IMG/VR virus record: IMGVR_UViG_3300015157_000061
Location: 1-12,847 of that record
Strand: one strand, 5' to 3'
Length of the DNA stretch: 12,847 nucleotides
Origin: a virus
Lineage: Duplodnaviria; Heunggongvirae; Uroviricota; Caudoviricetes
Shown here: positions 1 to 12,847 of the stretch, piece after piece
Layout of the letters: each line of letters starts with the position of its first letter
Position numbering within the stretch: position 1 is the first letter of the stretch
Position numbers and translations under genes: made by a program
Notes under the pieces: generated by a model
What the model was told of the DNA's origin: nothing
Databases searched by the model: none
What the model saw: the letters and a program-made list of their open reading frames with translations, nothing else

Positions 1-441
1 AAGCGGCGCAATATGCTCACTGGCTACCTGCATCAGGTTGTTTTTTGTTTCTTCAGCCTCCCGGATCCGGAACAGTTTTTCTGCTTCAGTATCCTTCACC
101 CAGGCTGTGCCGTTCCACTTCTGAAACTCCCCTTCCGGCGATAACCAGGTAACATTTTCCGGTAACGGACCGAGTTCAGAAATAAATAACTCGTCCCCTG
201 ACGCTACGTCATAAACCGTTTTCCCCCGATGGTCTTCAACGAGATGCCACGATGCCTCATCACTGTTGAAAACAGCCACAAAGCCAGCAGGAATATCTGG
301 TGGTGCAATATCGGTACTGTTTGCTGGCAGACCTGTATGAGGCGGAATATATGCGTCACCTTCACCAATAAATTCATTAGTTCCGGCCAGCAGATTATAA
401 ATTTTTATGGTCCGTGCTTGTTCACTCATTCTGAATGCCAT
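1..441 (-). CDS. tfa: Tail fiber assembly protein (lambda Tfa-like); N-terminal 147 codons, 3' end runs off the window
   Basis: Minus-strand translation from ATG (439-441) reads [47 protein letters not shown]..., near-identical to the remembered lambda Tfa N-terminus. The start overlaps the stf stop (TAATG). Confidence 0.85.
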
Positions 442-3400
442 TATGCAAGCCTCACAATATAGTTAAATGCGATGTTTTTGACGGTGTTTTCCGCGTTACC
501 CGCAGCGTTAACGGTGATGGTGTGTCCATGTGAACCAATCGCAACGGAGTGCGTATGCGCACCAATACCTACAGTATGTGCATGTGCGCCAGAACTTGCT
601 GCAGTACCAGACAGCGAGTGGGTATGAGCACCTGCTGACTGTGTCTGAATACGTTGATAATACGATCTATAGGAAGAAGTCTCCGGGCTTACTTGATACT
701 GTGAATTCTGGACATAAGTGAACCCACCGCCATCATAAAATGCTAACGCAGAACCGCCGCCTCCTGGCCAACGAATACCATTACCATGAGTATGAACACC
801 GGCAGACCCCGTAGAGCCACTCAGACTGTGCGTATGCGCCCCGGTGTTATTCGTGGATTTAGTGCCGTAATCAAACGACGATGTGGTTTTCGTCCCCAAA
901 TCCGTACTGGATGCGCTGGCGCTGTGGGTGTGCGATTTTATGCCGTCCTGTTCCTGAGACAATACGGCCCGGCCACTAGCGGGTTTGCCCTTGATTGTCC
1001 AGCCGCGCATATCTGGAATAACACCTGAAGGATAGGCAATAGCCAGTTTCGGATATGCTGCCTTATCAAACGTCTGCCCCTGCATGATCGCATAACCTGC
1101 AGGTGGTGTATCTGATGGCCACGGCAGCGGAACACCTAGCGGAAACGCTTCAATATTTGCCGAGCCGTCAAATTTTACGCCGTTAATTGTCCTTGCAGTT
1201 TGCAATTTGGTTGCTGTGCTTGCATTACCCGATAAAGATCCAGTGATACCACCACTCGCGTTTAATTTAGTTGCAATTGTAACATTGCCAGTATGGTTAC
1301 TAATTATAAACGGCCTTAAGCTATTGTGCGTACCAAGACTGTTACCCGAATCTGTCAACATAAAATATGTGTTTGATCCATCATTTCGGATAAAGAATCC
1401 ATAGTTGCCATAGGCAATACGCAGACCATTTGCTGACCTTGAAATAACCTCACCAGCAGCAGTTAAACCACCTGAAAGAGTCCCTCCAGTTAATGCCAAT
1501 GCCCCAATATTTGAAGGGGTCAATGTGATATTTGCACTACCATCAAATGACACACCGTTAATCGTTCTGGCTGCCTGAAGTTTCGTGGCGGTCGCAGCAT
1601 TACCTGTAGTGTTTTGATTACCGGTAGCGTTGACTCCAGGCAAGTTGATATCTGCCGATCCATCAAATGCCACGCCCCCAATCTTACGTGCTGTCTTGAT
1701 CTTGGTCGCAGTATCTGCGTTTCCGGTCAAATTACCAGTAACACTACCACCAACTTTTAGTCCATTACCGATGGACACCAACCCTGATCTTAAGTTTATA
1801 GAGAATGGTCTTAATGAACCGATGTCTCCATTTTCCCCCTCCCCTTCATTAGTCGGAATAAGATGAAGATGATCTTCGGAACGCCTAAAAATAAGGCCAA
1901 AGGCTTGGTTGAATATTCGAAGAGCATTTATCGTGCTGATTTTTAACTGCCCTCCCATTGTGTCGCCAGTTTTTTGAACTGAACTATCTTTAACAGTTTT
2001 AACTGCCTTTGGCGTTGCCGCCAGCTTTTCACTGGTGCTGTTTGTTGCACTGCTGAGCTGTACTATCCCCTTTTTCGTCGTGCTCGCATCCTCCAGCGCC
2101 ACGGCGGATGCAATATCCTCTGCCCGTTTTGCTGCTGTCTCGGCGCGCGTTGCCGCGGATTCAGCAGCAACTTTGCTCTGAGATGCAGCCGTCGCACTGC
2201 CTGCCGCCTCTGATGCTTTCGCTGTTGCTGTCGTGGCACTACCTTTCGCTGCTGACGCTTGTCTGGTCGCCTCATCTTTTGAAGCAGACGCAGATGATGC
2301 CGATGACGCCGCTGAACTGGCTGACGATGCGGCTGCCGCCTTAGAGGAAGCAGCATTGTCTGCTGAAGTCTTTGCATTTGTTTCAGAGGTTTTTGCTGCA
2401 GAAGCAGACCTCGCTGCTGCAGTGGCTTGCTCAGTGGCTTTGCCAGCCTTCGTTGTGGCTGTTGAAGCGGATGATGCGGCGCTTTCTGCCGATTTTCCGG
2501 CGGCGGTGGCACTGGCTGAGGCCTGCCCGGCACTTGTTGACGCGGCACTGGCAGATAATGCAGCCGCTGTTTTTGAACCTGCCGCAGCTGAGGCGCTCTG
2601 TCCCGCTGCTGTTTCAGAAGACTTAGCGTTCGTCTCGGACGTTTTTGCCGCCTTCGCGGAATTTCCTGCCGCCGTTGCCGAGGAAGCTGCACTACTGGCA
2701 CTTGATGATGCATTCGTTTCTGAAGATTTCGCTGCCTCTTTTGAGGCCGCCGCACCCCGTGCCGAGGTGGCAGCTTCTGACGCCTTCGTGGTCGCTGTGG
2801 ATGCAGAAGTGGCTGCCGATTTTTGTGATGCTGCGGCATTCGTTTCTGACGTTTTCGCGGCACTGGCGCTGGTAGCTGCCGCGCTTTTTGATGACTCTGC
2901 AGCAGCAGCACTTTTTGCTGCTTCACGGGTCTTTGTCGATGCCGTTCCTGCGCTGGAAGACGCTGACTGAGCCGACGACGCGGCCTGTCCGGCTGACGTG
3001 CTGGCGGCACGTGCTGAGGCTGCAGCATCGGTTGCATGAGTTGCCGCCTCGCTGGCTGATGCACTGGCATCGCTGGCTGATTTTTTCGCGGCTGCCGTAT
3101 TCTGTGCAACCGCGGAGGCGTTACGTGACACCTCTTCCACCATCTGCTCAAAGCGGCGCAGTGCCTCCGGTCGGACATCATCCTCCGTCATGGCACCGAG
3201 AAAATCATTCAGCGTACCTGATCTGGAACCTTCATAGACGGTAATGGTCCCGGCATGTGAAGGCGGAAAACCTTCAACCAGCAGGGTGACGCTGTACTGG
3301 CCATGCTCAACATCCATGCTGTAACGTCCGGCTTCATCCGGATTTTCAGAGGCCACCGTGTTCACCACCACCGTGCTGCTGGTTCGTCTGGCCTTCAGCA

Positions 3401-3467
3401 CAATGGTGCAGTTCTGTACTGGTTTTCCTGTGCCATCTTTAAGCACGCCAGAAATTTTTACTGTCAT
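441..3467 (-). CDS. stf: Side tail fiber protein, full-length lambda Stf-like (1008 aa)
   Basis: Track ORF. N-terminus [20 protein letters not shown]... and C-terminus ...[40 protein letters not shown] match remembered lambda Stf. RBS GGTGGA lies upstream of the ATG. Contains an Ala/Ser-rich segment, a three-copy repeat block and His-rich GAHTHS motifs. Confidence 0.9.
1146..1721 (-). repeat. Three imperfect copies of a 27-aa tail fiber repeat (GNAxTATKLQxARTINGVxFDGSANI) inside stf
   Basis: Protein repeats [54 protein letters not shown] and [27 protein letters not shown] are visible at DNA level as related blocks near 1150-1220, 1540-1610 and 1650-1730. Confidence 0.75.
2030..3095 (-). repeat. 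In-frame low-complexity Ala/Ser/Thr-rich coding repeat within stf (recurring AAKTSETNA units)
   Basis: Stf residues about 125-480 are almost entirely A/S/T/K/E, with KTSETNA recurring several times. The biased composition leaves long spurious open frames on both strands. Confidence 0.8.
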
Positions 3468-3481
3468 ACTTTTCCACCAAT

Positions 3482-3513
3482 AAAAAAAGCCCGCAGCAGT
3501 GACGCCACGGGCT
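3482..3513 (-). terminator. Possible intrinsic terminator or attenuator between lom and stf
   Basis: On the minus strand AGCCCG (3508-3513) pairs with CGGGCT (3488-3493) around a 14-nt loop, followed by a run of seven T. The loop is long, so the hairpin is weak. Confidence 0.35.
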
Positions 3514-3618
3514 TCAGGACAGTGTAACTTTACGTTTCCTCAAACGCAGTTCACCCCATAAGGTGGATGAACCTGCGTATCATAACAATATTTACAGAAG
3601 ATAAATCGGCGTCTGTTG

Positions 3619-4218
3619 TCAGAAACGGTATCCGATACCAACAATAAATGCATCCGTTCGCCAGTCGCCACTACCGGAACCTTCATAAGCAAGGTCAATG
3701 GTTACGGATTCGGTCGGGTTAAACTGCACGCCAGCCCCCCACGCCAGAGACGTGTTGCTGTGGCGACCGTCATCACTTCCGGTCAGCACATCGTGCGTTT
3801 TCCCCTTGTTGTCAGTTACGCGGAGATAATCCCCGGAGAAAGTCGACACACGGCTGTAAGCCACACCCACCATCGCATACGCGCTGAACCATTCATTCAC
3901 GCGTACAGACGGCCCCGCCATCACGCTGAACCAGCGGTTACGCACGGAATCTTCATGCCAGCGGGTATCGCTGTAGTGCGTTTTTTGCTCATCCTCAGCA
4001 TTGGCATAACTGAAGGACGTAATCAGCCCCAGCGCGTCCGTAAACTCATAACGGTATTTCACGTTAATCCCGTTCAGATTATCGCTGCCGGGAGCGTTCG
4101 TACGGGCATGAAGATACCCCGCGCTCAGTGTGGACTGATGTTCAGACGCCCATGCAGGCGCACCGGATACGGACAGACAGATGGCTGCGGACAAAATGGC
4201 TGCACAAACTTTACGCAT
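3619..4218 (-). CDS. lom: Lom outer membrane protein (Ail/Lom family beta-barrel)
   Basis: 199-aa ORF with signal peptide MRKVCAAILSAAICLSVSGAPAWA and C-terminal ...AYEGSGSGDWRTDAFIVGIGYRF ending in Phe, matching remembered lambda Lom motifs. RBS GAGAGG lies upstream. Confidence 0.9.
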   Translation of the reverse strand: MRKVCAAILSAAICLSVSGAPAWASEHQSTLSAGYLHARTNAPGSDNLNGINVKYRYEFTDALGLITSFSYANAEDEQKTHYSDTRWHEDSVRNRWFSVMAGPSVRVNEWFSAYAMVGVAYSRVSTFSGDYLRVTDNKGKTHDVLTGSDDGRHSNTSLAWGAGVQFNPTESVTIDLAYEGSGSGDWRTDAFIVGIGYRF

Positions 4219-4242
4219 AATTACCTCTCGCTTTTCTGCAAT

Positions 4243-4266
4243 AAAAAAGGCGCCATTTCTGGCGCC
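4243..4266 (-). terminator. Rho-independent terminator-like hairpin downstream of the J fragment, upstream of lom
   Basis: Minus strand reads GGCGCC-AGAAAT-GGCGCC (perfect 6-bp stem, 6-nt loop) followed by TTTTTTATT. Confidence 0.55.
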
Positions 4267-4285
4267 CGTATTGGGGTTATAAAAT

Positions 4286-5972
4286 TCAGCTAATCGTGAT
4301 GCCTGCAGTGGCTTTCTTCATCACAACAACCAGCAAATCGCTGATACTTGCTGTGGGATACCAGCCATTTACCCACCATGCTGATACAGAAAACTCCAGC
4401 GTCATGTGGCCGCGACCAGCAGGCATATCAATAACACCACTGTAAATCAGCGTATTATCCAGCGCGGTACGGTTATAAATTTCAGCACCGTTTTTCCGTA
4501 CTATCAGGCGGCATGACGAATAAGTATCGCTGTTCTCCCGCTCATGTCTGGCACCGCTGAAAGCCACCGCCGGAATAACAATCTGCCGGTTAAACGGCTG
4601 ATCGTCATAAACCCTGACGGTAATGGTTCCTGATGGCCAACGCTCCGGTGCACGGGAGTCACGGGGGAAAGCCTTACCCACTGTTTTAACGAGATCGCCT
4701 TCAATCTGGTTTGCAGACAGTTTCCCTCTGATGACACAGTTCTCGTTAATGGTGACATTATTGAGCGTGCCGGTATTCGCCGTGATGGCTCCACTGATAT
4801 CCGCATTGCGGGCTGTCAGCCTGCCATCCGGCGTCAGGGAAAACGTAGGAGGATTGCCGGATGACGTGATGCTCACCGCAAACAGTCGCTTCAGGAACAC
4901 GTCGTTCATGAACAGCTGATTCCCCTGCGCCACAAACAGCGGCGTGGTGTTGCCGTTCTCCGGGGTAATCATCGCGATACGGTCCGCCTGCAGCAGAATA
5001 CTGCTCAGCGTCTGACCATCAACATCCTCAATCCCCGCGCCAATCCCGGCCACATAGGGAATACCGTTTTTTGTTTTCTGCACCTTCAGCATATACATGG
5101 CATTCAGCTCATTGCGCGTGTCTGACTGAACCCGCTGGATTTGCTGTATGGTCACGGCCTGGTCACCCAGCTTTTTATCCGTGGTCGAGGTAATTTCACT
5201 CCCTTTTTTATCCACGTACTGGCGGACCTGTGCTATCTGTCGGGCGTTTTCTGACTGCCCCTGGCTGACAGTCTGTGAGATTTCACTGCTCACCCGGTCC
5301 ACTTTCTGGCTCACCTGCGCGATGGCCAGTGTCTGGTCCTCATTCTTTTTCGCAACCAGCTGCGTGAGGCTGTTTTCCGCCTTCCCGATTTTCCGGGTCA
5401 CTTCTGCGATATCCGTGTCCATCCGCTGACGGATGTCTTCTTCCAGTTGCGTGACCTCCGTACGCAGCGCTGAAGCATCAATGCGCTCTTTCAGTGCCTG
5501 GCCCAGAAGCGTCTCATCTATCAGCCCCCGGAAAATTTCCAGATACCCTTCACCATCATTGCTGGGCTGCCCGCTGGCTTCCACAAAAGCAGATTTTCCC
5601 ACCAGGTTGACGCTTCGCACGTAAAACCAGAAATCCGTCCCCGGCTTAATCCGGCTCCCATGGACAGTCCACTGACTGCCGGTCCCCAGATAACGGGCAG
5701 ATTTTTCCACCTGTGCTGTGTTCGTGATGCGTTTTTCTGAGAACCAGAATTCAAACTGTACCGTCGGGTCATACACCGCAAGACGCGGGACCGCCGTTAT
5801 CTGAAAATACCCCGGCGTCAGCTCAATGGTGGCGGGTTTTGCAGGTGCGTTAATCCTGAACGTGGTGGTGGCCGGTTCGCCCTGCTGGCCATAACTGTTA
5901 ATCGCCCTGACCGTCAGGGTGTATTCCCCCAGTGGCAGGCCGCTGAAACGGTGCTCCGTGTCTGCGGTGCTG
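4286..5972 (-). pseudogene. J: 5'-truncated tail tip / host specificity protein J; C-terminal part only, including the receptor-binding end
   Basis: The frame reads ...[79 protein letters not shown]... through ...[26 protein letters not shown]..., matching the remembered C-terminal portion of lambda J. An in-frame TGA sits at 5973-5975 and there is no ATG upstream; the track ORF begins at an internal GTG (5776). The N-terminal majority of J is absent. Confidence 0.8.
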
Positions 5973-6462
5973 CCAGTTCTCCGGGCAGGCGTTCACGCCG
6001 GATACGGTCAACATTCTCATCAAACGCCTGTTTCAGTGGGGCCGCCATCGGGATTTTCACCACATCAATAGGGTAACGGTTTTTCCCGGCCACACGCTGC
6101 ATGACATGCCAGCGACCGTTTTTTAATCGCTGAATGAATGCCCGCTGATACCGATGCTGACCGGCTTTAAGTATGCTGTTCGGACGACGGCCCAGCATCC
6201 TGATCCCCAGCTTAATCACTGGAAGATCACCGCGGTTAACGATAATTTTTGCGTTCGGATTTCTGACCGTCGCCCGTTTCAGTCTGGACCGTTCCTTAAC
6301 CAGTTTCCGGCGTACCTTTGTCTCCCGGGCAACCTGTGATGAAGACTGATTAATCGCCGTTGTGGCCACGCGGTTAATCGTCATTGCTGAAGCCGCCGGA
6401 ATGGCGTTTTTACGAACCCGGCTCAGATTATCAATCGCCTGATCAAGCCCTTTTATCGCCAT
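5914..6462 (-). CDS. Z: Tail completion protein Z-like, with the C-terminal ~19 aa replaced by out-of-frame J sequence at a deletion junction
   Basis: [66 protein letters not shown]...[30 protein letters not shown]...RIRRERLP matches remembered lambda gpZ. RBS GGGGGA precedes the ATG at 6460-6462. The tail [19 protein letters not shown] is a different reading frame of J DNA. Confidence 0.7.
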
Positions 6463-6477
6463 AATTTCCCCCTGCGT

Positions 6478-8073
6478 TTATCGTCGCCGGTTAACAGCGG
6501 GTGGTTGCCCACGGTTGTCCGTCCCCACTTCACACAGATAAACGCCCCGCTGATTGCGGGTTTTCGGCATGGTGATCACCGGCTTGCCATAGACAGACGC
6601 GCCTTTTACCGGCAGCACACGGAAAACACCGTGTTTTTTTGACCTCTGGTAGACGATTTCACCATCGATCCCCCCGGTGTCCCAGCAGACACGGGAAATG
6701 GTCATTTCGGTGCCATCCGCATGGCGGTATTTTTTGTTGATCGCCGCATCCACACGTAACAGCGTCTCTTCCTCATCAGGACGCCCCATAATGATGATTT
6801 TATCCACCAGAAAAGCTTCCTCTCCCGGTGCCCATCCCCAGACATACATCTCAAAACGGTTTCGCTGCGAGTCAATGCCCGCCGTCAGATAAACCACCCG
6901 GGCAGGCACCGCCGCCGTGTAACGCACAACCTTATCCATCAGCACCTGGTGATCGAGTTTTTCGCCCACGGCCTCTTCCCAGGTCTCGCCCAGCGTGGTG
7001 TTCACAAAGGTTTTCAGGCCGTTGGGATCTTTCAGTGCATCCAGCCAGTCATAGACTATCTGTACCCAGGTGGTGAACGGACTGTACGCTGTCCAGATAT
7101 GGAACGTGATGGAGCGCGGCGGCGGAATTTCATTATCCGCGGCGCTGAAAAACGTCAGACCGTCACGGGTCCACATCCCCGTGTTTTCACAGATCCACCG
7201 CCCGTTGCTCTGGTCAAGCTCAGACTGATGGATCACGCAGCCATGATGTTCACAGAGGTAGAAAACGCTTTCGGGGCTGTCCTTCTCCCATTTAAGGCCA
7301 AAAGGCGTGGATTCATCGCCAAATTTCAGATACTGCTCCTCCCCACAGTGTGGGCAGGGCACATAAAAACGCATGAAATGCGCCGACTCGTTGGCCGCTT
7401 TTTCGATCTGGCAGGTGCCTTTGATTTTAGGCGTCGAGCCGCGAATGGATTTGGGCCATACAGAGCCCTCAATACGTTTATCCCCAAGCAGGGTTGGCGA
7501 ACCCTCTTTTTCGACATCCGGTTCGAACGAGGAAAGTTCGTCATAGCAGACCACGTCCACGGATTTTTCACGGTAGTTTTTGGCGGCAGCGCCGCCCAGG
7601 CACCAGAAACCCACACCCGATGAAAAGCGTTTCAGCGTGAGGGTATTGTCACGATGTTTACGCCCCAGCCATGGAAAAAGGTCTTTCAGACATGGCACAT
7701 CCCGAATCGTCGCCTCCACGTGAGACTTCATAAAATCTTCAGCGGCAGAATCCGTGGGCTGAAAAAGCAGACTGTTTCGGGATTTATGCTCAATAAAATA
7801 CCCGACCACCCCCAGCAACATCTTTGTATAGCCAACACGGGCAGATTTAATCAGATTAACAGTCCGGATCTGATCATTCCCCATGCTGTTCATGATGGCG
7901 ATCTGGAACGGCAGCGTTTTCCATTCTCCCTCACCATATGAAGATTCTTTAGGCAGATAATAATTTTGATCAGCCCATTCAACTGGCGTCACCGGCAATG
8001 CCCTTATCAGGGGCTGTAATGCTGTTGTGACAGCACTCATCATATTATTCAGTTGTTGCTCTGATATATTCAT
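6478..8073 (-). pseudogene. A: Terminase large subunit (lambda gpA-like), truncated: about 520 N-terminal residues then a 12-aa foreign tail
   Basis: MNISEQQLNN...VEWADQNYYLPKESSYGEGEWKTLPFQIAIMN...KSARVGYTKML...FMRFYVPCPHCGEEQYLKFGD...IWTAYSPFTTWVQIV...KGASVYGKPV...GVYLCEVGTD tracks remembered lambda gpA. It then ends ...NRGQPPAVNRRR* instead of the remaining ~110 aa. The likely true start is the internal Met (8071-8073), which overlaps the nu1 3' end as in lambda; the track ORF starts at 8130. Confidence 0.85.
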
Positions 8074-8554
8074 CGAGTAAATCCGGTAATTTATCCCCCG
8101 CCCGCGCACACTGATTTGCCCCCTTCGCAATAAGGGTTTTCAGATGGTCAAGATGGCGCGGTGTTAAATCAGGAAACTGTCGCTGCATGGATAAAGGGAT
8201 GGAATCAAGCGTACTGGATAACGCCATTGCCAGCTTGCTGAGGGCAAAAATACAGAACCCGGTATCAATAAGTTTTCCTTTTGACACCTCATTTTTTAAC
8301 TGCTGTGTAACAGCCTGTTCTGCTGTCAGTTCCCATCTGGCAATAAGCAATTTCTCCTCATAGTCGTCTTCGCTATCGCCATCAGGCACATCGTTTTTAC
8401 TTCTTCTCAGATACGATATGTAAAAATCGCGCCAGGCATCCAGATCCAGTTGCCCTCGCTTATTCGATATCGGGGCACCCGGCAATTTCTGCAATCTGCG
8501 AAGCTGGCGATCGGTCAGACTTAAATGCCTGGCAACTTCAGTCTGCGTAGCCAC
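8045..8554 (-). CDS. nu1: Terminase small subunit (Nu1-like DNA packaging protein), GTG start
   Basis: 169-aa ORF with an N-terminal HTH-like segment (TQTEVARHLSLTDRQLRRLQ). The C-terminal half (DTGFCIFALSKLAMALSSTLDSIPLSMQRQFPDLTPRHLDHLK...LLDEYI) parallels remembered lambda Nu1. It lies about 185 bp from cosN. Confidence 0.85.
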   Translation of the reverse strand: MATQTEVARHLSLTDRQLRRLQKLPGAPISNKRGQLDLDAWRDFYISYLRRSKNDVPDGDSEDDYEEKLLIARWELTAEQAVTQQLKNEVSKGKLIDTGFCIFALSKLAMALSSTLDSIPLSMQRQFPDLTPRHLDHLKTLIAKGANQCARAGDKLPDLLDEYIRATTE

Positions 8555-8737
8555 TCCTCACCTCGCAAAAACTCTCACTTCACAATCACAACAAAACCGG
8601 TCATGTCCGGCTTACATGTCTATTTTTTGTGCATGTCCGGTTCACAGAAGACCTCTTTTTTTATTTTTCATATAGTTAACTTGAAGAGAAACCGGACATG
8701 GTTCCCGGAAAATTTTCATAAATAGCGAAAACCCGCG
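8555..8737 (-). promoter_or_regulatory. cosB-like terminase-binding region with three copies of a 9-bp element (CATGTCCGG) plus a partial copy
   Basis: CATGTCCGG occurs at 8602-8610 and 8632-8640, and inverted (CCGGACATG) at 8692-8700. ACATGTC at 8614-8620 is a partial copy. AT-rich tracts lie between them. The position between cosN and nu1 equals lambda cosB (R3-I1-R2-R1). Confidence 0.6.
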
Positions 8738-8749
8738 AGGTCGCCGCCC
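8738..8749 (-). other. cosN cohesive-end site (12-nt GGGCGGCGACCT on the minus strand)
   Basis: Minus strand 8760 to 8701 reads AGACCGTTACG-GGGCGGCGACCT-CGCGGGTTTTCGCTATTTATGAAAATTTTCCGG, a near-exact match to the remembered lambda cos junction. Confidence 0.85.
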
Positions 8750-8972
8750 CGTAACGGTCTGGATCACCGGAAAGGACCCGCCAACGACTTTCGCGTGCAG
8801 GCATTAAAAATTTTGCAGTTCCATGCCTAGTTGAAACCTCGATTTCTATAACATCCAATTTTGTAAATTTAGATATAGCTCAACTTTTCCCAATGTTTTC
8901 AAGTGTATAAAAACAATTGGCGTTACGCCATAACACTATACTTAGGATAAGTAAAGATTTTAAGGAGTTTTA

Positions 8973-10040
8973 ATGAGTCAACATCAATATTATCCACAGC
9001 TGAAATGGAAGCCTGCTGAATATGAATCTCTGATGCTTTTAGATCAAACTACGCTCTCTGGTTTTACTCCGATCATTACCATTCCAGACATAGACTGGGA
9101 TTATGAAAACGAATGCTACAAGAAGAGTTTGAGTTCTTACTTATCTGACTTCGGTATTAACCTTGCGGCATCCTGGAAAGCCAATCGTCCTGTTTTGCTG
9201 GATGTTAAATATTTAGATAAACATGGTTCGAGCCGCCATCATCCTCTAGATATGTGTATCCAAGATGCTAGAGTAAATGGTAAGGAAATTATCCCTGTTG
9301 TTTCTCCCGCATATTCAACAAACTATATACATGCTGTTCAACGCAACTTAATCAATGGGCTCGCTATATCTATCACCCCCCAGACATGGCACCAATTCAC
9401 AAGTCTGGTTAACCACTTAAATATTCATCCTAGTTTAATTGATGTAATCATTGATTTTGGAGATATTCAAAACGCAACTGATAGTTTAAAACAACAAGCA
9501 TTAAGCATGGTCAACACATTATCAGGCCAAGCTCCGTGGAGAAACTTGATTTTATCTTCAACCGCATACCCAGCATCACAGGCAGGGATACCGCAACATC
9601 AAGTTCATCATATTCCGCGCCATGAATACGATCTTTGGATGTACGTAGTACAGAATTTTAGCAATGGAAGAACGCCAAGTTTTAGTGATTATCCCACCGC
9701 TAGCTCTACCATTACGAGCGTAGACCCACGCTTCATGTCTCAGTATGTCTCAGTGAGATATTCGAACGATACCTCATGGATCTTTGTAAAAGGTACCGCA
9801 GTTAAAGGAAATGGATGGGGCCAAACTAAAAACTTATGTACTACCCTTGTTAGTTCGCCAGAGTATCAAGTCTTTGGTTCCAAATTTAGTTGGGGGGATG
9901 ATTACATTTACCAAAGATCATTAGGCGCTAACAAATCTGGCGGCTCTAAAGAATGGCGTAAAGTTGCACATACGCACCATATTACGTTAGTCGTGAGACA
10001 GCTTTATTGGTTGGCGCAGACTCAGCCTGCCAAGCCTTAA
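8973..10040 (+). CDS. Hypothetical 355-aa protein in an AT-rich cargo island; possibly Beta-protein / sce7725-like (unverified)
   Basis: Track ORF with a strong RBS (AAGGAG, 5-nt spacer) before ATG 8973, AT-rich composition unlike the flanking phage genes, and no recognisable catalytic motif. The family suggestion rests only on size and the N-terminal YYPQLKWKPAEYESL pattern, from memory. Confidence 0.75.
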   Translation: MSQHQYYPQLKWKPAEYESLMLLDQTTLSGFTPIITIPDIDWDYENECYKKSLSSYLSDFGINLAASWKANRPVLLDVKYLDKHGSSRHHPLDMCIQDARVNGKEIIPVVSPAYSTNYIHAVQRNLINGLAISITPQTWHQFTSLVNHLNIHPSLIDVIIDFGDIQNATDSLKQQALSMVNTLSGQAPWRNLILSSTAYPASQAGIPQHQVHHIPRHEYDLWMYVVQNFSNGRTPSFSDYPTASSTITSVDPRFMSQYVSVRYSNDTSWIFVKGTAVKGNGWGQTKNLCTTLVSSPEYQVFGSKFSWGDDYIYQRSLGANKSGGSKEWRKVAHTHHITLVVRQLYWLAQTQPAKP

Positions 10041-10602
10041 CTTTCCAGCCTACGCGTTTCTTTAAGGCTGTTCTGACTTCAAGCCTGAGATTCGCTATTG
10101 GAATATTTTCCGCAATAATATTCCATAACTCAAATCGGGGCTTGCTTTTGATTCCTTTGGAATAGCCCCATCGTTCAAGTACGTCGATACATTCATCTTT
10201 CCAAAGCAATTGAGCGAGCATCAATGTGTCATGGTTTCGATTAAGCTTTTCTCCACGCATGTGCTTTATAAGAATGGCGCCTTTTGGCCCAACAGAAACC
10301 GTTTTAACGCCCCACCAACCTGGGATTAACTTTAATGCTCCCTCAAGATGTTTCTCAGCTACGACAAGAGTAACCTTGTCCATTACAGAAGAATAATGCT
10401 TGATTTGAAGAGGCAAACGCTCCAAAGAGTCATATTCACTTTTGAGCTCGTACCCGTGTATAACACCATTTATTACAGCAATGTCTGCTCTACTGGCGCC
10501 AAGGGATATGGAAAATTCATCGACCACAAGGCAGTCTGGATCTAAATGCGATTCTTTCAAAAGCTTATGATGCACCGCGAACCTAACATCTTGATCTTTC
10601 AT
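9982..10602 (-). CDS. Hypothetical 206-aa protein with a PD-(D/E)xK nuclease-like motif; possibly sce7726-like (unverified)
   Basis: Track ORF with a strong RBS (AGGGAGTAAGGAG, 5-nt spacer) before ATG 10600-10602. Motif VVDE(29)F...RAD(40)IAVINGVIHGYE(52)LK(54) fits the E / D / ExK restriction-endonuclease-fold signature. Its 3' end overlaps the 355-aa gene by 59 bp, convergently. Confidence 0.75.
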   Translation of the reverse strand: MKDQDVRFAVHHKLLKESHLDPDCLVVDEFSISLGASRADIAVINGVIHGYELKSEYDSLERLPLQIKHYSSVMDKVTLVVAEKHLEGALKLIPGWWGVKTVSVGPKGAILIKHMRGEKLNRNHDTLMLAQLLWKDECIDVLERWGYSKGIKSKPRFELWNIIAENIPIANLRLEVRTALKKRVGWKVKAWQAESAPTNKAVSRLT

Positions 10603-10624
10603 GACTTCTCCTTACTCCCTCCGT

Positions 10625-10665
10625 TATTGAATTATAGCGCACTGCATTTTACTGCATTTGAGAGA
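10625..10665 (-). promoter_or_regulatory. Putative promoter/operator for the 206-aa gene: perfect TATAAT -10 plus tandem direct repeat
   Basis: Minus-strand TATAAT at 10636..10631, about 28 nt upstream of the ATG. Tandem ACTGCATTTT / ACTGCATTTG (10641-10660) occupies the -35 position; no canonical TTGACA. Confidence 0.35.
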
Positions 10666-10952
10666 TTTGACCACTTCAATCACAAAATGCTTATCTGCAG
10701 CAACAAGATTCATAGCCATACGACTATGGTGATTACCTTTTGTCTGGAAAACTGACCATTCCACGAAGATCAGATAGGTCTATAGAATCTTGGTTTGTCA
10801 TAGCGTTCGCCTTACTTTGAGATGAACCTTTGCTGCATAGGAGATCAGCCCGTCAAGGCTCACCAGCACTAACTGACTACTCAAAGGCTCATTCCAAAGG
10901 GTTTGGTTCGACGTGGTTGAGTGCACTGCGGTGCGCGGTGAAATACCTGTAC

Positions 10953-10982
10953 AAAAATGCCCCGCATCTGCGAGGCATTTTC
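10953..10982. terminator. Bidirectional rho-independent terminator-like hairpin downstream of Rz
   Basis: AAAAATGCC-C-CGC-ATCT-GCG-A-GGCATTTTC: GC-rich stem of about 11 bp with one mismatch, flanked by an A-run upstream and a T-run downstream. Confidence 0.55.
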
Positions 10983-11018
10983 CTGAAAGTCACGTATTAA
11001 ATTTCAGTGAAATTAAAA

Positions 11019-11456
11019 TTATTTTAAGCACTGCGTCCTGATGTACTCCTGCAGGTAGTTGACCTGCGCGGTTATCTTGTCGATTCCACTTCGGAGACGG
11101 TAATAATTGAGTTCAGCATCTGCTGTAAGTCTTGGGCTTTCTCCATTGCCCATGCCGCTGGCTCCGGTCGTTGACTTTGCACAGGTAGCGGCGACTTGCA
11201 GGCGCTTACGCCCAGCAGAAACATCAGCACGGAGGCTTTCGATAGTCGCGTTAGCATCAGCAAGCTCCTTTGTATATCTGGCATCGAGTTCTGCTACGTC
11301 ACGTTGACGCTTCTGCATATCAGCGATTGTGGATGTGGCTTTATCGCGCTGCTCTTTGTAGGTTATGGCGTTATCACGGTAATGATTCAGCCCCAGACTA
11401 AGCGCACCACAGGCCACCAGCAGGGCAATGATGACCACGCACAGTACGCGGTTCAT
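11019..11456 (-). CDS. Rz: Rz i-spanin (inner membrane spanin component)
   Basis: 145-aa ORF with an N-terminal TM segment and NHYRDNAITYKEQRDK...RQRDVAELDARYTKELADA...SPRL, closely matching remembered lambda Rz. GGTGG RBS precedes the start. Confidence 0.9.
   Translation of the reverse strand: MNRVLCVVIIALLVACGALSLGLNHYRDNAITYKEQRDKATSTIADMQKRQRDVAELDARYTKELADANATIESLRADVSAGRKRLQVAATCAKSTTGASGMGNGESPRLTADAELNYYRLRSGIDKITAQVNYLQEYIRTQCLK
11072..11257 (-). CDS. Rz1: Rz1 o-spanin lipoprotein, embedded in the +1 frame of Rz
   Basis: Embedded ORF MLTRLSKASVLMFLLGVSAC-KSPLPVQSQRPEPAAW...: signal peptide with lipobox (VSAC) followed by a Pro-rich stretch. The track ORF starts 9 codons upstream; the second Met is taken as the start. 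Confidence 0.7.
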   Translation of the reverse strand: MLTRLSKASVLMFLLGVSACKSPLPVQSQRPEPAAWAMEKAQDLQQMLNSIITVSEVESTR

Positions 11457-11457
11457 T

Positions 11458-11556
11458 TCACCACCAGCGTATCTGACCGATGAAATAACCGGAGGCCATA
11501 ATCACAAACACCAGCCAGATAAGAATGAACTTCCAGGTGGATAATTTTTCAGCCAT
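11458..11556 (-). CDS. Small single-TM ORF (32 aa from ATG; up to 57 aa from an upstream GTG) between R and Rz
   Basis: MAEKLSTWKFILIWLVFVIMASGYFIGQIRWW, with GGGAGA 8 nt upstream of the ATG. The stop TGA (11458-11460) lies 1 nt before the Rz start. Too short for the track. Confidence 0.35.
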   Translation of the reverse strand: MAEKLSTWKFILIWLVFVIMASGYFIGQIRWW

Positions 11557-11631
11557 CACTCGAATCTCCCGAATCAGTTTGCTAAAATCAAACACACTTT
11601 CTCCTTTGACTTTTCCGGAGTCAGGAAACAC

Positions 11632-11665
11632 AAAACCCCGCTTGGTGCCAACAAACGGGGTTTTT
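11632..11665. terminator. Hairpin with flanking A/T runs downstream of R (possible terminator or attenuator)
   Basis: AAAACCCCG (11632-11640) pairs with CGGGGTTTT (11656-11664) around a 15-nt loop, followed by TTTTTACTTTTATT on the plus strand. The large loop lowers confidence. Confidence 0.3.
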
Positions 11666-11754
11666 ACTTTTATTCACTTACGTTTCGCCACTTCGCAGGA
11701 TTTCATGTTATCCGCCCGCGTGGCCATGCCTTATTTTTCAGCAAAATATTCTGC

Positions 11755-12288
11755 TTATCTGTCAATTCCCCAGCACGCCAGCGCACTCTCCTGGTCGCGA
11801 CGGGATACCTGACCGTAACAGTTGTTTGAGCGAATACGGCAGTCTCTGCCACCGTCCTTAATCCACCAGCGAATCGCCTCACACGCTCCCCTGCGATCAC
11901 CTGCATTAATTCGTTTATAAAACGTCGACGGAAAACACTTACCGGGGCCAATGTTGTACGGACAGAATGACGCGATCCCCGCTTTCTGGGGTTCACTCAA
12001 TGGCACTCTGATGTTTTTCTCCACCCATGCCAGCGCCTTATCACGCTCAATGGCGTTAACCCGGTCGCATTTTTCCTTCGACAACTTCATGCCCGGAACG
12101 ACAGGTTTGCCATCCACCAGGATGGCACCGCGGCAGATGGTCCAGATACCCGCGCCATCACGGTATGCCGTGGTGTGGTTACCTTCCTTTTCATCCAGAA
12201 ACTGGTCGAGAATGTCAGGCGCAGGCGCACCAGCGGCAATCAGCGCCAGAACGGCAGCCGACAGGCCGTATCTGATTTTTGCGTTCAT
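11755..12288 (-). CDS. R: Phage endolysin (T4-type lysozyme fold; N-terminal SAR-like hydrophobic segment)
   Basis: 177-aa ORF. EGNHTTAYRDGAGIWT fits the E-x8-D-x5-T catalytic signature of phage lysozymes. The N-terminus (YGLSAAVLALIAAGAPA) is weakly hydrophobic and Gly/Ala-rich, as in SAR endolysins. No obvious SD sequence. Confidence 0.85.
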   Translation of the reverse strand: MNAKIRYGLSAAVLALIAAGAPAPDILDQFLDEKEGNHTTAYRDGAGIWTICRGAILVDGKPVVPGMKLSKEKCDRVNAIERDKALAWVEKNIRVPLSEPQKAGIASFCPYNIGPGKCFPSTFYKRINAGDRRGACEAIRWWIKDGGRDCRIRSNNCYGQVSRRDQESALACWGIDR

Positions 12289-12393
12289 GGATATTTATCA
12301 GGATTTATCGGTTTCTGAGCCCTGGATATGTTTATCAGTTCCAGCCTGTTGCCTCAGGCTGCTAACAGGTCAATACAATCATGAGGATTATTT

Positions 12394-12666
12394 ATGGACA
12401 ATAACACCATTTCTCTACAGGAGTTGCTCGACAGCATTTCCAGGCTTCGGGAAGACGTGAATACCCTTACCGTCGCCTTCTCATATCTGGCATTCTCAAT
12501 TCCAAGGGAACAGATGCAATCAACGCTGGCATCAATCCAGTTTGAATCATGCAATCCCAAATGGTCTCAGGAACAACAAGACTCTTTCAGGCGGCTTGCT
12601 GTATTACTGGATGAAAAATATGCTGGTAAAATTACCATTTCGGCGGACTCTTCAGAGAACCAGTAA
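12394..12666 (+). CDS. Hypothetical 90-aa protein, divergent from R
   Basis: Track ORF with RBS GAGGA 6 nt upstream of the ATG. Soluble, no TM segment. Function unknown. Confidence 0.45.
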   Translation: MDNNTISLQELLDSISRLREDVNTLTVAFSYLAFSIPREQMQSTLASIQFESCNPKWSQEQQDSFRRLAVLLDEKYAGKITISADSSENQ

Positions 12667-12847
12667 TTATTCCCGGTAGTTTTCCTCTGTAGGTTATCAA
12701 CACATCCTGCGCCTCTAAAATTACGGGGCGCTTTTCCGGCGACTGCTCATCCCCTTCACATAACCCGGCAGCAACATCCAGGAAGACCTGTCTGATGCTC
12801 CTTCTGGCTGCTGCCTCATAAAACTCCAGCGCGGCACCTTCAACACG
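12632..12847 (-). CDS. 3' end of an unidentified minus-strand gene (71 codons, 5' end outside the window)
   Basis: Open frame from the window edge to TAA at 12632-12634 (...VILEAQDVLITYRGKLPGIITGSLKSPPKW*). The other two frames are closed. It overlaps the 3' end of the 90-aa plus-strand ORF by 35 bp. Not holin-like. Confidence 0.3.
   Translation of the reverse strand, partial: RVEGAALEFYEAAARRSIRQVFLDVAAGLCEGDEQSPEKRPVILEAQDVLITYRGKLPGIITGSLKSPPKW

What the first reader, a model, noticed from the sequence alone, without database searches (positions are those of the whole stretch)
6478..6530. Deletion junction 1: terminase gpA truncated and fused in frame to a short tail just upstream of Z
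Homology to lambda gpA stops after ...GVYLCEVGTD, and the ORF ends 12 codons later (NRGQPPAVNRRR*), only 15 nt before the Z start. In lambda the gene directly before Z is FII, and I recall its C-terminus as ...GVPPAVNRRR. This points to a deletion from mid-A to the last codons of FII, removing W, B, C, Nu3, D, E, FI and most of FII.
Basis: partly seen in the sequence, partly recalled or inferred. Interest (0 to 1): 0.45.

Follow-up and report, generated by a model that had tools for sequence, protein, structure and literature searches.

The report
Deletion scar in a decaying prophage
A 5.8-kb deletion in a dead lambda-like virus embedded in an E. coli chromosome removed all head genes and fused the cut-off DNA-packaging gene to the last 12 codons of a head-tail joining gene; this is ordinary prophage decay.

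Summary
On the minus strand, a lambda-type terminase large subunit gene (A) runs colinearly with lambda gpA through residue D519. It then reads NRGQPPAVNRRR-stop, and the Z start lies 15 nt further on.

An intact prophage at the same potB/potC site in E. coli ATCC 25922 is identical over all 1557 nt of the retained A. Its FII ends ...LNRGQPPAVNRRR. Against it, the breakpoint maps to window 6517/6516, a 2-nt CA microhomology.

The deletion is 5849 bp. It removes A codons 520-642, W, B, C/Nu3, D, E, FI and FII codons 1-105.

The fusion is in frame. That means little: one junction in three is in frame by chance, and only 12 codons follow.

The same junction, with identical DNA, is in 3 of 5426 complete E. 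coli genomes and in every metagenome or assembly contig I read. NCBI's annotation pipeline (PGAP) already flags the gene there as a C-terminally incomplete pseudogene.

Carriers differ in later deletions (U-K, Z-J, within J, lom-stf), so junction 1 predates them. The truncated protein lacks about 28% of the nuclease domain and the prohead-binding tail, and should be dead for packaging.

This is a routine illegitimate-recombination scar and of low interest.

The parts
6518..8073 (-). A-derived part of the fused ORF: codons 1-519 of a lambda-type terminase large subunit. The ATPase domain is complete. The nuclease domain is cut at 212 of 294 profile positions.
   Evidence: Identical at all 1557 nt to the ATCC 25922 A gene. 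69% identical to lambda gpA 1-519 with no gaps. Pfam GpA_ATPase at 48-293 and GpA_nuclease at 323-520.
6516..6517 (-). Breakpoint of deletion 1: the dinucleotide CA, shared by the A side and the FII side (microhomology).
   Evidence: Three-line alignment of the window against the A and FII regions of L005.
6478..6515 (-). FII-derived tail: the rest of hybrid codon AAC (N), FII codons 107-117 (RGQPPAVNRRR) and the TAA stop.
   Evidence: 100% identical to L005 19935-19972. The ATCC 25922 FII ends LNRGQPPAVNRRR*.
6463..6477 (-). Native FII-Z intergenic spacer (15 nt, ACGCAGGGGGAAATT), carrying the Z ribosome-binding site.
   Evidence: Contiguous with the FII tail and Z, as in the intact relative.
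5914..6462 (-). Z-like minor tail gene. It is itself truncated: Z residues 1-164, then 18 out-of-frame codons read from J DNA.
   Evidence: The second junction is at 5972-5971.
5971..5972 (-). Breakpoint of deletion 2 (Z to mid-J), with CA microhomology. About 9.3 kb of the reference is missing (L005/REF 20480-29809).
   Evidence: Found only in the window and L013.
8045..8554 (-). Terminase small subunit (Nu1-like), intact. It overlaps the A start by 29 nt.
   Evidence: Same protein accession, WP_000235436.1, as in the intact prophage. Pfam Phage_Nu1.
8705..8749 (-). cos region, identical to lambda nucleotides 1-45.
   Evidence: blastn against the lambda left end, 45/45.

Best explanation
The junction is the scar of one spontaneous 5849-bp deletion in a lambda-like prophage integrated between potB and potC of E. 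coli.

**How it arose.** The deletion came from illegitimate, homology-independent recombination. Only a CA dinucleotide is shared at the two ends.

**What it removed.** The last 123 codons of terminase gene A, the whole head module (W, B, C/Nu3, D, E, FI) and the first 105 codons of FII. By chance the two reading frames coincide at the join. The truncated A therefore reads through 12 FII codons to FII's own stop, and the native FII-Z spacer and Z start remain.

**Consequences (inferred).**
- The element cannot make heads.
- The 531-aa product keeps its N-terminal part and its complete ATPase domain.
- It lacks the last quarter or so of the nuclease domain and the C-terminal prohead (portal)-binding segment.
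- It therefore cannot support packaging.

**Shown here:** breakpoints, deleted content, frame, the shared junction in independent assemblies, and later nested deletions.

**Inferred:** loss of function, and the recombination mechanism.
For: **Breakpoint**
- Base-level mapping against an intact relative at the same att site shows zero mismatches in the retained A. FII/Z is 99.8% identical.
- There is no homology between the breakpoint flanks beyond chance. The best local score is 9, against a shuffle mean of 8.75.
- A microhomology of 2 nt or more is expected at about 16% of random junctions.

**Distribution**
- The junction is present, with identical DNA, in 3 complete genomes from Hong Kong, Japan and Myanmar.
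- It is also in all 10 metagenome or assembly contigs read. The exact protein is listed in 82 blocks of the collection.
- PGAP annotates the gene as 'incomplete; missing C-terminus'.

**Later decay**
- Carriers differ: 11 have a U-K deletion, and the window plus L013 have a Z-J deletion.
- DLI.5a has a deletion inside J and an IS421 insertion, and lacks the holin and lysozyme genes. L006 has a lom-stf fusion.
- TOE17 also carries IS1 and ISKpn26 insertions in the early region.

**Domains and function**
- The Pfam nuclease domain is cut at 212 of 294 positions.
- In lambda, losing only the last 5 residues of gpA (Aam42) abolishes prohead binding and gives a very low yield (PMC4856287).
Against: - No direct evidence bears on expression or on loss of activity.
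- The retained A DNA has no differences from the intact allele. Neutral decay and selection for retention therefore cannot be told apart.
- The intact relative is not the literal ancestor. The Rz-cos moron slot and the lysis region differ.
Confidence: 0.95

Rival explanations
1. The short C-terminal tail is native: this is a naturally shorter terminase variant that sits directly upstream of Z.
For: The ORF is intact and 531 aa long, with both Pfam domains detected.
Against: - The same A allele, with 0 of 1557 nt different, continues for 123 more codons in ATCC 25922 and many other genomes.
- The 12-residue tail and the DNA after it are the 3' end of FII.
- The nuclease profile is cut at 212 of 294 positions.
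Confidence: 0.01
2. The junction is an assembly or chimera artefact of the source contig.
For: None specific. Prophage repeats do often cause misassemblies.
Against: An identical junction occurs in 3 closed chromosomes and in 10 independently assembled contigs from ENA, JGI and Logan.
Confidence: 0.01
3. The truncated terminase, with intact Nu1 and cos, is retained because it is useful. One version: it poisons the terminase of incoming lambdoid phages that share Nu1/A specificity. Another version: the retained cos lets the roughly 37-kb remnant be packaged in trans by a helper prophage.
For: - cos, Nu1 and the A' reading frame are all intact. The exact protein recurs in many samples.
- Defective lambdoid prophages lacking their own terminase can be packaged through a shared cos (PMC2669165).
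Against: - All copies are identical at DNA level, so recurrence reflects clonal descent, not selection.
- The lambda allele Aam42, which truncates gpA, was complemented in trans by a co-infecting A+ phage. Yield rose about 2000-fold, as expected of a recessive defect (PMC4856287).
- The rest of the element is visibly decaying through IS insertions and further deletions.
Confidence: 0.04

Closest known systems
Defective lambdoid prophages of E. coli with deleted or disrupted morphogenetic genes (for example the O157 Sakai Sp prophage pool)
   Same: A lambda-like gene order in which head and tail genes are lost or broken by deletions and IS insertions, while cos and parts of the packaging module persist (PMC2669165).
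   Different: This is a different element, at potB/potC. Here the exact breakpoint and an intact counterpart at the same site are available, and terminase itself is truncated. In Sakai, all lambdoid prophages but Sp4 keep an intact terminase.
E. coli K-12 cryptic prophage DLP12: nohD (Nu1 homologue) followed by aaaD, a truncated terminase-A pseudogene that abuts tail-fibre-assembly remnants
   Same: The same kind of scar: Nu1 kept, A cut short, the head module gone. This rests on my own knowledge of the K-12 annotation and was not tested here.
   Different: It is a different prophage with different breakpoints.
Lambda gpA C-terminal truncation mutant Aam42
   Same: A loss of the gpA C-terminus that removes prohead (portal) binding. 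The terminase still forms but cannot dock (PMC4856287).
   Different: Aam42 lacks 5 residues and is nicking-competent. The protein here lacks 123 residues, including roughly the last 80 profile positions of the nuclease domain, so cos nicking is probably lost too.
Intact prophage of E. coli ATCC 25922 at potB/potC (NZ_CP009072, about 3.951-3.988 Mb)
   Same: Same integration site and the same tail-fibre and right-end genes. Nu1 and Z have identical protein accessions, and A codons 1-519 are identical at DNA level.
   Different: It has the full A (642 aa), W, B, C/Nu3, D, E, FI, FII, Z, U, V, G, T, H, M, L, K, I and J. It carries different genes in the Rz-cos slot.

Membership tests
Lambda-type terminase large subunit (gpA; PF05876 + PF20454) | Complete N-terminal gpA ATPase domain | tested here: met
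   PF05876 at residues 48-293, covering 4-247 of 247 profile positions, E = 2.9e-56.
Lambda-type terminase large subunit (gpA; PF05876 + PF20454) | Complete C-terminal endonuclease domain | tested here: not met
   PF20454 is matched only to profile position 212 of 294. The intact relative reaches 286 of 294.
Lambda-type terminase large subunit (gpA; PF05876 + PF20454) | C-terminal prohead (portal)-binding segment | tested here: not met
   Residues 520-642 of the intact protein are absent and replaced by 12 FII residues. For the role of this segment see PMC4856287.
FII head-tail joining protein | A full-length FII coding sequence of about 117 aa | tested here: not met
   Only codon 106 (partial) to codon 117 remain, read as the tail of A'.
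Deletion scar in a defective prophage | Both flanks colinear with a single intact relative, with the intervening genes absent | tested here: met
   The flanks match REF 11814-14085 and 19933-20479. The 5849 bp between them are missing.
Deletion scar in a defective prophage | The junction is reproducible in independent assemblies, so it is not an artefact | tested here: met
   13 other loci carry the identical junction.
Deletion scar in a defective prophage | Formed by illegitimate rather than homologous or site-specific recombination | tested here: met
   There is a 2-nt microhomology and no flank similarity above shuffled controls. No IS or att-like repeat lies at the junction.

The most novel reading that the evidence does not exclude
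The intact cos-Nu1-A' cassette might be kept because it interferes with, or exploits, co-resident or incoming lambdoid phages of the same packaging specificity. It could act as a dominant-negative terminase subunit, or as a cos handle for helper-mediated transfer of the remnant together with its beta/cII-like defence genes.
Probability: 0.04. Interest if true: 0.5.

Novelty: already known. Interest (0 to 1): 0.08.

Why it matters
It matters little beyond annotation.

- It shows that the 531-aa 'terminase' ORF, which recurs in many E. coli assemblies and metagenomes, is a pseudogene fusion and not a new terminase variant.
- It gives a clean, base-resolved example of stepwise prophage decay. One shared head-module deletion is followed by different lineage-specific deletions, all with 0-7 nt of microhomology.
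- The junction sequence could serve as a lineage marker for this potB/potC prophage remnant.

Tried and rejected
**Searches that found nothing**
- Exact-junction scans of the GTDB species representatives and of IMG/VR gave no match. The junction is confined to particular E. coli lineages and is not seen in viral contigs.
- A PDB sequence search with the intact A protein gave no solved relative, so nuclease catalytic residues could not be placed structurally.
- A local alignment of ±150 nt around the two breakpoints, direct and inverted, scored no better than shuffles. That rules out homologous or palindrome-mediated deletion.

**Test that could not be run**
- Selection on A': all copies are identical, so no dN/dS is possible.

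**Readings considered and dropped**
- That the in-frame fusion is meaningful. One junction in three is in frame by chance, only 12 codons follow, and the window's second junction (Z-J) is out of frame.
- The mechanical ORF start at TTG 8130. I prefer ATG 8073, by colinearity with lambda gpA and the RefSeq annotation.

Full report
**What is in the window**

Read on the minus strand, the window is the late region of a lambda-like prophage.

| Feature | Window coordinates |
|---|---|
| Lysozyme | 12288-11755 |
| Rz | 11456-11019 |
| Two-gene insert | 10602-8973 |
| cos, identical to lambda nt 1-45 | 8749-8705 |
| Nu1 | 8554-8045 |
| Terminase-A ORF | 8073-6478 |
| Z-like ORF | 6462-5914 |
| C-terminal J fragment | 5776-4286 |
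| lom | 4218-3619 |
| 1008-aa tail fibre | 3467-441 |

**Checking the observation**

- The A ORF ends ...RGVYLCEVGTDNRGQPPAVNRRR*. Its TAA is at 6480-6478, and exactly 15 nt separate it from the Z ATG at 6462.
- BLASTP against lambda gpA gives one gap-free alignment of residues 1-519 at 69% identity. It stops at GTD519, and the last 12 residues do not align to gpA.

**Mapping the breakpoint**

A megablast of the region against complete E. coli genomes found hundreds of genomes with 100%-identical Nu1-A DNA. In these, the match stops at the position equivalent to window 6512-6516. One of them, ATCC 25922, has a fully intact prophage: Nu1, A (642 aa), W, portal, C/Nu3, D, E, FI, FII, Z, U, V, G, T, H, M, L, K, I, J, lom, stf and tfa.

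Base-by-base comparison with that prophage gives the following:

- The window matches its A gene with zero mismatches over 1557 nt, up to L005 14085.
- The window matches FII/Z from L005 19933 onward.
- The two matches overlap by the dinucleotide CA (window 6517-6516).
- ATCC 25922 FII ends LNRGQPPAVNRRR*, which explains the tail exactly, including the N and the Q.

The deleted interval is L005 14086-19934, which is 5849 bp. It contains A codons 520-642, W, B, C/Nu3, D, E, FI and FII codons 1-105.

A retains 519 codons plus 1 nt, and FII resumes at position 2 of codon 106. The hybrid codon is AAC (N), and the fusion is in frame with FII. In lambda numbering, this corresponds to a deletion from just after gpA D519 to FII codon 106.

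**Mechanism of the deletion**

- The ±150-nt flanks of the two breakpoints share no similarity above shuffled controls, in either orientation. The score is 9, against a shuffle mean of 8.75 ± 1.05.
- A microhomology of 2 nt or more is expected at about 16% of random joins.
- No IS element or att-like repeat lies at the junction.
- This is illegitimate, essentially homology-independent recombination.
- The in-frame outcome has a prior of one in three and adds only 12 codons. The window's second junction is out of frame. I attach no significance to the frame.

**Is the junction real, and how widespread is it?**

- A 160-nt probe across the junction is fully matched in 3 of 5426 complete E. coli genomes. 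They are DLI.5a (Hong Kong sediment), AST46 (Japan, human) and TOE17 (Myanmar, human).
- In all three, PGAP annotates the gene as 'phage terminase large subunit family protein, incomplete; missing C-terminus'.
- The exact 531-aa protein is indexed in 82 blocks of the assembly collection. All 10 contigs returned carry the identical junction and identical A' DNA.
- There was no hit in the GTDB species representatives or in IMG/VR.
- An assembly artefact is excluded. The identical DNA indicates clonal descent of a recent event.

**Order of decay events**

All positions below use the ATCC 25922 prophage as reference.

| Event | Carriers | Reference interval | Microhomology |
|---|---|---|---|
| Deletion 1 (A-FII) | all | 14086-19934 | CA (2 nt) |
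| U-K deletion | 11 carriers | 20732-26612 | none exact |
| Z-J deletion | window and L013 only | 20480-29809 | CA (window 5972-5971) |
| Deletion inside J (997 bp) | DLI.5a | 29858-30854 | GGGGAAT (7 nt) |
| lom-stf fusion | L006 | 31917-33493 | TG (2 nt) |

- The Z-J deletion spans the whole U-K interval.
- DLI.5a additionally has IS421 in a methyltransferase gene. Its stretch of the prophage also has no holin or lysozyme gene.
- In TOE17 the whole element lies between potB and potC and is about 37 kb. It has integrase and excisionase, IS1 in the exonuclease gene and ISKpn26 in the replication region.
- The intact ATCC 25922 prophage abuts potB in the same way, with the same right-end genes. 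Its potC side was not read.
- Junction 1 is thus an early step, shared by all carriers, in an ongoing and ordinary decay series. Whether the Z-J deletion arose on a background that already carried the U-K deletion cannot be resolved.

**Functional consequence (inferred)**

- Pfam finds the gpA ATPase domain complete, at residues 48-293.
- The gpA nuclease domain is matched only to profile position 212 of 294. The intact protein reaches 286 of 294.
- TerL proteins carry the translocation ATPase in the N-terminal domain and the endonuclease in the C-terminal domain (PMC4669245; PMC4856287).
- The extreme C-terminus of lambda gpA docks on the portal. Loss of only its last 5 residues (Aam42) prevents prohead binding and gives a very low yield (PMC4856287).
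- The fused product lacks 123 native residues, and the element has no portal, capsid or scaffold genes. It should therefore be non-functional for packaging.
- In the same paper, a co-infecting A+ phage rescued Aam42 in trans, raising its yield about 2000-fold. This is the recessive behaviour the authors expected, and it weighs against a dominant-negative role.
- Defective lambdoid prophages can nevertheless be packaged in trans through a shared cos (PMC2669165). The cos here is intact, so helper-mediated transfer is not excluded.

**Comparison with what is known**

This is the standard picture of cryptic lambdoid prophages: deletion and IS disruption of morphogenetic genes (PMC2669165). From my own knowledge, not tested here, the K-12 DLP12 remnant shows the same type of scar: nohD followed by the truncated A pseudogene aaaD.

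The ORF is not a full member of the gpA family in the functional sense, because the nuclease domain and the prohead-binding tail fail the test. It is not an FII gene either.

**Verdict**

The kind of feature is already known, and interest is low. The only non-trivial residual possibility is that the cos-Nu1-A' cassette is exploited for interference or for hitch-hiking. I put this at about 4%.

Noticed in passing
window 8973-10602 (Beta_protein 8973-10040 on +; sce7726-family 10602-9982 on -): A two-gene insert sits in the moron slot between Rz and cos. The genes are convergent and overlap by 59 nt. They are homologues of satellite P4 beta (PF14350; PADLOC PD-Lambda-2_C 4e-32, 'beta' 3.5e-10) and P4 cII (NF033832 sce7726_fam; PADLOC 'cll' 4e-31). 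No gop-like gene is evident. P4 gop-beta-cII protects against lambda and P1 (PMC9122126), and PD-lambda-2C is a related component required for defence (PMC9519451). This is a candidate gop-less anti-phage pair. It replaces the TonB-family gene and the small ORFs found in this slot in the intact ATCC 25922 prophage.
   Followed up: partly
window 5971-5972 (minus strand); Z' ORF 6462-5914 and J' ORF 5776-4286: This is a second deletion junction. Z is cut after residue 164 and joined out of frame to the middle of J, with a CA microhomology. About 9.3 kb of the reference is missing: the Z 3' end, U, V, G, T, H, M, L, K, I and the J 5' part. Among junction-1 carriers it is found only in the window and in metagenome contig L013. 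Eleven other carriers have a smaller U-K deletion instead.
   Followed up: yes
L004 (DLI.5a) 18115-18127; L006 17649-17660; L019 (TOE17): Related copies carry private decay events. DLI.5a has a 997-bp deletion inside J at a 7-nt GGGGAAT repeat and IS421 in a methyltransferase gene, and it lacks the holin and lysozyme genes. L006 has a lom-stf fusion, called as a 732-aa product. TOE17 has IS1 and ISKpn26 in the early region.
   Followed up: partly
window 8705-8749: The cos region is 45/45 identical to the lambda left end. The adjacent Nu1 and the 5' part of A, by contrast, gave no megablast match to lambda or phage 21, and only the 3' two-thirds of A is about 90% identical to phage 21 gene 2. 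The packaging module is therefore mosaic.
   Followed up: no
L002 (phage PhiR12_1, PV340549) 9001-11088: A set of phages named PhiR12_1 to PhiR12_5, with hosts K-12 MG1655 or E. coli C, carry an intact Nu1-A that is 97.3% identical to the window's. They would be natural test phages for interference by the truncated terminase or for packaging of the remnant in trans.
   Followed up: no
window 441-3467 (minus strand): The 1008-aa tail-fibre gene has a long Ala/Ser/Thr-rich low-complexity central region. This creates several long spurious ORFs in other frames on both strands, for example 2063-3181 and 2233-2970.
   Followed up: no

Follow-up and report, generated by a model that had tools for sequence, protein, structure and literature searches.

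We analysed a stretch of phage DNA of 12,847 nucleotides, hereafter called the window, and conclude that the region in front of its small terminase gene is very probably a complete lambda-like cos, composed of cosQ, cosN, I2 and cosB, in which three short repeats correspond to R3, R2 and R1 and belong to the class of the prophage's own TerS. From their sequence and arrangement, the repeats are most likely binding boxes for that TerS. Because these boxes differ from those of lambda, are conserved, and co-vary with the recognition helix of TerS, the distinct packaging specificity suggested in an earlier note on this DNA appears to be the best reading of the region. We infer that this cosB and the DNA-binding domain of its TerS form a separate specificity class, which includes prophages Sp4 and Sp14 of O157 Sakai and the PhiR12 phages and is distinct from the classes of lambda, phage 21 and N15/Monarch. 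The region is an ordinary, not formally characterised member of a well-understood cosB/TerS specificity family, and its sequence is already in the literature.

A decayed prophage that retains cos and nu1

Read on its minus strand, the window corresponds to the right-hand portion of a lambdoid prophage in decay (Table 1). In this direction the gene order is lysozyme, Rz, a two-gene cargo island, cos, Nu1/TerS and a truncated gpA/TerL, followed by gpZ fused to the C-terminal part of gpJ, then lom and a tail-fibre gene. The surroundings of TerS are those of a lambdoid prophage, with lysis genes, gpA, Z, J, lom and stf. Pfam assigns gpA ATPase and nuclease domains to the product of the gene next to TerS.

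Table 1. Positions of the features discussed in the text. Window coordinates are obtained as 8750 minus the cos position.
Feature	Position	Strand	Remarks
Truncated large terminase gpA/TerL	6478..8073	-	520 native residues of 642, plus 11 foreign residues
Nu1/TerS	8045..8554	-	169 aa, GTG start, apparently intact
R1 box CATGTCCGG	8602..8610	+	cos positions 140-148; R2 orientation; exact repeat copy
R2 box CATGTCCGGTT	8632..8642	+	cos positions 108-118; inverted relative to R3; 11-nt repeat
I1-like IHF site TAACTATATGAAA (predicted)	8666..8678	-	cos positions 72-84; A/T-rich R3-R2 spacer
R3 box CATGTCCGGTT	8690..8700	-	cos positions 50-60; proposed first TerS binding site; repeat and conservation
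I2 segment, right flank of cosN	8705..8737	-	cos positions 13-45; identical to lambda
cosN, 12-nt cohesive-end sequence GGGCGGCGACCT	8738..8749	-	identical to lambda and phage 21
cosQ (GGGTCCT), packaging-termination signal	8773..8779	-	within a 20-nt lambda-identical block
Cargo island	8973..10602	.	cosQ side, outside cos; convergent overlapping gene pair
beta-family protein	8973-10040	+	Pfam Beta_protein PF14350; PADLOC PD-Lambda-2_C, beta
sce7726/cII-like protein	9982-10602	-	NCBIfam sce7726 family; PADLOC 'cll'
Rz	11019-11456		on the minus-strand reading of the prophage
Lysozyme	11755-12288		on the minus-strand reading of the prophage

Deletions have removed the head genes, most of the tail genes and the final 122 residues of TerL from the prophage. 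The earlier note had described gpA as truncated with cos and Nu1 retained, and this is what we observe: TerL keeps 520 of 642 residues, and the 169-aa Nu1 appears intact. Up to residue 520 the TerL of the window is 98% identical to the PhiR12_1 protein, and 11 unrelated residues follow. The Pfam match to its nuclease domain covers only positions 3-212 of 294, leaving about 80 positions of that domain missing together with the C-terminus. At the corresponding deletion joint, near 6513, codon 520 of gpA runs into sequence just upstream of gpZ; a second joint, at about 5970, creates the fusion of gpZ to gpJ.

In complete genomes, close relatives of this prophage are inserted between potC and potB, where they form a decay series of growing deletions from strain B-JRPT-4119 to TOE17 to the window. 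The B-JRPT-4119 copy has a full TerL and tail genes, the TOE17 copy has the same TerL truncation as the window (annotated there as a pseudogene), and the window adds the Z-J deletion. The exact deletion pattern of the window is present in no complete E. coli genome; the closest of these genomes, TOE17 and AST46, cover 98% of it in three pieces.

cosQ, cosN and the flank of cosN

The earlier note had called cosN and its immediate flank near-exact matches to lambda. Cos positions 1-45, which comprise cosN and the next 33 bp, are in fact identical to lambda at 45 of 45 positions, and the 12-nt sequence GGGCGGCGACCT occurs only once in the window. As in a lambda-like cos, this cohesive-end sequence has conserved flanking bases, and cosQ lies upstream of it at the lambda spacing, within the 20-nt block CGGGTCCTTTCCGGTGATCC that is itself identical to lambda. 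The same cosQ has been annotated for Sp4/Sp14 (PMC2669165, Fig S8), and its GGGTCC is invariant in 10 of 10 aligned related loci. The I2 segment contains TATGAAAATTTTCCG, labelled IHF in the 2009 Sp4/Sp14 figure, and TTATGAAAATTTTC in this flank is nearly invariant across related loci. Terminase nicking and the initiation of packaging at the cosN of the window are predicted.

The cohesive ends themselves vary in the related loci L007, L009, L011-L015 and L103 (for example GGGCGACGCGCT and GGGTGTGCGAGG); in the same relatives the GGGTCC of cosQ and the TTATGAAAATTTTC flank are unchanged. This variation agrees with the reported tolerance of cosN positions 7-12 to change.

Three repeats in the arrangement of a cosB

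The 12.8-kb window holds three exact copies of CATGTCCGG, all of them between cosN and the Nu1/TerS gene, and they are arranged as the earlier note had stated, two direct (8602-8610 and 8632-8640, plus strand) and one inverted (8692-8700, minus strand). Simple arithmetic gives an expectation of about 0.1 for an exact 9-mer on both strands of the window. With up to one mismatch allowed, there are 8 matches against 3.0 +/- 1.75 expected, a number reached in 0 of 200 shuffles. At R3 and R2 the match continues to 11 nt, and the two copies, CATGTCCGGTT, form an inverted repeat with 100% complementarity. A further copy, with one mismatch and oriented like R3, overlaps R1 (CATGACCGG at 8597-8605, minus strand; as CATGACCGGTT, 8595-8605, minus strand). 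A consensus scan also called terminator-like hairpins on the minus strand at 8594-8613 and 8692-8708; each consists of a CCGG palindrome, that of R1 or of R3, with a run of T after it.

The layout is that of a cosB: R3 lies near position 50, R2 is inverted and stands beyond an IHF-like site, and all of these come before the TerS gene. The candidate I1-like site, TAACTATATGAAA, has two mismatches to the consensus YAANNNNTTGATW, and the alignment, inspected by eye, has a perfect IHF consensus at the same place in four relatives (L005, L007, L009 and L014). IHF binding at 8666-8678 is a prediction.

The boxes are not of the lambda type, as the earlier note had observed: the window contains 0 CGTTTCC boxes, and 0 boxes of the phage 21 type, C[A/G]TGTCGG. 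When cos and cosB are aligned with lambda and phage 21, the identity with lambda over positions 1-45 gives way to chance-level matching over positions 46-190, of which 40 of 145 match lambda and 34 of 145 match phage 21. In the PhiR12 cos, which is 97% identical overall, the R3 and R2 boxes and the core of R1 are identical to those of the window.

If the region works as lambda's does, the winged helix-turn-helix of its own TerS class would bind R3 and the inverted R2, and an IHF-type bend in the A/T-rich spacer would bring the two boxes together. This assembly would place TerL on cosN to make the 12-nt staggered nicks, after which packaging would run towards Nu1, A and the tail genes. Given its orientation, opposite to that of R1 in lambda and 21, and its absence in several relatives, the role of R1 as a third box is putative.

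The small terminase

The TerS of the window begins MATQTEVARHLSLTDRQLRRLQK (Met read at GTG), and its gene lies directly upstream of the gpA-type TerL gene and overlaps it, the arrangement of a gpNu1-type protein. PF07471 (Nu1) matches residues 49-150 with E = 1e-18. The earlier note had pointed to an N-terminus unlike that of lambda, and tblastn bears this out more widely, aligning only residues 64-166 to the TerS of lambda, 21, N15 or phi80. The first ~60 residues had no sequence-level match in the PDB, and the best Foldseek hit to a 63-residue TerS model had an E-value of 0.27, which is not significant. Despite the lack of detectable sequence similarity, the N-terminal domain is predicted to be the same winged helix-turn-helix as in lambda gpNu1, which likewise has a Nu1-family C-terminus. 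We propose that residues 1 to ~55 are the DNA-binding domain and residues 15-23, DRQLRRLQK, the recognition helix.

The protein is 99.4% identical to the PhiR12 Nu1. The two hallmarks of the Sp4/Sp14-type class, a TerS domain of the form MATQxEVAxHL...R(Q)LRRLQK and ATGTCCGGTT boxes, are both present in the window.

Conservation of the boxes and their co-variation with TerS

We retrieved the DNA that precedes TerS homologues in Klebsiella, Salmonella, Citrobacter, Enterobacter and metagenomes, as well as in isolated Aeromonas and Pseudomonas phages. The box core TCCGGTT is conserved across 15 independent related loci. Across 10 aligned loci, with TerS identities of 60-99%, the spacers are unalignable and invariant columns are concentrated in cosQ, the cosN flank, R3 (TCCGGTT) and R2 (AACCGGA). 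The offset between the R3 and R2 cores is exactly 54 nt in 10 of 10 loci with a two- or three-box cosB (L005-L015, L103); it is kept although the spacer sequences are unrelated. The boxes are therefore kept across genera in related cos regions, one of the points on which the earlier note had made its proposal depend.

Furthermore, R3 and R2 change in concert among loci, to ATGTCC, ATTTCC or ACTTCC, and the fourth base of the box goes with residue 20 of TerS. Arginine at this residue accompanies G in 5 of 5 loci; with Asp, Asn or Thr the fourth base is T or C and never G (10 of 10 loci). The association has a Fisher p of 3e-4, calculated on phylogenetically related samples with kinship uncorrected. 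Two loci fetched afterwards to test the rule, L103 and L104, both fit it.

A scan of viral contigs yielded 80 loci (L020-L099), all with TerS 99% identical, which inform on variation within the type only. R3 lies at position 50 in 38 of 38 distinct IMG/VR cos variants with the standard cosN and is also present in both variants with a different cosN. Within this 99%-identical group the box columns were not polymorphic significantly less often than the spacers (Fisher p = 0.58), and the mean number of variant sequences per column was 0.68 for boxes and 3.3 for spacers. A scan of genome contigs, made with the TerS alignment, gave a single distant locus, from Azospirillum.

E. kobei (L015, Enterobacter) and Klebsiella (L005) likewise have a third box oriented like R2; R1 is absent from several relatives. 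In one IMG/VR variant among L020-L099, u37, the 30 bp between R2 and R1 are missing, as if the two direct boxes had recombined, and Feiss has proposed box recombination of the same kind for the origin of the simple cosB of N15. Distant members of the TerS class have a simple cosB, namely the Aeromonas phage phiARM81ld (L102, 1-80), the Pseudomonas phage LPPA33 (L101, 120-165) and the metagenome contigs L017 and L104. These have one box and, after it, a tandem half-repeat (TTCCGGTTCCGGTT) at 16-23 nt from the TerS start. The box of LPPA33, CGTTTCCGGTT, contains lambda's own R core, CGTTTCCG.

One E. coli locus (L016, CP028741) joins a TerS C-terminus nearly identical to that of the window to a DNA-binding domain of the N15/Monarch type. 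Its cosB boxes are GGTTGTTGTT, with R3 forward, R2 reverse and R1 forward. Thus the repeats follow the DNA-binding domain, as expected of TerS binding sites. TerS mosaics of the same kind were seen in P0056, P0069, P0073 and P0076, and at least three classes of DNA-binding domain are joined to one Nu1 C-terminal module.

Occurrence of the class and earlier reports

In 2009 Asadulghani et al. had already published, for Sp4 and Sp14 of E. coli O157:H7 Sakai, the Nu1 sequence of this class and its cos up to the start of R3 (PMC2669165, Fig S8). The N-terminus, ATQTEVARHLSLTDRQLRRLQKLPGAP..., and the C-terminus of the Sp4/Sp14 Nu1 are the same as those of the window, as are cosQ, cosN and I2, which run into ...CCGGGATCCATGT. 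That figure marks only cosQ, cosN and the IHF site, and its alignment ends at the first bases of R3; cosB boxes and a specificity class are not described in the paper. The prophage in the window differs from Sp4 and Sp14 in its locus (potB/potC) and in its deletions. These cosB boxes were not described anywhere in the literature that could be searched, a body that excludes several papers by Feiss, and a literature search with the box sequence returned only unrelated primers.

The cos and Nu1 of PhiR12_1 to PhiR12_5 are 97% identical to those of the window. These five deposits are complete phage genomes whose named host is K-12 MG1655 or E. coli C; the PhiR12 phages are plaque-forming, and this type of cos is functional elsewhere. 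The cosB and TerS type occurs in 1167 of 5426 complete E. coli genomes (~21%); a carrying genome has it at 2 places in the median and at 4 at most. Because multiple copies per genome are frequent, cognate helpers often co-reside.

The adjacent island and packaging in trans

The island begins at 8973, 224 bp from cosN, in line with the distance of about 220 bp given in the earlier note. Its gene pair is similar to beta and cII of the P4 gop-beta-cII defence module, and no gop was seen. For most other genomes, similarity sets in only near 8787, just beyond cosQ, so the spot by cosQ is a variable cargo site.

The earlier note had also suggested that a helper phage might package the element, island included, in trans. 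Packaging of the element by a helper is plausible and has a published precedent, which also means that the idea is not new: Sakai Sp4, whose nu1 is disrupted, was still found as DNase-protected particle DNA, and this was credited to the Sp14 terminase on the basis of the identical cos and Nu1 of Sp4 and Sp14 (PMC2669165). The inclusion of the island fares less well, since it lies on the cosQ side and chromosomal packaging from this cos would run away from it, through Nu1, A, the tail genes or their remnants, potBA and phoPQ. In lambda, initiation needs cosN and a cosB matched to TerS; termination needs cosQ, cosN and I2 and is independent of the type of cosB. Helper packaging of a passive prophage requires two tandem cos sites; cos phages need a second cos to finish and do not carry out lateral transduction. 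The island would be packaged only if the element excised and multimerised, or if packaging initiated upstream ended at the cos of the window. A helper must supply a TerS of the Sp4/Sp14 class; lambda itself should not initiate here, if the more than 1000-fold discrimination between lambda and 21 is a guide.

Alternative explanations

It is highly improbable that the repeats arose by chance or serve as operators of a regulator (of the island or of late genes) or as an RNA or DNA hairpin rather than as terminase sites. The CCGG palindromes do score as terminator-like, and R3 and R2 can pair in a single-strand fold, but the z-score of this fold is only -1.77, Rfam gave no matches, and the promoter and terminator scan returned only by-products of the palindromes, so the RNA or hairpin reading was rejected. 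Chance is countered by the shuffles, none of which reached the observed copy number. Against operators, the boxes stay with the class of TerS domain across genera while the cargo upstream is wholly different, and both their positions and the 54-nt offset hold constant with respect to cosN and TerS. There is equally little to be said for a cosB that is simply of the phage 21 type, with a specificity already well characterised. Phage 21 (M81255) is the textbook alternative cosB/TerS specificity, sharing cosN and cosQ with lambda, and of the 8 positions of the window core CATGTCCG all but one agree with the phage 21 R2/R1 core CATGTCGG. However, the differing base is the equivalent of bp 59, one of the two discriminators between lambda and 21; the window box has the base of phage 21 at the bp 56 equivalent and that of lambda at the bp 59 equivalent, and work of the Feiss laboratory found both positions to be critical to the discrimination. 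In addition, none of the boxes annotated in the GenBank entry M81255, C[A/G]TGTCGG, occurs in the window, the rest of cosB is unrelated (34 of 145 positions), and the TerS, with its MATQTEVARHLSLTDRQLRRLQK start, aligns to gp1 over residues 64-166 only, at 40% identity, its helix DRQLRRLQK facing the lambda-like PRTIERWQS of gp1. Phage 21 identity was rejected on this comparison, close as the boxes are.

Our preferred reading, a complete cos with boxes for its own TerS class, does not by itself tell whether this copy is now active, and here two possibilities bear weighing. One is that the copy is an inert fossil: its sequence is intact, but the host never contains a cognate terminase to cut it. 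The heavy decay, with TerL truncated and head and tail genes deleted, and the progressively more deleted relatives at the same potB/potC locus would suit a fossil; yet cosQ, cosN and I2 match lambda undamaged, R3, R2 and the R1 core match functional phages, and E. coli often carries co-resident copies of this type, so that we regard a fossil as unlikely, if still deserving of some weight. Unlikelier again is the converse, that survival of cos and Nu1 allows the element and its island to be packaged in trans and to spread. The packaging of Sp4 by the Sp14 terminase with the same type of cos and Nu1 (PMC2669165), the frequent co-residence of cognate helpers (1167 of 5426 genomes, median 2 places, up to 4) and a cos that is intact by comparison with the functional PhiR12 phages speak for it. 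Several points weigh against it: chromosomal initiation packages away from the island on the cosQ side, a second cos is needed at a packageable distance in phages that do not show lateral transduction, and lambda-type helpers should not initiate, by analogy with the >1000-fold discrimination between lambda and 21. Moreover, the two further deletions shorten the element, probably to well below a head-full, and any int, xis and replication genes left in the source genome lie outside the window.

Meaning of the class

The class is present in about one fifth of complete E. coli genomes, O157:H7 among them, and often more than once. The recognition boxes tell which prophages can package one another's DNA, which bears on the spread of defective prophages and of virulence or defence cargo. 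We tentatively suggest, at somewhat less than even confidence, that this is a fourth lambda-like specificity, fully orthogonal to those of lambda, 21 and N15; that one contact, between residue 20 and the fourth base (Arg with G, Asp or Asn with T), sets a further sub-specificity; and that the intact cos sites of decaying prophages of this class are handles for packaging or termination by co-resident siblings, which could move cargo such as the beta/cII-like island beside cosQ. The pairing of residue 20 with the fourth base offers a simple, testable rule for changes of packaging specificity, and it is compatible with the genetics of lambda versus 21 from the Feiss laboratory. The general picture of cos packaging is unchanged.

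Comparison with known systems

The window and lambda share the cosQ block, cosN and positions 1-45, and beyond these the same order of R3, IHF site, inverted R2, third box and TerS gene. The positions are also close: R3 and R2 lie at 51(+) and 110(-) in the window, at 53 and 114 in lambda, and at 53 and 112 in phage 21; the distance from R3 to R2, 5' end to 5' end, is 67 bp in the window versus 68 bp in lambda. At the I1 place the window has TAACTATATGAAA at 72, and lambda (TAACTTAATGTTT) and phage 21 (TAACTTTTTGTTT) have their sites at 74. The TerS start codon is at cos position 196 in the window, 191 in lambda and 189 in phage 21. The R3 of the window is 3 bp nearer to cosN than that of lambda or phage 21, and shifts of lambda R3 by more than 1-2 bp have been reported as harmful. 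The R1 of the window has the R2 orientation, whereas R1 of lambda, 21 and Monarch has the R3 orientation.

The earlier note had set the repeats apart from the R elements of lambda. They are indeed a different set, but not an unrelated one, since CATGTCCG agrees with lambda CGTTTCCG at 6 of 8 positions, bp 56 being among the two that differ. The lambda specificity, with its CGTTTCC boxes and IRTIQNWQE helix, is not that of the window, where the helix is DRQLRRLQK; nor is the phage 21 combination of C[A/G]TGTCGG boxes with a PRTIERWQS helix. The N15/Monarch box, GAGGTTGTTGTT, and DNA-binding domain, MxxLLNKSDMASSIGIS..., are both unlike those of the window, and the pairing of GAGGTTGTTGTT boxes with a LLNKSDMASSIGIS-type domain is seen instead in L016.

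Gram-negative PICIs with Rpp (Fillol-Salom 2019; Murialdo and Feiss 2022, PMC9026076) have a short Rpp without the TerL-binding C-terminus and a simple cosB. In contrast, the window encodes a full-length 169-aa TerS with a Nu1 C-terminus in a decayed lambdoid prophage with a three-box cosB, and it is not a PICI. There is a parallel in organisation with N15/Monarch, in which one TerS class goes with either a three-box or a single-R3 cosB (Feiss et al. 2015, PMC4669245). The class of the window splits in the same way, with a complex cosB in enterobacterial prophages and a simple one in phiARM81ld, LPPA33, L017 and L104, and the TerS proteins are mosaics, with swapped DNA-binding domains on a common C-terminus.

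What the first reader, a model, noticed from the sequence alone, without database searches (positions are those of the whole stretch)
8973..10602. Candidate two-gene defense module: 355-aa unknown protein plus PD-(D/E)xK nuclease in the Rz-to-cos cargo slot
Two genes with strong SD sequences sit in a visibly AT-rich island inside an otherwise lambda-like late region, exactly where lambdoid phages carry accessory cargo (lambda has bor here). The 206-aa protein has an E29 / D40 / E52-x-K54 arrangement typical of restriction-endonuclease-fold nucleases. The 355-aa protein has no recognisable catalytic motif; its size and N-terminus (YYPQLKWKPAEYESL) recall the Beta-protein (phage P4 beta, sce7725-like) family, and the partner recalls sce7726-like proteins. 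A nuclease effector paired with a larger sensor-like partner in a prophage hotspot is the usual signature of anti-phage or abortive-infection systems. As far as I know this pairing has not been characterised.
Basis: partly seen in the sequence, partly recalled or inferred. Interest (0 to 1): 0.85.

Follow-up and report, generated by a model that had tools for sequence, protein, structure and literature searches.

The report
Gop-less beta/cII nuclease pair in prophage
Next to the packaging site of a decayed lambda-like prophage sit two tail-to-tail overlapping genes, a TIM-barrel "beta" protein and a restriction-type nuclease, which are relatives of two of the three genes of satellite phage P4's known anti-phage system but lack its toxin gene, and this bare pair turns out to be the widespread core of that family.

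Summary
ORFs 8973-10040 (+, 355 aa) and 9982-10602 (-, 206 aa) lie in a low-GC island between cosN (8738-8749) and Rz.

The family guesses were right:
- The 355-aa protein is a full-length Pfam Beta_protein (8e-56) and is predicted to be a TIM barrel.
- The 206-aa protein belongs to the NCBIfam sce7726 family (2e-54), the family of P4 cII. It has a PD-(D/E)xK fold, and E29/D40/E52/K54 are invariant in about 128 homologs.

The pairing is not new. It is the beta/cII part of P4 gop-beta-cII, a validated anti-phage system. RefSeq already names both genes in 124 E. coli genomes. Beta relatives also serve as PD-lambda-2 component C.

What differs is that no gop or PD-lambda-2 A/B gene is present. 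In other genomes and viral contigs, 78 of 79 evaluable sce7726 loci and 45 of 45 beta loci carry the convergent pair, mostly bare. In 77 loci the two conserved C-termini are encoded antisense to each other in an exact 38-nt register.

My best reading is a self-contained prophage defence or abortive-infection module, with the nuclease as effector, beta as controller, and antisense cross-regulation between them. This function is inferred and was not tested. I class it as a new variant of a known kind, of moderate interest.

The parts
8738..8749 (-). cosN cohesive-end sequence GGGCGGCGACCT of the lambdoid prophage. It marks one edge of the cargo slot; the beta ATG lies 224 bp away.
   Evidence: Exact match. 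The Nu1-type terS gene lies next to it at 8045-8554.
8849..8912 (+). Conserved non-coding block upstream of beta (..TTAGATATAGCTCAA..GTATAAAA..). Probable beta promoter or operator, and the left limit of the mobile cassette.
   Evidence: This is the only upstream stretch conserved (75-82%) with the Klebsiella, Pantoea and viral-contig relatives. The promoter function is inferred.
8962..8967 (+). Shine-Dalgarno AAGGAG of the beta gene
   Evidence: Read from the sequence
8973..10040 (+). Beta-family gene, 355 aa. Homolog of P4 beta and PD-lambda-2 C; predicted TIM barrel.
9982..10040 (.). 59-nt antisense overlap of the two coding 3' ends. It encodes the beta C-terminal helix and the disordered tail of the nuclease.
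   Evidence: Residues 188-206 of the nuclease have pLDDT below 50. There is no terminator or unusual RNA structure here.
9982..10602 (-). sce7726-family gene, 206 aa. P4 cII homolog; PD-(D/E)xK nuclease core plus a C-terminal helical domain.
10603..10708 (-). Conserved 5' region of the nuclease gene, with SD AAGGAG (10613-10608), a perfect TATAAT (10636-10631) and a TGGTCA-16-TAAAAT promoter-like site (10673-10646). Right limit of the cassette.
   Evidence: Sequence, promoter scan, conservation limited to about 100 nt upstream
10952..10978 (-). Hairpin plus T-run about 45 nt after the Rz stop. Likely terminator separating the lysis genes from the cassette.
   Evidence: Read from the sequence. 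The scan tool did not call it, so this is inferred.
11019..11456 (-). Rz spanin gene, the other edge of the cargo slot
   Evidence: Pfam Phage_lysis 2e-37

Best explanation
The pair is a gop-less beta/cII (sce7726) cassette of about 1.85 kb. It is carried as a moron with its own promoters, beside cos, in a now-defective lambdoid prophage. It belongs to the same gene family as the beta and cII genes of P4 gop-beta-cII, and beta is also related to PD-lambda-2 component C.

Shown here:
- The family assignments.
- The predicted TIM-barrel fold of beta and PD-(D/E)xK fold of the nuclease, with invariant catalytic residues.
- Near-obligate convergent linkage of the two genes across phyla and phages.
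- A deeply conserved antisense overlap of their 3' ends.
- Absence of gop and of PD-lambda-2 A/B.

Inferred:
- The bare pair is a self-sufficient unit that protects the lysogen against other phages by abortive infection or DNA cleavage.
- The sce7726 protein acts as a metal-dependent DNase effector.
- Beta is the controller, either a sensor or an inhibitor, as it is for Gop in P4 and for the toxic B protein in PD-lambda-2.
- No terminator fits between the genes, so each mRNA must run antisense into the other gene. I propose this sets the beta-to-nuclease ratio through transcriptional interference or 3' RNA duplexes.
- In this prophage, late transcription runs in the nuclease's direction, so induction would favour the nuclease over beta.
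For: Identity. RefSeq naming in 124 of 5,426 complete E. coli genomes.

Folds. Invariant E/D/E/K. Purifying selection.

Linkage:
- 78 of 79 evaluable sce7726-seeded genome loci from many phyla have a convergent beta gene; an 80th locus (L010) ends at a contig edge.
- 45 of 45 beta-seeded viral contigs have a convergent sce7726 gene.
- The same pair occurs in phage Rac-SA53 and in Gordonia, Mycolicibacterium and Pasteurella phages.

Overlap:
- 124 of 128 pairs overlap.
- 122 of 128 have an overlap length of 2 mod 3.
- 77 share an exact 38-nt core register.
- Third-codon-position entropy falls from 1.91 to 1.05 bits inside it.

Defence link:
- gop-beta-cII protects against lambda and P1 (PMC9122126).
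- It is triggered by phage orf184.
- 22 of 80 loci are complete PD-lambda-2 A-B-C operons followed by a convergent sce7726 gene.

Context:
- The low-GC cassette lies in a variable cos-Rz slot.
- Both genes are intact although the prophage has lost its head and tail genes.
- The nuclease is almost never found without beta, whereas beta occurs without it. This fits an effector that depends on its controller.
Against: - No phenotype has been measured for any bare pair.
- In both tested relatives the toxic component is another protein (Gop, or PD-lambda-2B) that is absent here.
- The published PD-lambda-2 clone extends only 396 bp past the beta stop. An E. coli PD-lambda-2-like locus has no sce7726 gene at all. 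Beta-dependent defence therefore does not need this nuclease.
- Five loci have a split or truncated beta next to an intact nuclease that keeps E/D/E/K. This argues weakly against a constitutively toxic nuclease that needs beta as antitoxin. Assembly errors are possible, and 5 versus 0 is not significant.
- The closest structural neighbour, 3dnx, is from what I recall as a DNA-repair family (MmcB-like).
- sce7726-like nucleases occur in lytic Staphylococcus and Bacillus phages where the beta search found nothing, so other roles exist.
- Beta has conserved polar residues typical of an enzyme rather than a simple antitoxin.
- The promoters and the antisense effect are predictions only.
Confidence: 0.55

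Rival explanations
1. Addiction (toxin-antitoxin-like) module. The pair mainly stabilises its host element by post-segregational killing, and any phage defence is incidental.
For: - Gop/beta is described as toxin/antitoxin-like.
- PD-lambda-2 is TA-derived.
- The cassette survives intact in a decayed prophage.
- Tight physical locking of the two genes by overlap is what a selfish pair would favour.
- The nuclease almost never occurs without beta.
Against: - Five loci keep an intact nuclease beside a broken beta.
- The related TA-like systems that were tested do defend against phages.
- The position in phage cargo hotspots, next to other superinfection genes, is typical of defence morons.
Confidence: 0.15
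2. Restriction-modification-like pair. Beta is a TIM-barrel enzyme that modifies DNA or another nucleic acid, in the manner of the transglycosylases TGT and DpdA. The sce7726 nuclease cuts unmodified invader DNA.
For: - Beta is a TIM barrel with invariant Asp, His and Arg residues.
- Convergent gene order is, from general knowledge, common in type II R-M systems.
- The asymmetry, with orphan beta existing but orphan nuclease almost never, resembles orphan methyltransferases.
Against: - The DpdA and TGT scores are no better than those of dozens of unrelated TIM barrels.
- No zinc-site cysteines are conserved in beta.
- In PD-lambda-2, loss of beta abolishes defence but is not lethal.
- In P4, beta counters a small membrane protein rather than a nuclease.
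Confidence: 0.1
3. The pair serves the phage's own life cycle, for example DNA repair or recombination processing, or lysogeny control as the historical name cII implies, rather than immunity.
For: - sce7726-like nucleases are present in many lytic Staphylococcus and Bacillus phages.
- The nuclease gene is co-oriented with late transcription.
Against: - The genes are non-essential in P4.
- They are present in only 124 of 5,426 E. coli genomes while the flanks occur in 4,621.
- They are interchangeable with unrelated cargo in the same slot.
- They are retained in a prophage that can no longer make virions.
- They are also common in chromosomal, non-phage contexts and in PD-lambda-2 operons.
Confidence: 0.1

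Closest known systems
P4 gop-beta-cII (DefenseFinder Gop_beta_cll; PADLOC models gop/beta/cll)
   Same: - Homologous beta (355 aa in both, 22% identity) and cII/sce7726 (27% identity, same E..D..ExK motif).
- Beta and cII are convergent in both.
- Both cassettes lie next to cos in a variable cargo hotspot.
   Different: - No gop here or in any of the other loci fetched apart from P4 itself. Gop is the only component with published toxicity.
- P4 has a 27-nt spacer with an annotated terminator and a longer cII (264 aa). Here the genes overlap by 59 nt.
- The host element is a lambdoid prophage, not a P4 satellite.
PD-lambda-2 (Vassallo et al. 2022): HigB-like A, Xre-HTH/M78 peptidase B, beta-like C
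   Same: The 355-aa protein scores better against the PD-Lambda-2_C models (4e-32) than against P4 'beta'. In 22 of 80 loci a complete A-B-C operon is followed by the same convergent, overlapping sce7726 gene.
   Different: A and B are absent from the window. The experimentally tested E. coli system was cloned without room for an sce7726 gene, and an E. coli relative has a TIGR04141/DUF6119 gene downstream instead.
PD-(D/E)xK nucleases of the MmcB-like/DUF1052 type (PDB 3dnx), SfsA, NucS, and the Can2/Cap4 nuclease domains
   Same: The same core fold and catalytic E/D/ExK arrangement.
   Different: Sequence identity is only 13-19%. The protein has an extra C-terminal four-helix domain (residues about 126-182) and an obligate convergent TIM-barrel partner. 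No sensor domain for cyclic nucleotides is present.
Type I toxin-antitoxin loci with convergent 3'-overlapping transcripts (txpA/RatA and bsrG/SR4 of B. subtilis; recalled from general knowledge)
   Same: Convergent transcription units whose 3' ends are complementary over tens of nucleotides. That arrangement could let one RNA control the other.
   Different: Here both partners are conserved protein-coding genes and the overlap is doubly coding. RNA-level control is only inferred.

Membership tests
Pfam Beta_protein (PF14350) | Full-length match to the family HMM above the gathering score | tested here: met
   190.4 bits against a cut-off of 27, residues 6-342 on profile 1-342. The precomputed PF14350 label is on all homologs.
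NCBIfam sce7726_fam (NF033832) | Match above the curated cut-off | tested here: met
   184.1 bits against a cut-off of 70, residues 1-183 on profile 1-182 of 184
   No sce7725 hit at E<=1 for the window protein, nor at E<=0.01 for six other beta proteins, including a myxobacterial one
PD-(D/E)xK nuclease superfamily | Conserved acidic/lysine motif (E ... D ... E-x-K) on the core strands | tested here: met
   E29, D40, E52 and K54 are invariant in A1/A2 and in all 128-129 evaluable homologs
PD-(D/E)xK nuclease superfamily | Restriction-endonuclease-like alpha/beta fold | tested here: met
PD-(D/E)xK nuclease superfamily | Metal-dependent nuclease activity | not testable with these tools
   Needs purified protein and DNA or RNA substrates
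Gop-beta-cII anti-phage system (P4) | gop gene (small membrane toxin) immediately upstream of beta | tested here: not met
   No ORF abuts the beta start. tblastn with P4 Gop finds nothing in the window, nor in the other loci fetched by that point except P4 itself.
Gop-beta-cII anti-phage system (P4) | beta homolog | tested here: met
   PADLOC 'beta' 3.5e-10 over the full length. BLASTP against P4 beta: 22% identity, E 3e-7.
Gop-beta-cII anti-phage system (P4) | cII homolog convergent to beta | tested here: met
   PADLOC 'cll' 4e-31. 27% identity to P4 cII. Convergent in both.
Gop-beta-cII anti-phage system (P4) | Protection against phages; cell death on trigger expression | not testable with these tools
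   Published for P4 only
PD-lambda-2 | HigB-like component A and Xre-HTH/M78-peptidase component B upstream of the beta-like C | tested here: not met
   There are 224 bp of non-coding DNA between cos and beta. A and B are found in 22 other loci but not here.
PD-lambda-2 | Component C (beta-like) | tested here: met
   PD-Lambda-2_C models 4e-32 and 2e-25
Type II toxin-antitoxin pair | One product toxic alone and neutralised by the other | not testable with these tools
   The only indirect data are five loci with a broken beta and an intact nuclease

The most novel reading that the evidence does not exclude
The convergent beta/sce7726 pair, not gop-beta or HigB/Xre-peptidase, is the ancient autonomous core of a defence-system superfamily spanning many bacterial phyla. 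The superfamily includes both P4 gop-beta-cII and many PD-lambda-2 loci. Its exactly conserved, doubly coding 38-nt antisense junction (expanded to a tail overlap in the window's clade) would be a functional switch. Convergent transcription or 3' RNA duplexes would set the nuclease-to-controller ratio, and phage infection or prophage induction would flip it.
Probability: 0.3. Interest if true: 0.75.

Novelty: new variant of a known kind. Interest (0 to 1): 0.55.

Why it matters
Current descriptions treat gop-beta-cII as a Gop-toxin/beta-antitoxin system and PD-lambda-2 as a three-gene HigB/Xre-peptidase/beta system.

The data here show that beta and the cII-type nuclease travel together, tail to tail, in at least Proteobacteria, Firmicutes, Bacteroidota, Patescibacteria, Myxococcota and actinobacteriophages. 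Usually no other partner is attached. The nuclease is also the unnoticed fourth gene beside many PD-lambda-2 operons.

If the bare pair defends on its own, several consequences follow:
- The role of cII, never dissected, becomes central.
- Two catalogued systems merge into one family.
- Detection tools that require gop or A/B, as I recall their rules, would miss most members.
- The locked antisense overlap would be a rare, testable case of long-conserved antiparallel overlapping bacterial genes with a possible regulatory purpose.

If the pair has no phenotype, it is an ordinary annotated accessory pair.

Tried and rejected
- A gop-like third gene: none. No ORF abuts beta, and tblastn with P4 Gop finds nothing.
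- A conserved small ORF upstream of the nuclease: rejected. Only about 100 nt of non-coding sequence is conserved.
- sce7725 NCBIfam membership of beta: no hit.
- A solved structure of either family by sequence: none.
- The afdb50 fold library was unavailable.
- A terminator or structured RNA at the gene junction, or a known RNA family: none.
The fraction of all beta genes that have an sce7726 partner is therefore unknown beyond the viral sample.
- Gordonia phage CarolAnn gp43/44 defence as a possible tested relative: unrelated. Those genes are co-transcribed and do not appear among the hits.
- The original P4 paper (Ghisotti et al. 1990, PMC249035) is not held. From memory only, it reports that mutating the cII terminator impairs beta expression.
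- The 2026 NAR paper on P2/P4 hotspots does not mention gop or cII.
Full report
**1. What is in the window**

The window is a lambdoid prophage whose late genes run on the minus strand:
- tail fibre (441-3467)
- Lom (3619-4218)
- the C-terminal part of J (4286-5776)
- gpZ (5914-6462)
- a large terminase cut short inside its nuclease domain (6478-8130)
- Nu1-type small terminase (8045-8554)
- Rz (11019-11456)
- lysozyme (11755-12288)

The portal, capsid, tail-tube and tape-measure genes of intact relatives are missing (compare), so the prophage is defective.

cosN (GGGCGGCGACCT) lies at 8738-8749. Between cos and Rz there is a low-GC stretch, 0.36-0.44 against 0.47-0.58 around it. It holds the two ORFs of the finding: 8973-10040 (+, 355 aa) and 9982-10602 (-, 206 aa). 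Each has an AAGGAG ribosome-binding site.

The ORFs are convergent and their 3' ends overlap by 59 nt.

**2. Identity of the two proteins**

The 355-aa protein:
- It is a full-length member of Pfam Beta_protein (8e-56).
- It hits the PADLOC models for PD-lambda-2 component C (4e-32) and P4 'beta' (3.5e-10).

The 206-aa protein:
- It is an NCBIfam sce7726-family protein (2e-54).
- It hits the PADLOC 'cll' model (4e-31).

Direct comparison with phage P4 gives 22% identity to beta, which is also 355 aa, and 27% to cII with the same motif. PHROGs files both proteins under families of unknown function.

RefSeq already annotates the identical pair as 'beta family protein | sce7726 family protein'. 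This holds in 124 of 5,426 complete E. coli genomes, between terS and Rz of otherwise intact prophages.

**3. Structure**

The nuclease model is confident: pLDDT 89 and pTM 0.83, with only the tail 188-206 disordered.
- Foldseek finds the MmcB-like protein 3dnx and SfsA bound to DNA.
- E29, D40, E52 and K54 are invariant in curated alignments that include P4 cII. R38, N45, G46, S55, D58, R62 and Q66 are invariant as well.
- E29, D40, E52 and K54 are also invariant in every evaluable homolog among the fetched loci.

Across 40 diverse beta proteins, P33, D161, D239 and H336 are invariant. Y6, P8, E16, D77, R216, Y240, Y263, D309 and W328 are nearly so. That pattern looks more like an enzyme or ligand pocket than a simple antitoxin.

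Both genes are under purifying selection, with dN/dS 0.03-0.08 and dS near saturation.

**4. What is known about relatives**

- P4 carries gop, beta and cII next to its cos site. Rousset et al. showed that gop-beta-cII protects against lambda and P1, and they cite Ghisotti et al. for Gop being toxic without beta (PMC9122126).
- Silas et al. found that phage gene orf184 triggers cell death through gop-beta-cII.
- Vassallo et al. described PD-lambda-2. Its A component is HigB-like. Its B component is an Xre-HTH/peptidase fusion that is toxic and is neutralised by A. [quoted passage not shown]
- I found no paper that dissects cII or tests a bare beta/cII pair.

**5. Comparative genomics**

*Nuclease-seeded scan.* A scan of one genome per species, seeded with the nuclease, returned 80 loci. 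They come from Proteobacteria, Firmicutes, Bacteroidota, Patescibacteria, Myxococcota, Nitrospirota, Elusimicrobiota and others.
- 78 loci have a beta gene placed convergently right after the nuclease.
- One of the two exceptions ends at a contig edge.

*Beta-seeded scan.* A scan of viral contigs seeded with beta gave 45 loci, and all 45 have the convergent nuclease.

*Phage records.* The pair also occurs in phage Rac-SA53 and in Gordonia, Mycolicibacterium and Pasteurella phages.

*Family size.* The beta family comprises 4,356 clusters at 50% identity.

*Genes upstream of beta.*
- In 22 of the 80 loci there is a PD-lambda-2_B protein (E about 1e-140), usually preceded by a PD-lambda-2_A protein.
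- Two Desulfovibrio loci have a small membrane/coiled-coil ORF there.
- P4 has gop, which is found nowhere else in the sample.
- Most loci, including the window and all viral contigs, have nothing.

The bare pair is therefore the common form. Gop and the A/B genes look like add-ons.

*Converse case.* An E. coli PD-lambda-2-like operon has no nuclease. A convergent TIGR04141/DUF6119 gene lies downstream instead. The published PD-lambda-2 clone leaves only 396 bp beyond beta. So beta can work without this nuclease, while the nuclease almost never occurs without beta.

**6. The overlap**

- Stop-to-stop overlap is positive in 124 of 128 pairs. The median was 50 nt in the first 80 pairs measured.
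- The overlap length equals 2 mod 3 in 122 of 128 pairs.
- Measured between homologous profile positions, the two conserved cores overlap by exactly 38 nt in 77 loci, 71 of them unique sequences.
- In those loci the nuclease's '..LK.R..WR..' is encoded antisense to beta's '..HH...V..QL..L..'.
- Inside this stretch the entropy of the nuclease's third codon positions drops from 1.91 to 1.05 bits. That is as expected if both frames are constrained.

The window's enterobacterial clade is derived. A 39-nt expansion has separated the cores. Klebsiella, Edwardsiella, Pantoea and Pectobacterium forms keep an 11-nt overlap. The E. coli form reads on for 16 more codons to give 59 nt. P4 has lost the overlap and has a terminator in a 27-nt spacer.

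In the window there is no terminator or unusual RNA structure at the junction and no Rfam match. From memory, and not checked here, Ghisotti et al. reported that mutating the P4 cII terminator impairs beta expression. That would fit cross-talk by convergent transcription.

**7. Cassette limits and context**

Among close relatives, conservation outside the ORFs is limited to 8849-8912 upstream of beta and about 100 nt upstream of the nuclease. The latter stretch holds a perfect TATAAT at 10636-10631. This gives a cassette of about 1.85 kb.

The same cos-Rz slot carries Rha/YlcI or KilA-N/DUF1398 genes in other E. coli prophages. A second, divergent E. coli pair sits in a different slot of Rac-SA53. 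The cassette therefore behaves as a mobile moron.

**8. Interpretation**

*Shown.* The family membership, the folds, the invariant active site, the near-obligate convergent linkage, the conserved doubly coding junction, and the absence of the known toxin genes.

*Inferred, confidence about 0.55.*
- The bare pair is a self-contained prophage defence or abortive-infection unit.
- The nuclease is the effector and beta the controller.
- Unavoidable antisense transcription tunes their ratio.

*Rivals.* An addiction module (0.15), an R-M-like modifier/nuclease pair (0.10), and a phage life-cycle function (0.10).

*Main counter-evidence.*
- No phenotype has been tested.
- The toxins of the tested relatives are absent.
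- Beta-dependent defence works without the nuclease.
- A few loci have a broken beta beside an intact nuclease.

**9. Verdict**

The pairing is already known as part of P4's system and is already annotated, so it is not a new kind of system. It is a gop-less variant whose autonomy, effector and antisense junction are untested. Novelty: new variant of a known kind. Interest: 0.55.

Noticed in passing
Loci L003, L004, L013-L084, L123-L129 (junction of the sce7726 and beta genes); window 9982-10040: In 77 loci from many phyla and from actinophages, the conserved C-terminal cores of the two convergent genes overlap by exactly 38 nt. The frame relation is fixed, and third-position variability is reduced inside the overlap. 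The window's clade has a 39-nt expansion that separates the cores.
   Followed up: yes
L038, L044, L046, L051-L053, L057-L062, L069, L070, L072, L075-L080, L082: Complete PD-lambda-2 A-B-C operons (HigB-like, Xre-HTH/M78 peptidase, beta) are followed by a convergent, overlapping sce7726 nuclease gene. That gene is not part of the published three-gene definition.
   Followed up: yes
L085 (E. coli NZ_CP123310, locus 619-5168): An E. coli PD-lambda-2-like operon has no sce7726 gene. A convergent TIGR04141/DUF6119 gene ends 263 nt downstream of beta and may be an alternative partner.
   Followed up: partly
L055:6602-7087 and L064:3149-3649 (minus strand): In two Desulfovibrio-type loci the position of gop is occupied by a non-homologous 161-166-aa protein with one transmembrane helix flanked by coiled coils. 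It may be an analogue of the small membrane toxin Gop.
   Followed up: partly
window 4286-8130: The prophage is defective. The large terminase is truncated within its nuclease domain and is followed directly by gpZ and then only the C-terminal part of J. Portal, capsid, tail-tube and tape-measure genes are missing.
   Followed up: partly
window 8602-8616, 8632-8646, 8689-8700: Three copies of CATGTCCGG (two direct, one inverted) lie between terS and cosN. Their placement suggests terminase-binding (cosB-type) sites.
   Followed up: no
window 2000-3200 (within tail-fibre ORF 441-3467): A long Ala/Ser/Thr-rich low-complexity stretch in the tail-fibre protein. GC is about 0.58-0.60 with strong AT skew, and long spurious ORFs appear in other frames.
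   Followed up: no
phage collection hits: Weaker sce7726-like nuclease matches (about 28% identity, 60-80% coverage) occur in 241 Staphylococcus and 33 Bacillus phage records, several of them with large genomes. The beta search found no beta there, which suggests a different role for that branch.
   Followed up: no
L032, L047, L052, L056, L121: Five loci have a split or truncated beta gene beside a full-length sce7726 gene that keeps E/D/E/K. No locus showed the reverse. These may be assembly errors, or a hint that the nuclease is tolerated without beta.
   Followed up: partly
L022-L027, L029 (Afipia/Bradyrhizobium group): Small ORFs flank the pair on both sides: 61 aa ending 2 nt before sce7726, and 73 aa overlapping the beta start by 34 nt. 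Neither has a Pfam match, and it is unclear whether they are real genes.
   Followed up: no

What the first reader, a model, noticed from the sequence alone, without database searches (positions are those of the whole stretch)
9982..10040. Convergent 59-bp overlap of the 3' ends of the two island genes
The two ORFs face each other and their stop-proximal 59 bp overlap, so they cannot share an operon. Each transcript is necessarily antisense to the other's 3' end, which could give mutually exclusive or antisense-controlled expression, for example keeping a toxic nuclease in check.
Basis: seen in the sequence. Interest (0 to 1): 0.5.

Follow-up and report, generated by a model that had tools for sequence, protein, structure and literature searches.

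The report
Tail-to-tail overlap in beta/cII cassette
The 59-bp overlap of two facing genes is real and is the local form of an ancient arrangement kept by this phage-defence-related gene pair across bacteria, but its length here comes from one recent stop-codon mutation and is probably of no consequence.

Summary
Confirmed: ORF 8973-10040 (+) and ORF 9982-10602 (-) converge and share 59 bp; RefSeq annotates them the same way. The + gene is a Beta_protein (PF14350) TIM-barrel protein. The - gene is a Phage_P4_cII / sce7726-family protein with a PD-(D/E)xK nuclease-like fold. Together they form a gop-less, two-gene relative of the P4 gop-beta-cII anti-phage module, carried as a low-GC moron between Rz and cos of a defective lambdoid E. 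coli prophage.

In 236 of 236 homologous loci from many phyla the two genes are convergent. In 212 they overlap, and in all but one of the rest the gap is at most 39 nt. In the window's branch, 76 of 78 overlapping loci share one reading phase. In 66 loci two conserved codons lie exactly 25 nt apart, so the conserved C-termini are encoded opposite each other.

The 59-bp length is lineage-specific. The closest relatives overlap by 11 bp. A single TAG->TGG change, synonymous in beta, adds a 16-residue tail to cII that is predicted to be disordered.

No terminator lies at the junction, so the two mRNAs must be complementary at their 3' ends. Whether that regulates anything is untested. The arrangement is not incidental; the extra 48 bp probably are.

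The parts
8973..10040 (+). beta-family gene (355 aa): TIM-barrel protein, homolog of P4 beta and PD-Lambda-2C
9982..10602 (-). cII-like / sce7726-family gene (206 aa): PD-(D/E)xK nuclease-like N-terminal domain plus a helical C-terminal domain
   Evidence: NCBIfam NF033832 184 bits. PADLOC cll 4e-31. Homologs carry Pfam PF26915 Phage_P4_cII. 27% identity to P4 cII. Invariant D40, E52, K54. AF2 pLDDT 89. Foldseek top hit 3dnx.
9982..10040 (.). 59-bp convergent overlap: beta codons I337-P355 plus stop, opposite cII codons V188-T206 plus stop
   Evidence: junction map.
10030..10032 (-). cII codon W191 (TGG), where the closest relatives have the stop TAG. This single-base stop loss extends the overlap from 11 to 59 bp. 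On the + strand it is a synonymous Ala change in beta (GCT->GCC).
   Evidence: DNA alignment A2 of the window against L003-L006; junction maps.
9985..10029 (-). cII codons 192-206. Together with W191 (10030-10032) they form the 16-residue lineage-specific C-terminal extension, predicted disordered.
   Evidence: Alignment A1 shows relatives ending 'DWKVRV*'. Residues 189-206 have pLDDT below 50.
10045..10047 (-). cII W186 codon, the last strongly conserved residue of the LKxRxxW core
   Evidence: Alignment A1; spacing analysis.
9975..9980 (+). beta H335-H336 codons (conserved NHH motif that begins the terminal segment ITxVVxQLxxL). They lie 64 nt from the W186 codon here, against 25 nt in 66 other loci.
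10631..10636 (-). perfect TATAAT hexamer about 30 nt upstream of the cII ATG, followed by the Shine-Dalgarno-like GGAGGGAGTAAGGAG; candidate cII promoter -10 element
   Evidence: Read directly from the sequence. The consensus scan reports a nearby site at 10673..10646. Not experimentally supported.
10954..10985 (-). strong intrinsic terminator between Rz and the cassette
   Evidence: RNA fold dG -24.1 kcal/mol, z -5.8, hairpin followed by a U-tract.
8918..8930 (-). weak terminator-like hairpin just beyond the beta start. It is the first terminator-like site met by a cII-strand transcript, 1064 nt past the cII stop.
8739..8750 (-). cos cohesive-end sequence GGGCGGCGACCT, which places the cassette in the Rz-cos moron slot
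   Evidence: Read from the sequence. Identity with the lambda cos sequence is from my own knowledge.

Best explanation
What it is. The overlap is the local, recently lengthened form of an ancestral tail-to-tail architecture shared by the whole beta / cII (sce7726, Phage_P4_cII) gene-pair family. The window carries a two-gene, gop-less relative of the P4 gop-beta-cII anti-phage module. It sits as a low-GC moron between Rz and cos of a defective lambdoid prophage.

Shown. The two genes always face each other with essentially no spacer. In the window's branch their conserved C-terminal segments are encoded on opposite strands of the same DNA, in one fixed phase. In the window's clade a 39-nt in-frame expansion pulled the conserved cores apart, leaving an 11-bp overlap of tails. 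In the E. coli allele one TAG->TGG substitution, silent in beta, then removed the cII stop and added 16 residues predicted to be disordered, giving 59 bp.

Inferred. Each gene has its own outward-lying promoter. No intrinsic terminator lies at the junction. Both mRNAs must therefore read into the partner gene and be complementary over at least 59 nt. The most likely consequence is reciprocal dampening, through RNA polymerase collision and/or RNase III cleavage of the 3' duplex, which would tie the beta:cII expression ratio together. The extra 48 nt in E. coli are probably neutral.
For: Identity of the genes.

Known system: gop-beta-cII protects against lambda and P1 (PMC9122126). PD-Lambda-2C, a beta homolog, is required for defence (PMC9519451).

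Family-wide architecture: 81/81 genome loci convergent with 78 overlapping by 11-158 nt, and 49 of 52 clusters at 70% identity overlapping. 88/88 viral-contig loci convergent with 84 overlapping. 67/67 loci of the distant P4-type branch convergent, with junctions from -27 to +97 nt apart from one interrupted locus, and a modal 4-nt overlap.

Geometry: the same phase in 76 of 78 loci and exactly 25 nt between the cII W codon and the beta HH codon in 66 loci. Nucleotide entropy switches from the cII frame to the beta frame at the W codon.

Stop loss. Disordered tail.

No terminator at the junction here, and no enrichment of terminators after either stop in 71 dereplicated loci.

Baseline: long convergent overlaps are usually stop-loss extensions or are conserved only among close species (PMC2478687).
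Against: There are no transcript or expression data for either gene, so promoters, transcript ends and any antisense effect are inferences. Overlap length varies from 4 to 158 nt. P4 and a few other lineages have a short gap, and P4's gap holds a terminator, so a coding overlap is not indispensable. The fixed phase and the 25-nt spacing follow from purifying selection on the two proteins alone and do not by themselves show a regulatory role. Rho-dependent termination just past each stop cannot be excluded. The E. coli allele is at least 99% identical in all 127 genomes, so selection on the 59-bp state cannot be measured.
Confidence: 0.5

Rival explanations
1. Frozen accident with no regulatory role. 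The ancestor of the cassette lost its intergenic spacer through compaction of a mobile two-gene module. Because both C-terminal segments are needed, the overlap can only be undone by rare in-frame expansions, so it persists passively. Transcript complementarity is tolerated but does nothing.
For: The fixed phase and 25-nt spacing are what purifying selection on two proteins would produce. The overlap has been loosened or lost several times without loss of the pair: the window clade at 64 nt, L053, L065, L007, L010 and P4. Lengths vary widely. The 59-bp state arose from one substitution that is silent in beta.
Against: In the distant P4-type branch the termini are not homologous and the phase varies, yet all but one of 67 junctions still lie within -27 to +97 nt. 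Abutment is therefore kept even where dual coding does not lock it. Convergent orientation is kept in 236/236 loci, although convergent neighbours have no operon constraint holding them together.
Confidence: 0.33
2. One reading: the 59-bp overlap is itself an adaptation that provides antisense control to keep a toxic nuclease in check.
For: cII has a nuclease-like fold and motif. Transcripts must be complementary over the overlap (logic). Type I toxin-antitoxin pairs such as txpA/RatA use 3' overlaps (my knowledge).
Against: The 59-bp length is specific to one clonal E. coli allele. Sister genera have 11 bp. The added residues are predicted disordered. No toxicity of cII is documented; the known toxin of the P4 system is Gop, which is absent here.
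Confidence: 0.07
3. Linkage device. The overlap is selected because it makes the two genes inseparable by deletion or recombination, ensuring co-transfer of an interdependent pair (effector plus regulator or sensor) in mobile elements.
For: The pair is found in prophages, P4-like satellites and other islands across phyla and is nearly always intact. Overlap or abutment is universal.
Against: A few tens of nt add little to linkage between adjacent genes. Loci with cII but no beta exist (L009 and L130). There is no direct test.
Confidence: 0.08
4. Annotation artefact: one of the ORFs is not a gene, or its true end lies before the overlap.
For: Many long overlaps in databases are artefacts (PMC2478687).
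Against: Both ORFs have strong family matches and confident structure models. 3' ends are fixed by stop codons. Beta residues 337-350, inside the overlap, belong to a conserved, high-confidence helix.
Confidence: 0.02

Closest known systems
P4 gop-beta-cII anti-phage system (Rst_gop_beta_cll; Ghisotti 1990; Rousset 2022, PMC9122126)
   Same: Homologous beta (PF14350) and cII (PF26915 / NF033832) genes in the same convergent order. Carried next to cos of a mobile element. PADLOC beta and cll models hit.
   Different: There is no gop gene. Identity is only 22% (beta) and 27% (cII). P4 cII is 264 aa with a different C-terminus. P4 has a 27-nt gap with a terminator hairpin instead of an overlap. 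Defence activity of the two-gene form is untested.
Two-gene beta / sce7726-family cassettes in bacterial genomes and P4-like satellites (named by NCBI PGAP; uncharacterised)
   Same: The same two families, no gop, and the same tail-to-tail phase. Closest examples are L003-L006 at 77-85% identity.
   Different: The majority have 25-nt core spacing and a 35-56-nt overlap of conserved ends. The window's clade has 64-nt spacing and the E. coli allele has an extra stop-loss tail.
PD-Lambda-2 (Vassallo 2022, PMC9519451)
   Same: Its third component is a beta homolog required for defence. The window's beta scores best against the PD-Lambda-2_C models (4e-32).
   Different: PD-Lambda-2 pairs beta with a HigB-like protein and an Xre-peptidase fusion, not with cII. 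No such genes are present here.
Type I toxin-antitoxin loci with convergent 3'-overlapping transcripts (B. subtilis txpA/RatA, bsrG/SR4) and convergent restriction-modification gene pairs
   Same: Convergent transcription with complementary 3' ends, a possible working analogy for reciprocal control (my knowledge).
   Different: In those systems one partner is a non-coding RNA, or the genes are separated by a spacer. Here both strands encode conserved proteins, and no regulation has been shown.
Convergent overlapping gene pairs in prokaryotes (Rogozin 2002; Palleja 2008, PMC2478687)
   Same: A 3' overlap created or lengthened by stop-codon loss; this case fits Palleja's category iii for the extra 48 nt.
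   Different: The underlying overlap is conserved across phyla, whereas the long convergent overlaps judged real in that survey were mostly conserved only in very close species.

Membership tests
gop-beta-cII (Rst_gop_beta_cll) defence system | Gop toxin gene upstream of and co-transcribed with beta | tested here: not met
   tblastn with P4 Gop finds nothing in the window or in L003-L082. The PADLOC gop model hits P4 Gop at 5e-70 but none of the island's small ORFs. No co-directional ORF lies between cos and beta.
gop-beta-cII (Rst_gop_beta_cll) defence system | beta homolog (Pfam PF14350 / PADLOC beta) | tested here: met
   PF14350 E 8e-56; PADLOC beta 3.5e-10.
gop-beta-cII (Rst_gop_beta_cll) defence system | cII homolog (PADLOC cll / PF26915) | tested here: met
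   PADLOC cll 4.3e-31; NF033832 at 184 bits. P4 cII hits the same NCBIfam model.
gop-beta-cII (Rst_gop_beta_cll) defence system | protection against phages (lambda, P1), abortive-infection-like toxicity | not testable with these tools
   Requires cloning and plaque assays.
beta / sce7726 (Phage_P4_cII) two-gene cassette | sce7726-family protein above the curated cutoff | tested here: met
   184.1 bits against a cutoff of 70.
beta / sce7726 (Phage_P4_cII) two-gene cassette | adjacent beta-family partner in convergent orientation with abutting or overlapping stops | tested here: met
   Window overlap 59 nt. 236/236 homologous loci are convergent.
beta / sce7726 (Phage_P4_cII) two-gene cassette | partner matches an NCBIfam 'sce7725' model | tested here: inconclusive
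   No NCBIfam model hits the window's beta or any of five beta proteins from other lineages, P4 included, so the library does not discriminate.
PD-(D/E)xK nuclease superfamily (for the cII-like protein) | restriction-endonuclease-like fold with a D...(D/E)xK motif | tested here: met
   D40, E52 and K54 are invariant in 32 homologs and lie on consecutive strands of the model. Foldseek finds 3dnx at 4.5e-4, then splicing endonucleases and Cdn1. Catalysis is not tested.
PD-Lambda-2 | HigB-like toxin and Xre-peptidase genes next to the beta-like gene | tested here: not met
   Only beta and cII lie between cos and Rz. The system composition is described.
Type I toxin-antitoxin with a 3'-overlapping antisense RNA | small toxic peptide gene opposed by a non-coding antitoxin RNA | tested here: not met
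   Both partners are conserved proteins, 355 and 206 aa. No Rfam family matches in 8400-11200.

The most novel reading that the evidence does not exclude
The tail-to-tail architecture, with no spacer and no junction terminator, kept in 236/236 loci across phyla and even where the termini are not homologous, is a selected regulatory design. Under this reading beta and cII mRNAs form an obligate 3' duplex and their polymerases collide, so the cassette behaves as a transcription-coupled ratio controller or toggle between a TIM-barrel sensor/regulator and a PD-(D/E)xK effector. In prophages, where cII always follows the lysis genes co-directionally, antiterminated late transcription would raise cII and silence beta, switching the module on at induction.
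Probability: 0.2. Interest if true: 0.7.

Novelty: new member of a known kind. Interest (0 to 1): 0.42.

Why it matters
The gop-beta-cII module is a validated but mechanistically obscure anti-phage system, and its two-gene core is spread across bacterial phyla. This work shows that the core pair is always convergent, nearly always overlapping, and in one large branch encodes both conserved C-termini on the same DNA. That gives a concrete, testable handle on how the two proteins' levels may be coupled. It also provides an unusually deep example of a conserved antiparallel gene overlap; surveys found such overlaps mostly restricted to close relatives. Finally, it warns against reading function into the particular 59-bp length seen in E. 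coli.

Tried and rejected
- Intrinsic terminators in or near the overlap: none found.
- Stable RNA structure: folds of the overlap on both strands are not more stable than shuffles (z -0.25 and +1.67). A more stable stretch at 10030-10170 (+), z -2.8, has no U-tract.
- Terminator enrichment after the stops across 71 loci: none.
- Duplication as the origin of the 39-nt expansion in the window's clade: no direct repeats at the junction, only an 8-nt inverted repeat, AGCCTTAA / TTAAGGCT.
- Rfam scan of 8400-11200: nothing.
- Gop in the island: absent.
- Sequence search of solved structures with the cII profile: nothing significant.
- NCBIfam 'sce7725' test: uninformative.
- Ghisotti 1990 transcript mapping for P4: the paper is not held, so only the GenBank terminator annotation could be used.
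- Within-E. coli variation to test selection on the 59-bp state: all 127 copies are at least 99% identical.
- Literature searches for sce7726, sce7725, PF14350 and gop-beta-cll: no description of the overlap architecture.

Full report
**Observation.** The mechanical ORF list gives 8973..10040 (+, 355 aa) and 9982..10602 (-, 206 aa). The sequence shows TAA at 10038-10040 and TTA, the reverse complement of TAA, at 9982-9984. The two reading frames therefore share exactly 9982-10040, 59 bp, tail to tail. NCBI's annotation of the identical DNA in E. coli strain 582 calls the same two genes with the same overlap. 3' ends are fixed by stop codons, so the overlap does not depend on start-codon choice.

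**What the genes are.**
- The + gene is a Beta_protein (PF14350, E 8e-56). It scores best against the PADLOC PD-Lambda-2_C models and also hits 'beta'.
- The - gene is an sce7726-family protein (NF033832, 184 bits against a cutoff of 70). It hits PADLOC 'cll', and its homologs carry Pfam PF26915 Phage_P4_cII.
- 'beta' and 'cll' are components of the P4 satellite's gop-beta-cII locus. That locus protects E. coli against lambda and P1 (PMC9122126) and is triggered by a phage accessory gene (bioRxiv 2023.04.06.535777). The beta-like PD-Lambda-2C is required for defence in another system (PMC9519451).
- The window's proteins are distant from P4's: 22% and 27% identity.
- There is no gop. tblastn finds none, and the PADLOC gop model hits P4 Gop at 5e-70 but none of the island's small ORFs.
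- Structure predictions are confident. Beta (pLDDT 92) is a TIM-barrel-like protein ending in a long helix, 325-350, with only generic TIM-barrel neighbours. The cII-like protein (pLDDT 89) has a restriction-endonuclease-like N-terminal domain. Its best match is the MmcB-like protein 3dnx, followed by splicing endonucleases and Cdn1. D40, E52 and K54 are invariant in 32 homologs.

**Context.**
- GC falls to 0.38-0.44 across 8500-11000, against 0.50-0.57 in the flanks.
- The lambda-type cos sequence lies at 8739-8750, terS at 8045-8554, and Rz at 11019-11456. The cassette therefore occupies the Rz-cos moron slot. The cII-like gene runs co-directionally with the late genes and beta runs against them.
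- A strong - strand terminator (dG -24, z -5.8) separates Rz from the cassette.
- The prophage is a deleted remnant.
- The cassette is present in 127 of 5,426 complete E. coli genomes, all at least 99% identical.

**Is the overlap conserved?** I fetched homologous loci and, for each, located both genes with profiles built from the loci themselves, then measured the distance between the stops.
- 80 species-level genome loci, plus the window, L001 and P4; 81 of these carry both genes: 81/81 are convergent and 78 overlap by 11-158 nt. The exceptions are P4 (+27 nt gap), L007 (+14) and L010 (+39). After dereplication by cII identity, 49 of 52 clusters at 70% identity overlap.
- 88 viral-contig loci with both genes: all are convergent and 84 overlap.
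- 67 metagenome loci of the distant, long-cII, mostly gop-containing P4-type branch with both genes: all are convergent. Junctions run from -27 to +97 nt, with one interrupted locus, and the modal overlap is the 4-nt YTAR type. 50 overlap.
- Overall: 236/236 convergent, 212 overlapping, none co-directional.

For scale, convergent overlaps are about 7% of prokaryotic gene overlaps. [quoted passage not shown]

**Geometry.**
- In the window's branch, 76 of 78 overlapping loci share one relative reading phase: beta codon position 3 lies opposite cII position 2.
- In 66 loci from Proteobacteria, Firmicutes, Planctomycetes, Acidobacteria, candidate-phyla bacteria and others, the cII W codon of LKxRxxW and the second His codon of beta's NHHITKVVxQLAxLxG lie exactly 25 nt apart. 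Beta needs 12-14 more codons after HH, so its last residues are encoded opposite cII's LKxRxxW, and cII's last 3-7 residues are encoded opposite beta's terminal helix (maps).
- Per-site entropy across 57 dereplicated loci shows the constraint changing owner at the W codon. Upstream of W the cII frame dominates (position 3 most variable, 1.93 bits). Between W and HH the beta frame dominates (beta position 2 at 0.64 bits, position 3 at 1.64 bits).
- The fixed phase and spacing therefore reflect a single ancient overlap that has never been opened by an out-of-frame indel.

**Why 59 bp here.**
- The window's clade (window, L001, L003-L006 and related phage contigs) has 64 nt, not 25, between the two landmark codons. 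This is a 39-nt in-frame expansion that separates the conserved cores. I found no repeat that would mark it as a recent duplication.
- In Edwardsiella, Klebsiella, Pantoea and Pectobacterium the cII gene ends 'WK(V/L)R(A/V)-TAG', giving an 11-bp overlap of tails.
- The E. coli allele has TGG at that codon (10030-10032) and reads 16 more codons to TAA at 9982-9984. On the other strand the change is Ala GCT->GCC, which is silent in beta.
- The added residues (189-206) have pLDDT below 50. Beta's share of the overlap (337-350) is part of a conserved, high-confidence helix.
- Other close relatives show different read-through tails (P0002, P0017 and P0021). The tail length drifts.

**Transcription signals.**
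- No intrinsic terminator lies in or near the overlap.
- Folds of the overlap are no more stable than shuffled controls.
- The first terminator-like sites met by either transcript lie beyond the partner gene.
- Across 71 dereplicated loci there is no enrichment of terminators after either stop.
- P4, which has a 27-nt gap, carries a hairpin plus U-tract for the cII strand in that gap.
- A perfect TATAAT followed by a strong Shine-Dalgarno sequence precedes cII. The beta promoter is not obvious.
- No Rfam family matches.

**Interpretation.**
- Shown: the overlap is real, and the convergent, spacer-less arrangement is a family-wide, ancient trait.
- Shown by comparison: the 59-bp length is a one-mutation, lineage-specific extension.
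- Inferred from structure prediction and from drift among relatives: that extension is probably neutral.
- Logically necessary: if both proteins are made, their mRNAs are complementary over at least the overlap.
- Inferred, about even odds: this complementarity and head-on transcription reciprocally dampen the two genes and couple their ratio.
- Main rival: the architecture is a frozen consequence of compaction and dual coding with no regulatory role. The occasional loosening of the overlap favours this rival. Against it, abutment persists in the P4-type branch even though phase and termini are not conserved there.
- In prophages with recognisable lysis genes, the cII-like gene always follows them co-directionally. 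This suggests, speculatively, that antiterminated late transcription would raise cII and oppose beta.

**Novelty.** The genes and the P4 system are known, and RefSeq already shows the overlap. I found no paper describing the conserved tail-to-tail, co-encoding architecture. I rate the finding as a new, well-documented member of a known kind: a conserved convergent gene overlap inside a known defence-related cassette. Interest is moderate.

Noticed in passing
window 1-8130; L252 (NZ_CP069093.1): The prophage is a deleted remnant. terL is truncated (ORF 6478..8130; RefSeq marks terL, gpU and an NlpC/P60 gene as partial), the head genes are missing, and terL is joined to tail genes (J, lom, tail fibre). 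The window also lacks about 3.4 kb that are present in strain TOE17.
   Followed up: partly
window 8739-8750 (-): Lambda-type cohesive-end sequence GGGCGGCGACCT. It places the cassette at the extreme right end of the phage map, in the slot where lambda carries bor.
   Followed up: partly
window 11072-11284 (-) within 11019-11456 (-): An Rz1-like lipoprotein ORF (lipobox LLGVSAC) nested out of frame inside Rz, the classic embedded spanin pair. Some RefSeq records annotate it as an Rz1 family lipoprotein.
   Followed up: no
window 10954-10985 (-): A very stable hairpin followed by a U-tract (dG -24 kcal/mol, z -5.8) just after Rz. It insulates the cassette from upstream transcription unless RNA polymerase is antiterminated.
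   Followed up: partly
L009 and L130 (Xenorhabdus): A cII-like gene directly after an Rz homolog, but with no detectable beta gene downstream: a degenerate or solo-cII locus.
   Followed up: partly
L172-L251 (P4-type branch): Beta ends in an acidic tail (for example DDEEDxDDLI) and cII ends in a basic tail (for example VLKRKxx). Where these overlap they are encoded opposite each other. The opposite charges could point to an interaction between the two termini.
   Followed up: no
H19 (NZ_CM129638.1), H36 (NZ_CM128593.1): IS1 and IS5 insertions interrupt the cassette in some E. coli genomes. These are natural knock-outs that could be compared phenotypically.
   Followed up: no
L083-L088: P4-like satellites (P4-type primase, AlpA) carry the two-gene beta/cII form with a 44-nt overlap and no gop at their hotspot. 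Gop is therefore not a constant partner even within P4-like elements.
   Followed up: partly
window 10033-10040 and 10062-10069: A perfect 8-nt inverted repeat, AGCCTTAA / TTAAGGCT, links the present beta stop region with the cII Ala-Leu-Lys codons, where beta's stop lies in most other family members. Significance unknown.
   Followed up: no
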